Source: Phoronis australis (taxonomy: Eukaryota; Animalia; Phoronida). From it: a stretch of DNA of 64,000 nt. The stretch spans positions 750,948 to 814,947 of the forward strand of contig NMRA01000154.1 in NCBI GenBank assembly GCA_002633005.1, given 5' to 3'. A program made the translations under genes and the position numbers. The notes beneath the pieces were generated by a model, which searched no databases, had not been told where the DNA came from, and worked only from the letters and a program-made list of their open reading frames with translations. Positions 1-64,000 of the stretch are shown piece by piece. How positions within the stretch are numbered: position 1 is the first letter of the stretch; each line of letters begins with the position of its first letter.

Positions 1-270
1 TTTCGTGTTGGGACAACTTGGCTCACACGTGACAACTTACCTCACCTTAATGAGGCAGGGTAACTTGACACACGTGTTGCGCGGCGCAAGACGTAGGTAG
101 TAGCGTGGACGCAAACTTGCAGACAAAGCAGAACTAATTACCAGCTCCGCCCTTTATCAGGTGTCTAACCCTTCTTGCGCTATAGTTGTGGTAAGTTGTA
201 GGGTGTGAAGGATGGACTGTCAGCAGAATGGGGACAAGATGCTTTAGGGTAAGTTGTTCTAGGGTACCTG
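1..270. repeat. Dispersed repeat family (gacaacttacc / gggtaagttg units)
   Basis: Shares gcagaactaattaccagct and gacaact..c.cacctta....g.cagggtaac with 19555-19810. A reversed related copy lies near 44010-44110. Confidence 0.6.
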
Positions 271-585
271 GTATTATCGACATGATATCTCTACTAAAGT
301 ACACACCATGTATTTTGAACATTACTACCCTAACTAGAAGTATTCATGTCAAAAATGCAATAAATTTTAAAACGAGTTACAAAACGTGCACCTAAAAAAT
401 GGAGGGTTCGAATTTTGAGAACGAAGACCTTTCAGTAAGATTCACAGGATACGTTCAGAGCTATGAATTGTGCATTGGCCGAATTTTGGTAGTTCCCGCC
501 TTTTAGTGGCCTTTTGTCTCGTTTTCTACTTTTTGAAATTTGTGTTTCTCTGAGACAAACCTTTTTGCCAGCATAATAAAAGCAC

Positions 586-1831
586 GAAAGGTGTTACGTA
601 AAATGGCACTAGGTCAAAACTTTCCATTCGCATTACATGGGATCAGTAGGTGGACACTACACATGGGCTGTCTATCAAAGACCTGATCGTTGTTTGGTGA
701 GACAGTGAATTTCAATAGGGTACAAATATTTCAAAAATCAGCTATTTAAGACATAATACGGACGACACTCGCAACGATGACAGAAACCATTGCAAATAAA
801 AAAGAAGCACTTTTGGAAATTATTTTCCCGAAAATGGTGAGATTTTACGCCGTCACTAATATGGCTGGAACCAATTAGGCTGCGTATGTACAAAATTTGA
901 CAGAGTACATGGTCATTTTAGGAAAAATGTGTCTGTGGGTCAATTGACCCCACTTCCAGGGTACATGTCCTTTACCAGTCATCCATTCAAAAACTTGCTG
1001 CACTTGGCAAGACACCAAGAGGATTTGTTGAAGAANGCGCAAACTATGTCAAATCCATCTGAAAACTGGAGGATAGCGTCATCTCACTAATAGGTGCCTA
1101 CATACAATATTTCATGAAAATCCGTTCAGGACTTTATAAGATACAAAGGTAAGCGTAAAAAAATAAAATTGCCACTAGGGGACACACCGGTAGTCGGATC
1201 CGTCCGAAAGTTCGCACATGCCGTCCCATTCATGAATGGAACATATGTGCCAAATTTCATAAACGTATGTCAAAGGGTTTTGGAGATAGAGCAGCTGACG
1301 CCGGACGGACGCCGCCCAGACGGACGGACGGAGATGACGGCATAATGCGTCCACATATAAATATGTGGGCGCATAAAAAATGAAAGGTGTTACGTAAAAT
1401 GGCAATAGGTGAAAACTTTCCATTCGCATTACATGGGATCAGTAGGTGGACATTACACATGGGCTGTCTACCAAAGACCTGATCGTTGTTTGGTGGGACA
1501 GTGAATTTCAATAGGGTACAAATATTTCGAAAATCAGCTATTTAAGACATAATACGGACGACACTCGCAACGACGACAGAAACCATTGCAAATAAAAAAG
1601 AAGCACTTTTGGAAATTATTTTCCCGAAAATGGTGAGATTTTACGCCGTCACTAATATGGCTGGAACCAATTAGGCTGCGTATGTACAAAATTTGACAGA
1701 GTACATGGTCATTTTAGGAAAAATGTGTCTGTGGGTCAATTGACCCCACTTCCAGGGTACATGTCCTTAACCAGTCATCCATTCAAAAACTTGCTGCACT
1801 TGGCAAGACACCAAGAGGATTTGTTGAAGAA
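586..1831. other. 450-bp near-identical duplication at single N (1036), likely assembly/haplotype overlap
   Basis: 586-1035 ~ 1382-1831 with a few substitutions; the first copy ends exactly at the N. Confidence 0.75.
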
Positions 1832-2089
1832 AACACATTTGTTGTTATTTTGTAGAAAGTGTTTTTTATTCAGCCATGAATAGAAGACGTGCTCCCGTCC
1901 GTCGCATTCTGCCGACCTCACCACCAGGTGAAGCAATGCCCATGAATGCTAAATGATAAAAAGGGGCCTTTATAATACGGTGTGTTTTACCACACATTTG
2001 AAAACCTGGCTTTCACTGGAGACCCGTAGAATGTTGAAAAATGTATCTGAGGAATGGTGTGAATGTCAGTGCTTGTTGGTTTTCCCAGC

Positions 2090-3150
2090 ATTGCAGACAG
2101 ACAATCTCTTCTACAAGGTATTACTGTAGCCAAGGCTGTTCAAAGCCCCTTCCATCCATTACACAGTCAAGCGAAGACTGCACTTGACAGGTGCGTGAAC
2201 CCCGTCCCTGCAACAGAAACTTATGGACTTCGTCCTAGACCTTTTCGCAATGCCTCCCACCAAAGACTTAGCAGGTGCTCGTGGACTGTCGCTGCTGTTA
2301 ACGCAACCATGGGTCTCATCAGCGAACACATGATCGCGCAAGATGCTGCTTGGCTGCCAGTACAAGAACTTGGTGAGGAACCGAATGTCATCATTGCTTT
2401 CAACAGGGAAGCTCGGGAATGGCCTCCTGGAGTAGCACAAGCATTGTGCCGTTAGCAATGGCGTGATCTTGGCGGTATTAATGCCATCATTGTAGCAACT
2501 GATGAATCCTTCGATGGTGAAACTAATCGTGCGGGATGAGGTTATCAAATACGCTGTGCTAACAACATCATTGCGGAAGGTAGTGGCTGCCGCCACCATG
2601 TATACACAAGCAGTACGCGGATGAAGTTTGAGGCTATACAACGTGCCCTAACCAAGCTGTCACTCCTAGACCTGTAGAATCACACCATTATCTTTGCCAC
2701 CGATTCCATGGCAGTGTTGATGAAAGTTCAATCTGGAAACCTCCCAGCCAACTGGGGTGTCTTCCGATCACGCCACCCTCGTCATGTAGTGATCTGGTCT
2801 TTCATACCTGGCCATGCCGGTGTCTTGATTAATGAGCGTGCAGATTACCTCCCTGGTTCATGCACCACCAACCAACCCCTCTACTTATATTCGGCTGACG
2901 TTAAGCTGCTGGCCCGCAAACACAACCTCGAGCAGACTGCATCCCAACTGGCTGAGTTCAATGATGGCAGCCGACTGCTCGAAGCCGGTATCATTTATGG
3001 CCATGCTGCGAAGAGTCACAAGGAGAGCCGTGCCCGAGTGTTGTCAAATCAAATGCTTACAGGCAACGTCAGCCCTGGAGTTCTGCACCTTCTGCTGTCA
3101 CGGGGATGGTCTGGGGAGGGGAATAATGCACCAGCACATCCCCAATGATC
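2090..3150 (+). mobile_element. Decayed 5'-truncated non-LTR retrotransposon 3' part with RNase H (I/Ingi-like group)
   Basis: SPFHPLH, then RNase H motifs IIVATDES (TDGS-like), SSTRMKFEAIQRAL, IFATDSMAVL and IWSFIPGHAGVLINERADYL, interrupted by stops and frameshifts. Confidence 0.8.
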
Positions 3151-3324
3151 CTGTCCGTGACAGGTATTACAGGTCAGTGCTTGTTTTGTCCTCTGATAGC
3201 AAGGTCAACTATGTAATCTTCTTTCCTTTGTTGTCTAAATGTTGGGCTTGCAATTACCTGACTAGTTGAAAATTACCTTGTTTTGTTATAAAAGAGTTTC
3301 TAAATTGCTTGGCAAAGGGGAACT

Positions 3325-3390
3325 GCTGATTGGCTAAATGATTAGGACGCTTAACAATCAGGTGGTTGCTGGTTCAACACCAAGCTGAAC
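3325..3390 (+). mobile_element. Degenerate tRNA-derived SINE head
   Basis: A-box-like TGGCTAAATGA (3331) and B-box-like GGTTCAACACC (3371) about 40 nt apart, with no intact cloverleaf. Confidence 0.35.
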
Positions 3391-3477
3391 CAAAAACGTA
3401 ACATTAGTTTGATTCACATGTTGGAGCTTTCTATACCACAGAATAATGAGCATTATTCAGTGGGGGCAACTGGTTAA

Positions 3478-3665
3478 GAAGAAATACTTCCGTTATCAAA
3501 CTTTTTCTTCGAGCGGTCCCTCGTTCTGAGGTCCCAAAATCAGAAACTGGCCTTTTTTACACTGGGCACGCCAGTGGATATGATGTCATACCACGTGCCG
3601 TGCACAGTATTAAAAATGGTGAGTTTCTGCTAGAAGAAAAAGTTTGATAACGGGAGTATTTCTTC
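3478..3665. repeat. Foldback/MITE-like imperfect palindrome
   Basis: 3478-3510 matches the reverse complement of 3633-3665 at 32/33 nt; the inner 3541-3629 is also an imperfect palindrome. Confidence 0.75.
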
Positions 3666-4948
3666 GAGTTGGAAGGAATTAAATACATCGAAGGCCTCCG
3701 TCCCTCTATTCGCAAAAGGTATTTATAACAACATGACTTTGATGTTTTGGTCAATGTGAGGCATAATTCGCCGAAAACCTTCCGGCGTATGAAGCTGCAG
3801 TAGGAGCCACACCATTCTTGTATTACTGCACTGTTACAACACCATCCAGAGCAGAGACAGAGGTCATTGCCACTGTCTAGACAAGTCGGTGTCGGCAGGT
3901 TGAAACAACTGAAACAACCAATCAACTCTATGTGGTCCACTGTTTTGCCATGCATAATTAGGAACACTGTTTCTCAATTAAAAAACACAAAACAATGGTT
4001 TTCAAAGTTAGCGCTGCTGTGCATGGGGATATGGGGTTCAAAAAAAAGTCAAGACTCAAGAAAACAAAGACCACTCACGTTCTCTCTACTTTTGTTGTGT
4101 TCGAGGAATAAATATCTTCTAAAGAACTCAGATACTTGTCTTCGTGTTTATCCCTGCAAAATACAAATACAAAATAGTTCAGATATTCGTCAGTTGATGT
4201 CGCATATGACACAAAAACGATTTCCTTGGCTTGGTATTGTGTATCACAAACATACCTTTCTTCCATGTTGAAACTGCTTTGAACCTTCAACACCGGAGAG
4301 CTCCCAAACATGTTGTCAAAGACACTGTCACGTCATCTTTAGGCAAACTAAAACAATACCTGATGCCATAATTTTGAGTCCAGAGACCGTCGATAAGAGT
4401 GGATAGTTGTGACGTGGTGATATATTTTAACGATTTCGCCCCGCTTAGCTGGCTTAAAAAACAAATTAGGTCTTTTAATCTCTTAACATTCCTTACCGTG
4501 ACAAGATGTATTTCCAAATATCTCAGTGCGCAACTAAGCGCCGTTTTGCCTTTTGAATTCGATATTTTAGGGTTAGCCAATCCAAAACACTCTAAAACGT
4601 TTTCTTAAGTCGCTGATGGTTTCAACGTTTTTATTGGATTCGGAAATTGTCGATTCTATCATAGTAAGGAGTATGAGACCGATTTTAAAAGAACAAAATG
4701 GCTTAATTCGATTTTCGTTTTCTACCCCATAGCGATCGAAATAGACGGGAGGGAAGACCATGACGTAATTAGCTCTAGGCTTACGACGTTGAAACAAGGG
4801 GAAACTCTAGCTGTATAGGCCTACATTTAGTTATATTGATGTCATTGGTAAAAACATACATTGTTGTTTTAACAAACGCTGCTACTGCCCGGGGTACTAT
4901 TCTAAGCCTGGCGCCTCGCATTTCAAGAATGAGTCTGCACTGGATAAA

Positions 4949-5092
4949 CATGGGCGGCACAACACTGAAAAAAGTGGGGGGCTAGAGCCCCCTCAGCCCC
5001 CCTGAAGTGCACCTTCTCTAGACCATGTGCGGCGTAGCATTGAAAAAAGTGGGGGCAATAGCCCCCCAGCCGCCTATGGTGCGCCGCTCATG
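4949..5092. mobile_element. GC-rich short MITE-like element, head-to-tail dimer (copy 1)
   Basis: CATGGGCGGC...GCCGCTCATG ends with two internal units (ca[c/t]tgaaaaaagtggggg...agccccc). Homologous to 44717-44859. Confidence 0.7.
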
Positions 5093-6879
5093 ACACTTCT
5101 GGATAAACGAAACTGTGATGCAATAAACGGGGTGTGTTATAATCGCAATGCAAAAATTAAAAACCTCAAAAATGGAAGGATCTTTGGAAGCCCACAATAT
5201 CGTGTTGAAGCGGATGATGGCCGTGGAGGGGCGCACGCCGATACAGAGACCTAAAACTTGCCTGCCGAGGACTTACAACTTCATAAGTAGGTTGTTAAGT
5301 CTCAAATCACTCCAACACTGCACATGAAAAACGATGAAGTAACTAAAAATAGTGTGGCTGCAATTTGAGTGTTTAGTGTGTAAATATTCCGCTACCCGAC
5401 CCGTGGTTTGAACTCCTCACATGCCCAAAATGCTTGACTAGGTCAGATACAATGTGGGACGTGACGCTTAGACGAGTATTTTTTACCAGTTTTCTTAGTT
5501 TGGCCTTGTGCAAAAGTGGCTTTCACGACAAAGTGAGACTTAGAACGGTACAAACGGATCATTTCACGTCAGTACTCAACAGAATGGTTCACCTTTTATT
5601 AAGGTTGATTAAAAGGTCATAAAAGTCGCTAACGATTACATAAATTGCATAAAACACGGCATGATTTATGTCGATATAAAAAATTTACGCCCACGGAAAC
5701 CCTCCAGGAGCATTAAAGACCAGGTCACCGAAATTGTCGAATCTATCACGCTTCCCCTCCGACAGGGGGCCCTTTAAATGAAAGGGTACTACATCGGGTA
5801 CCTCTAGGAGAGGGCCCCTAAACATGAAACCATGTTACAGTATAGAAACTTAGCGATACGTTGCTGTAATCTAAGCGTTACTCTCATTCACGGGGCTCAA
5901 TACTATACATGTAAAACAATTCGTAATTTAAAAAACGAAAAAGGGAGGTAGTTAATTCCACCATTAGTTGCAAGAGAGGGTACACTGGGGCAACGGAGCT
6001 TTTATTTTCTAAAACTTGCCCCTAGACCCCGTTTGAGCCATTGAATGTAAATGAGCAAGACACTCACGATAATTAATGTCTTGTTCAACATCATAGCATT
6101 CCCCGCAACAACTTCTTCGTTATCACTGCCTGAAAAGTTGGGCGACTCCGCTTCCTACGTCTACATACGTATAGTACGTAAGATTGCTGCTGGATTAGGA
6201 TACCGGCACCAATTGGCAGAGTGGACTCGACATAGGAACGAGCATTCGCAACAGGTCATCATTTTCTAGAGATTTCCTTCATAACCACGCTCACCTGCAG
6301 GAGGTACTTCCAACTGTTTTTTAAGACATTAACGTTACGTGGACACATTAAAAGTATGGAAAAATACCAGATACGGTATTTGAGCATTTTTATCAAAGTT
6401 TTACAGAAAATTTAGGGAAATGATGGTGTAAGGTCTTTCTCCATATTAATGTCCCTTTCAAAAAAGTAACATTTTGTCTAAAATGCAAGGTCACGTGACC
6501 ATGAGACTGTCACAATGTTGTGAATGATCTGCTTCGATTCCTATAACTTCATAAATTGACAGTCGCTAGTTACTTAGATATTTCAAGAAAAAGACAGTGC
6601 ACATTAATTAGGGGTTCACGTAACATTAAGCCTGAAAATAGACATACATGTAGATTGTGGCTTGAAACGGTATGATTAGAGATGCCATATTGTAAAATAT
6701 AGGTTCATCTTTTTCAACCTAAATTTTAAAAAATAAATTGCATCACGTTACGTAAGACTTTGTCGACAAGTCTATGTATTTAACCAGATATAGAAAACTA
6801 GATTTTAATTCAGAAAAACCATTTATTTTCTGATAGTAGACAATTTACAGATTCTGATTGTTTTTAACGTTTTCAATAG

Positions 6880-7060
6880 ATTTAGCACAAAATTTACATT
6901 CACAGCAAAACAGCAATATCAAGGACATGACAAAATTTCATCTCGCATAAATATTCAGCGTGAAATCGCAAGAACGCTGTTACAGTTTTCTATTTGATCA
7001 TTTCCTTTTCGTTTTATGCAACTTTTGAGTTTTTCCATAAAAATCGTAAAATTTCTATGC
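6880..7060 (-). repeat. Dispersed repeat family (copies also at ~17250-17450 and ~46650-46860, + strand)
   Basis: Shared core aaatga....tagaaaact..aacag...tt...g and similar downstream sequence in all three places. Confidence 0.55.
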
Positions 7061-8459
7061 TTTCATAGGCCTTTAATAGGCAACTTATTTAGAGAAGGCA
7101 CCCTTCAGGAGGGAAATTTGTCGAAAAAGGCACCGTTTCCATAGGAAAATCGGTCGTGAAAAAAACACGAAGTACTGAACGGCACGTCCCACATACTCCA
7201 TCTGCTCGACAGGTCCCGTAGACCTCATCGATGGGGGAAGTCCCGGGACGTTACCCATCTTAGTTTTACGTCCCGTACTGTAAAATCTCAACAAATTCAT
7301 ACTAAAATAATTGCCAAAAATACCCTTTCTTTATTTTTCAAGGTCTTCTAACATAATTATTGTATTCTAAATTGGTGAGATTCTATCGTATTCCTTTTCA
7401 CCCCCGCCCCCTGGTGTTGGCTTACACAGTTATAAACTCAGTGTATGTGAAGTGGTTACCAAAAGCAGAAAAACGATGGGCATGTATACTAAAATTTCTT
7501 TGATTTCTTTGCTTTTACTAATCTATGCCAATTTATATCGTTTCTTCCAGGACATCTGTTCCGACTGCATCAAACAGTAACAAATAGGGACTCAACTTTG
7601 TCCCCGAGATCTTCTTTGTATTTGACTTTCTTTAACCACAGTTGTTATTTTCATATTTTTTCTATTATTTTATCTAGTACTACGCGGTCATACTGCGGCT
7701 CAGACGAGGGACTTGTTCAAGGCCAGATTCCTTACGAGAGCTTACTTTTTACGTTAGAACTCAATAAAACGGTTGATTTTTGAACCAGAACTCTACAGAA
7801 GGGTTTCATATTTTATCAAGGTTTCTTGAGTGAAAAATATAAAGGCACGTTCAGATTTTTATTGTATTTGTACGAATGAGCGTTGTTGTCATTGTTCGTT
7901 CATGGAGTAATGGATTTCTGCAAGGCCGGTCAAAAATGTCAGACCATGAATGATACAGTACGGTCTACCAAGGTCTTTGAACGGGTGGTTGCTTAAAGGA
8001 GTTTTAATATGTGAGAAAAAAATCGTGAAGAAATTACCACGACGATGCTTGTTAACTCAGTCGAAGCAGGGATGACTCGAGCTCAGTTGGAGCGCTACTT
8101 GCTATAAAGGGGGCATAAAAATAATGTAGAGGGCAGCGAAAATAGGTCGCAACGGGAAGGGTGGCGCATTTCCTCGCAGTTTGCGGGTGATGTTGAGACA
8201 GACTTGCCCCAGTGGACTTAAAAGGATTTGCCATAAACACGTAACCCCCCAGGCACACCCCACTGACACATTTCGCTCCGAACGCCAGTCTCTCTGATGA
8301 ACCCACTCAATCCTGTGAATGCGAAAGGCTAAAAAATTGACGATGGGGATTTTCAGTTTGCATGACAGGGTGGATCACTAGATCTACGTCCAGGACACTT
8401 TTAATTTATTTGTCTCTTGACAAATGATACAGGTATTTTTTCTCGATGACTGGAACTCA

Positions 8460-9173
8460 TTGAAAGTCGTCCTGCAGTCATGTATCGACGTAACAACCGA
8501 CCAGGGACACTTTCACGGGATCAAAATTTAACGCTGCATCGGCTGAGAACGACTCAGAGCTTTTATGGAATCCCTGACGACAACCGTCGGTAGCGACACA
8601 TACACCGTCCATCGTAGCCGCACTGCACGCAACAACATGTCTCACGTTATCGCTCGCCGCTGCCTAATCGTAACAAATTAACGTCACTTTGACAATTCGA
8701 AATCCCGAGTGAGGAAGCAAGTGCACCACCAATTACGTAACGCAAGTCGTTTTCTTTTCTGATCACTCCAAAATCGTTGAATATTGAGTGTGCGGTCCAT
8801 TACAGGCTTTTGTTCAGCGCTATGTAGGACTCGTGTGACGTCACTGCTATGACTACCGTGCCGTTTTCTCTGGCAAACCCGGGTTATTTTCGCTCGATCA
8901 ATACACCCCATTGTGGCGATCTGCAGTTGCCAGGTTTTCACCAAACTCGACGGACGGCTATTCACGTGCGATGTTGATTTTGATTTGTGCCAATTATTTA
9001 GCGTTCAATGACAATTGAGTCGTGTATGAATCGGACCTTAACATATATGTAATTCGAACTCGCGCTGTGGGCCTTTACCTCCTAGCAAAACGTTATGGCC
9101 TCGAAGATTTTCACCACGAAACCAAAAGTTTGTTAGTGGAAGTTCAAAAATTTTATCTGTCTAAGCCTCTAAG
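8460..9173 (+). promoter_or_regulatory. Probable NCX promoter and non-coding first exon
   Basis: CpG-rich relative to the downstream introns. Full CRE TGACGTCA 8836-8843, TTACGTAA 8733-8740, CACGTG 8963-8968, ending in a consensus donor AAG|GTAAGT (9173/4). The ATG exon starts with an acceptor, so an upstream exon is needed. Pairing the two is inference. Confidence 0.45.
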
Positions 9174-12100
9174 GTAAGTTATACGATGCTGAGGTATCCG
9201 AGTGAATGACGACTTGCTTCTAAATGGGTTTAAAAGAGCTTAACTTTAAGTTGTTCGTATTTTTTCACAGTAGGCCTAATGGACTACAGAAATGTTAAAG
9301 ATGACAAGGCCTACGATGCTCTAAGACTAAGGAGTTAGTACGGTATTGTCAAGAACTCTGACCCAAATGTGCGTTTGTGTTGTAAAAGACTGGACGGTTT
9401 AGTTGTTGTAAATTTATTCAAATGTAGTCGGCATATAGTCTGTCAAGTATTTTTAGTAAATACAACGCAGATCTTTATTGATATGCTATGTGTATGTTGA
9501 GGGATTAAAGTGTTTGCACTGGCAATGGTTTTCAAACAAGCTAAGTTTACTGTCGCAAGAAGTTGGGTAGACATTTCTTTTATGTTACAGAAGACACTGT
9601 TAGTATTAAGGTGTAGGAAAAGGCTTCGTTATATACTCTATCCCTAACATTTATTACAAATTCATTCTTTATCTTGGGGAAATATTGCACAATTAGAAGT
9701 GGTTTTGATTATTTCATTATAAGCCTGTCAATCAAATCTGCTTAGCCTGTAATCTCATTAAGAGGAATTTAATTGCACCAGCTATAACATCAATGTGACA
9801 AAACTCTGAAGTAACATCCTTTGATTTCTATTATGAAAAATGTTGAAAACCTTACGGTTGATTTGGCTACATAAAGAAATGGTATTCGACAGTAGTTTTC
9901 AAAACCTTAAGGATGTTTAGTCTGGGATTATTTTCTCGTGAGCTATGGTTTTTTCGATGAGAATTACTAAATCCGCTCTCATCACAGCAGAATTTCTTCA
10001 GAATATTTGACAACTAGAGTTAACTGGCTAACAATACAGTGAGCTTTTGAAAAATTGAAAAAAATACAATTTTGACAATTCTTTGTGTTGAAATTTTGGG
10101 AAACTTTATTATGGCAAAAATCTAAAGAAACCAAATTTCGATTGAGGCCAGTTGCCCTGTAGTAAAACTTGTGTCAACTTGTTTCTAACTCAGATGAGAA
10201 CTGACTTCTGTTTGTTATTGCTCGAGACCGTGCTCAGGGAATACATTCATTAGCCATGACAACTAAGCTTAACTAGAGCCTTGTCTCAACTGAACAATAA
10301 TAATCTACCACTTCTTTCCATGTCCAAAAATTTCCTGTTTTATTGACCTTAAGGAACACTTTGAAACCAATTTGATAATAATGAGAGGTCTGTAAATCAA
10401 AAAGTGTTTTTATACGGAGCTTTAATCTTTCAGTTTCAGTAGTGTTGTTAAGATACCTAGGACTTGAGAGATCACATGATTTCACCAAGTCAGTATTTAC
10501 TGCATGTTTCCTACATGTTAGCGAGTGGATCCATGTAGCATTAGATATGTTTGGCTTGAGGATGGTGCATATTAATTTGTTGGCACCCATACCTGGGACA
10601 TTTACATGAGAGAGAACTGTCACAGAGCAACTAACACTGAACAGCAGATTGGATGCAGGTGTGTGTGTGTGTGAACTAGAAGCAGGTTGACACCACAGCG
10701 GCCATTTTTGAATCCGGTTTTAGAACTAGAGTGAGTTGGACTTGATCAGTTTCTCTAGTTTGAACTACACGTCTAAAACACAACTGGGGCAGGGCGGAAA
10801 GGGATCATCTTTCAATAGACTCGCCGATCGAATAGCACATACACAGGTGATCCACTGGAAACCCATGTGGTTTGGACGTTCATTTATGTTTATGCGAGCA
10901 TGCGCAGACAGTCTTCATGTGACTTGTGCTGATCCAGTTTACGATCTAATGTTGTGTAAATGCGACCAAAGTGGAGCAAGTAGCGTTGCGACAACAGACA
11001 TGGTGACAACTGTCTCTGGTGTAGAAGCGGCTAAGCACATCTGGCTAGAGGGCTACTCGTGCTTGAAAAATTTGAATCATAAGTTATTTTGCATCCTAAC
11101 TACACAATACCTGAAAATACAACTGTGATAACGGAACGTAATAATGTGTACATATACATACATGTATAGATTTATGTTTACATCTGTATACAATTTGTCA
11201 TTGCTTCAAAACACCTCTGTATCATTTTGTGAACTTGGTAAATTGTAAGAACTTTAATTCTTCCTCTAGAATCCTGAGTGTTGTGGTCTATGCTATTGTT
11301 ACATCATTGACTAGACATGCAGACCTTTGGGTTTTGACTGAAATGTTTACCTAGATGAAAGCCTTAAACCTGGGGCTGTTATTATTTGTCAACTTAAACT
11401 AGTGAAAGGAGCACAAATGACCATTCTTCCTTGGTCAATTTGTTTACCACAACTATTGAGTGTTAACTACAGGATCTCAATAGACAAACAAACTTTGAGG
11501 TTGCTTTCCATGTGGTTGAAGGTTTGTGCATGTTGAATGTTACAGGTCTGTATATCAGAGTAATTTTCCTTCTTCTCTAGACAACACCAGGAGTCACTCC
11601 TTCATAGGATTTTCTTCTGAGATGCATTTAAATGAGGCACATTTGACATTGAGCAGTTGACCCGAACTGCTGATCGGGCGCAAGTTTTCATTTGTACGTG
11701 CATGTTCAAACAAGACTGGCTTGATGACATTTTTGACACCGGTTTGAGAGGTAGCAAGTTGCACTCAAACAGTTTCTCTAGTGTCAACTACACAGTCTAA
11801 ACCTAGGGCAGGGCTGATGGGGTAAATGGCTCTAGATGCACCATCTTCTTTTGTATTAGGGATTTCTAGATGGTTGAATGTTCATCCCATTAGGCCTGCA
11901 ATGAGATATGTCAACTTGTCATGAATAAGTGCACCATTTGCTATAAAAAATTTAAAAATATAGATATGGTATAAAAACTTGTGCAGAATGAAGTTGGAAA
12001 AAGGAACCTTTTGTAGAATTTTGATGTCTGACAGAGAACCCTTGTGTAATGGGACTGTTGTCAGAAAAGACACTCTCGAAGGGATTACTTGTAAGAAAAG

Positions 12101-15100
12101 AAAATTTCGTAGAAAGTTCTGTTGGAAGAGCCTCCTTCCATAGGCAAACTGGCTATCAAAAAATGACCCATCTAAGCAACACACTGTAGCTAGCTCTTTT
12201 ATGAGAGTACCTTGGTGACAACGGTACTGATCAGTCTGAAATGTAATAACCCTTGGCTTGTTGTGCATCTTTCCTTAATGTACAATCAGCACAAATGTAT
12301 CCGATGACAGAAATGCAATCCCTCTGTGGTGATTGCAACTGAGCATGGCAAAGTGCAAAAAAAACAAACAAACAAGACAATGCTACATTGACCTATGCAC
12401 TTTTCATTGATGATGGCAAACAAAGATTTTTTTGCCAGCTGTTCCAGCCAAGTGGAGTGTTTTTATTTATGATGGCATGTGATTTTCAAAACTGTTTTTT
12501 CTGCAAAGACAGGGCTCTGCGCTTAAAGCATAACTTCAATACTCCAAATGAAACCCCTGGCAAAGTTCCCAGGTCGCCAGTTGAGAACTGAGGTCGCCAA
12601 ACAACGAAAGGGTTTGCGAATTGCGAAAGGTCTTGTTTTTTATTCATCTTTAGACAAATGGAAAATTAGGAGCGTCTCGCATGCTTGCAGACTCTTCTAA
12701 CTAAAACAGAAGCAGATGATGGACACACATTGCCTTGGTACCTTTGGCTCGATCATGATTTTCCTTTCCGATTTTTGCTTAACGATTCAGACCTCCACTT
12801 CCTATAACATTTTGAATACATGAACAATCATATTACACCCTCAAGTTTAATTGTTACATAATTACAATTGTGAACAGACAGACATCATTTGACAGTCGCC
12901 AGATGACTCCCCTGAATGTTTTGATGAGTCTAGGTTGGCCAGATCAGCATTGGGAAAATCATAGACATACAAGCAGTGCTCGAAAATTTTAAACTTGTCT
13001 GATGGAATTATATAGTGATTGCTTATTTTTAATGCTGACTGTATTGATAATCTCACCGGCAATCATAAATGCCCCCTATGGCCATATGCAGTATTCATCC
13101 ACAAACTCATGGAGTGGCCGGAAGCTTTTAAGGATGGGATATTGCTAGATAAGAATTTTGGTAAGCATCTTCAAGTGAGAATTGAAAAGTTTTAACTATC
13201 AAACCATCATCCTGATGTTAACAGAAATTTGTTCATAATTCATTTAACTAATTAGATTTCACTTGATTTCATTCTGTTTGTGCTGTGCATTATTGATGTG
13301 ATAGGCTGTGGTAACCACGCTGGGAATTGATCAAAAACAAGAGAGAATAACACTTATAGCTGGGCTCATGCATACCAAAATGAAACTATGCATAGAGTTT
13401 AAGGTTTCAAGCGAAAGTCCAATTCTTATGATTTTCGCTTCCTAGTAACGTATCCACTATTATTGATGAGACAAATCGATAATTCCCTTAAGTGGCCAGT
13501 GTTTAGTTCGTTACCTGAAACATCACAGGTAAATGGGGTTTTCACTGAAAGATGAAATTATACCCTCCTGTGATCATGTAAAAAGCTGCGTTTTGTTGAA
13601 TTGTAAGCAATACCCATAATTCCCCCAACATTCTCAGATTCAACTCTTGTCTGTGGCAGCGGTTAAGAACTAGGTTTAACTTACTTTTTGAAAGGCTAAT
13701 TTCACTAACACATTTTCCTTTTAGTGAAATTTTATTCTATTGTAACTCCAAAGCAACTCACTTACCTTTCTCACTAACTCCTGGTGGTGACATCGGAGTT
13801 ACCATGGTTTTAGAAGTAGGCACCAGACGGCATAGATGAGTTGCACTCTCAATCAAATACGACATGTTCTTTGTGGCGACCACTAGCAATGACTCATCCC
13901 GCTGCAGGGGAATTGCACATCTTCACAGATTAATCCTCCTTAAGTTAGAGAGGAGTTGTGGCTGTTTCTAAATCCTGAAACTATGCTTTCCCACTGACCG
14001 AAACTCTGTAGATCAGTTGTGGCATTGATGAGAAAGCAACATTGAGGGTGATCAGGCAAGCCAGACATTAGTAAAGAATTATATTTATCACGTCTCGCTC
14101 ATCTTTTCTCGTCATGTATTTGATGCTTCCATTGCATATGTATGCATTAGTGAAATTTTATTGGCATTGGAATAATAAATGACATGCTATCTCATTTCAA
14201 ATGATTAGCACAGTAATTAATTTTGCACATAGTGAAGCTGTTAGTGCTCTGCATATGCACGGCATTGTGGGTAACTACTGCAGAACCAGAGGTGACTGTT
14301 GTGTTGGCAAAGTGGCTGTTGTCATGGTGATCAGTCTTATTTACCAAGCAAGAATCTAAGTAGAACTTCACAATTTTAAACCGCAGTGTGAATGAATTGG
14401 CATTAACTTTGAGATTCAGTTTTATTATGCAATTCACTTATAGAAATTATGAAGAAAAAATCCTGAATAAATGAAAAACATGTGGCTGGTCTTTGATGTG
14501 CTCATTAAACTTGATGGCTCTGGGATTACCTGTACCTTAGGCGCAACGATACAGTTCAATAACCTCATTCAAGATCTCTCCAAATTTCAATCTGTAAGCT
14601 TCATCTCCTTAGGCAGTGAAGGTGGGTCTCTCATTTACCGTAAGTGCTGTATTAGGAGTTCAATCTGTTTTGAATCAATTAGCGATTTACTCCTGATTTG
14701 TGGATTGCATAAGTGTATGGGAAAACTCTGGTGCGAAACGTGATTTAGTTCTTTAATGACTTTCCAGTGGTAGCAAATTTTTGACGGGAGTTTTAGTCCG
14801 AAATTGTGAGACTGTTGTTGAACTGCGTGTCTAATTTCTTATCTTTTTCATGAGTAAACGTAATTTCTAGCCTACTCACTTGGTTGCTCAATGCAACATA
14901 CTCTACTCTGTGCAGGCCCGGGTGAAATGTCCAAAGTTAAGTATTTACGTCAAACTCCGTTTTTTTTGTGTTTTTATAGTTACCTAAAAACCCTGCGTTA
15001 CATGAAGGCAAATCTCATGCTAACGGGATTGGCACTGAAGTGGACAAGAACGTGTGCAGTGCTTACCCCCAGGGTAGCCGGCGCATTCCTGGGCACATCT

Positions 15101-16883
15101 AAAGGCCCTTTCCTATACAGTTTATTTCGCTACAATTGAAGCTTGGTATACTGTGGTTTACCCCGAAGTTAAGCTGAGTGTTCAGCGAAGTTATCATAAG
15201 ATGGCACCAATATGATCTTTATGTTATCTCGTTGGTCCTGTATACGCCTTACTGTTTTTGTCCTTGCCTTCGAAAATGACAAGGACCTTCCCCTCTCCCT
15301 ACACAAACACGAGGACATCAACTTCAGAAGGTAACCAATGGCTGCTACGTTGAGATGGAGAAGATTGATGACATTTAGGCCTAACAGAAAATTGGGAATC
15401 ATGCATGTGGCTTGCAGCAGATCCGTGTAAATGCAGTATGATGTTTGGCAGGAACTTGTTTTGCGTACACAAAACTGTTAGTGATTTTTAAATTTTTTTA
15501 AGGAAAGAATCTAGCAAGCAGGTGGAAAAATTGAAGCAGAATGCTTATACTGCCAAAATAACTAATATTGAAGCGAAATATTTTACAAGTATTAACCAGT
15601 TACTGCCTGCTGTTGGCAAACACAGTGACACCTGCCGATAACTCCGAATTTAAAGTGTTTCATCATACCGAAGTGTCGTTGCTTCGCTGTTAAATCCACC
15701 TCTTAGCTTCAGTGTTAACTAGCGCTGTTATTTTCTATAAAAGACCGAAGTTAAGTGCATGTTCCCACGGTAATAGCAATAGCATAGCAAGCTTTGGCGG
15801 CAGTGGGAAAGATTGGTGATGCCATTAGGGATTGAAGTGAGCTAGTTGCTATCAAGGGCTTGACTGAATGCCTATTGGATGAGATAATTGCCTTGTAAAC
15901 TAAGGCCTGTTTAGGGTAGGAGTTTCAAAGTAAAAAAACAAACAATGAGTAAGGAAAACGACCTGCCTGTTTGTTTTCAACATGAAAAAGTAAAAAGAAA
16001 CCATCTTAGAATTTTCATCACAGCTCTTGCATGGGCTAATGTCGTCAGGTTAGATTGTGTCTGCATGTCAGCAACTTCAGTGACCAACAAGAGCACTGAG
16101 GAAATTGGTGGGACGTGCCCTTTTGATCCCAATACATGTATAAAGTCTGGGGCACCTTTTGACCATTTCAAAGACTGACTGTTTATCATGAAGCTCTTCT
16201 GGAATAGTTGCTGATTTACTTGTGTCAAGTTAGTCATTTGCTGGTGTGGTAATTGTGTTTAATATCATTCTGGCTTACTTTTATCAATTTAATCTAGTAC
16301 TACTAAATGTTGCAAGCTGTGATGAAGTTGTTTATTGATTTGTGTACTAGGATGTTGTGAAGTGGAAATTAGACATCTCCCGACATGAAACATCCAATAT
16401 TGGGAATCTAAATTTTTCATTTGTGGTGTCTTACAAACTGGGCACTGGGAGGAGCTGGGATAAGTGCAGCTTGCACCCAGTCATTGGAATTATCAATTTT
16501 TGCAGTGGACATGGTTATTCTTTATACTTCCGAAGAAGTTTTGGACAGGTTCTCTGTCATGTAATGGGTAGGTTTGTGTGGTAATATCGATGTGATAAAA
16601 AGCCATACTGGAGACAACACCTCTTTAGCTGTTGTGGAGCTTTCATCTGAGACTATACCATCAAACCTTTGAGTTGACGCGTCATAGGGCAATTGATACA
16701 CATCTTGCCCCACAGCACAGTAAGAGTTGCATTCTCATGCTGCTGCTGGTGTCCACTGCCAAAACTGAGTAATAATTAGGTAATAATAATGGAAGCCCCC
16801 TGGAGAGTGATGTTTGGCAAAATTGAACAAAACCATAATAATGGTGATCACTGCAATGCCAAGTGTGACTATTACACGACTTT

Positions 16884-17112
16884 GAGATAAGAGACAAAAA
16901 ACCATCAAAAATAATAAAAATGTACAAAAAAGGCATTGTTTGTCCGTCTGTAGCTAAGACGATCATGTGTTCAGTTTTTAATTTGCAAACAATTCATTGG
17001 AGATAAGAGACAAAAAACCATCAAAAATAATAAAAATGTACAAAAAAGGCATTGTTTGTCCGTCTGTAGCTAAGACGATCATGTGTTCAGTTTTTAATTT
17101 GCAAACAATTCA
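16884..17112. repeat. Perfect 113-bp tandem duplication
   Basis: 16884-16996 is identical to 17000-17112, separated by TTG. Confidence 0.9.
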
Positions 17113-18650
17113 AATTTTGTTAACTTTGAAACTTTTAGTAGTAGATGGTCAGGTTCATATGAAACCTTCAGATGCTTTTTACAGTGTTCTCCAAACGTTT
17201 TTTGGAATTCTTTTAAAATGTCCCGCATTTGTTTGAGGGGCTTTCAAAATTAGGATTTTCATGAAAAAATCATAAAGTTGCATAAAAACAAAAACAAAAT
17301 GATATTTTAGAAAACTAACAGCGTTGTTGATATCCCATCATATACATTTATATCAAATAAAATTTGGTCTTGTAATGTTTTGTTATAAATGTACCTTTCT
17401 TTTTTGCTAAATTTTCCCTTGACATGGTCATGTGACTCAATTTACTAAAGTTTGGTAAAAAGTCAAAAATCAAATTTTGCAGACTTCCTACCTTCACTAA
17501 ATGTATGTTTTTTCTGATTCTGGTTAATTATTCAAGCTTGTCAATAAAGTCTTGTAAACATAAGTGTAATGGTGGTTTATGATGGTGGGGTTTCAAGTTG
17601 AATGTGCTTTCCATCACATTTACGTCAGAAGCAGTATTTTGTTCTTATAAAAACACAGCACCGCCTTGCAAATGTCTCTGTGGGTTGTAAACCAACAAAA
17701 GTGAAAATGAAAATCCAATGAAAGAACAGTTATCTGTAATCTCAAGCAGCAAAAAATGGACGACACACTTCAGATAACCATTGACGAGGTCTACTGCTAT
17801 TTGTACACAAAGTTCTGTCATGGGACACAGGAGCTGTCCCTCTATAAAGAAAGAAAATTTCTGCTCCTCTCCACTATTGTCCTATGTAACCAAAAAGGAA
17901 GCTGTTTATAAGAGCTATGTTGTGTGTGAATTTGCCTATTATTTGACAAGACATGTCAAAATAAAGTAACAAACCAACAAACAAACAAACAAACGGGTAA
18001 AAACAATCTCGATTGACAACAAATTGGCAAATTGCCAATCAATAACGTGTCTGAATTGCTATTGTCGGCTTGGTCTAAACTATAATTGAGAATGACTAGT
18101 TTGAAAAGGTTGTTTATGCTTTTAAGAATGTTTGAATGGGAGGTACATAAAACTCAAATTGTAATCCCTGCAAAGAGATTTGGTTGAATTGAGGCTGAGC
18201 CAAAATCATGATTTCGGTTAATTGTATTAACCCTGTAAATTATTTTGTATTCCCTGGAGTTCACCAACCCAATTGTACATACGTGTAGACTCCTTCCTTG
18301 TAAAATGGCACATCTTTTGCAAATTCACTTAGGTTCTCTTTAAGCAACGTAATTCATTGCTCGAAACCAATAATCCCTTTGGAAATTCAGCTCCAGTAAT
18401 TGGATGTCCATACCATGTAGAATCGATGAAAGGTGCTGAATTCAGACAGCTTTCATTCTGCAATCACTCATGTTTATACGTGAGCTGAGTTTGGGTTTAG
18501 ATAAATGTTGGTTTCAGCAGTTATACTTGAAAGGTTAAGATTATGTTGGCAGTCGTGGACAAAGGTCCGAGTAATTTAGCCAAATAACCAAAAAACTATA
18601 GACTTTTACTTTGTGAAAGTGTAATCTAAGTCTTTTGAATGTACAAGGTA

Positions 18651-18994
18651 CCTAAACTACACGGATAACGGGCTCATTAACACAGTCACGGACGAATGAA
18701 TACGACTCACGTACCTGCAAACACCGTTCACTGACTCACAAACACGGGTCACGGACTCATCGGCTACCTGGGTCAGCTGACATCTACATTTTGTCCGTAA
18801 ACCATGTTTGGCGGTCCATTAACCGTCTTTCTTCGTGAATGTGAGTCCGTGTCCCGTGTATTTTGGTGAATGAATCGTGTTTTGTGAGTTTGTTCCCGTG
18901 TTTGTGAGTCAGTGAACGGTGTTTGCAGGTAGGTGAGTCGTGTTCATATGCGTCCGTGACCGTGTTTATGAGTTCGTTAACCATGTAGTTCAGG
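18651..18994. mobile_element. MITE with ~100-bp terminal inverted repeats and TA flanks (Tc1/mariner-like non-autonomous)
   Basis: 18651-18748 (cctaaactac...gactcacaaacacggg) is an imperfect reverse complement of 18895-18994 (cccgtgtttgtgagtc...gtagttcagg). TA on both sides. Confidence 0.8.
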
Positions 18995-21900
18995 TAACGA
19001 TGTAGAAAGCATGTAAGGTTTGATTTTAGACTTTTTAGATATCTGACATTGATTGGGCCACTTGAACGTGTGTTTTCATTAAAATCAAGAACGGGGAATA
19101 ATAACAGACCAGCAGTATCAATATTTCCTAATTTTATTTAACACTTTGTTTAAGTTGATATTTCGTGAACACTTACATTTTTTAAAGTTATCTTTTCATT
19201 TTCATTTGGTACAACCACCTTTGGGAATTCCATGAAAAGCATAAAAGTCCATTTTTTATACTGTACTCTCGTGCAAAATTTGAACATTCAAGAACAATTC
19301 CTGAGTATGTTTCGGAAAACAGTGTACAAAGCAGAGTATCTGAAAGTTTCTTATGAATCCGATCACTCTGATTCAGAGATGCAGCGTTCTGAAGTTGGCC
19401 AGATTCGGCCTTTGTTTTTTTACATTACCTTAAGCCTCTGAGTTGTAGCGTGACAACTTCACTGAAGTGCTGTACACCTTGCGAGTTACCCAAGGTTTAG
19501 TAGTTGTGTGAGAGTTACTTGTGCACCACAGCAACTGAACACGCACATGTATTTGACAACTACCCCACCTTATCAAGACAGGGTAACCTTAAAGCCCTCA
19601 TGCAAGTGGTAGTGTCAAGGCAGAACTAATTACCAGCTGTGCGCATCCTTAGTTACACACATGGGTGTCTAGTAGTGCGTATAGTGTGTGGAGGCTCACC
19701 TGAACTGGAGCAAGTTGCTCTAGGTCATGTTGCTCCAGGGCACATTGCTCTAGGGCAAGTTGCTCCAGAGAAAGTTACTCCAAGGCTAGGTGTTCTAAGG
19801 GTGACTTCTCTGGTGGAAACGACAAAACATAACAGTTTGGCTAAGCCTAACTAACTATCTTTATTTGAAGTCTTACGAAAAACTGTCTCCTTTTCATATC
19901 ACCATTTGTTGTGTTAAGTTTCAAAGAATATTTACTTTTAGAATCTTTGACAAAAACACTGTATTTACACGAGCTTAAAATAGATAATGATATTTGACAG
20001 TATAGTACTTAAGATAAATCCTTGAGCTTGTGGTTGTGGAAATACAATCCTTTGAGACTAAGGCAATGTCCCCTAATTACACAAGGTTATTACACCTTGC
20101 CAAAATCACATATCCATACCATGTATCAGTCAATTAGCTACATTGTAACTGCTTTACTAATCACAGGTTCTAAATCTTGGCCATCTTCAAAGAAAAAGTA
20201 AACAGTATTAGAATGGCCTTATAAGCCAATGAGTCCTTTTTCTACCGCAGTATAATGTCATCTCATTATGGGAATCAGATCCACTGTAGCGCCCCTTGTT
20301 GTCCAGTTTTAGTTTCTGACAAGATATTGCTTGACAGATGATAAGTGTCAAAATGGCTCCACAGATTTTTTGATGGTCCTTGGCAGAGAGTTAGTTGTAT
20401 GACTGTGATGTGCGGCAACCAGCCCATTGTAACTTTGGCAGTTGGGTATATGGGTGGGATGTGTTTCAAGCAGTCCATTTGATTAACATTGACAGTTCTG
20501 TGTATTGGTCAGCATGTGTCTGCCAGTAGCATTAGATGACTTCAGCTTAGAAATCATTATGACCAAATTAGTCCAATTATATTACATGAAATTTATAAAC
20601 ATAATTTGAAGCCTATTATAGCGCATGCATGGACAAGATTTAGGTTATTCTTGAAGTCAGTGTACAGTTGCTTTGGGCTAATTGCTCTCTTTTCAAAGCT
20701 AAAATGTGTGTCTGGTTAGTCTCTGCTTGTAACTACAAGTAGTGTTGTTTTATGATGAAATCATGGCCCTAAGTGCAGTAGTTTTCACTTTATTAACTTC
20801 AAGCTAGAATGCTTTACTTGAGGATGGAGTATTCAGGCTTCTGTAAAGACTGTGATTTGATGAATAATGCCACTGTATGTGTGAGCGATCTAAATTAACC
20901 AGCAGATTTTTCATTGTTCTTTATGAAATTAATTAGCATTGGACATATAGCGCGCATAATATTGGTTTCAAAGGCCTCTCATATTACGGGCAGCTACAAG
21001 GCTGTTCAGTAATTAAAAATAAAATTCAGTAAAAATTTTACGGTTTTGGACGTAATGTGGTGGACATGTGAAATTTCTTTTTGTCAAATTTCTGAACATA
21101 AATAACTTTTCAGGAAAATTTACTTTTCCTAAAGATGGTTTGTATGCTGTAGCTTTTACCAAACAACATTTGGTAAAAATTTGAGCCTTTGCAACAATGT
21201 GGTAAGCCTCCGAAAAATAGAAATATGGCAGTTTTAACAAGTATTTTTGTCTCCAATTGAAGAATTTTTGCTATAGATTTGCAGTTCGTCATATTTGGGT
21301 ATTATTTATTTATCAATACCTGCTACTGAGACATAAGGTAAACTGTGCAGTAAAATGTCACTAATTTCACACTGAAATTACCCGTTTGTTATTTTATCCA
21401 TGAGCTCCTGACTCTGTGCACTCAAAATATTGCGTGGTGATAGTTGCGTTTGACATGGTCATAAGCTCTGATTTGATGTTACTTACCGGGTATGTTTTAT
21501 TTTAAAAAGTGAGAAATACTTTGCGTGTCCTCTATATTGTTTCCTCAATTGGTGAGATTGAGATTTGACCATACCGAACACCACTGTACATTAAAATGGT
21601 GTAACTTATTCACTCAGGTAAATGTCAGGTGAAGAACTGACAACCAGTTCCTTTTGAAGGCATTCACTCTCTATTCAATTACCAGCCACTGAACAGAAGG
21701 GTTTAGGAATTCTTTTCAATTAGAATTTTCAAGTAGGAATTACCTGCCCAGTCTCCAGTGGTTGAGAATAATATAGGTGTCAATCAGATGGATGTCTGGC
21801 TCTATTCTTATTTTGGTTAAATTGCTTTGTTACCGTGGTGATATAGTCAAGTGGAAGCAACAATCATTGCTACAACACTGTCCTAAATTCCCAGTGTGGA

Positions 21901-23519
21901 GTTTTATGTAGTTGTCAGTAGCGGTGGAGTATGTCTTTGTTGCTGTACTGCAGACCGTCAAAAACAACTTGATTTGTAGTCATAAGTAAAAGCATATGCC
22001 ACCCGTTTTAATTTTTTGCGAGTTTAATTGGCCTGTGTCCGTATCATCTTGTGCCAGCTGTCCACCACACCGGGCCAAGACTTGGTGAATGGCCTGGCTA
22101 GCTGAGTGGATTGGCAGTGAAATCATATTCCAATCTACGGAGTACGGTATATATTGGGTAGTCATCAACACTTGCCAGGTCAGAGCCCCCTAGTGTAACT
22201 CAGTGTTACTAAAAGTTCAGCCTCTGAACCTGAACAATTCGTTGGTTCTAAATTCCAATACACCAGGATGGTCTTTCTTTATTGCACAAAAGGGTTTGAA
22301 TTGTGGCCTATGCAATTTACCGGTAATTATTACCTTATCAGGGGCCATCTAGTCATTGGTGGCCTGTATTGAGATGGGGGAATTTTCATTGCACATCTCT
22401 TAATCCTAGCCAAAGGGAGACCAGCTGATTATTTGGTATACAACAGGTGTCATAGAAACTTGAAGCAATCATCAGTTGCCGGTATGAGTATAAAATGTAA
22501 TAAAATTTCGCCAGTTTCTGACAAGAATTAGTAGTCAAAATGACCTTTCGTGTTTTCAAGGTCTTCCAGCATTGTTGCGAAGTAGTCATCAGTTGCTATT
22601 ATAAAACATAAAATTTTGCCACTTTCTGACAAAAAATGAAAGTCAAAATTGACCACATTGTTGTTATTGCCCTCAATTTCATGTTCCCATATATAAGTGT
22701 CCATTTGTCTGATGTCCGCTTGGTGTCCGGTTCTCTATCTCAAAAACCCGTCTATGGATATTCATGAAATTTTGCAGATGATGTTGCCATCTTGGATGAG
22801 ATGACATGACACTTAGTGGCAATTTTTGCTATCTGTTTTTGGCGTCTACCTCTGTCTCTCTCGGCCAAACCACCCTGAGCATCATGATGAAATTTGGCAT
22901 GTGCATTCTTAACTGTGAAGAGCACAATAGACGATTATTTCCAGAATGTTCCGACTACTGTGGCATCCTCGAGTGGCAGTTTTTTTTTGCAATGGATGAC
23001 GCCCACTTTCAGGCGCAGGCCCTAATACCGCTGTGCCCCGTAGTGTTATTTTTATTTTTTCCATTTTCTTCTGTATCTATGGTTCTTGGAGAATTTTCAT
23101 GAAATTTGGCAAGGTTTCTATTGGAGAGGCACTGACACCGTACGGATTTGATGTAATATATGTCACCTAGTGACCATTTTTATCATTTACACCGCCTTCC
23201 CATTTTTGGATGGGTTTGATGTATTCTAGGTCATCTAATACTGATACTAAATAAACATTCCAGGAAGCAAACCATTTGCTATGCATTGTGGGTGCATTTC
23301 AATGCTCTACATTGCCCTAATTGTTTATCATATTGTCTAGTTGTGGCTGTGGTTCAGAACTTGAATGGGGAAAAGCAATAACTTAATTGATGCTACGTAC
23401 CATTCATAGAAATTAAAGTTCACTTGTCCGTCACATTGTGAAATAAAATTGGTGACTTTACAACAGCAGGAATCCTTGCAAGACAAGTTAAGATCAGTGT
23501 AATCTTTTTATTTATTATT

Positions 23520-23660
23520 GTATGAATTGACCTATCCCCGGGATTTTGAGTAACTGCTTAACTGACCAATCAGAACGCAGCATTCTTGGCACACCTGCGT
23601 TTCCAAGCTGCCATTTTACCCGACAAATAACTCGTCGGGTAAAACTTATTGTTTGTTTGT
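23520..23660. repeat. Dispersed ~140-bp repeat just upstream of the ATG exon; inverted copy at ~36325-36462
   Basis: aattgacctatc...gcttaactgacca...ccattttacccgacaaa matches the reverse complement of 36325-36462 and of the truncated copy ~38010-38118. Confidence 0.7.
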
Positions 23661-23790
23661 CAACTTTTTGCAGGGGTCGGAACTTGCGATAGGTCAATCG
23701 AAGTTTTTATTGACCACTAAAAATCTGTTTCATTGCATATTTATGTTTTTTCAGGTCTGATTCGCGTGACAGTGACTGTCACTATTCAAC

Positions 23791-24546
23791 ATGGTTCAGA
23801 CTATGGACTTCAACCTTAAGAGTGGTGAGCAGTTGCTGTTCACAAACTTCTCTAATGGCTGGATTATTGAGAAGTACTCCAACACTACAGCGCCCTGTGA
23901 AAGTTGGTTATTACTGCCTGGTGAAAACATGTGGTCTAGTGGTGTTCGATTCGTTCTCTATCTAATTGCCATGATCTATTTCTTTGTTGGTATCGCCATT
24001 GGCAGTGATATATTTATGTGTAGTATAGAAGTGATCACGAGCAAAAAGAGAACAATAGTTCGTTACGATGAGGAGCGACAAGAACCAGTAAAAAAAGAGG
24101 TCCTCATTTGGAACGAGACAGTTGCTAACTTGACACTAATGGCGCTGGGCTCAAGTGCACCAGAAATCCTCATCGCCGTCATTGAAGCTGCTAGGGAACT
24201 GCCGGCGCCATACATACCTCGTGACAGTCTGGGTGTATTTACCATTATTGGTAGTGCATCTTTTAATCTACTCATCATTACTGCCATCTGTATTGTGAGT
24301 GTGCCATCACCAGAAGTGAAGAAGATTCGGGAAGTGGGCGTGTTCATTCTGACCTCATTCTGGTCCATCTGGGCCTACGTCTGGGTTCTGCTCGTTGTCA
24401 CCGTCTTCACGCCAGGGGTTATAGACATCTGGGAGGCATGTGTTACACTTGCCTTCTTCCCTGTCCTTGTGCTCACTGCCTGGATGGTTGACAATGGCTT
24501 CTGGATTAAAAAGGCCAAAAAGGTTGATGTGCATGAAACCAATGAG
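23791..24546 (+). CDS. SLC8A: Na+/Ca2+ exchanger (NCX/SLC8), first coding exon: N-terminus, TM1-5, alpha-1 repeat
   Basis: Contains NCX hallmarks [58 protein letters not shown] and WSIWAYVW...[10 protein letters not shown]. Acceptor ttttttcag|G opens the exon at 23755; an in-frame TGA (23758) precedes the ATG (ttcaacATGg). Donor GAG|gtaagc at 24546/7, phase 0. Confidence 0.97.
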
Positions 24547-27500
24547 GTAAGCTTTAGTGTTTATTTCTGCATACAGAGGGCGTATCTATTCTGTACGCTA
24601 CAGCTATGCACTGCATCGATATGGCGCTTTGCCCTAACTTAATGTTCTCCTATGTGCAACATGCCCTGAGTCCCAGGTCCAACTTGCTCCTGATTAGCTG
24701 AGTATATAGGTCCCTATGTGCAAGATGCCCCTAATCAGCCTAGTGTCCCCCAGTCCAACATGCCCTAATCAGCTGGCTTTCCACACAGATGTGCCTGTGG
24801 TTTTGGGTGTTAGGTTCATAGAAAGAACTGATTGCAATAAAATTGCTATCATGTGTAACTTGAGGTGCTGAGTGTTCTTATGAATATTAAGGTGCATTTG
24901 CTCCAGAAATATTAAAATGTTCTGGATCTTTTTCAACCATCTCATTCTAATAAAGTATGATTTTGCTTAGACTTAGTTTGAAAGGGAAGCACTTTATTTG
25001 TTAGAACAGCTTAACTTACACCTAAACAAATAAGGTAGTGAGCATTCAAATAATTCCGCCTCTCCGAGCTGTTGATCAAAATCACTTATGACTAATTTGT
25101 AAGCCAATCGGTGAATGCGCTTCTGCAGAGTGTATACGGTTAGCAAATTCTGTAACTGTATCTGACAGATTTGTAAAGAGGTCTTCAGAACCTGTCATTA
25201 AAAAGTCTCAATTTACAGCCACAGTTAAAAGTGACATGGTACCAAGGTAACCTGTGACTGACTGTTTGATTCCACTCATTCCACCCTAGGAACCAATAGA
25301 TTAACTCCTTTCCATCCCAATACAAGCCAGGCTCAATAGCTCAGTCTAAGAAGTTGGGTAAATATTGGGATAAACATTTAGGGGTTTAATCCATTTCCTA
25401 GAGTGTTACTCAAACAGGGAACACATTGTGCCTGGGCAGTCCATTCAATGTTTTATGCCAGCACTATTGATCATGAATGCATGGTTCTGTAATCAATTCT
25501 ATTGTTTACCCATGGTCGCCAGGGGCAACCACTGCATTTTGATTGCCTTGGTTTATATTGACTTAAAATATTGAATTTATAAATTATTGACCAAAATAGC
25601 AGGCATGTTGCGTTGCGAGGATGGCAATGTTGAAAATTGTTACAAAGTGCAAATCACTTAGAGACAGATTCCTAACTGATTCTTGGTAATATACTTGATG
25701 ATTTTCAACTGAGTTAGGAAACTGTAAGAAATGATCTCATGATTTTAAAAATTTATGTATGTTTTGGAATTTTTAAGATGCTGCGATTGTGTAGTAGGAA
25801 ATGAAAAATTCTGATTAAGTGAATTATTTTACTCTTCTTAGTGTGTTATGTATCCCTACTGGAAGCTGTCTTAGCATGTATATTGTCATGTTGAAGTGAA
25901 GATTTTTTGACCCGATAAGATTTCAGAACACAGTGGAAGAGCATGATACAAACATTGTAAATTTAATAGTCACCCAAGCTGTAGGCTTGACACGCTCACT
26001 GTAAATTTGATGCACCCAAAAATCACGATTTTTGAGAATGAATGCAATCGTTTGATTCTGAACATCTGGGCATTGCTTTCGTCCACATATTAATAAGATT
26101 CTCTGTAATAATCGAGGATTTTAAAATTACGGAGTTTTATGTGTGTACTATTATTAGGTAAAAAGTTATTGAAGGTAACTTGATCCTTGGTTACAGAGAT
26201 AGCCTATTACTTAAATATACTGTATCCTCGGCAACAACCAATGTGGATGTATTTTTATAAGTTCCTTTCCTTTTGACTTATACTGTTCACCGTATTATTG
26301 ACTGGTCCATTCAATCACATGATATCTAGATTTTGTTATTACTGCCTGCTTATGTAAATTGAGCTATTCACAATGGTCCTCAGTAATTCTGTTGTTTATT
26401 TTATCGAGGTGTTGGAATATACCTTTGAACACACCTATAGCCTATACATTTCTGTATTATTTGGCATGCTTTTGATAATATTTAGGTAAAGGAAATGACC
26501 AGCTCACAATATTTATGTAGACAAATCATGGTTTCAAGAATCTGCAGCTAAAATTATCCAGTTTTGATGTCAAAATATATTGGAATATGCAGGACAAGAG
26601 TATGAGGTTGTCAGTAATATTTATTAAATGGAATTGGCCACCATGTAGATTGTAAATTGCTCGACTGAGGACACGTTTTTTTAATTGACATGGTTAAAGA
26701 CTTCATACCAAAGGCAACTGTTTATGCAGGGGGTTCATTCAGTTGAGGATTTCTAAAATATTGGGCATCTAAAATGGGTTTCCCAATTCCTGAGGGCATC
26801 TGTGACCACTGACCCATCACTGCCTAAATTTTACATCACTGTCAAATTGTTATAATACTTGCTTAGTGAACTCAGGGCCTCCAAATGCTGAACAGGGTCC
26901 TCTAGCCCTATGACTTCAAAATTTGAGTTAGTATGTCCATTTGGACACCCTGGACACCAGGAATATGAAGGCTTGATTGTACTGGATAGTTTGGGTCTGC
27001 ATGAGCGCAAGTTAACGTCACAGTAAATAGTTGGATTTATCAGCGGAGCATCGTCGCTGCAATGCATCATCAAAGCCATCGAAAGGTGGCATAATATGAC
27101 CTTCAACGTTGTCACAAAAGTGATGTGTGTTGATAACTTCGATGGACACCAAAATTAAGTATTCCCGCTGTAGTGAGATATCAATTCTGTGCTGTGAATC
27201 CACCTGCTTATTGCAAACTGAAGTTAAAGATCTGAACTTCGATCCAAAAGCGAATTTAAGCATTCCCAGTGACCAACACTCCACTAAACACCAAAGTGAG
27301 ACATTAGGAGGAAAAGCCTTTAACATTCTAAAAAACGTGCAGCACAAGAGGTTATTGATTTACGTATTAAACTCAAAAGATATTAGTTACGTTCAAGTGA
27401 CCCTGAATACGGACTGATTTGTTTCAAATATAATTGATTTGTATTGTTGCAAAAACATAATTTCTTTCCAGTGGTGTAATAACTAAAAAGAGATATTTTT

Positions 27501-30500
27501 AATGATGTACTGGTCACTGGCTGGCAAAATGTGTCCATTTTGTTTGATAAAATTTTTTGGTTCAGAATCCATCAGAACGTATGAGTAGACAGAGCAAGCT
27601 TAAGTAAAACCCTGGATTGTTTGTTTTATATGATAAAAACAAAAGCTTTGCTGCTTGAATAACAGAAAATTGTGGGATTTCATGAAAGGGATTAAAGAAA
27701 CATTCTTTTCTTTACAGTGCCTAGCTCCTTTGTTAAAATTTGGGTTAAAACCAAATGTGTCACTTATTATTCAGAGTTAACCCAATTTTGCAATGACTTT
27801 CTTGAACAAAATGCTTTCTAAAATGCAAGAAACAAGCTCTATGTAAAAAATTTTTGCAGAAAGTCCGCCATAAGTTAAGGAGACATGTCCTTTGATAGAT
27901 TTTAGTAGCTTCAGTGTTCTCCACAACAAAAAATTCAAACTCATCTGGAATGACAAAATTCATTTGCACGTTCGAAATTCCATATCCCTTTGAGGGGAGT
28001 TTGTGTGCTACCGTAGGTCCAAAATGTCCTAATTTGCTTAAGAAATGACCAGTCTCTCAATACTTCAAACATGCTGCATAGCTTTTCAGATCGTCGCAAG
28101 TTACTCAAACTTGTTGTGGCAAAATTCATACTCTACGCAGGGACGAGACTATATGGGTTGTGGAGAACATTTGGCCCATGTGATCCAGCAAGATTCCACC
28201 TTCTTAATGTTGGTAGTGTAGAACCTTGAATATTGCTTACGATACGAGGAAAGTGATTAGAGATTTTCTTTTGAACTAAAACTATGAGTGCAGTTGCACA
28301 GCACTGGGACCTGTACTGTGTTTGAATTTGTCATGAGTGAAAAACAATGAAAAATAAGATCTTTAATGTACAAAACATTCTTGGGTGATCACAGAAATTG
28401 TAATCATATAGAAGATACGAAAGAAATAGATAGGGATTGTAAAAGGCTGTGTATTGTTACTTTCTCATACTTGCTAGGGATAACTTTTGAGTAAAAATAT
28501 ATTGAAAACCAGATAGCCCACCAAAGTCAGAATTATTTATTTTTGTGTTTTTTGATGCTCTTGGATCCTTTACTTCTGCAATTTAGGTAATTGGATACCT
28601 CCGCCTCCCAGGGTCACTCTTCTCTAAAATCCTTCAAAATACAACTTGTCATCCCATGAAGCATATTTATATTTTTATTTTTATAATTTATATTTATATA
28701 AATAGTAATATAGTTTATATTTTTCAAATCCTTGATACTTTGCACACTTGTAGTCACTTGATTGTGTCTTTTCTTTAAAAATGCGAAGTCCGGGGGGGGG
28801 GGTGACTGCCATATGCGTGGCAAATTTCACAAGAAACTTGAAAATTCTGTATCTATATCTATATTCTGTGAGGAACAATCTGTCGTCTGGAAAAGTTATC
28901 AAGACCTACTTAGACCAAAAACCCAGTTGTCAAATATTGAAACCACAATTTAGTTGATTTATTCGTTTTTTTCAATGCGTTATGTGTTCACATAATCCAG
29001 GGTTATTCACCTAATTCGTCTGTTCTTCTCTTGGGTAGTAGTAGCCTGTTTGGTTGTTTAGCGATGACGTGTCATGGCAGAAGACGACTCAATTTGGATA
29101 GGGAAGTTATTATAGACATGCGGTCATACTGGGTCCAAAACGTCATAATGGTGTCAAAATGAGGTCATGCTGAACATTCCTATATCATACAAAATTGGTA
29201 TTCCTGTGTTATGATTAGTTGAAAATTCCTACACCTGGTAACTGTAATTTATGTTAACTTCAGGGGGTGGTTATCTACTGCACTCAACTTATGCCATCGA
29301 TTTCGCTTGAAATGATTGTGTTAAGGAGTTAAAATGTTGTGCAATTTTTGAGATTTTTACTCATGATGAATTCAATTATATAATACTGTCCCTATACAGT
29401 CACTGCTATCCTTGCTCTAAAGTCAAAGCAAATAGTATAGTGGCTCTCTTTGCCTTGAGCTTGTTTTTACAAAAACATAATTAATGGAAAAGTCACGCCG
29501 TTTATTGTCACCACATGTTGCCCTGAGAGATGTTATATTCTATTACTGTTGCAAGATTATTAAAAAAATGTTGGTATAACAGCTGCTCTCAAGGGGGCAT
29601 TATTCAGACTTGTTTTTCCATTTTCTGTCATTGTTGGCCTGTTTATCTAATTTGACACCATGTGTACCCACACTATGGTAGACGCTACTTGTTCAAAATG
29701 TAAGCTTGTTTGCCCTGCGACCCGTAGTGAACATTGAGTCTACAGTTTTTTATTCGATTTCAAATGATTTTCTGTAGACTATACTGGAAATCAAATACTG
29801 TCCAAATACAGTTGAATGTTGTCTATAGTGACAAAGCCGTAGTGCATGTGTTCTTGTGACGTCTTTTCTCTCTGGTTTTTGTTGACTCTAGAAAAGCAGT
29901 CGACTCAATTGAGTACAAACTATTTAAAAAACAGTATAATAGTCGGACAGCTGATTCACCAAAACAAGTATTTGTCAAAATGTGAGTTTTTGTCATATCA
30001 TAAATGACCTGGCAACAACAGTAATTGTCGTCTTTAGATATCTGTATGTCTAAAATGTGTCCCTTGTGTGAAATCAGAACAGCATGAGAAGATTTACACA
30101 CCTGTTCATGGCACTCATTCAGGGTAACCTGATTTAATTAAGGGTCAAAATGGCCTTATTGTAGTACTGTAAGGTCTCTACTCTTCAGTTTAGGACACAA
30201 TATGGCCAAGAATTAAAATTTCATTCTCACTTTTTCGTAAAATGTAGCGTAGCATGAAATTGGGTACATCAGTTTTTGGCCATAAGCGGATCAAGAAACT
30301 GGCAATCATCGCACAAGTGAAAAAGTTCACATTGATTCCACGTTTTGTCTATTCATTAAAGGTCATCAGGTTATAAAGTGTCGATGTACCAGTCAAGTTA
30401 CATCCGTGAAGTGAAGTGAGTGTTGTAACAATGACAGGAAATAGTAAATAGGTCATCACCATACCACAGTGTATTCACAGTTCTTTACCATAGCTCCATC

Positions 30501-32319
30501 ATAAAATATTGTGAAAAATTACGGGCATTCACAGCAATGTTGAAATTTGAATTTCAAAAAAGGTGATTTTGGCAATTATTTTTGTTCAAAATTGGTGAAA
30601 ATTTATTGTATGGTAAAGCATTTTCATACATACTCACTGACAGAGTCGGAAATTCTATAGTTTTGTAGATATTTGGCTAAAAGCCCAGATTTGTTGACAA
30701 GGTCCTTTAACCTTGAAATATTTACACATGTCGTCTTACACTGACATCATTATTTTACAATGGGCGAGCGTAGTTTTATCGACGTACAAATTTTTCATCA
30801 ATCAATACCAATTAATAAGGCAAATAAAAGTTAAACTAATCTGTTGAATCATATTATTAAAGTAAGGTGTAGAAGAGTTATTTCTAACTCTGTTAAATCT
30901 TATTGTCCCTGCGACCCCTTTTCAGCTGAAAATGTGGTAAAAGTTTACCAATTTTGTATGTTTTCTATGTGTAGGTACAGTTCTTAATTTAGTGCATTGT
31001 TTAAATTCCCTCCCCTAATTTTCTGTCTATTGAATCATTGCTGCTTTGTTGCAATATGCTTGTACTTGTCTGGATAACTGCCTAAGACACTTGAATTTGA
31101 GAATTGAAAAATCAGGGAGTGAGCTTATAAACTTGAGCATGGGTGCTTCAGAACGAAGTTTGGGGCGTAGAGAGAGTGCTAACCCGAGCAGTCGATCAAG
31201 CTAACACCCAGGGAGTTAAATAAAACATCCACAGGTTGTAAACAATGAAGTACTGGGCTTACCATCTTCAATGAAATTATCTTGCACAGTGAATCAATTG
31301 CATGACTTAGCTTTGTACTCATCTCGTCCACAGTGCTTGTGAGAATAGTGTCCCTTCTCCAGCTAGGTTATTTTCATTCATTGTACAGTGCACGTGCTGA
31401 ATAATCGGACGATACCATTGAGAAATAGCGATGTTCGGTAGCAGTACTACGTATCAGAACATTCATAACTCAAGGAAAATATCTGTATCTCCTTCAGTAA
31501 CGAACAGGGGAGTGTGCCGGTATTTCTTTCCCAAATAGGGCAAGGTTCTGCTGAAAATTACTGTTCATTATTGAAAGGTAAGTAAGTTGTGTTCCTGTGC
31601 GGCAGAAATTTTTTTGGGGAGATGTTCATTCACAAGGAAACGAGGACAGGAACATTTAAGGGTCTGGAATGTTTTGTGAGTGGGTGCATGTGAGCTGAGT
31701 ATGGACGCTTAAAAGTGAAAATTTAGATATTTTGTTAGAATTTTCGGTATTAAAAGCTGAGCATGGGCATTTATCCGGATGAGTATGGCATTTTATCTCC
31801 GTGGTCTAACTTGAGAAATCATTAATTAATGTATCGAAATTAAAGTGAATATTTGAGACTGTTTGCATATTTGTTCTTCACATCCATCAATTGTGTACTG
31901 ATATGTGCACCAGGTAAACATGGGAGCTATAAGTCTATATAGATGTGTGAACTATTAATCCATATCTTTTTGTACCACTCTGACATGCAAGATGAGCCTC
32001 CCATCAATCCTGTTGTCTTTGTATGTATTTGAGTTTAGTGAGTATGCAAGATTTGTCACTGGCAGATTGAACTAACTTAAGACAAGTGAAAACAAATTTA
32101 GATAAGGCCAAACAGCAGAATTGGTTCAGCTCGACTCATTTGGTTACCTGCGCTTACTGAGTAAACTAAAAAATCAAAAACCGAAGTCTCCAGCTTCATG
32201 AAGGCACATAAGCAAAGGAAAGCAAGGTTTGAAACGACATGATTTGCCATGTAATGCATAAATTACTCGAGATGAAGCAGCTTTTCCACGTTTGCTGTCG
32301 CCAATGAGGAAATCTTTTT

Positions 32320-32530
32320 GAGCACTGTCCCTATTGGCCGCCAGCCCACTCCCCACCTGAAGATGCTTAGAGTTGAGCGCTGCTCCTGTGGCCACCAGCC
32401 CGCTCCCCACCTGAAGATGTTTAGAGTTGAGTACTGCCCCTGAGCCCGCTCCCATCTGAAGATGTTTAGAATTGAGCGCTGCCCCTATGGCCACCAGCCT
32501 GCTCCCCACCTGAAGATGTTTAGAGTTGAG
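32320..32530. repeat. 54-bp tandem repeat, ~4 units (one 45 bp)
   Basis: ctgaagatg.ttaga.ttgag recurs at 32357, 32411, 32456 and 32510. Confidence 0.85.
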
Positions 32531-34502
32531 TTACAAAACAAATACGGCATCATTTTGGCTGGTCTCAGCTGGATTTGCTGTTTTTGAAAACGGGAACAAC
32601 CGACTCGATTAAAAAAACAAAGCAGGTTAGAAACAACTGTACTTTGTTGACCTTACTTTAGTCTCTCAAGTAATGGCTGAAGATTGCTAACAGTGTAAAA
32701 GTGTCACCGACTCTTACCAGTTTAGACCCGAGATGGGCGCCTCATTGATCACTTTATGCTGTTAATCCGATCAGTATGAATAATAGACCACCATAAAGTG
32801 TCGTCGTGGGATTGATCACAGATTTTTTGACGTCAGTCAAAGCATTTCTTCATTGAAGCGGTTTCTGTTGAAGGGCTACAGCTGTCTGAGCCGGAATTTG
32901 CTCAATAATTAATTTCAGTCTTACACCAGGAAATCTTTGCAGATAATCAAGACATGCAAAGTAGGAAAAGTATGGCTGGTTAATGACTACTGCCCTTGAA
33001 TGTCTAGACATTTGAAAAAATGTTTCCATTTTGACCTGTTATTTGCCTCATGATGGTCGCACTATTTTTTGGAAAACAAATTTCAGCATCCAAAATTGAT
33101 TCATCTTTACTACTAGCGTTAAAGAAATATATTTGAATTTGCATGAAGAGATGTCACGTTTTCTAAAATGAGTTCATTTTTTTGCAACAAGTTTTAAAAG
33201 TATAAGATAGTATGCAGTAAATCTTCCACAGTTTTTTTGGTTGGGTGAAAGAAATTCATTAAATTTCCATGGTTTTGATCTCACAAAGTGATCATTTGTA
33301 GGGATAAGGTGGTATTTTATAGGTGATTTAATTGGAAAAGGGCACTATTTTCTTGCTCAGGAATTTTGTCCGAAAAGGCATCCTTAGTGAAACTGGTTGT
33401 GAAATCACTCTTCTGATCACTGAGCAGGATATCCTTCCGCTGCTTCTATGGTAGCACCACCCCCCCTCCCCCCGGGAGTTTATCCAACCAGCTAAAATAG
33501 TGCCGTTAACGTGTAGTTTGAAATCTCAAAAATATTTCAGGAATAAATACACTGGATTAATTCCCCCAACGGTCGGTCGTGTTCCTAAAGGATTCATGAA
33601 TACTGGCAAGTTGAGTAATCCCTATTGGTCGACTCTGACACCTACACACTTTGTATTAATCGAGCGAAATTTGTTAGAAATTTGTGCCTCAATGCAAAAA
33701 AATTCTCCTAGGAAAACTTGCTTGAAATATATATGGGCCTATTCTCACATGTTTTTACATGGGAATGGTATTTATGTTACAACACTGAAGTTAGTGGAAA
33801 TAGATATATAGTTGCAACACCACCACCTCAAAGGGATTTTAGAAGTCCATGAATAAAATTAATTTTCGCGGATCAAGTCTTTTATCATCAACTCCGTAAA
33901 AATTGCTAAAAATCTGTTCACTCAGTTAGGAACTCACAAATCTGTCAATTCACGACTAAATTCATTCAGTTTTTGTTCTCGTGAGATTTCCTACATCCAC
34001 CCTCATTTGTTTGCCATAGTACAGGAAATTTAACAGGTTTTTCTTTGAATACCTGCTGAAATTGGCTGTTGCCATGCAGAAAATTGTCATGCTTCAGGTA
34101 TCCACTAAGAGATAAAGGAAATTAATGTTCATAAGATGAACCAATTAGTGGTGCCCCTTGGCTAGCACTGATTAGCTAGGTATGATTATGAAATACTAGA
34201 ATATAAAGATTTTTAAATAACCTCTAGTGATCATTGGACATGTGCTCAATAATGTAATTTGTTTTATTTGCTAAACGCTGCGAAAGCAGATAAATTAACC
34301 ATTTGGGTATGTTTGTATATAATATTTTTGTATGCCCTCCTAAAAACATGTATTTCATTCAGCAGGCCTGATGTTGTTATCCACAGTCTACAGTTCTAAA
34401 GGAAATGGGAATATTCTCTAAGATGTTAACAAGTTCTGTCAAAAATTCTCCCTTTATCAACTACCGGTATAACAAATAGGAATAATCGGAAGAAAACTGT
34501 AA

Positions 34503-37500
34503 ATTACTAGTTGATCATTGGGCATATTGGAGTGTTGTAGCACCCTCTGTTGGCCTTTTTAGTTTTGACAAGATGTTGCTAATGTATTGTAGTTATTGCA
34601 AAATAATTTGACAGTTTTTGATAAAGAGGTGGGTACTGGATAGGAGGGTGTACTAACACCCTCGCACAGTATGATTATTTTTTGTGTTAAAGGTGTCTTG
34701 AGCGGCCTGCATCAGATTCTATGAATAAACAGCCGTCCAAAATGAAGTACCGGGGAATATTGTGTGTGTTGCAGACGTGGGCGCATTGCAAGGCCTTATT
34801 GCGTTCATATTGTCGTGGTCTTGAAGGTGGTGAATCTCATAGGTCGATGCACGTGGCAAATGTAAAATCCTTGACCACTCCGAGACAGTCAAGGCTTGAG
34901 CAGCCTCATACAAAACTTGAGAAACTCTGCCTGATAATTTTCCTAAATTAATTGGCTATCTCAGATGAATACAGAACTACCGCATGTCAGGGGTGATCTA
35001 TCTGTGAACCAATAGGTGATCTATCTGTGATCCAGTAGGTGATCTGTCTGTGTACCAATAGGTGATTAGTCTGTCAATCAATACCTGATGTGTCTGATAA
35101 TCAATTACTGATCTGTCTGACAATCCTTTGTGCTTGCCTCTGATTACATGTTACTGAGCATGTGTGGCTCATTGTGTATTCAATTATCGGAACCTTGGCC
35201 ACTTTGACCAGACATTGATAAATTACCAGTGATTATTGGAGGATTATCCTAGCTTCTTCTTGATGAAGATTAAAACTGAGTTTTGTTGACATTCCAGTGA
35301 TTCAATTTTAAACTATTCTAAGGCTTTTCATTTCTCCATTCAAGGATTCAAATTTATGGGAGGAAAATTGTAATCATGGCTTACTGTCGCCAACAAACTG
35401 GCTTGACCGAACAGCCAATTTCTGTATATAATTGATCAGTGTGCATCGTTAATGGAAAAGTGATTAGCCCCACTGCTCCATACATCAATTTGAAGTAAAT
35501 AATTTAGTATTGGGACAAAAACGAATCTAAAAGCCCTTTCATACTGACTTGTCTCCGGTCTGAGTGTAGTGTCAACGTAAACTGCGATGTTAACTAAACC
35601 ATTCATATTGTCTTTAGTAGCTAACTGACATCGAAGTGAATGGTAGGTGACGCTGTTGTTATTGAAGTAATCGGAAGGTAGCGCTGATGCATTGTGTGCT
35701 AAGATTTTTTGTAACGTGACAAGTTAGGAACATTTACATGTCCTAATTGACATAAAACTTATTTCTAATTCAGTTGGTGCCTATTCGAGCAAAATATAAG
35801 CAACTATTAGCGACGACACGTGCCCTTCAATTGTTGAAAATAAAGGTATTTTGAGGGGGACGCATATCCCATCGGTCGCTTTAATTGACAAAATGAAGGC
35901 TATATGTAAGAAATTTAAGTTATTTGTTTCGATCATTTTTTAATTCTAGGGAAATTTATTAAGGTCTTCTTGAAAAGGGGGAACGTGAAGTTAGTTTGTA
36001 AAATTGATACAAGGTTTCATTGAGGGACGGCTTTTCCAGTGGGTGCTGCTGAAAGTACACTGTTTAATTGTTATCCAAATGTTAAGCTTAGAATTTGGAA
36101 AATTTAGAAATTTTGGGGTTGCGCATTAATTATGGTGAGGTAAGGCTGCAAGACCACTGACAGCTGAAAGCTACAATGGCGGGGATACCTGCAATCTTAA
36201 CTGGTAGTTATTCTTGTGCGTACCTCATGGACTTTAAGTTTGTTCCGCAACAAGAGATCAGCTTTCGTTAAGACAGATCCAAGTAACCTATCGCAAGCTC
36301 CACCCCCTCCTTGCATAATGTCGACTAACAAACAATAACTTTTACCCGGCAACGTGTTGTTTGTCGGGTAAAATGGTGGCTTGGAAATAAAGGTGTGTCA
36401 AGAATGATGAGTTCTAAATGGTCAGTTAAGCCGTCACTCAAAATCCTGGTGATAGGTCAATTACAGCTATGCCCCTTTGTTGCGGTTTTGTCTTTGTATG
36501 TCTGCCTGCATGTGTACCTTCAAGTTTGTTGAAGAAACTTCACTAAATTTGCTCAATGTGCAGATAAAATTTGAATCTAATACTGAAAACAAAACTTAAT
36601 AAAGTTAGTGATGTTGCGTCCGTCTCTCACGGACNATTACTAGTTGATCATTGGGCATATTGGAGTGTTGTAGCACCCTCTGTTGGCCTTTTTAGTTTTG
36701 ACAAGATGTTGCTAATGCATTGTAGTTATTGCAAAATAATTTGACAGTTTTTGATAAAGAGGTGGGTACTGGATATTTTCAGCTAAATAATATTAAACAC
36801 CCTCGCACAGTATGATTATTTTTTGTGTTAAAGGGGCCCTGAGAGGCCTGCATCAGATTCTATGAATAAACAGACGTCTAAAATGAAGTACCGGGGTATA
36901 TTGTGTGTGTTGCAGACGTGGGCGCATTGCAAGGCCTTATTGCGTTCATATTGTCGTGGTCTTGAAGGTGGGGAATCTCATAGGTCGATGCACGTGGCAA
37001 ATGTAAAATCCTTGACCACTCCGAGACAGTTAGATCAAGGCTTGAGCAGCCTCATATAAAACTTGAGAAACTCTGCCTGATAATTTTCCTAAATTAATTG
37101 GCTATCTCAGATGAATACAGAACTACCGCATGTCAGGGGTGATCTATCTGTGAACCAATAGGTGATCTATCTGTGATCCAGTAGGTGGTCTATCTGTGAA
37201 CCAATAGGTGATCTATCTGTGTACCAATAGGTGATTAGTCTGTCAATCAATACCTGATGTGTCCGATAATCAATTACTGATCTGTCTGACAATCCTTTGT
37301 CCTTGCCTCTGATTACATGTTACTGAGCATGTGCGGTTCTTTGTGTATTTAATTATCCGAACCTTGGCCGCTTTGACCAGATATCGATAAATTACCAGTG
37401 ATTATTGGAGGATTATCCTAGGTTCTTCTTGATGAAGATTAAAACTTGACATTTCAGAGATTCAATTTTAAACTATTCTAAAGCTTGTGAAGATTAAAGA

Positions 37501-38290
37501 GGCTTTTCATTTCTCCATTCAAGGATTCAAATTTATGGGAGGAAAATTGTAATCATGGCTTACTTTCGCCAACAAACTGGCATGACCGAACAGCCAGTTT
37601 CTGTATATAATTGATCAGTGCGCATCATTAATGGAAAAGTGATTAGCCCCACTGCTCCATACATCAATTTGTAGTAAATAATTTAGTAATGGGACAAAAA
37701 CGAATCTAAAGGCCCTTTCATACTGACTTGTCCCCGGTCTGAGTGGAATGTCGACGTAAACTGCGATGTTAACTAAACCATTCATACTGGCTTTAGCAGC
37801 TAACGGACATCGAAGTAAATGATAGGTGACGCTGTTGTTATCGAAGTAATCGGAAGGTAGCGCTGATGCATTGTGTGCTAAGATTTTTTAATGTGACAAG
37901 TTAGGAACATTTACATGTCCTAATTGACATAAAACTTATTTCTAATTCAGTTGGTGCTTATTCGAGCAAAATATAAGCAACTATTAGCGACGACAGGTGC
38001 CCTTCAATTTGTGTTGTTTGTCGGGTAAAATGGCAGCTTGGATACAAAGGTGTGTCAAGAATGATGAGTTCTAAATGGTCAGTTAAGCCGTCACTCAAAA
38101 TCCTGGTGATAGGTCAATTACAGCTATGCCCCCTTGTTGCGGTTTTGTCTTTGTGTGTCTGCCTGCATGTGTACCTTCAAGTTTGTTGAAGAAACTTCAC
38201 TAAATTTGCTCAATGTGCAGATAAAATTGGAATCTAATACTGGAAACAAAACTTAATAAAGTTAGTGATGTTGCGTCCGTCTCTCACGGA
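34503..38290. other. Diverged tandem duplication across single N (36635), likely two haplotypes
   Basis: 34503-36634 vs 36636-38290: scattered SNPs, a VNTR unit difference and ~520 bp missing from copy 2. Confidence 0.8.
34992..35125. repeat. 23-bp minisatellite (ggtgatctatctgtgaaccaata), decaying 3'
   Basis: Direct reading. The duplicated copy at ~37138-37295 has one extra unit. Confidence 0.8.
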
Positions 38291-38845
38291 TTTCAGCCTG
38301 ACTATTATGTTATTATCATTCTGGCTAATAGGTGGTGTTTTAACCAGATGGCACGGCGTTCTTTTTGCTCAATGTGTTTCTTTAAAGAATATTAAGATGT
38401 CAGCATGACTCCGTTATGTTGTGCACTGAATAGTGGTGATATTAGCAGCTTGGTTCTATTTTTAGCATCCCACAAAATTCTATCTCTGAAACCAATTACA
38501 TTAGACTAATGTTCCAATTTTCCTATTTGCTAAAACCTGGATGCTGGCTTCTCCTTGAGCAAAAATCCAAATATGCTTAAAATTCCATGTTGTGCTTTTA
38601 AGTCTGAAATCTTTCCTCGGGAGCAAGTGCATGATTTTCAACTACGGAGCATTTTACAATCAATTTTACAATTTATGTTGTAAAGGAGAAAAATCTCAGT
38701 CTTTTGAAGTCACAACTTTCCTCCAGACATGCATGGCTCATTAGTTTTCCAAAACTTCATGTTTCGCAACTTTTCTATGGTGGTGCAGCACCACGTTTTT
38801 AGTGCACGTAGGGAGAAGACTGATGTGAATATAATCTGGTTTCAG

Positions 38846-38955
38846 GCCATGCCTCATGTGAAGATAATTAACCAGGATCACCATGGCAGTGTGGTTCATC
38901 ATCCTCATGGAAGGGAGCTGATCGCACTGGAGAATGAGAAGAAACTCAAGCACAG
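38846..38955 (+). CDS. SLC8A: NCX coding exon 2 (start of cytosolic loop: AMPHVKIINQDHHGSVVHHPHGRELIALENEKKLKH)
   Basis: ggtttcag| acceptor, CAG|gtaaat donor, 110 nt, phase 0->2, open in the frame set by the previous exon. Confidence 0.8.
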
Positions 38956-40392
38956 GTAAATTGGGCAACGGTTCATGCTTCACGTGACACACATGCACTA
39001 ACACGTGAATGGAGATGGGGCTGCTTCACATATCACACCAGTGGCGGATCTAGGATATCATATGGGGGCCTAAGAATTTGTGACGGGAGCGTGGGAGCAC
39101 CCAGCCTAACATATAGGGAGGCTCGGATGTGGACGACGAAAAAAAAACGGGAAACCGGTTGCGCAACTACACGCATTGTTAACTTTCCTGTCAGTCGCAC
39201 GTTAATTGCCAGGGTTAGTTAATAAACTCAATTAATTTCCTCACGGTCCTGCTGTTTTATTTTTTCTGGCAGCCGTGTGTGTGCATAGGCGGATTTGGGG
39301 GACCCTGGAGACCCGGGCGCCCCCTAAATCCACCTATGCACACACATGTACACTAGCACAGGAATAGAAGTGGTGTTGATTCACATATCACACTTACGGT
39401 TACAAGTATGTGAATAGAGCTGTAGTTCCCAGTCATCTAAATGGTGATTGAGTTGCTGCTTCACGTATCACGCATACCCCCATACTGTATTCTACATTCA
39501 AAAATATATTAAGCATTCATCGACATTGTCTACCGTAGTAGTTACTCATTTTCTCATTCAATGGATGGCTGGTTTTATGACTCTTAACACTAAAATTGAG
39601 TTTGTGCGTAGCGCCATCTATGTCTGAAAAATATTTACCTCATCAGGCCCATACAAAAAATTGATACAGAGTTTCAACGGACTTTGGGTATTTGACATCT
39701 GGTGAGTAATTCTGTAAAGACAACTGCGTGGGATTATTTCGAACTCAAGAGCTGTTCCCCATTTTTTTCAAATATTTGAAACCTTTATTTATTGTGGAGG
39801 AATATAGTAAATGAATTCCAGAAAGAGTGTGACTATAACACATTTTAAACGAGTTCTCCAAAATTATTAATTGATACATATGTACACCATTGGCAGCCAC
39901 ATACAATAGTTGTTTCTTAGATAGCCAAATGATAATTCTTAGCAAATAAAGTTAGATTACAGAAATAGTTGCCAGCTCAGAATGTTGTCTAATAATTTTC
40001 AAAGCTCTGAACATTGTTGTAGCACTTTTTGTGATGTTTTGTATTTACTTTTCAAAAGCTGGTGGCCTAGAAATAAATCAATAAATATATATATAGATTT
40101 CACAGTATGCTGAATAACTCTTATTGTCCATATGTGTTATCCATATTTGACTGCAGTTTTCTTTATCAGTGTTGTACATTGTAGTTCGCTACGTGTCATT
40201 TACCTGTCTTTGTCATAATTTTTTTTCATGTAAGGTTATTATTCATTTAATTACGTTTTATTGCGGTATCGGGTATGCTTTTAACCAGAGTACCAGGGAG
40301 AACGGTGACTCTAAATAGCGGTTGATGTAGCGACAACCCAGTCTAAATCAATAATCAATCAAATCCTATCAATCACCAATTCTCTTTTGTAG

Positions 40393-40425
40393 CCATGCTA
40401 ACCTCCGAAGTGACGGGCATGAAAC
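40393..40425 (+). CDS. SLC8A: NCX 33-nt symmetric microexon (S-HANLRSDGHE-T)
   Basis: Strong acceptor ttctcttttgtag|, donor AAC|gtaagt, phase 2->2, no stop codon. Confidence 0.65.
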
Positions 40426-41404
40426 GTAAGTATTGCCACCTGTTGTGAAAACAGCCTCACCTAACACATTGCTGTTTGATTCGATTGCAGCTAAGTTTTC
40501 TGATGTAATGTTTTATGGAGTTACGTTGACTGTGAAATCTCCACCAGATTGTTCCACCAGATCTTTGCTTTGTAAGATCCACGTATTCCATGTTTTCTGC
40601 TACTTCTGGTTGAAAGTTTTGATTGTTTTGTTGTATTCACACGACACGTTGTGTGCAATTAATGAGATGGTATTTGCCTCACCTCGCATGTTGTTTAAGT
40701 GTGGACTGACTAACGAGGTGTGCAATTTAAGTAATCGGAGTTTCTACTAATTCACTGCAGGAGGTTTCATCATCATTTTCAGTCAATTTACCACGAATCT
40801 TTGGACAAACCATGCTATGAATACCAACCCATGCTGCATACCTGAACTAATGGGGCTTGTACTGTATAGACACCTGGGTACACAATAAACAACTTTTTTC
40901 CTACTAACCTACTGCTGATTTGCTAATTTACCGTATCAATATGCGTGTTTACATTTGGTGCGGTCCTTTTCGTCTCACAACTTGCAAAGGGATGCACGAT
41001 CAACCTGATAAAAAGAAGTTACCAAGCAGTTACCTCTGTACCTCTGTAGAATTCAATGACCCTCCTCCCATCATCTACTTGAATCACATTAATTATAACA
41101 CCCTTACTTATGATACTTTGAGACTATGAATTATAGTCTGTATGAGAACAGGCTTACACCAGCCCTAAAGTACAGTGTGGCACTTGTGCTGCTATATAAA
41201 CATACAGTTTATGCATGATACAACTGAATTAATGAATGACGCTGAGAAATAATTTATACATGTCTGAATACAAACCACACTGCATTCTGTTTCAAACATT
41301 GAAATATTGCACACTGAGCTGATATATCCAGGTTCTGGTACAAATAATTCTTTTGCGGTTAAAAGTGTTCATTGCCGTCTCCTGTGATGAAGGTAAAAAT
41401 CAAA

Positions 41405-42016
41405 AACAAATACTTACTAAGCGACATTTAGTTAATTGAGTATGGCGTTTCAAGCTCGCAGGCTTAGGCTCTTGATCACATGACTGTTCTTCCCTCCTTT
41501 GTGAAACCGGAAGTAACACCTGGTCGTAAACAGGAGGAACTTGCAGTTCCTGGTCACGGTTATGGGGGGGGGGTGTGTGCACTGCTTAATGTAAGTGACC
41601 TTTTTGATCTCATGGGAGAGCCAATGATCCTCTCTGGATGAAGCTGGTGTATTGTCCGTATTGATGGTATGGCCAGATGAAACTATAGTCACCAATAGCA
41701 GTAGTTTGTCGAGATTTTTGTGTTCTGCAAAACTGGTGCCGAGAGCAGATTTGGTTTCACCAATGAACAGGTGAGAAGGATCCTGGTGACACTGGATCTG
41801 ATAAACAAGACACAACTGCTTCTCAAGTGGGGTTACGTTCTTAAGTTTAGCTGACTGTTAAGAGTGTTAATGGGTTTAAAGTAAGCGTTGGTTGTTATCG
41901 ACTTCCTCCTACTTACGATCGGGTATTACTTCCTGAACAGTGGTGTGGTCAAATGCCTGAGCTGCAGGCTTGAAATGTCATACTCAGCTAACTAAATGTC
42001 TGCTACTAAGTAATTT
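41405..42016 (-). mobile_element. Penelope-like retroelement remnant (GIY-YIG endonuclease) with inverted copy of its 3' end
   Basis: Minus strand gives AYFKPINTL, CLVYQIQC..LFIGETKSALGTSFAEHK and HNRDQELQVPPVYDQVL, typical of PLE C-termini, with frameshifts. 41903-42016 (+) is an inverted copy of 41408-41539. Confidence 0.85.
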
Positions 42017-43090
42017 TTCTCTTTTTCACAATGATACTTTTGTACACTTTAAAAATAATGTTTCTTTTAGTAACAGGCCAAAATGAAATCTTTTGTAAAT
42101 TCCTTCTATGGAAGTAGCATATATATGTTATGAAAATTATTGCTTATTCATGGAAAATTATATTTGCAGAACATTTTACAATTCGTATTTGTGAAAATTG
42201 CCTGTAGTTAAATTTCAAGTCACATATGATTGAATGCATTTTGGAAGCCCAAAAATTTGGAAGCTTTGTACCAACTAATATAAAAGAAGAGATAATATAA
42301 ATTCTAATTTATCCATACTGATTTTGCTGGTGAAATGAATTCAGGTTAGGATGCCCTTCATGCTCACAATTCTGAAACATTTGAGCCCTGCAATGGTTCA
42401 CGCTTCAAATGTCTCGTTTACGTCAGCCCCTGCCACATCTGCTTTGTCAAATTTTCTTCCATCCTTATTATTACAGTTCACGCACAACATAATTTCCTGG
42501 ATGATCTGGTCAATCCTAGTATGCAACGCTAAATAACAACTTCCCCACATGTGCACTACTTTTTTGCCTACGCAGCATATTGATATTGATTAAATCAAAA
42601 GCTCAAACTGTCCAAAAGGTGGCGCTTAACAAGGCGGAGTGCAGTGAGGTATAGTTTGGTCTCGCGAATTTCAAATATTCCAAGACACCACTTACATTTG
42701 GCAAAATGAAACTTCCTTATAAACTGTACTCGGCCTACCATACTGACTCATATATCAAACACTTTTTCATAATTAAGTATCATATGCCAGCAGTTGTATT
42801 CTATGAACTGGTGATAGGATGTACATGGGGCTATTTGTCTTTGATGAAAAAACAGAAAAATATAATTTAACTTGTTTTAAACCATATATTGTCCTTAATT
42901 AATTAGTGAGATTTTGCGGTATGCAGTGGCAAGTCCATGTATGGAAGGGTAATAGAAATGAACAACACACAGTCAATGCATTTTGGGGTCTTGTATTATG
43001 GACCCACTCATATTTGACCCCTTGGATGTGTTCTTCGTAATGGGAAATGTGTTCCTCTGAAGCTCACAACTGATGGGGATGAGTTCTGCC

Positions 43091-43175
43091 ACCCCTTGAC
43101 TACCCCTTGACTACCCCTGGACTACCCCTGGGCTACCCCTGGGCTACCCCTGGGCTACCCCTGGGCTACCCCTAG
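43091..43175. repeat. 11-bp minisatellite (acccctgggct), ~8 units
   Basis: Direct reading. Confidence 0.9.
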
Positions 43176-43249
43176 CCTGGTTTGATAATACTGAAGGAAC
43201 GATGCTTTGAATTTCTCTTAAACTTGGTATTTTAATTCTTAGAAATTGA

Positions 43250-44024
43250 ATTATAAACCTTTGTTGTTGTAATAAGCTTAGCTTTGGGTGATGTGGGACT
43301 AATTCTGTTGTTGTCTTTCTACAAACTCTACTTGTATAAGTATAATGTATTTGGTCTCTATTCTTGTCTGCCTTTATACCTTTCTCAATAAAATCTAATC
43401 AATTCATGTTCAAATCATCTTTGATGATGCTTTTCAAACCTATTGGACACATCCTGTACCATTATATACAGTCAGTAACTGCTGATGGTGGAGGACTCCC
43501 TGGTTAACTGTTATCTGCTCAAAATCTTGTTTTAACAAATCGTCTTTGATCAACCAGTGCCTCTAAAGTGTTAAATACCACCAGTTCGTACTTCCAACAC
43601 CCTTAGTCCTGTTCAAACACAGCTTACCCTGGAACANATTGTAAATCTTTGTTGTTGTAATAAGCTTAGCTTTGGGTGATGTGGGACTAATTCTGTTGTT
43701 GTCTTTCTACAAACTCTACTTGTATAAGTATGATGTATTTGGTCTCTATTCTTGTCTGCCTTTATACCTTTCTCAATAAAATCTAATCAATTCATGTTCA
43801 AATCATCTTTGATGATGCTTTTCAAACCTATTGGACACATCCTGTACCATTATATACAGTCAGTAACTGCTGATGGTGGAGGACTCCCTGGTTAACTGTT
43901 ATCTGCTCAAAATCTTGTTTTAACAAATCGTCTTTGATCAACCAGTGCCTCTAAAGTGTTAAATACCACCAGTTCGTACTTCCAACACCCTTAGTCCTGT
44001 TCAAACACAGCTTACCCTGGAACA
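43250..44024. other. 387-bp duplication across single N (43637), likely assembly overlap
   Basis: 43250-43636 ~ 43638-44024, about three substitutions. Confidence 0.8.
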
Positions 44025-44716
44025 ACTTGCTCTAATGCAACTTACCCCACTTTTAAGTGGAGAGTCCACACACACACATGTCCTGATAACTTAGGGTAAG
44101 GCGGAAGTTGTCACTCATTCCCAAGTCTTATTTCGCGCTCAAAAGTATGGTGGATTTTAACACTGACTTTAACCATAGGCTAGAAGTTCATTATATTTCC
44201 ATATTCTGCATTCTCGATCTCTCTCAATTAATGGATTAACAGATTACATAACTAATGGCAACAGTGGAAAAATAATCAATTTCAATTGTGAACGTTTTGC
44301 TCAACAGAGGATCACCATGTGAACTAGGACAATTTCTCTCTGATTTCACACTGAAATTATTGCCAATGGTTATCATTTAACAGTGGTTACGTTGCTCGAA
44401 AGTTTGTCAAATGTTGTTTTATGTCACCTGCACAGTATACCTTGAGCTAATTACTGGCCAAATTTTTCTTTATTTTTTTTGTTGAGCATTTTCATAAAAT
44501 AAAATTTCACTTGTCCACCTTATTGTGCGCTAAATATATGGGGAACAATGAGAGCAACCTAGTTACAACTTGTCTTTAATCATGGCCTGTGTAGACTTTT
44601 TCTGTTTATTAATTTTGCGTTGTTTGCTATTGTTCCAGTCATTATAAGCACCGGTTTTCATGAGTATCAGGTCTCCAATTTACTTCTAGAAACAAAGCTC
44701 AGAATACTCTGTTATC

Positions 44717-44859
44717 CATGGGCGGCGCAGCACTGAAAAAAGTGGGGGCTAAAGCTTCCCAGCCCTACTGCGGTGCACCGTCTATAGACCATGGGAGGCG
44801 AAGCACTGAAAAAAGAGGGGCTATAGCCCCCCCCAGCCCCCTATGGTGCGCTGCCCATG
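44717..44859. mobile_element. GC-rich short MITE-like element, head-to-tail dimer (copy 2)
   Basis: TIR CATGGGCGGCGCA / TGCGCTGCCCATG, flanked by TTATC on both sides (possible TSD). Confidence 0.75.
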
Positions 44860-47800
44860 TTATCTTGAACATTTCACTCCCATGTTTGTACATGTCACTC
44901 TCATATCTTGACCTCATCTGACTTTCATCTTTCTGAAGGTTTTCATCTATTGTATATGTGTCTATCATTATATTTCATTTGTTATTATTTTACCAATGTC
45001 CATTTTCCTGTCTGGAAACAGAGGTGGGAAACAGTTTATTTCTCCAAAACCTAGATATTATTTATGATTTTTAGTTAAGGAAGGCTTACGATGCTTGGTT
45101 CATGGGGCATTTGTGTACTCTTAAATGGAAACTTTTGACTGGAACAAAATTGACATAAAGAAATCACATGTGGTAAAGTCTAATAAAATAACATTTGTTT
45201 TGGGATTATTTGGGTTATTCACTTCTGGAAGCGAAGCAATGTTATTATTGCTGTTTTGTAGTGACAGTGGGAAAACGAGCTCTACGTACGTTCCCGGCAT
45301 TGGGTCGGCAACGGAACTTCTTCCTATTAACAACAGCCTCAATTCACCTGTCAGGTATTTGTTTGTCACCATGGCAACCAATAGCGCATGGTCACTGCTC
45401 TACTCCTGTCACTCAGTTTCTTTCCTACTAAATACAGTTCGGTCTCGTCTTTCTTCATCTTGAGTTAGATTAAAGTGTCCTTGGTATTGTCTGTTACATG
45501 TCAATATCAGTGAACGTGTTTTTCTTGTATTTCGTATTTTGATGTCAGTTTTGTCTTCCACACGCATCTCCATTGCAAAGTTGGCTGCATGACAAATCAG
45601 ATCAGAAATTTATCGAATTTGACCTCTTGAACTGCTTCCTTAGTTTTAGCGGCAACTTTGAATATTGTCTTGCAACGCTTTTGTGCTTTTTGTCATGTCT
45701 TTGTCACTGTCTGCATCGTTCTTGATCTTGTCCATTCATGCGCTTGTGCTTCACTGTTCGTCTGTGTTTACACGTGTGATCATCTGCGTGATAGTCTTAT
45801 GGGTTTTGTTAGTTCGTGTCAATGGTCTAACTCTTGTTCATGTTCTAACCGTTGTTATGACAACAGGTTTAATGTCATTGTTGGCTGCTCCAGCTGGTCA
45901 ACCTCGGGACGCTGAATTGTTGAATTCTTGGAATATGAAAAAGCCGTCTTTTTACTTCTTTTTCTAAGTGTATAAGGGTGGTTTTTGCGTAGACCTGCTT
46001 GTAGGACCTGCTGGATAACCAAAGTACTTGAATTATATTATATCTAACAGTGCAGTTGAAGATTTTCTTAAAAGCCAACAGTTGAGCTGACGTTACAATG
46101 ACCTTGACCTTAGTGTTTCACATCTGGCAAGGGCTGCGTTCCATGTAGACGCAAGAATCTTGTGAAGGAACTTGGTGTGGTCATGTGCTGTGCGTGGCGA
46201 TGATCTCTTGTAGCGTCTTTTAATTGTAATCTTACGTTTTCACAAGTCTCATGCTTCTACGAAACGCATGCCCCATTACTCTTCTGACACAAGCTCGAAT
46301 GAATTTTCGTTGTGATTTTTGTGAGATTTAGCCCGGCAGTACTCTTTGGTGACTTCTGGAATCATGATTGTGTGTCGGTGCCTTGGCTGTGATGGGGTGG
46401 CTTTGGCTTTAGTGTTAAGAATGCATGTTCTGTGTACCCCATTTGGTTCAGTCTACTTTGTTGTTACTGTTACGAAAACTTATTGTAAAATTTTGTTTGT
46501 CTCCCATGTGAGCCATTTTAATCAATTTAATATCAAAAGTGTTATAAACTATTACTAAAATGGCACAGCCTTAATAAACTTTGTTGTTCAGAATGTGTTA
46601 GGAATTGTTTTCAATTTTTCCAACTTTTGCATGAGAGGGTGTCAAAAACTAGGACTTTCATGGTTTGAGAAAACTCGAAAAGTGACGTAAAAGGAAAACA
46701 AAATGAAAACTTAGAAAACTTTAACAGATTCTTGTGAGACTCCGTATTGTACGTTTATGTCAAACAAAATTTGACTGTGTTATGCCGTTTCTTTGCTATT
46801 GACGAACACTCTCTTTTTTGCCTAACTTCACTACAGAAGCATGGTCACGTGACCCAATTAATAGCAGATTGGAATAAAGTCAAAGTTCTGCTGGTCTTTT
46901 ACCCAAAGAAAATATAGTTACACTTTTACTGAGTTCAACTCTATAGCTTTATAGATATTAAGGTGTTAATACCCATGGTTCTATAACCTTAGGACCATCT
47001 GTTCAGACCAACTATTAATCGCGTTGAAACCATTTCTATATAGTCATAACTGTTACCCCATGCATGGTAACCGCTTTACAATTTCGTTTAGATAAAATAA
47101 TTAAAATTTCAAGAGGCAGGGTATGCAAAAATAGTAGAAATATGTAAATATGTTGGCACGTTTTCAAGGGATGCGCGAATCAATAGAAAGTAAACACGAT
47201 CAGGGTTAATAATTAGTGTGCGTTCATCAGGGACGTGTGTGTAATATCGAGTGAACAATGGGGTCTTCTGCACCGTGTTCGAATTAAAAGGAGGGTAAAG
47301 TATAGTTTTGTTAAATAAGTTTGGGTGTGCATAAATTTAGAATGCGCGAAACTGTAGAGAGGCTACTGTAGTTGTTAAGGCACTGTTCCCATAGGCTATC
47401 CCTTTTGATTCACCTCAGTTAGTTTGACTAGTTAAAACTTTAACAACTGCTGTGTTCATGCCAAGATGCAGCAGTTGTACCCTCACAGAAGGTTACAATT
47501 AAATTTAAGACCTTTTTGTCGCTGACTTAGTTTGTTGAACATTCCCTCACTTAATTTAAGTTTTGTTTATTGCAACCATAAAAAGTAATTTTGTGAACGA
47601 TATGGCTGCAATGCACTGATTTTCATACAAATATTACAATTTTATTAGAATGAAACTCACTGATAACTTGAGATCCGTGCAAAACCATCTTCCTCTTATT
47701 CGGAATTTTTCCATGCATTTTTTTTAAACCACGAGTACCTTGAATAACCTGTTATGCCATGTAGAACTACTGCGACAGATGGTCTATTTTCTGAAAAAAA

Positions 47801-47963
47801 TAATGTATAAAATAAATAGACTGGGGCATTTTAATGTTACCATGGAAAGGTGCATGTTTTCCATGTCCTGGCGTAGTCACATTGTCAGTTGTGGTAGATT
47901 GCATGTGCTGACCTATACTCACGTAGTGTGTCCCTCACATTTGCCTGTTTATGTTTCTTGTAG

Positions 47964-48059
47964 TGGTCAGAATAATTCTGGGTCCACCACACGCCTTGTT
48001 ACAGCCGTCGACAAAGAGGATATGACTCACGACCAACAGAGGTCATTTGCTAGAGCCAG
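47964..48059 (+). CDS. SLC8A: NCX linker exon (GQNNSGSTTRLVTAVDKEDMTHDQQRSFARA-R)
   Basis: tgtttcttgtag| acceptor, CAG|gtaacg donor, 96 nt, phase 2->2. Joins the next exon to give SFARARFRHAA, loosely comparable to the NCX1 KSRAFYRIQA helix. Confidence 0.8.
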
Positions 48060-51011
48060 GTAACGTAATTCAACGTGATGTAATAGAAGTCTGATTTTCT
48101 GCAGGCTTATAGTTATTCTGTCGCGTGGCGTAGAAGTGTAAATGGGATGCCATAGATAACAACATCAAAATCTGTTGTAAATTTTCTTTATTTGAAAGAA
48201 AATTTCTTCTTGCCTATGGTTCTAGCTGACATTTGACTATCAATAAATTTAACATTGTTGTAAACATATGTTTCATCAGCAAAAATAGCCTTCTGTGCAA
48301 GTGATTTTCATTCAAAAACAAACTAACATTGATAAACAATGAATTGTTAAAAGCCCCATTCAGCACCTGTTTTTTGTTCTTCACTGACCGTCACAGGTCA
48401 TTGCGTGAACAAGGATTCCCCTGATGGCCACTGGTCACTGCTTCTGGACTGAAACGGTGTGCCTTCAAACTGTTAGGAGACTATGATTAATATAGGATTT
48501 TGCTATTAAATTTCTGTTCACCATTTTCATATCGAAGATAGGGTTAATGATGTGTTACACAGTGTCCATTGCGTTTTCTACTATTGCTATTTTTTATTGC
48601 TATTTCAAAAATCATGAAGTCATTTCCTTTTCTTAGGTTGCAAAAATTGCCAACTGCTTTGATATTTGTAGTAGAATTCCAGCAGTTAACAATTTTGATG
48701 AACTTTCTAATGTCTAGCAGTCTTGAGAAATGTAAATTGCTTAGGGATATTCTAAGTGCTGGTAGAATTTTGATTCAAAGATGATTGGAACGTGCACGGC
48801 CTCTGTGTTTTTCGGTGAAATTAGCTAAAATGTTTTTAGATTAAACTGATTCATGTTGAAGCTACTTCCGTCACAAAAGCAACCTCTCACTTTCGCCATT
48901 GTTACCGTTATCAAATTGGAACTTGGATCGAATTGGAAGTTCAGAATTGGAGACCAGAGGCCTGTTTCAGGAAAAGTGACTGGAATTAAAAATGGACTCC
49001 ACTTAAATTTTTCTTAGAAATAATTAAATTTTACTTAAGCAAAAGTGCAAAGTTTCTGAGAATATACATAACTGCTAGTTACTGCCGATATAATTTTTAA
49101 AAATTGTTTCTTGACTGTGATGCAGTCACACTTACTTGGTTAAACCTTTTTCCAGCAATTCTGAAGAATGAGTGAAAGGCCAAATTTCTATCTTAAGTCA
49201 TGAAATGGACTTCAGGCCTTACATGTTGGCCAATATCACGGCCGGTCAGTTGATCACAAGTAACAACGAACTGCTGGTTGTTTTCAAGCCCAAGTATTTT
49301 GTGCGAGCAAGGAACCATTTTTGGTCAAAATCAAAAGTTAAATCTTTTAATGATTGAACACCAGTTTATTCCCGTTTTAAGGATACTCTTTCCTCTGTTC
49401 TCTCATGTTTACTAAAGAGCAGCACGAATCTCACCCATTAGACAACAAAATAAAAGCACATTTTGTGAATTACAGCTGTGTAAGCATTACATTTCTATTC
49501 ACATGAAGTATGAAACTCAACGCCTTTCATTTATGCTTGCTATTGTTTTGGTGTATCACCATTAATTACAAAAGTAAACTGTTTACTTTTTGAAAGAACT
49601 GTGCAAAAAGTTCATTTTTATTGAATAAGTTTTGACTAAATTTGTTTGTCTTGGACTTCGTTTCGTGGGGTCTTAAACTAAAATGAAGTGGGAATAGTGT
49701 CATTCAATAATTAAAATAAACATTATTATGAACCACTGTGAATAGATTTGTGGTGTTTCTTAGAAATGCAATTTTTGTACATTTGACATGTATGGTGTCC
49801 TAATTGTATACCCTTGTTTTTCCCCATCGTAATATTTAACCAACTAATTCATTGGTAAGATGCGAGTACAGATTTGTTTTGTGTGTCTTGATTTTTTGAA
49901 AATATATTTTATGTTATGTTTTGGCAAGTTTTTATGATTTTGCGAACTCACTATGTTTGGCTTGTATATCATGAGAGATAACTGTCGTCTTATGCCCAAC
50001 AACTATAAGAAAGTTTGTTTTTCATGAGAGGTAGTAATGTCTTCATGGCCAGCAATAATAAGAAAATTTGTACATCATGAGAGGTAACTGTTGTCTTCAT
50101 GCCCGGCAATAATAAAAAATTCTAAAAACGTTTTTGTGGTAAAGATTCTTCTCAAGTGCTTAAAAAGTCTCAACTAAGTCTCCTTACTTTGCTAACGTGT
50201 AGCATGTACTGAATGACAATGCTATATGAACACCATCTCCACTTGTATTTATTTATTGACAACTTGTAAATGTGAAAACAAAAAATTCTGCAAATAGATG
50301 ACCTTTTCACTTATGATGAACCTTGGGGTTTCACATAGCCCGCATCATGCTGTGTTATTCCCCAACACCACATTACGATACTTACTAGACACCGTTGAGT
50401 GATTTACAGCGGATCATTTTCAACACAAAACTTGTTCTTAAAACTATTTGGTAATTTGTATCGCATTTAATATACTTATCATCGTCAATTGTTGCGTTTC
50501 TATCGAATTTGACCAAGCAATCACAGAGACTTAAGTTAGACTTAAATTGAAACTGAGTGCAATGTTCAAATAAACACCAAAGAGTTGTTTACCGAGAGTT
50601 GCGCAGTCCAAAAGTGCTGGGAATTATGGGGGAAGCTTGGTTTTATTATTATTGAAGCATTTTCCAGCCTATAAAACTTCTTTTTTTTTCTGAATGAGCA
50701 TTTTATTTTTATCGATTCACTGAATAAAAAAGTGTCTCTCGACTACTAATACGAAGAACCTCCTCAGTGTGTTGTGTGATTCAAGTAACATTTGTGTGCT
50801 AAGATTTACACTATGTGGGTGAATGTTGACCTGCTTCCTTTCCATCCGTCATGACGTCCTCAGCCTTGTGAACTCCTGCAGGATCTTCTTGACGTTCGGT
50901 AGTTGTGGTGCTCATTTATTCACTAGTCTTTTCAAAGATTGCTGAAGTAGTTTTGGTCAAGTGTTTCATATATCAGCGTTTAGAAGTTTATGCCTGAGCA
51001 TAGGTAAAAGT

Positions 51012-51735
51012 TGTCCCTTACATATAGGGGTAGAGGGGTGTAACATGTATTGGTAGAGGGGTATCACTTACGTGTATTGGTAGAGGGTGTCCCTTACATG
51101 TATTGGTGGAGGGGTGTCCGTTACGTGTATTGTTAGAGGGGTATCCCTTACGTGTATTGGTAGAAGGTGTCACATATATTGGTAGAAGGTGTCCCTTACT
51201 TGTATTGATAGAGGGTGTCCCTCACATGTATTGGTTTGGGGTGTCCCTCACATGTATGGTAGATGGGTGTCCCTTAATGCATTGGTAGAGGGATATCCCT
51301 TACGTGTATTGGTTGAGGGGTATCCCTTACGTGTATTGGTAGAGGGGTGTCCCTTACGTTACGTGTATTGGTAGAGAGGTGTCCGTTACGTGTATTGGTA
51401 GAGGGTTGTCCCTTACATTATTGATAGAGGGGTGGCCCTTACACATGTATTGATAGAGGGTGTCCCATATGTGTATTGGTAGAGGGGTGTCCATTACGTG
51501 TATTGGTAGAGGGGTGTCCCTTACATGTATTGATAGAGGGGTGTCCCTTACATGTATTGATAGAGGGTGCCCCTTATGTGTATTGGTAGAGGGGTGTCCA
51601 TTACGTGTATTGGTAGAGGGGCGTCCCTTACATGTATTGGTAGAGGGGCGTCCCTTACGTGTATTAGTGGAAAGGTGTCCCTTACATAATTTTGTTGATG
51701 GAGAAGTGTCCCTTACGTACATTGGTAGAGGGGTT
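51012..51735. repeat. 26-27-bp minisatellite (tgtcccttacgtgtattggtagagggg), roughly 27 units
   Basis: Direct reading. It generates the spurious repetitive ORFs (VLVEGCPLR). Confidence 0.95.
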
Positions 51736-52255
51736 TACCTAGCATGTAAAGGGTTTCTTTACTGGCACGTGTCTGAAACTGCATGGTTTTATGCCCTTTG
51801 TCTATTTTTAGAATACTTTAATCACATGGATTATTTCATTGTAATATTTAGGGCTTGGTTTGTTAACTTTTCTAAAGAATATTAACCACTGAGGAACAAC
51901 CGTAGTACGTCTACTGATGATTTTTGTATATTAGACACCGAACTTCCATGACTGTGCAGCTATGTCTCCATCTGTGAGATCTTTGTGAATTATGACAATT
52001 GTATTCCTTTGAATGTGTGAACATATCAAAGCTTCTTTTTGACATATCTGATTACTGCTGTGCCTTGTGGTGACGATTTTATTTTTTACCTCTGTCTCTG
52101 CATTTTGGAGTTCCATTTGGGATTTTCATAAAATTTGGCTTAAATAGGCTTGACTCCATTAGGGAGATGAAATTTTCTCATTTTCAGATGGCTTCAATAT
52201 ATTCTGTGCCCCTAGTTCAGATCTACACGATATCCTCTCAAATTAGCAAAATCCA

Positions 52256-52499
52256 GGGGCCCAATCCAAAAAAGCAACTTACCTAAGACAAATCTTAAAA
52301 TTTAAGTCAATTTTAAGATAAAACTCCACTTTGTCTTAAGTCTGTTCTAGGAAAGTGATCTTAAGTTTGTCTTAAGTTTTTGATGTTTTGTCTAATATCA
52401 CTAACACACCGGATGTGGAAGTTTTAAAGTTTGGAAGCGGAGACAAATCTTAGACTTTAGTCAAAAACAAACTTAAGTCAGTTTCTTGGAACATGTCCC
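52256..52499. mobile_element. MITE-like element rich in CTTAAG palindromes
   Basis: Ends ggggcccaatccaaaaaa / tttcttggaacatgtccc form a degenerate TIR; internal repeats cttaag/cttagac. Confidence 0.5.
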
Positions 52500-53593
52500 A
52501 AATCTACCGTAGATCATATGACCCCCCCAAAGAACAAAGTCCAGATCTATATTATGTGCCCCCTCAAATAGCAAAGACATTATTCCTTGTCAAATTTCTA
52601 AGAAGTGAGTTTGTGGCTTGGAAGGTTTGCCATTGTTTGAGTCCACTTAGTTCTACAAGACTAAAGTTGGCTTGTCATGCACCGAGCATGGTCCCAATCC
52701 AAGCTTAGAAACTACTTCTCATGCGAGTTAGAAACAAGTTGAGATCAGTTTTCTAGAGGTGAGTAATCAAAAGTTAGTTTCATTGACAAGATGCGAGTTT
52801 AAAGCCACTTTTAAAAGTGCAAAAACTGCTGGTCAGGAAACATATCAACTGAGCAATGCACAATAGGATATAATGCTGCAGTGCTACCACAAAACAATAA
52901 CATGAGGATGTTGTGTATTACATTAGGTGAAGTCCCATCAACCTGTATCCATTATACAGATGGTGTTTCCATGTGCTGGACCAATGTTTGTGTCATCCAA
53001 TAAAGTGATTAAATGAACACCATGATGTGTTATCTAAATGATTTGCAATGTTTATTAAGGGCTTTGAGTTTGTAATATTTTTGTTCCCTTGTTTCTGTTG
53101 TAGAAAGTGTATCACGCACTTAGTGTTTGCTGCTGTGGCATCTTGGTCTAACTAATTTAGTTACAGCTTTGAAAGTCACTTACCGAACTTTAGTTTAAAA
53201 GTTTGCATCTCTGTATTTTGAATATGTAATAAGTTTGTTAGCCTTCGTGTGCGTTTTAGAGCTCATGGTTTTGTAATTAAAAGTAACTGCTTTACTATCA
53301 TTTATAGTAATTGTTACTATTCTAGTTTTCATTTGCATACTTAAACATCGGATGCTTGTCACAAGTAGCCGCCATTGGTTAATTGAATGGTGTTAAAAAT
53401 GATTACAGGTGACTAGATTGTCAACGGGTTTTAAATTTAATTACTACACATTAGACATGATTATCAACTGAAACCTTTAATGCAGAAAATTTTTAATGTG
53501 CTTTTTGTTCCAATGGTGGTCATTTGTGTTTATTTACGTGTCTCTAACAATATTTTGCTTTTTTTCTTTTGCATTGCCTTGTGACTCTAACAG

Positions 53594-53599
53594 ACTCAG
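53594..53599 (+). CDS. Candidate 6-nt microexon (ACTCAG, adds LR)
   Basis: CTAAC near 53544, U-rich tract 53552-53570, TGC motifs, aacag| acceptor, CAG|gtacaa donor. Phase 2->2 within a phase-2 intron. Six nt cannot be proven from genomic DNA. Confidence 0.3.
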
Positions 53600-54982
53600 G
53601 TACAAGCTACACTCTGCTTGTTGTATGGTGTGATGTTATTATAACTACAGAGGTCGCCACAGTAGCACAGCATGATGCCTGTGGCACGTCTGCAACAGAA
53701 ACTTGACTGAGAAACTGCCAACTGTCAATTTTGAAACAGCAGTTTACTGATTAGCTGTTCTAAAGCACTTGAAATGCAGTTTGAAAGTTTGTTTTATCTA
53801 TGGTCATAAATCCAGTGGTAGCTAAGTGGGTCTTGGGCAGTGTGCTTTTCAGAGCAGCAAAAATGTTGCAACTACATAAAGTTGATAATTTATTTTATTA
53901 ACGACTAACTTCAAAAGCCCCGATACTGAACTGTTCGCAAATTGATATCGAAGTTGTGACTGTCTTAGCTCAAGCCCTGACTTGTGACCTTGCGATAAAA
54001 CAGGCCCACGATGAAATTTGTAAAATTTAAAATTTAATAAGAGTCAAGTTTGAGTTGCATTTCCTCCAGCATGCTATGTGCTTTTCACTTCCACTAAACA
54101 CTTTGTATTGTTTTATTGGAGATCACTTGGACGAATGCTATTTAAGTTAAATGTATTGGTGTTTGGACGAATTAAGAAGTCCTTACGTTACTACTGTAAA
54201 TCTAATCCTTGTCATGCTACCTGAATTCCTCAGTTGTCACCTCCTTAATGTCTTGCTAATACTTTTGAATGAAATGATACTTTTCTGTTGTGCAGAAATG
54301 ACTGCCCTTTTGTCTACAGTACTTAATGTGTTACCCAGTCCGTAAACCAATTAAAACAATAGTGTTCCTGAAGATAGATTTCATTTTGCTTCAACGATTT
54401 CCATTCAAAATCTGTTTCTAATGTTGAAGACACCAAAGTTTGGCAGTTGATTGGGTTATATGTGGCTGTATACAATTTGGATTGTTTTCTCTGAAATTTC
54501 TTGTTCTTACTGTTTTCCCTCTGTTGGCGTCTGTTGTCTCTGTCTCAGTAATTAACTAAAACATACTAATTGTGCCCAAGGCATGTGGGATGGAGATCTA
54601 ATAGCTTAACAAATTAATGTTTTGCGAAAATGATGATATGTGTGTAAAATTTTCATGAGATAATTACAATTTGGACTAGTAAATTCTTAGAATCATTAAA
54701 TTGGTGATTTAAATTTTTTACTTCCCCATAGTTGTCGTTCCCTAGTCCATTAATGCAACATGTTTTGCCCTATGTGACCTGGTGTTGTGTCATGCCATAC
54801 CTTATGACAAAACCCTTCCCATATGACAAATCCCTTCCCATAATTCACCGTCTGTGCATTTAGATACTCGCACATTTTTTGCACATTTTGCCACCACAGA
54901 GTTACTCGACTTAGATTTTGTGAGGCAATCTTCAAATAAATATCACTGATCTGTTGATGTAAGCTCTTTTTCTCTCTTGTAG

Positions 54983-55116
54983 ATTCCGCCATGCTGCCAT
55001 CAATTCCATTCTTGGTCACAAAAAGTCTCACTCCAGGCCTATAACACCCAAACCCAAAATGGTTGGCATAGTGGACCAAGTTCGTGCCAACTCACAGTTG
55101 AATCAGATGAATGAAG
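54983..55116 (+). CDS. SLC8A: NCX linker exon (R-FRHAAINSILGHKKSHSRPITPKPKMVGIVDQVRANSQLNQMNE)
   Basis: ctctttttctctcttgtag| acceptor, AAG|gtaaag donor, 134 nt, phase 2->1, open frame. Not in the ORF track. Confidence 0.85.
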
Positions 55117-56030
55117 GTAAAGAATTGTACTTCAAATGAATTAATGACAGTGTTTCATTTTTATGTGCCTATGTAAACATGTACATATCATATGGGCGTC
55201 GAGTGTTTGCTGCTATATCTCCTAAGCCGCTAGCACGATCTTTATGAGATTTGGGGGATGTGTTTCTGTGAAGCTGACGACAGATACGACGACAAGTTTT
55301 GGACAGATCCAGTCACTGCTGTACTCCTTAGAAGTAATTCTCTTTTTACCATTTGCGTCTGTATTTTTGGGGTTGCTTGTCGGATTTTCATAAAATTTCA
55401 TAAACAAGTATGGGGGAGTTGGCTAGCTCTTCCCACCTGCAAACGGGTTTGACAAATTTTGTAGTACCTAATGCGTATCACCACCATAGGAAGCATACTG
55501 TTTGCGATGCAGTCGTCAGTGGCGGATTTTGAGGGGGGCCAAGTGGGCTATGCTCCCCTAAAATTCTCCGAGATTCCATTTGGCAGTTCGGGGGTGCCAT
55601 TGTCTGACGGGCAACATCCCGGCAAACACTTGGCCCTGACCCCCACCCAAAATCTGGATCCATTACTGGTCGTTGGAACATTTCAGTGCTTTGTATTCTT
55701 GTTAAATATCTGGTGATTTAACTGAACGAGTGCAAATGTCAAACTTTTTTTTGACAAAACACTTGGACAATTTATGTAAACTTTAAATATATCAGCAAAT
55801 CTATGCAGTATGACAAATACTGTACTGGAAAATTACAAAATTTAATTCTATAGGGTATTACAATTTTGGGCTTGATACTCAATCTGTCTACGACTGTCAA
55901 GACTAAGTCCTTGGCTTATTCTAGTCTTCTAGTCAACACTACAATGCAGCTCCGTATTCAGTTGGATCTAACTATCCAAGTTAAAGTCCAGTGGGTACTG
56001 TGACATTTTGTGTTATATTGTTCATTACAG

Positions 56031-56130
56031 AGGATATGTGCGGCAAGTTTACCTTTGCTGCACCAAGCTATTCTGTTCTGGAGAGTGCTGGCACGCTGGA
56101 AGTGGATGTGTTGTTTCACCGCAAGAAAAT
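56031..56130 (+). CDS. SLC8A: NCX CBD1 (Calx-beta) strands A-B ([33 protein letters not shown])
   Basis: ttgttcattacag| acceptor, AAT|gtgagt donor, 100 nt, phase 1->2. Typical Calx-beta start F.F...Y.V.E..G. Confidence 0.92.
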
Positions 56131-56557
56131 GTGAGTGTTTATAAGTGATCTTAGAGCTCGCGAGGGCTCCTAAAAATTCAGTGTTACCGTGATTTGGTAC
56201 TCAAAGTGTATCTCTGCTGTCTTAGTTGTTGTGGACATTTTTATTCCGCTGTGGTTTTCTCAGTGGATAATGTTCCCACTGTAGTGGTGGTCGTCAGCTC
56301 AGTTTTTGTAATCGATGTAGGATTCGTGCTAGTTTTGAATGGTACCTCATAAGCTTTTCAGTTATCCTTTCAGAATTGTATAATATTATGTTGTATGCTG
56401 AACCTATTTGAGTCAAATTTCTTCTGACCTATCTAACGTCTTCACGGCACTGAACAAGAAAATCTATAATGTGTGAGATGAAATTATCAATAAAAAAACA
56501 AACGAAATGTTGACTTTTGCATGTGGAAATCAATTTGTTTTAAATTTTGTTTTTCAG

Positions 56558-56582
56558 ATCCAAGTCCACTTTAAAAGTTGCT
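56558..56582 (+). CDS. SLC8A: NCX 25-nt frame-restoring microexon (I-SKSTLKVA)
   Basis: ttttgtttttcag| acceptor, GCT|gtgagt donor. Converts phase 2 to phase 0, exactly as the flanking exons require. Confidence 0.8.
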
Positions 56583-57161
56583 GTGAGTAGTCTTTAAGTT
56601 CTAATTGTTGAAAAGACAAGTAATTTTCTCTAGTTTAGAATACCGTAGTTGCACTGGCTAAAAAATACTCGATTGAGACACTGTATATATGTTGCTGCTC
56701 TTGAACGATTTTTTTAATTCAAATTTTTACTTCCAATGTTTTACAGCTTGATGAACCCAGGATTAAGTAATTGTGTTCAGACCAACTAAATCCGGTTAAT
56801 ATACGTTTTTCACAGTTACTACCCTTATTTAATTTATAACCGACAGTCACAAAACTGTTAAAACCCAAGTTCCTGGTTATAGCATCCTTTGTTATGTGGA
56901 GAGCATTAATTATTGCTTTTGCATTTCTGCTTAATATACTGTTGAGTTCAGGTTATAACGTTACAAGTGCTTTCTAAACCCCCTCACAGAGGTGTAGAAC
57001 GGAGTGTTGTAACCCTTCGGTGGTATGGGACATTTGTAAAAAACAAAATTTTTAGTCTCCTAAAACAACAGTACATTACTGTGTCCTGTGGTATGGAGTT
57101 AAGGTATGCTCGGGGTAACAATAGAAGTTATTTTACCCCCAAGTTATTTTCCTTTTCTCAG

Positions 57162-57341
57162 AATGGTGGAACTGCCATTGCCAACAACAACACTGACGAA
57201 AAGGAAACCACTCTAACAGAAGTTACACCTATGGACAGGGAACTGGAAGACATTATCACAGGAGTTGTCTCAGTTGATTTTGAGACACGCGAAGGAACTG
57301 CTAAGATGGACAAAGATTTCAAATTTGCTCAAGGAAAACTG
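57162..57341 (+). CDS. SLC8A: NCX CBD1 insertion plus strands C-D (...ITGVVSVDFETREGTAKMDKDFKFAQGKL)
   Basis: ttttccttttctcag| acceptor, CTG|gtaagc donor, 180 nt, phase 0->0. Calx-beta motif V.VDF.T..GTA....DF....G.L. Confidence 0.92.
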
Positions 57342-57714
57342 GTAAGCTCCGTTTCAATTCCAGTGAAACTTATATTGTGCAATAATTTATCATATTATTT
57401 TGGAAATTAATCATTCAACCCGAATGCATTGTCAAGTTCAAATTTGAATATATCAATTTAACTGCAATCATTTTAAAATTATCTGATATCATTTTTGGCT
57501 TTAGTAATGGACTTACCCAGAGTATGAAAATGATATCTTTATACTAAACATGGAACCTGAGAGATCAGTGAAATGCCTTATTAGCTGGACACTCAGGTCT
57601 CAGTTGTGCAATGCTCCAAACTATATTTCATGAATTTAACTTCCAGAAAACAGCTGAGAAACCTGCATGTTAGGCAACCCGACGCAATGTTTTGCAGGAT
57701 GATGCTTTCATTCT

Positions 57715-58875
57715 TATGTGCCACCTCCCCCCCAGGCTTTATATTGCCGTCATAAGCTCTGTTTGGGCATCTGGTGTAGGCTGTTGTATCTCCTAAATTC
57801 CTTGCCCGATTTTCATGAGATTCAGTAGAGTCGACGTGTTCCTTTGAAGCTAACTGCAGATGAGTTTCGGACTGAACCGATTGCTGCTGTTACCCCTTAG
57901 TAGCAGATTTGGTTTTTTAACTTTGCTTCTGTTTCTACCAAGTTCCTTGACAGCTTTTTTCAAAAAATGGCAAACAGGTTTCTACTGAAACACCAGCAGC
58001 TTTCGAATGCATTTGACGATTTTCAACCCCTGTCGGTCATCTTAATTTATTTTTAGTCTGCTTCTCTATTTGCCAAATCCCTTGAAGGCCATGATTGGGA
58101 AGTTTGGAAGATATATTCTTATTGAGGAGAGCACTTCTGACATTGATTTTTCGACAGGTATTGCTACTGTGGTGTCCCCTAGTGGCAATTTTTCTTTTTG
58201 CCTTGTTTTAGTAGTGCCTCAGTATCTACTAAGTTTGTTGATGGACCCGAGTATTGTGCTGTTTCCTTGTGGAAATTATGATTTTCTTTACATCTGCCTC
58301 AGTATTTACCAACTTCCTTCTATGGAACTTGGTGTAATAGAGCATATGTGCTCCTACACTCCTTATTCTGAAAATTGTATCTCGTATAATGGTTCCAGAT
58401 TTTAGTTAATATATGTCTTATACAAGGATGGTAGTATGTTCCCATTTTTGGATGGATATAAAGTATTCTGTGCTCCTTGTGACCAATTTTTTATTACTTT
58501 TACCTGCTTCTGTGGCATTTGCTTCTATATAGTCGCCAAAGTGCTTGAAGGATCATTTTGAAAATTGACGGGTTTGTTCCTAGTGAGAAGACTGACTTTG
58601 ATATTCAGATGGTTCTATCTATTGTGGCACTCTGTAGGTGCATGTATTTCATCCGCGGCTATATTTCCTTTATCCTTTGTGGGATGTCTGTGGCAAGTGT
58701 TTCCCAGGAATGTGAGAACAACTTTACTTTTGGACATATCTGTGCCCCCTAGTGGCAGTTTAATTTTTTACCACGGCCTGTTTTATTTGACAGATTTTCA
58801 GGAATTACAGAGACAACAACACCTTTTAAACTGTGGAGAGATTTGATTATTCTGTGCCACCTAGTGGCCATTTTT
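57715..58875 (+). repeat. Degenerate subrepeat-rich repeat family (ttcatgaaatttgg / gcc.cctagtggc)
   Basis: The same subrepeats occur at ~22680-23200, ~55190-55440, ~62770-63900 and reversed at ~1037-1370. Confidence 0.6.
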
Positions 58876-59458
58876 AGATTTGTGCATCAATTACCTAAAA
58901 AACCACTGAGTCACTGATCTGTCTTTTCAATCATGCTGTCCTTATCCATTAATTCCCATCACTTACCTATCATCCTGTCATTACCCATTATCAAATTACC
59001 TAACAAACTCTTACTAGATATAAATTTCACGATTCTCTTGTGTTTGAAGGCTGTTGTTTTTTGCCATCTTATGATGTTAGAGAGTGTGAGATTTTTTATG
59101 TAAATTTGTAATTTTACTTACAGTTAAGTAACTATGTAAGTAAAAGTATGCATAACCTTTAAAATTTCGGTGAGATTAGATGTTACTTAACTTCCATTTT
59201 CCTTCTGAATAATGTGATTTTGAAGAGATTCATTTGAGACTCATTTTAGATGTAAAATATTTTTCTTGTCACGTACACCGCTTTAAGGCAAATGTCTTGA
59301 AGAGCCGGTCAAATGCTGTTAAAAGACGTCAAGTAAATGCAACTATTTTTGTTGAATCTCGTACTCTCTTCTACTCATTAAGAGATCCTGTAGTATGTCA
59401 TTTAATTGTTGTGTTTCTATGGGTGAGTTTGATGACCAGAGAGATTCCACTGTTTTAG

Positions 59459-59621
59459 ATTTTCCACGAGGAAGAATTCTGTAAAACCATCTCCATACCC
59501 ATAGTGGCTGATCACCAGTGGGAGGGAGACAATGAGTTTTACGTTATTTTGAAAAACCCACAAGGTGACTCGGGCCTTGGGGACCCCAGTGTTACACGCG
59601 TCCTGATTATTGATGATGACG
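59459..59621 (+). CDS. SLC8A: NCX CBD1 strands E-G, mutually exclusive exon 'A' (IFHEEEFCKTISIPIVADHQWEGDNEFYVILKNPQGDSGLGDPSVTRVLIIDDD)
   Basis: ctgttttag| acceptor, ACG|gtaggt donor, 163 nt, phase 0->1. Calx-beta C-terminal half ending in IIDDD. Confidence 0.92.
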
Positions 59622-59893
59622 GTAGGTGCAGACATGGTTTGAAAAGATCGCTTGATCGGCTTGGGTATGAGCAACTTCAAATTTAGCAAGCCAAGTGATT
59701 TTTATCAAAATAACTTTTTAGCTGCCGTAGTTGTGTTGAGCACCAATTGGTGCATTATACTGGCAGTGAGACTTGTAAAACAGATGGACAGAAATTTTAT
59801 TTTTTTTTTAAGTTGCTCAGGCTTGCTGATTAAGTGACTTGTTTGTTATGAGTTTGTGTGTGTTTTCAAAGATACCACATTTGTTCATTTTAG

Positions 59894-60056
59894 GTATTTG
59901 CAGAGCACGAGTATAGGAAGACAATTTCGGTTCCGATTATCAACGATTTGAATTTCCATAATAATGTTGAGTTCTACGTTATATTAAAAAATCCCGATGG
60001 GGACGCGGGTATTGGCGACCCAAGCATCACCCGTTGCACAATAGTTGATGATGATG
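59894..60056 (+). CDS. SLC8A: NCX CBD1 strands E-G, mutually exclusive exon 'B' (VFAEHEYRKTISVPIINDLNFHNNVEFYVILKNPDGDAGIGDPSITRCTIVDDD)
   Basis: ttgttcattttag| acceptor, ATG|gtaaga donor. Same length (163 nt) and phases as exon A, 32/54 aa identical by manual alignment. Confidence 0.92.
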
Positions 60057-62769
60057 GTAAGATAGTCCCCAGTTTTGCACTCCTCTATCCAACTTTTCGC
60101 TGTTTTGCCTGTGTGTTTCACCTCTATGCCTTCCCGGGAGTTTCTCTTCACTGTTTTAAATGATTCAGCCCGTGCCTTTGCATACACTGAGCTTTAAATG
60201 CACTCTCCAGGTGTCACTCCTCAGCAATGGTCATAAGATAATCCAATGATTTGGACTTTTGTTACTAATACATAATGTCCGTTTTCTCTCCTCTATGCTT
60301 AGTTCTAAGGAGTGACCCAGGGATACCCACTGTAATTTCGCTCACACACAGTTAACCCAAGGGAGTTGACCTCAAACAATATAACTTTTACTGTTGCTGT
60401 GTTGTATCTCACATATTAAAATACAGAAAGCTGCTCATCTTATATATGTTTGTATGTGAGATTGCCAAATTCTGTTTCCATGGAGTGTCAAATGTATTTA
60501 TAAGGTGTTTATTTTTGCCACATTTTACTTTGGGAAAATGAAAAATGTGGACTACGCTTAATCAAATCTAACTTGAACAGATCTCTGTAAAAATTGTATC
60601 ATCAATCACATTTGACAAACTTATATACTCGTAAGACGCGTTTTGCGTGACTACCTCGGTCTTTACTGAATTCTGTCCCTTCGCACTAGTTGCTTCATCC
60701 TAATGTATGCTCCTCAAGCCAATGAGCTGCGAAAATAGTCACTGGAGAACATCTTCACTTAGTGAAGGTCACATTTTATTGAGCGATGAAACTAACAAGG
60801 TGATGTCACACTGCTGTTATTCCGTTTTGCAACATTCTTGCTGTCTCCACTGCAAGCCTATCTGACTGCCATGCATCATGGGTCCTGGGCATCTAACTGG
60901 ACGCCCTAGCACTAATCTGGACACTCTGGCAAGGACGCCCAATGTATCATTTGGACGCCCACTGTCAATAGGAACCTTTCAAGTTTGGACTAGCACATTG
61001 TAATGAATATTAGGAAGCCTCTGAAGGCTCAAAGTGGGGGCTCTTTTTTCAAAGCAGGAAGAAATATACAATGTATATACAAAGTATATATATTGTTGCT
61101 TTGCTCACACTTGGTAGATAGCATTGTAAAAGTCTTGGTCTACAGTTTTTTTTTAGTAAAAGTGCTCACTAGAGAAGGCTGTTTGTAAACTTAAATGTAA
61201 AAACCATGGTCTTTGCATTTTTTAAAAAAATCTGTGTGTTTAGGGGGATTACTTGGGGTGGGGGGTTACGCGTCGGAATCATGGATGCCCTGCAATATTG
61301 GGAACCCCATTTTGGACACCCTATTTTCGAAATCCTGGATAAAGGCCTGCTGACAGCACCACAATAGCTTAGGCTTTTGCTGGTGTTAGAAGGTAGAATG
61401 CAGTTGAATTTACACAAAAATAAAATTAATGTAAGGTCTGTAACTCAGCATAGTGGAACTCGGCCAATAAAACTATCTCAACACACACAAGTGTGAGACC
61501 CTCAGCAGAGACTAGCTGTATACAACAATGTGATGATAGACAGCACACTTTTGGAGAGCTTAGTTTGATTTCAGAATGAAGCTCATCCTTAGCAATCCTT
61601 TGGCAAAGTAATTTCTGTATCCTCATTTAACACACTCCCTTCCACACAGTGCAATGTCCTACACATACCTTGCTTTCATTTCCTTTCTTTTAGTCACGCT
61701 CTCAAAACTCAAGGGTAATAATCCTTTCTGTAGTTATTGAGTACATAGTATGTGCTTTTAAGACCTAGTAGTCATTGGTATAGTCTTGGTGTTACATGTG
61801 ACAGGGACGGATATGATTAGTTTAAGGATGGGGGCGTCACTAATATCTCTATGGTGCATCCTGTCATTATCATCTGTGTGAAATGATCCCTCAGAGTCAA
61901 CTATGTGGAGTATCCCCCGTCGTCATCTACTCTCAACCAGGCTATTTCAGTTACTGAGTTTAGTTTAAGAATATGCAACTGCATAAGGCCAAAAAGCATA
62001 AGTGATTCTGGTATTTTTTCTTGCTCGTTAATAATTTTAAAACTAAGGAAAATGCACCTGAGGTTAAACCAAAATGACGAGGGATTTTTGTTAATTTTGC
62101 CCATTGTTTTGTACATCATGGTCTTCAAAACATGGCTTGTTCTTGCTGACTGGCTTTTGTGCATCTTTTTAAAAAAGCACAAGACCAGTAGGCTGACATT
62201 GATGGGGCAAGCATTTTTTTCTTAGTCGATGAGTACTGGTCTCAAAGTGAGTCGGATTAACGACCAGAACCAACCAATGCTTTTTTGGCCTAAAATCAGA
62301 TATGGTTGTGGGTGTATTGAGTTAATCCGTCCCTGTTCACTTTGCTATATAGTTGTATCTGGGTTACCATAGTAACTTTTAGAAAGCATTGCTATTCAAT
62401 TCTAGATGTATATAGCTGAAACTCGCTAAGCATTGATGTGTAGAGTTTGATTAGAATACATTTTAGCACTTGCTTGTTAGATTTTATTGAATGATGTGTT
62501 GTGATGAAGGCGTAATTAGTTATTTTAACTAAAATGTTATTGGTTTGATGTGTAGATGACACCAGCTTGCAAGTTTTAGTAAAATGGACAAGACATAGAT
62601 CTGTCATTATCTTGCAAAAATTGCTACATGTAAACAACGCACTTACTGTGCATTTTTAATTATAATTAATGTTTTAGTCTCATTTTCTTAAATAACACCA
62701 GTGGGATCATATGTTAGATTCTGTTGACTCTAAACTGATTCTGCATTTCAATACATTTTTCAGATACAC

Positions 62770-63900
62770 TTTTATGCGCCTACGATATATGGCGTCATCC
62801 CCATCCATCCGTCCATAAGGCGTCCACTTCTGTATCTTCAATACCCCTTCATGGATTTTGTGAAATTTTGCAGACATGCTTGTGTCATGAATGAGACAAC
62901 ACAAATGAATTGTTTTGACAGATCTGACCACCGCTGTTCCTCCTAATGGCCATTTCATTTTTTTATGTTTGTCTCAGTCTGTAAATTAAAGATCTTTCCT
63001 TGACGAATTTCCATCTGTGACGGATTCAACATAGCACCACTTAGTGGCCATTTTACTGTGGCACCCCGTAGTGGCTGTTTTTGCTAAGACCCCTGCAAGA
63101 TATTTGTTAAATTTGGCAAGTGTATTTCTATGAACGGGACAATGGATAACGGCAACTTTCGGACATAATTGCAGCAACAGTTGTACTTCATCCCTGGTGG
63201 TAATTTTAGTTTTTCACTGTCTTTTGTATATTCAAAATTCCTTGATTAATTTTCATGAAATTTGGCAATAAGTTTACTTTTTTGGATGAATTTGCGCAAA
63301 TAGTGTGCCACCTACTAGCCATTTTTATTATTTTTTTCAAATTTCATTTTGGTGTCTGCCTTCTATCTCCAAACCACTAAGAATTGATAATGAAAATTTA
63401 TTTGGTAATTGTGTTTCTTCTGGAAAGTTCCTGGCAAAACATGATGTTTGGACAGACTTACTGATGTGGTGCCCTCTATTGACAATTTTGTTGTTTTTGC
63501 CTCAGTGGTTCCATATCTACCATGTACCTCAATAGATAGTCTTGAAATTTATACGTGGTTTTATTGAGGAGAATATAAGTGATGCGAATTTTGTGTCAAA
63601 TTTAACTACTGTGGAATCTCCTACAGGCAATGTTTGTCTTTGCGTTTGCCTGAATATCAAGTTCTATGATGCATGTTCATGAAATTTGGCTAATAAGTTA
63701 CTATCATGAACACATCACAAACCCTGTTGCAGACGGATTTGACCTACATTGCCCCCCTACCGGCCTTTTTATTGTTTTTTGTCTGTTCTTTGTTGTCCTC
63801 CCCATAATCTTCCAAACTTTGTGGAGAATCGTGATGAAAATTGACAAGTGTGTTCCTATTAAGGAAAGCATTGCTGACTTCTTTTGCACCCTATAGGGGT
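62770..63900 (+). repeat. Same subrepeat-rich repeat family downstream of exon B
   Basis: Repeated tttcatgaaatttggc and gc.cc.c.tagtggc motifs. Confidence 0.6.
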
Positions 63901-64000
63901 TATTGTTTTAAACTTACTAGCATTGTTCCTTCCGGTGGGAATGTTTAAAATAGTAACTATCCCTTGTATCTGCTCTGTGTGCGATGCAAGCAGTGGGTAC

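Follow-up and report, generated by a model that had tools for sequence, protein, structure and literature searches.

The Phoronis australis DNA analyzed here (a stretch of 64,000 nucleotides, hereafter the window) contains a gene of the Na+/Ca2+ exchanger (NCX) type in which one exon, encoding part of the Calx-beta domain CBD1, is present in two adjoining versions, A and B. These exons are an old tandem duplicate, and each copy is held intact by selection. As judged from the sequences, the explanation that we favor, with somewhat better than even confidence, is that the two copies are used in a mutually exclusive manner and yield isoforms that would differ in their regulation by cytosolic Ca2+. 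In the proposed scheme, the donor at 57341 would be joined either to A or to B, and the chosen exon to a single phase-1 exon further downstream, outside the window. Since 163 nt is not a multiple of three, products with both exons or with neither would be frameshifted and would be removed by nonsense-mediated decay.

Structure and divergence of the exon pair

Exon A (59459-59621, plus strand) and its second copy, exon B (59894-60056, plus strand), are both 163 nt long, and the 3' end of each encodes the equivalents of the three aspartates Asp 498-500. Both are preceded by TTTTAG, and the donors are G/GTAGGT in A and G/GTAAGA in B; the intron between them (59622-59893, plus strand) is 272 nt long, with a candidate branch point approximately 68 nt 5' of B. 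The coordinates, lengths and splice sites of the pair given in the initial annotation were all reproduced, as was its prediction that double inclusion breaks the frame: joining A to B shifts the frame and leads to a TAG at 59914-59916.

The two copies share 32 of 54 amino acids and 95 of 163 nucleotides. Synonymous sites are saturated (pS 0.90, with pN 0.29); third codon positions are alike in 15 of 54 codons, only 1 of 11 fourfold sites is identical, and 22 of the 32 residues identical between A and B are encoded by different codons. Neutral simulations (20000, each with these 68 nucleotide changes) gave a mean identity of 16 of 54 residues and a maximum of 27. As none reached 32, the likeness of A and B is not due to chance and neither copy is dead, and the earlier claim of an old duplication with purifying selection on both copies was upheld. 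A and B are thus adjoining homologous exons of equal length and phase, both intact and both under purifying selection, and the introns that flank them showed no similarity past the splice tract.

Comparison with the family revealed that both copies are ordinary members of it. The Pfam Calx-beta model was matched at positions 64-119 of 119 (34.9 bits for A and 27.5 bits for B, with a curated cut-off of 27), and a profile of 39 orthologous segments gave 101 bits for A and 105 bits for B, within the range of 67.5-117 bits found for the orthologues by leave-one-out scoring. The conserved residue is retained in A at 26 and in B at 24 of the 28 columns conserved to 80% or more, and at 15-28 of them in the orthologues. 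At the 22 sites where A and B differ, the family residue is found in A at 8, in B at 6 and in neither at 8, so neither copy is simply ancestral. We consider it unlikely that one copy, after long being functional, is a recently retired duplicate that is now silent or nearly so. The departures from highly conserved columns (4 of 28 in B and 2 of 28 in A), the weak acceptors and the lack of reads on A or B in sparse RNA runs would fit such a retirement, but both copies are free of stops, indels and broken splice sites despite the synonymous saturation, and both score within the orthologue range.

Gene model in the window

Seven exons upstream of the pair, all on the plus strand, join to A or to B in a stop-free model of 521 amino acids that ends in phase 1, and all internal splice sites of the model are AG/GT. 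The first coding exon (23791-24546), with a putative start ATG, encodes the N-terminal transmembrane half and the alpha-1 repeat; it matched Pfam Na_Ca_ex with an E value of 1e-21, is 56-68% identical to animal NCX-like proteins and has the donor GAG/GTAAGC. It is followed by three cytosolic-loop exons: 38846-38955, which is in frame with AG/GT sites and has tblastn similarity to Lingula, Lineus and Owenia; 47964-48059, which ends in a conserved FARAR motif and has AG/GT sites that keep the frame in the model; and 54983-55116, which starts with a conserved RFRHAA helix and was placed by tblastn and the model. CBD1 begins with the exon for strands A-B (56031-56130), which contains the E385 equivalent, is common to both isoforms, showed 65-88% identity by tblastn and had low read depth in RNA runs X1-X3. 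A micro-exon of 25 nt (56558-56582) encodes an insertion between strands B and C; it is required for the frame, resembles a stretch of the Lineus orthologue, and has bin depths that, by arithmetic on the bins, fit about 3 reads in run X1 and 2 in run X3. The exon for strands C-D (57162-57341) contains the D421 equivalent and has a weak match to Pfam Calx-beta positions 35-63; its donor at 57341 is in phase 0 and would feed A or B, and an identical boundary is present in the metagenomic locus L003. A downstream phase-1 exon was not found within the window, which ends at base 64000, and Rfam gave 0 matches in 54000-64000.

Some further features of the window were observed. A candidate micro-exon of 6 nt (53594-53599; AG/GT, with a T-rich tract and TGC upstream) lies between exons 47964-48059 and 54983-55116 and would add two residues; Haliotis and Saccoglossus isoforms differ there by two, and other species have short alternative inserts at this position. 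An open stretch at 48638-48720 faintly resembles an alternative Haliotis loop exon, with an acceptor phase mismatched to the upstream exon, and the resemblance is probably due to chance. Tandem repeat arrays were found in introns at 51000-51750 and 32343-32531. Interspersed repeats with a CCCTAGTGGC-like core are present at 57780-58880, 55296-55600, 60890-61350 and 62930-63960, and these CCCTAGTGGC-like-core repeats draw many RNA reads from other parts of the transcriptome. Direct duplications that are 92-99% identical were also seen at 34503-38290, 43250-44024 and 576-1831, at the N positions 36635, 43637 and 1036, respectively; they are probable intronic assembly overlaps of haplotypes.

Near-identical duplications at assembly gaps elsewhere in the window raise the thought that A and B are themselves an assembly artefact of two haplotypes, and the A-B intron offers 11 AG/GT combinations that would, on paper, restore the frame and so permit co-inclusion of A and B with a small additional exon. 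We hold both to be highly improbable. A and B are only 58% identical, their flanks are unrelated and no gap lies nearby, all of which speaks against an artefact. The Calx-beta fold is a seven-stranded sandwich, which cannot take two sets of strands E-F-G, and this speaks against co-inclusion.

Assignment of the exon pair to CBD1

The initial annotation had placed the pair in strands E-G of CBD1 and not in CBD2, and this assignment was confirmed by a sequence alignment and a predicted structure, which agree. The Lingula orthologue aligned the A/B segment to CBD1 of human NCX1, through the Asp triplet and into the linker. The AlphaFold model of the orthologue from the bryozoan Watersipora (mean pLDDT of 79) contains two beta-sandwiches, the first of which takes its final three strands from the A/B segment, and the best solved match to this predicted structure was human NCX1 (E value of 3e-45).

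Placement of the gene in the NCX family

Matches to the first coding exon were found in molluscs, brachiopods, annelids, nemerteans, echinoderms, hemichordates, amphioxus, tunicates, cnidarians and Trichoplax, and no vertebrate or arthropod names were present among the 120 matches listed. In a quick tree of 39 rows, for which 25 of 81 full-length representatives were retained, the window gene fell into an animal clade of 17 rows that includes sponge and ctenophore members (SH-aLRT of 100), and the canonical NCX clade, with ray NCX and mite NCX, was separate (SH-aLRT of 100). In two trees, the window gene was sister to Watersipora, with a support of 96 in one and of 99 in the 39-row tree. Both branches are fairly long, so a position with or near bryozoans is likely rather than certain. 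The description of the gene as an invertebrate Na+/Ca2+ exchanger holds in that the gene is of the NCX type, but it does not group with vertebrate and arthropod NCX (the canonical NCX1-4/CALX) in the quick tree. This separation makes it a member of a second ancient animal NCX paralogue, orthologous neither to vertebrate NCX1-3 nor to fly CALX.

The Na_Ca_ex domain of the window gene has its alpha-1 ion-binding motifs, ALGSSAPE and GSAxFN, intact as in canonical NCX. The alpha-2 repeat is intact in 14 of 14 clade orthologues listed, the second membrane half of the window gene lying outside the window, and Na+/Ca2+ exchange activity of the paralogue may be inferred from these motifs. The Calx-beta domain occurs twice in tandem, with a short Gly linker between the copies; CBD1 was seen in the window, and the evidence for CBD2 comes from orthologues and the predicted Watersipora structure. 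The two features of the canonical group that we looked for, a basic XIP segment after TM5 and a fully acidic CBD1 EF loop, were both lacking: no RRLL-type XIP segment was found in the window or in the clade rows listed, and positions 446-455 of the EF loop contain 4 acidic residues in A, 2 in B and 7 in NCX1. As a general observation, this second NCX clade extends over animals as far apart as sponges, ctenophores, amphioxus and tunicates; an XIP-like segment is lacking in it, and its CBD2 is not acidic.

Proposed splicing of A and B

Four RNA runs (three raw runs, of each of which 18-19% was read, and one contig set) were examined over 54700-64000, with animal reads being subject to filtering. 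A few reads fell on the exons of 56031-57341, with the strand expected for a plus-strand transcript. The gene was barely covered, with few fragments per run; at this coverage, the three bins that cover A and B had zero depth in 4 of 4 runs, and no exon joints were listed in these sparse runs. Slight intronic depth was seen at 57499-57809 in run X1. The presence of reads upstream with none on A or B, together with this intronic depth, could mean that transcripts end in the intron after 57341. It could also mean that a longer array starts with A and B, or that most transcripts use a third copy beyond base 64000, with A and B as minor forms; the next constitutive exon is outside the window. Truncated isoforms of related genes have been annotated, or cloned (available text of PMC6209159). 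We rate this group of explanations as improbable. A sensitive profile search revealed no third copy in 54001-64000, and with few fragments per run, dips in depth in animal genes are no finding.

The donors of A and B each match 7 of 9 consensus positions, with 6-8 of 9 for the other donors of the gene, and their acceptor pyrimidine tracts (0.50 and 0.59) are weaker than those of most other acceptors of the gene (0.50-0.82). Because the A-B intron is 272 nt long and has an ordinary branch candidate, a steric block between the two exons would not be expected. Mutually exclusive exons of the Dscam type originate by tandem duplication and are controlled by competing RNA structures. The Phoronis pair resembles them in being a tandem duplicate of equal length and phase, but, unlike them, it showed no shared docking/selector pairing above shuffles in the two regions tested (12 of 20 and 9 of 12 shuffles were as good), and repeat and duplex searches found no docking site. 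We also observed an 18-nt inverted repeat (57361-57378/60376-60393; 89% complementary, AT-rich and 1 of 129 such pairs) that would loop out A and B together. From the sequence features of the pair, we regard mutually exclusive use of A and B as probable, and the likeliest means of enforcement would be weak competing acceptors combined with decay of the frameshifted forms.

EF-loop ligand residues and predicted Ca2+ sensing

Residue numbers of NCX1 were placed by counting along the aligned human NCX1 sequence. According to the available text of PMC3386913, the NCX1 ligands are E385, D447, I449, E451, D498 and D500 for Ca3 and E385, D446, D447, D499 and D500 for Ca4, and F450 is the core of the interface between CBD1 and CBD2. 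E451 contacts three ions, and the regulatory sites are Ca3-Ca4 (available text of PMC9820601). In the Phoronis gene, the shared exons retain the equivalents of E385 and D421, and both A and B retain those of D447 and D498-500. The EF loop of exon A has Ala 446, Asp 447, Trp 450 and Glu 451, and that of exon B has Asn 446, Asp 447, Phe 450, His 451 and Asn 453. The A form is thus predicted to have a weaker Ca4 site, with Ala at 446, and would retain the full set of Ca3 ligands. The B form would keep the family Asn 446 and is predicted to have weaker Ca3 and low-affinity sites, with His in place of Glu451, a ligand of Ca1-Ca3; this change would be expected to lower the affinity of B for Ca2+ or the number of its sites.

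The differences between A and B are concentrated in this loop, with 9 of 11 EF-loop positions differing compared with 13 of 43 elsewhere (Fisher p of 0.004, for a region chosen after looking). Among 240 orthologue pairs that have diverged to a similar degree, only 5 had at least 9 EF-loop differences, and in 4 of these one partner is a sea cucumber that lacks Glu451. Across 47 orthologue rows, the common states are Asn at 446 (36 rows), Asp at 447 (39), Glu at 451 (32) and Asp at 453 (34), and the R532 tether equivalent is present in 45 of the 47 and the G503 equivalent in most. The acidic cluster of canonical CBD2 was absent in 23 of 23 orthologues whose CBD2 EF loop was caught by the pattern among these 47 rows. 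With CBD2 lacking an acidic loop, CBD1 would be the only Ca2+ sensor of the paralogue and the only site for retuning by an exon swap. The CBD1 of this clade is, however, also poorer in acidic ligands, and the label of primary sensor, as used in the initial annotation, is thus an extrapolation from NCX1.

Given mutual exclusion, we think it likely that A and B differ in actual Ca2+ sensing. With a smaller but appreciable probability, the exons are mutually exclusive and the swap has no effect on sensing, because CBD1 of this clade binds Ca2+ poorly or not at all; the copies would then be distinguished by their stability, by how the domains pack or by the partners that they bind, or would be kept by tissue-split expression. 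Such an outcome would agree with the family state of Asn 446 in 36 of 47 rows and Glu 454 in only 2 of 47, and with the change at the interface position 450 from Trp in A to Phe in B. It would also agree with the constitutive absence of Glu451 in 15 of 47 rows, which makes this residue dispensable in the clade and which extends to corals, sea cucumbers, octopus, tunicates and Trichoplax. Against it are the retained E385, D421, D447 and D498-500 equivalents, the G503/R532 tether equivalents of most orthologues, and a concentration of differences in the ligand loop that exceeds that of 235 of 240 orthologue pairs.

In addition, independent losses of CBD1 ligands were seen across the family (proteins P0056, P0193, P0196, P0105, P0202, P0055 and P0085). 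Glu451 is lost in sea cucumbers, octopus-type sequences and corals; the octopus has also lost the Asp triplet, and Glu385 is replaced by Lys in corals. This recurrence in the sequences suggests that Ca2+ regulation may have been lost repeatedly within the second NCX clade.

Origin of the duplication

A metagenome scan returned 36 loci, of which three (L001-L003) are animal orthologues of the A/B exon that are 65-67% identical to A and close to Watersipora. Locus L003 spans the region from the upstream exon through the CBD2 exon and contains one copy only, with the same 163-nt boundaries; no second copy was found downstream in L002 or within 1.6 kb upstream in L001. A and B (32 of 54 residues alike) are as distant from each other as either is from the exons of L001-L003 (32-36), which, together with the single copy in L003, indicates that the duplication is old yet lineage-restricted; alternatively, the second copy was lost in these relatives. 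No gene with two versions of the segment was found in the isoform sets among the 120 matches listed and the listed members of 30 clusters, although annotation can miss such exons. The single copy in L003 and these isoform sets agree with the lineage-restricted origin stated in the initial annotation.

In single-exon fragments of other animals, the end coincides with that of the A/B exon, so the exon boundaries are ancient. A protein search with a profile of A and B returned 3 short and 24 long proteins; identity to B did not exceed 65% in any of them, and none came from the organism of the window. The searches made revealed no second species that has both copies. A tree built from the 54 exon columns was equivocal as to a sister relationship of A and B (p-AU of 0.75). 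Small allelic differences in the segment were seen among oysters. Two Babylonia sequences are located on different contigs. A sea-cucumber loop resembling that of B is constitutive in isoforms X1 and X2, and, as the tree keeps the window gene apart from echinoderms, the resemblance was taken as convergence.

Comparison with known exchangers

Vertebrate NCX exons A and B originated by duplication, and their use is mutually exclusive (available text of PMC2408596). They encode strands E-F of CBD2 (available text of PMC4746289), and the available text of PMC5430519 states that NCX splicing occurs at CBD2 only, in agreement with the statement of the initial annotation that the vertebrate exons lie in CBD2. 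The Phoronis pair is similar to those of NCX1 and NCX3 (SLC8A1 and SLC8A3) in being a homologous duplicate pair (PMC2408596, in the part available) whose product includes strands E-F of a Calx-beta domain together with the EF loop that carries the ligands (PMC4746289, likewise), and in that the swap alters acidic ligands. In contrast, the vertebrate exons encode 35 residues of CBD2 in the canonical clade, whereas the Phoronis exons, known here from the genome, encode 54 residues of CBD1, with strand G and the three aspartates among them, in another clade. The two pairs are not homologous and stem from separate events, and the Phoronis pair is likely a convergent counterpart of the vertebrate CBD2 exons.

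In Drosophila CALX, CBD2 binds no Ca2+, and the splice forms CALX1.1 and CALX1.2 differ in their Ca2+ response (available text of PMC9820601). CALX is thus also an invertebrate exchanger with splice forms and a CBD2 that does not bind Ca2+. However, CALX1.1 and CALX1.2 differ by a five-residue change in the CBD2 FG loop (same source), with no duplicated exon and unchanged CBD1 ligands, and CALX belongs to the canonical clade.

Coral NCXB has been described as a more distant NCX-like group of unclear function (available text of PMC6209159), and low-identity NCX-like genes have been noted in sea urchin and Ciona (available text of PMC2408596); from these descriptions, they probably belong to the second clade. 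The available text of PMC2408596 regards such genes as lineage-specific duplicates that likely lack exchange function, whereas our quick tree unites sponge, ctenophore, placozoan, cnidarian and bilaterian members, with the alpha repeats intact. No description of a duplicated CBD1 exon was found in the literature searched, which included few subscription papers.

In a more far-reaching reading, to which we give less than even probability, a second ancient animal Na+/Ca2+ exchanger family, one that does not figure in work on vertebrates and insects, may have re-invented the NCX switch on the same EF loop of the other domain in one lophotrochozoan lineage. Its only Ca2+ sensor would then be toggled between a Ca2+-responsive and a nearly Ca2+-blind state, the two forms being natural E451/D446 mutants.

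Implications

Among genes for ion channels and transporters, mutually exclusive exons that arose by duplication are a common feature. The A/B pair described here comes from one genome so far. If its CBD1 is swappable, the primary sensor of an exchanger would be retunable by splicing, against the reviews that hold CBD1 to be invariant and CBD2 alone to be tuned. If true, the pair would also exemplify, in a clean form, how exon duplications can converge on one and the same structural loop, and would offer two natural variants for probing the roles of the Ca3 and Ca4 sites. More broadly, it points to a nearly unstudied pan-animal NCX paralogue.

Follow-up and report, generated by a model that had tools for sequence, protein, structure and literature searches.

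The question raised by this locus is whether two neighbouring, homologous exons of a Na+/Ca2+ exchanger (NCX)-like gene of Phoronis australis supply alternative forms of CBD1, and whether these forms differ in Ca2+ sensing. The window, i.e., the whole stretch of 64,000 nt of contig NMRA01000154.1 that was analyzed, holds the 5′ part of the gene on the + strand; the remainder lies past the window end. A first-pass annotation had proposed that the two exons, here A and B, differ most in the Ca2+-coordinating EF loop, and that the B form binds fewer Ca2+ ions or is tuned by pH or metal through a His. The explanation that we favor, with confidence just short of even, is that an old duplication produced likely exclusive A and B exons for strands E-F-G of CBD1, B being predicted to be the weaker Ca2+ binder.

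Gene layout, domain assignment and orthologue clade

The first coding exon (~23792..24546, +), for which the start ATG is a guess, encodes the N-terminal membrane half (Pfam Na_Ca_ex, E = 8.5e-22; tblastn and HMM matches). Its alpha-1 repeat reads GSSAPE, in agreement with the NCX (SLC8) motif, which is defined as G(S/G)SAPE (PMC4232491). Two loop exons with approximate borders lie downstream on the + strand: one at 38846..38955 (phase 0 to 2; a weak tblastn/HMM match with AG and GT present), and one at 54982..55116 (phase 2 to 1; tblastn and HMM), which bears the RFRHAA helix. The exon for strands A-B of CBD1 (56028..56133, +; phase 1 to 2) carries the E385 equivalent (VLESAG), and the exon for strands C-D (57162..57341, +), which ends in phase 0, carries the D421 equivalent (KDFKF). 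Since the phase-2 end of the former must meet a phase-0 start at 57162, a further exon is needed, and a scan of splice sites and frames predicted a candidate of 25 nt (56558..56582, +; phase 2 to 0) within a long B-C insertion. This candidate is preceded by a strong pyrimidine tract and followed by a GTGAGT donor.

Exon A (59459..59621, +) and its tandem homologue, exon B (59894..60056, +), are separated by a GT-AG intron of 272 nt (59622..59893, +). Both match the C-terminal half of Pfam Calx-beta (E = 1.7e-08 and 3.5e-06, respectively). The first of the tandem Calx-beta domains is located in the window, and the model of an orthologue (P0086) has both. The first-pass annotation had placed the contrast at 59498..59974; the pair is real, but that span covers only part of A and part of B.

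The surrounding DNA is rich in repeats. Short repeats of one family, which share a core similar to CCTAGTGGC, occupy 57780-58900 and 62900-63850, around the A/B region, and RNA reads from other copies pile up on them; interspersed repeats at 55550-55620 and 60890-61350 likewise show high RNA depth from reads of other loci. AT-rich inverted repeats lie near exons A and B. Two near-identical open frames on the - strand (35439-35723 and 37618-37887), ~2.2 kb apart and intronic, are a recent local duplication or a repeat, and a tandem repeat at 51357-51882 gives rise to repetitive open frames on either strand and to a peak of GC skew. The open frames at 2063-3266 (+) and 41453-41857 (-) resemble retrotransposon remnants, putatively RNase H-like and GIY-YIG-like.

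The register of A and B against NCX1 was gap-free in HMMER alignments to 3US9, 3E9T, 3RB5 and 8JP0, and with H501 of the 8JP0 alignment as the starting point, the count recovered E385, D421, I449, F450, E451 and E454 as numbered in PMC3386913. The register drawn by eye in the first-pass annotation was hence right. The best PDB stretch for exon A belongs to CBD2; assignment to this domain was ruled out by the gene order and by the terminal DDD, both of which point to CBD1. The structure model was made of the bryozoan orthologue P0086 in place of the spliced A and B proteins (mean pLDDT 80.6). In this model, the exon residues occupy strands E, F and G, the first two being joined by the loop, and the model matched the CBD1 structures 3GIN, 3EAD and 2DPK with target TM values of 0.84-0.90. 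Its strands 473-480 and 490-500 flank the residues that differ between A and B, so that these residues fall in the EF loop and not away from it, as had been proposed. By alignment and orthologue model, A and B are thus assigned to strands E-F-G of CBD1 in a divergent invertebrate NCX paralogue.

Among the best 120 matches listed, relatives of the first exon with 57-69% identity were of placozoan, cnidarian, lophotrochozoan, echinoderm, hemichordate, amphioxus and tunicate origin. In a quick tree of 32 rows, the gene fell within the lophotrochozoans, together with one row each from a bryozoan and a brachiopod (SH-aLRT 91 and 86), and in a FastTree of 52 rows a clade of 36 rows (support 0.84) stood apart from P0332 and P0376, which were called canonical-type NCX by motif. 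Judged from these trees and motifs, the gene is a divergent NCX paralogue and not an orthologue of NCX1 or CALX. The alpha-1 motif GSSAPE is invariant in 33/33 clade rows, and alpha-2 reads GTS[LVI]PD in all 33, the NCX (SLC8) criterion being GTS(I/V)PD; the gene's own alpha-2 lies outside the window. So do its CBD2 and its own residue at the R532 position, which is Asp in 33/33 clade rows. The CBD2 EF loop of these 33 rows, read by eye, is short and mostly basic. The span from E385 to strand C measures 45-106 residues in the clade versus 22-30 in 16 rows outside it; E385 is kept in 30/33 rows, and the D421 position holds Asp in 23 and Glu in 8 of the 33. Invariant transport motifs, R532 changed to Asp, a CBD2 loop that is not acidic and a long B-C insertion in CBD1 mark a second, widespread animal NCX clade, some members of which are labelled magnesium/proton exchangers in database entries.

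Duplication and likely exclusive use of exons A and B

Exons A and B are each 163 nt long, are preceded by AG and followed by GT, enter in phase 0 and leave in phase 1. They share 32/54 residues and 95/163 bases, and a search with an HMM built from 32 orthologues found exactly two copies of the exon in the window. The codons of the 32 shared residues differ synonymously at 22, and overall divergence is high at synonymous and low at replacement sites (pS 0.90, pN 0.29). Purifying selection acts on both exons, and each retains 18/19 near-invariant positions. The flanking introns are no more similar than shuffled sequences (scores of 21 and 19 versus a shuffle mean of 19.5). An assembly or haplotype artefact was ruled out by the low nucleotide identity and the unrelated flanks. 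The branches of the two exons are long (0.27 and 0.28 versus a median of 0.13), and a sister relationship of A and B was not rejected over 54 columns (p-AU 0.56), a result that does not establish an A-B clade. We conclude that the exon pair is an old tandem duplication, with both copies intact and frame-locked.

The frame also bears on how the two copies are used. Joint inclusion of A and B adds 326 nt and brings a stop at the 8th codon past A, 140 nt ahead of the end of B, and a transcript with a premature stop of this type is a substrate for decay by established rules. The same frameshift rules out that A and B serve as two domains of one protein. Provided that the following exon begins in phase 1, to which the orthologue borders point, skipping of both exons would cause a frameshift; most single-exon ORFs of other animals have the same exon borders as A and B. 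The two exons are neighbouring and homologous, of equal length and phase, and have canonical splice sites. Since double inclusion leads to a stop and double skipping to a frameshift, it is likely that A and B are used in a mutually exclusive manner. Steric exclusion is an unlikely means, given the distance across a 272-nt intron. The best duplex of the A-B intron with the upstream intron had -24.4 kcal/mol (12 shuffles, -22.1 to -26.7), and that with the downstream intron -28.8 kcal/mol (shuffles, -23.2 to -28.0), the finer step of the real scan favoring the real sequence; we draw no support for docking-site RNA pairing of the A-B intron from this comparison.

In four RNA runs, the depth was 0 over the bins of A and B and 0-1.2 over those of the two upstream CBD1 exons, the reads being mostly from repeats. 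Three of these were raw-read runs, of which 18-19% each was used, and one was a contig run; at this depth, which amounts to ~1x or less over the upstream exon bins, the runs speak neither for nor against exclusive use. A second version of the exon was sought among orthologue clusters, and none was found in the 153 segment-bearing of 184 members listed from 27 named clusters (15 members listed of the large clusters of 30, 16, 32 and 90). Loop variants inside these clusters were few, with 1-2 residue differences among the members listed. The duplication hence looks lineage-restricted, though old. A search of exon B against longer proteins gave one candidate, which did not pass. The single version among the members listed would suit a locus in which just one of the copies is in use, the other being silent or decaying. 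We regard this as quite improbable, because both copies keep an open frame without indels, intact splice sites and their near-invariant positions, and because synonymous change is saturated, replacement is low outside the loop and the flanking introns have lost similarity.

Three ORFs of other animals deserve mention. P0418 and P0429, for which the same longest contig size (807480 nt) is given, hold two differing versions of the exon; these may represent a tandem copy that arose independently, or else a paralogue, in a tunicate-like animal. P0423 has the loop DDHQWDPTAEF and the motif GDSGLG; its loop resembles that of exon A (7/13 identities, versus 5/13 for B), with which it has DHQW...EF in common.

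Ca2+ ligands of the two EF loops

The EF loops read IVADHQWEGDNEF in A and IINDLNFHNNVEF in B. As first noticed, the two exons differ at seven codons in a row (exon positions 19-25) and have the same terminal DDD. Replacement change is concentrated here, with a pN of 0.69 inside loop 446-454 versus 0.20 outside. The contrast was compared with pairs of orthologues from 45 rows hand-picked from the 120 matches (one per genus, plus two Babylonia paralogues; isoform duplicates, unnamed rows and truncated rows were left out). Among bilaterian pairs of comparable total divergence (18-22 of 49 positions), 8 loop differences were reached in 11/164 and a run of 7 in 16/164; with all 45 rows, each occurred in 18/190 pairs, and in both sets the pairs are not independent. 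The A/B contrast lies in the upper tail, yet it is not unique.

In NCX1, as listed in PMC3386913, Ca2 is held by E385 and E451 (and by D421 in isolated CBD1), Ca3 by E385, D447, I449, E451, D498 and D500, and Ca4 by E385, D446, D447, D499 and D500, whereas E454 belongs to Ca1 and its E454K mutant has wild-type regulation. E451 and D500 each bind several ions, E451 up to three, and Ca3-Ca4 form the high-affinity sensor of NCX1 CBD1 (PMC9820601, PMC3386913). With either exon, the Phoronis protein has the equivalents of E385, D421, D447 and D498-500. D446 is absent from both, being Ala in A and Asn in B. At position 451, A has Glu (at 59522) and B has His (at 59957); at 453, Asp and Asn; at 454, Asn and Val; and at 450, Trp and Phe, respectively. 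Loop 446-455 holds four acidic residues in A and two in B, and the loops depart from the orthologue consensus at 5/9 positions in A and 6/9 in B.

The first-pass annotation had counted three losses in B, at 451, 453 and 454. The change of E451 to His stands as a ligand loss specific to B. That of D453 to Asn is also found in B and not in A, but D453 does not figure among the ligands cited above from PMC3386913. The third is withdrawn: A lacks E454 as well, and in the 45 rows position 454 is Glu in none and Val in 17. A separate set of 44 short ORFs gave a similar picture (Glu at 454 in none, Glu at 451 in 30), and the absence of E454 is, as far as the aligned rows tell, a trait of the clade. 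A does keep D447, E451 and D453, as had been stated, but with Ala446 and Asn454 its site is not intact. By alignment, then, the sole NCX1-listed ligand lost in B but not in A is E451, and A is not an intact four-ion site, having a loss of its own at 446, where B keeps the Asn of the clade (37/45 rows). That B is the weaker form remains plausible from the residues; the proposal rests on one residue, not three.

A glutamate at 451 occurs in 33/45 rows, i.e., in 33/39 bilaterian and 0/6 other rows, and position 453 is Asp in 34/45 and Asn in 7/45. Single-exon orthologues of Mytilus, Apostichopus, tunicates, amphioxus and cnidarians are among those without E451, and Trichoplax has His451/Asn453, as in B; the B-type state is therefore recurrent and viable. 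This would agree with switching to a form weak in Ca2+ binding, or else with a loop of little importance in this clade. The latter possibility leads to a rival account, in which the exons are exclusive but the loop is no Ca2+ switch: Ca2+ binding by CBD1 would be poor or of no regulatory consequence, and the loops would serve to adjust the contact of CBD1 with CBD2 or with a partner, or would have drifted under relaxed constraint. The clade CBD1 may indeed be a poor sensor or no sensor of Ca2+, in view of its prevailing Asn446, the missing Glu454, the Asp at R532 and the lack of E451 in 12/45 rows. Ala446 and the departures from the loop consensus could also reflect relaxed constraint in both exons, and the long branches noted above point the same way. 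Position 450, at which A and B differ, lies in the core of the NCX1 interdomain interface (PMC3386913). However, the wide retention of E385, D421, D447, E451 and D498-500 in bilaterians is hard to explain without metal binding, and the concentration of change in the loop also speaks against this account, which we consider unlikely, albeit the most serious of the rivals.

In the mechanism that we favor, the duplication gave two intact, frame-locked exons for CBD1 E-F-G in a divergent invertebrate exchanger; a regulated choice of A or B, with wrong products removed via the frame, would yield two forms of the exchanger, distinguished by their CBD1 EF loop. The prediction is that version A, in which the hub ligand E451 is retained, binds regulatory Ca2+, and that version B, with His451, binds fewer ions or binds them more weakly. 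Since E451 serves several ions, B would be expected to have a lower Ca2+ occupancy or affinity without it. On the geometry of NCX1, this change would take one ligand from each of Ca1, Ca2 and Ca3 in B, and Ala446 would take one from Ca4 in A; with losses on both sides, a weaker or shifted sensor is expected in B rather than a switch between a perfect and a dead site. Because the CBD2 of the clade lacks an acidic loop and, as in CALX, is predicted not to bind Ca2+, CBD1 would be the only candidate Ca2+ sensor and the only place where splicing could tune it. The gene is a divergent paralogue in a clade without R532, so that NCX1 behavior is not simply transferable to it. Direct data on E451 mutants were not found in the literature searched.

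The losses on both sides also suit a reciprocal tuning, in which both forms bind Ca2+ but A loses Ca4 and B loses Ca1-Ca3, so that they differ in affinity or kinetics in a direction that the acidic count does not predict. The Asn446 kept by B would count here, since the amide oxygen of Asn is able to ligate Ca2+. The D446 position belongs to Ca4 and hence to the high-affinity pair (PMC9820601, PMC3386913), but E451 is the multi-ion hub of a cooperative cluster (PMC9820601), so that its loss should outweigh that of an Asn, and we judge reciprocal tuning improbable.

The remaining proposal, that His451 makes B a sensor tuned by pH or a transition metal, has in its favor a His at the hub of an acidic cluster and the same His/Asn pair in Trichoplax. 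A, though, also has a loop His (448). Deletion of residues 446-499 of NCX1, nearly the span of this exon, strongly reduced Ca2+ sensitivity and did not significantly change proton sensitivity, which maps to His124 and His165 (PMC5806679). This supports a Ca2+ role for the segment and disfavors the pH idea; tuning by His, as the first-pass annotation had it, was not borne out and is very improbable.

Relation to known exchangers

The closest parallel to the favored model of a Ca2+-weak B form is the A/B exon pair of vertebrate NCX CBD2: there too the exons are homologous, one is needed for the frame, and the pair codes for the ligand loop between strands E and F of a Calx-beta domain, setting the number of Ca2+ sites (PMC9820601, PMC4746289). 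The vertebrate pair, however, lies in CBD2, whereas the pair described here lies in CBD1, extends to strand G and thus to D498-500, and belongs to a separate paralogue clade; from these differences we infer an independent origin. According to PMC9820601 and PMC4746289, NCX splicing is all placed in CBD2, and CBD1 is not alternatively spliced and is taken as invariant. A lineage-restricted CBD1 splice switch that converges on the vertebrate CBD2 A/B logic is the likely reading of the exon sequences. A stronger statement would be that NCX exchangers acquired splice control of Ca2+ sensing on two occasions, on the same structural element of different domains, and that here, in an ancient second animal lineage deprived of the CBD2 Ca2+ sites and of the R532 linchpin, the primary sensor CBD1 is itself switched between a Ca2+-regulated A and a largely Ca2+-blind B; this appears doubtful to us.

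Drosophila CALX1.1/1.2 resembles the predicted state in that its CBD2 binds no Ca2+, with CBD1 as the sole sensor (PMC9820601, bioRxiv 10.1101/791178), and in that splicing alters Ca2+ regulation (PMC9820601). In CALX, by contrast, the variants concern five residues of the CBD2 FG loop and not a swapped ligand loop, and the CBD1 site is complete; the interdomain Arg, in place of which the present clade has Asp, is likewise kept (PMC9820601, bioRxiv 10.1101/2020.12.18.423531). The gene is one of the invertebrate genes named 'sodium/calcium exchanger 1/2/3-like', as its first-exon identity indicates, but the other members listed show one version of the exon. On et al. 2008 described NCX-like genes of <35% identity, most of which they predicted to be lineage-specific and without NCX function (PMC2408596); the genes considered here, which may be the same ones, in contrast form one clade with invariant alpha-repeat motifs. 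Papers on mutually exclusive CBD1 exons, on the CBDs of this clade or on its function were not found in the literature covered, most subscription journals being outside the search.

A natural pair that differs in the CBD1 ligand loop alone would offer a ready-made test of E451 versus D446 in setting the primary Ca2+ sensor, and it would also test whether Ca2+ regulation works without R532. The gene further draws attention to an NCX clade, widespread among animals and with its transport motifs intact, in which the exon pair, its function predicted, appears to be limited to one lineage.

What the first reader, a model, noticed from the sequence alone, without database searches (positions are those of the whole stretch)
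59622..59893. Highly structured 272-nt intron between the exclusive exons: two hairpins plus pseudoknot/competing pairing at a candidate branch point
Manual pairing shows four elements. (1) Hairpin 59638-59709 of ~22 bp: GGCTTG 59658-63 with CAAGCC 59687-92, GATCGCTT with AAGTGATT (two G-U), and TTTGAAAA with TTT(A)TCAAA. (2) Its loop holds TGAGCAACTT (59668-77), perfectly complementary to AAGTTGCTCA (59810-19), giving pseudoknot topology. (3) The adjacent GGCTTGCTGA (59820-29) can instead pair with TTAGCAAGCC (59683-92), displacing the hairpin and covering a branch-point-like CTGAT (59826-30). (4) A second hairpin 59721-59767 is capped by the palindrome GCACCAATTGGTGC. Known: competing intronic pairings and 5'ss-branch point approximation enforce mutually exclusive splicing in several insect genes (Dscam1, 14-3-3, Mhc). 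Inference: this is the RNA switch that blocks A->B splicing and/or selects exon B.
Basis: partly seen in the sequence, partly recalled or inferred. Interest (0 to 1): 0.75.

Follow-up and report, generated by a model that had tools for sequence, protein, structure and literature searches.

The report
Competing RNA stems between twin exons
An invertebrate sodium/calcium-exchanger gene carries two old copies of one exon that break the reading frame if joined, and the short intron between them is predicted to fold in three competing ways that likely help hide the second copy's splice signal, a known kind of control that is untested here.

Summary
The 272-nt intron lies between two diverged 163-nt exons (58% nucleotide identity) for the second half of CBD1 in a lophotrochozoan NCX-like gene; joining both gives a stop 140 nt before the next junction. 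The intron has more strong helices than chance (3 of 5033 shuffles, 0 of 512 GC-matched windows; post-hoc statistic), though whole-fold stability is only top 4-5%. Three segments (S1, S2, S3) can each pair with the other two; the balance shifts with context and temperature, and two of three states bury the candidate branch A59829. Donor-branch-point approximation is not supported. No orthologous intron was found and RNA reads did not reach either exon, so exon use, branch point, conservation and function are all unshown. It works like human ATE1 R3/R4 masking, membership unproven. This scan noted a comparable hairpin before on other DNA (AMPA flop-flip intron), nothing on this locus.

The parts
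57162..57341 (+). Upstream exon (first half of Calx-beta/CBD1 strands), ends in phase 0
   Evidence: tblastn of homologues, AG/GT ends and open frame into either A or B; RNA depth 0-2.6
59302..59312 (+). Element U: possible alternative partner of S1 upstream of exon A (weak lead)
   Evidence: 11 bp, -19.8; 3 of 291 to 4 of 114 background windows given S1 but 24 of 60 shuffles unconditioned; p 0.0 in folds
59459..59621 (+). Exon A, 163 nt (3n+1), second half of CBD1; keeps the EF-loop Glu
   Evidence: Pfam Calx-beta E 1.7e-8; aligns to CALX/NCX1 CBD1; no RNA reads
59622..59893 (+). 272-nt GT-AG intron between A and B (the finding)
   Evidence: sequence, splice-site contexts
59638..59677 (+).
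59683..59709 (+). S2: 3' arm of hairpin 1; 59683-92 can instead pair with S3
59721..59767 (+). Hairpin 2, present in all states; shortens the S1-S3 loop
   Evidence: -19.2 kcal/mol; p 0.71-1.0
59800..59809 (+). Run of ten U directly before S3 (possible protein site; inference)
   Evidence: sequence
59810..59837 (+). S3: shared partner of S1 (27 bp, duplex -35.0) and S2 (10 bp, -15.0); contains the candidate branch motif
59826..59830 (+). Candidate branch motif CTGAT, A59829 at -65; unverified
   Evidence: only yUnAy match between -95 and -7 (consensus recalled); three AGs downstream, 4/7 match like many other A
59848..59888 (+). Weak 3' hairpin covering two of the intervening AGs
   Evidence: p 0.15-0.99 by context
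59894..60056 (+). Exon B, 163 nt (3n+1), paralogue of A; His at the EF-loop Glu position; A+B gives TAG at 59914-16
   Evidence: Pfam Calx-beta E 3.5e-6; no RNA reads

Best explanation
The intron separates two frame-incompatible copies of one CBD1 exon, and its three cross-complementary segments likely act as a mask that hides the branch-point region of exon B, so that A is not joined to B and B is used only when the mask is off. Shown from sequence: the exon pair, the frameshift and stop when both are joined, and the complementarities. Predicted by folding: hairpin 1 (S1:S2) forms first during transcription and leaves S3 partly open; when S3 emerges, its first 10 nt can bind the hairpin loop and then displace S2 to give the 27-bp S1:S3 stem; S1:S3 and S2:S3 both bury A59829. 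Inferred: that both exons are used one at a time, that A59829 is the branch point, that U2 or a protein on the U run captures the open state to allow B, and that nonsense-mediated decay clears any A+B leak.
For: Both exons 163 nt with intact AG/GT ends and open frames; differences by codon position 20/9/39 of 54, i.e. both look constrained; 0 of 121 homologues with a strong match hold two copies in one protein. Helix content above shuffles and GC-matched windows. Prefix folding: hairpin 1 p 1.0 until 59820, replaced by S1:S3 (p 0.9) at 59835. States within 0.5-2.5 kcal/mol in exon context; balance moves L 0.14-1.0, S2:S3 0-0.86, hairpin 1 0-0.59 across 10 settings, with A59829 buried in 8. Precedent: masking of a 3' splice region by an element of the intervening intron in ATE1 (PMC7797038).
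Against: No RNA read on exon A, exon B or the intron in three runs (about 19% of each read; upstream exons only 0-2.6 deep), so use of either exon is unshown. No orthologous intron, hence no conservation or covariation. Branch point weak and distant with three AGs after it; if the real one is near -24 the stems do not cover it. Whole-fold stability is matched by 3 of 67 ordinary windows; Watson-Crick-only content is ordinary. No reciprocal element that silences A was established. In Drosophila Rdl exon 3 a predicted conserved structure turned out dispensable (PMC13762713, passages).
Confidence: 0.4

Rival explanations
1. The pairings are incidental (chance in a G+U-rich intron, or a decayed small inverted repeat); the exons are exclusive through splicing factors with frameshift and decay as the filter.
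For: A+B gives a stop 140 nt before the junction; 60% of human MXE clusters have lengths not divisible by three (PMC5740500, passages). z -2.42 is reached by 3 of 67 windows. The four best helices reuse the same short words. This genome has hairpin-forming repeats.
Against: 0 of 512 GC-matched window-strands match the helix sum; the locus was defined independently by the exon pair; no repeat family at >=90% identity lies on the intron in a whole DNA run (flat depth 6.67-7.49) or elsewhere in the window; sense duplex -35.0 against antisense -18.8, though that asymmetry is partly built in by allowing G-U.
Confidence: 0.35
2. ATE1/srp-like two-sided switch: S1 is a docking site that pairs either with S3 (masks B, A used) or with U upstream of exon A (loops out A, B used).
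For: U:S1 11 bp, extended duplex -22.5; nominal 1-3.5% given S1.
Against: Not significant unconditioned (24 of 60); costs 7.4 kcal/mol and S2 then covers the branch A; p 0.0 in 4 of 4 folds that include U; flanks of A and B show no duplication remnant (106 and 121 of 300 shuffles).
Confidence: 0.1
3. One copy is rarely or never used (silent duplicate), so there is no live switch.
For: No reads on either exon; no homologue isoform with a second exon type among 126 proteins; B has lost the conserved EF-loop Glu and A has 4 residues not seen in 56 homologue peptides.
Against: At 72% third-position divergence both frames and all four splice sites are intact and second positions differ in only 9 of 54.
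Confidence: 0.08
4. One reading: structure (with a stable pseudoknot) brings A's donor close to the branch point and blocks A-to-B splicing sterically.
For: In the intron-only fold a basal stem 59628-34:59840-46 (p 0.81-0.85) leaves about 53 nt outside the folded domain; pseudoknot energy could tie with the long stem at a low penalty.
Against: Basal stem p <=0.03 in all 8 folds with exon sequence; linear distance 207 nt against a ~50-nt threshold (PMC5740500, PMC7969005, passages); pseudoknot not favoured at penalties of 7-9.6.
Confidence: 0.07

Closest known systems
Human ATE1 exons 7a/7b, R1R3/R3R4 competing pairings (PMC7797038; abstract, section 14 and passages read)
   Same: An element in the intron between two exclusive exons pairs with the region upstream of the second exon's acceptor; competing pairings; kinetic dependence plausible.
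   Different: ATE1's R1 and R4 are similar, conserved and overlap both acceptors; here the competitor S2 lies in the same intron, S3 ends 57 nt before the acceptor, an R1 equivalent is only a weak lead, and nothing is shown conserved or functional.
Docking site/selector clusters: Dscam1 exons 4/6/9, 14-3-3zeta, Mhc, MRP; srp bidirectional pairing (PMC6071210 part 1 of 5 read; PMC4691838 passages)
   Same: Tandem duplicated exons with competing intronic complementarity.
   Different: Those pairings span exons and loop them out; all three strong pairings here lie within one intron and loop out no exon.
Dscam exon 17 and OGDH 4a/4b steric or distant-branch-point exclusion (Dscam 17 paper not held, seen only as title and a citing sentence; PMC7969005 passages)
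   Same: Two-exon cluster, short intervening intron, branch point possibly inside a hairpin.
   Different: OGDH branch points are 25-41 nt from the donor; here the candidate is 207 nt away.
Vertebrate NCX1/NCX3 exons A/B (PMC9820601, passages)
   Same: Exclusive exons that change residues in a Calx-beta Ca2+-binding loop of a Na/Ca exchanger.
   Different: Vertebrate A/B are in CBD2; this pair is in CBD1, in a separate invertebrate clade, so it would be an independent duplication.

Membership tests
Mutually exclusive exon pair | Tandem homologous exons of equal length and phase for the same protein segment | tested here: met
   163 nt each, 59% aa identity, both Calx-beta second half
Mutually exclusive exon pair | Each exon found spliced alone, A+B absent or rare | tested here: inconclusive
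   0 depth on both exons in 3 of 3 RNA runs with upstream exons at 0-2.6
Frameshift/NMD-backed exclusion | Joint inclusion creates a stop well upstream of a later junction | tested here: met
   TAG 59914-16, 140 nt before B's end; decay itself not tested
Competing-structure MXE (ATE1, Dscam, 14-3-3, Mhc type) | One element complementary to two or more others, mutually incompatible | tested here: met
   S1:S2, S1:S3, S2:S3
Competing-structure MXE (ATE1, Dscam, 14-3-3, Mhc type) | Each alternative pairing is tied to a different exon (one selector per exon) | tested here: inconclusive
   Only B-side masking is evident; U is weak; downstream intron incomplete
Competing-structure MXE (ATE1, Dscam, 14-3-3, Mhc type) | Conservation or compensatory change across species | not testable with these tools
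   No genome held, no orthologous locus found
Competing-structure MXE (ATE1, Dscam, 14-3-3, Mhc type) | Disrupt-and-rescue mutants change exon choice | not testable with these tools
   Bench experiment
Steric-interference MXE | Branch point within about 50 nt of the upstream donor | tested here: not met
   Candidate 207 nt away; shortening basal stem not robust; true branch point unmapped, and a weak yUnAy match at 59655 lies 33 nt from the donor
Known structured RNA family (Rfam) | Match at gathering score | tested here: not met
   2 chance-level hits, none in the intron
Young MITE/inverted-repeat family | Multiple genomic copies | tested here: not met
   Flat single-contig depth at >=90% identity, no copy in the window; older decayed copies not excluded

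The most novel reading that the evidence does not exclude
A self-contained three-strand RNA switch inside one 272-nt intron, reset by toehold-mediated strand displacement during transcription and sensitive to temperature, sets the choice between two CBD1 exons that keep or lose a central Ca2+-ligand glutamate, giving a lophotrochozoan exchanger an independently evolved splice switch in its primary calcium sensor.
Probability: 0.13. Interest if true: 0.72.

Novelty: new member of a known kind. Interest (0 to 1): 0.36.

Why it matters
If real, it would extend structure-controlled exclusive splicing to a lophotrochozoan, in a unit small enough (about 600 nt) for a complete minigene and probing test, and show a second, independent exon swap in an NCX calcium-binding domain, in CBD1 rather than the vertebrate CBD2. 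My searches listed no paper on such a pair, by title and abstract start only. If the structure is incidental, what remains is an ordinary duplicated exon pair with an interesting residue swap.

Tried and rejected
No whole genome held. Run search: no RNA holder listed; three RNA runs came only by species label. Laying them gave no reads on A, B or the intron, so junctions, lariats and editing could not be seen; a second lay for allelic variants and an older RNA assembly gave no result, so polymorphism in the stems is unknown. Metagenome scan with the exon profile: 376 stretches, none confirmed. Metagenome scan with a 20-nt intron word: 1 locus (L001), no flanking similarity, judged chance. Exon-profile protein search: 25 hits of 60 candidates, none with a second exon type. 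Exon peptide tree unresolved, A and B not grouped, so the duplication is not dated. Rfam: nothing. Flanking docking sites: 0 of 10 region pairs better than shuffles. Strand-neutral G-U versus A-C test: 2 G-U, 0 A-C, 2 other, too few. One search used a wrong upstream exon end (57343) and its frame test is void; redone. The permissive helix statistic chained unrelated stems and was replaced. The Dscam exon 17 paper was not held. No structure or complex prediction was run, since it would not bear on the intron. No supplements were read.

Full report
Setting. The window holds the 5' two thirds of a + strand Na/Ca-exchanger-like gene (Pfam Na_Ca_ex and Calx-beta). Best protein relatives are 59-68% identical over the first coding exon and come from molluscs, a brachiopod, amphioxus, annelids, nemerteans and echinoderms. 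In a tree of that exon with 35 of the 126 proteins fetched (hand-picked to cover the named taxa), the window's row pairs with a bryozoan (98/91; both branches long) inside a 15-row lophotrochozoan set. Exons found by tblastn end with 57162-57341, then two homologous exons A (59459-59621) and B (59894-60056); the next exon lies beyond the window. No genome is held.

The exon pair. A and B are both 163 nt, 59% identical in protein and 58% in DNA, with differences at codon positions 1/2/3 of 20/9/39 of 54: an old duplication with both copies apparently constrained (inference). Each continues the upstream frame; joined, they give TAG at 59914-16, 140 nt before B's end. They encode the second half of CBD1, by alignment of a homologue to NCX1 and of exon A to CALX CBD1. 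Of 126 proteins, 121 match exon A strongly and none has two copies; 12 Haliotis isoform clusters (P0002-P0013) all carry one version. In the EF loop 39 of 56 distinct homologue peptides have Glu at position 22; A keeps it, B has His. That position aligns with NCX1 E451 (numbering recalled), which PMC9820601 (passages) says helps ligate several Ca2+ ions; the vertebrate A/B exons are in CBD2. This clade mostly has N-D-N where NCX1 has D-D-D, so its Ca2+ binding is itself unknown.

The observation. The whole intron folds at -73.1 kcal/mol, z -2.42, 6 of 200 shuffles; the antisense strand gives -1.94. Among 67 other windows of this gene 3 reach that z, and 2 of 46 GC-matched ones that energy. The summed energy of the four best uninterrupted helices is rarer: 3 of 5033 shuffles, 0 of 512 GC-matched window-strands, 23 of 918 overall, the top ones mostly GC-richer windows. 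This statistic was chosen after two others (3 of 300; 8 of 595), and a Watson-Crick-only count is ordinary (1981 of 10826). The excess is real but modest and rests on G-U pairs.

Three segments are mutually complementary: S1 (59638-77), S2 (59683-709) and S3 (59810-37). In the intron alone S1:S3 dominates (p 0.97-0.98); with exons the three states lie within 0.5-2.5 kcal/mol, and over five sequence contexts at 20 and 37 C the shares run 0.14-1.0 (S1:S3), 0-0.86 (S2:S3) and 0-0.59 (hairpin 1). Hairpin 2 is present throughout. A59829 is unpaired at p <=0.05 in 8 of 10 settings and 0.22-0.24 in the other two; forced hairpin 1 opens it to about 0.4-0.6. Folding of growing prefixes has hairpin 1 at p 1.0 until S3 appears and S1:S3 at 0.9 once it has. 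The direct path from hairpin 1 to the long stem has a barrier of 15.8 kcal/mol without pseudoknots; a hairpin-plus-loop pseudoknot is estimated at -74.5 to -80.1 against -79.9 for the long stem under assumed penalties of 9.6 to 4. Because the loop partner is the first part of S3 to be transcribed, the pseudoknot reads most naturally as a toehold intermediate (inference).

Weak links. The branch point is unmapped. CTGAT is the only yUnAy match (consensus recalled) between -95 and -7, but it is at -65, has three AGs after it and matches the long consensus at 4 of 7 like many other adenines, one at -24. Approximation of donor and branch point is not supported: the basal stem that would do it exists only when exons are left out (0.54-0.85 against <=0.03). 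None of 10 region pairs among flanking introns and exons gave a helix better than shuffles. One element, U (59302-12), pairs with S1 at a nominal 1-3.5% given S1, but costs 7.4 kcal/mol and leaves the branch A covered by S2. The flanks of A and B keep no trace of shared origin, so the duplication model of PMC6071210 (part 1 of 5 read) cannot be checked.

Expression and conservation. Three RNA runs with the same species label, 18-19% of each read, gave depth 0-2.6 on upstream exons and 0 from 59071 to 60278: too shallow to show either exon, a junction, a lariat or editing. A DNA run has one contig over 58885-60400 without differences and no repeat family on the intron at >=90% identity. No orthologous intron was found, so covariation, the standard evidence for such elements, is missing.

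Mechanism. Most likely (0.40) the segments mask B's branch region, B is used when the early hairpin or a protein keeps S3 open, and frameshift-triggered decay removes leaks. Nearly as likely (0.35) the pairings are incidental and exclusivity comes from proteins and decay; 60% of human clusters are frame-incompatible (PMC5740500, passages), and a predicted structure at Drosophila Rdl exon 3 proved dispensable (PMC13762713, passages). Lesser rivals: an ATE1-like two-sided switch through U (0.10), a silent duplicate (0.08), steric approximation (0.07).

Comparison and novelty. It works most like ATE1 R3/R4 (PMC7797038; abstract, section 14, passages) and differs from Dscam1, 14-3-3zeta, Mhc and srp, whose pairings span exons. 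Membership of the competing-structure class is unproven: complementarity is met, one-selector-per-exon is inconclusive, conservation and mutational rescue are untestable here. Seven literature searches listed no report of this exon pair; only titles, abstract starts and the cited passages were seen, and the library lacks most subscription papers. Earlier notes of this scan hold nothing on this locus and one comparable hairpin in the AMPA flop-flip intron. Verdict: real, moderately unusual, a candidate new member of a known kind; interest 0.36.

Noticed in passing
window 59459-59621 and 59894-60056: The exon swap falls in CBD1 and changes the EF loop (A keeps the conserved Glu, B has His; A has Ala at the conserved Asn), unlike vertebrate NCX where exclusive exons are in CBD2. 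Possibly more interesting than the intron fold.
   Followed up: partly
window 58150-58880 and about 62870-63330: High-copy repeat family with a CCACCTAGTGG-like core (resembles a CTCF motif, recalled); depth up to 4224 in DNA run X1 and present in RNA reads.
   Followed up: no
window about 39275-39345: Strong GC-rich hairpin in an intron (window z -9.5), probably a small inverted-repeat element.
   Followed up: partly
window 60206-60235 and 60294-60323: 30-nt, 70% complementary inverted pair 150 nt downstream of exon B.
   Followed up: no
window 59543-59556 with 59701-59714: 14-nt inverted pair (93%) between exon A and the end of S2, which would loop over A's donor.
   Followed up: no
window 59649, 59723, 59814, 59824; 59855: Four YGCY words in the stems and a UG run near the acceptor; MBNL- and CELF-type sites by recall only.
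   Followed up: no
window about 51137-51880: Tandem repeat region giving long open frames on both strands and the strongest helix scores in the window.
   Followed up: no
L001 2001-2020: Exact 20-nt match to S3 in an unrelated metagenome contig, no flanking similarity; chance.
   Followed up: yes
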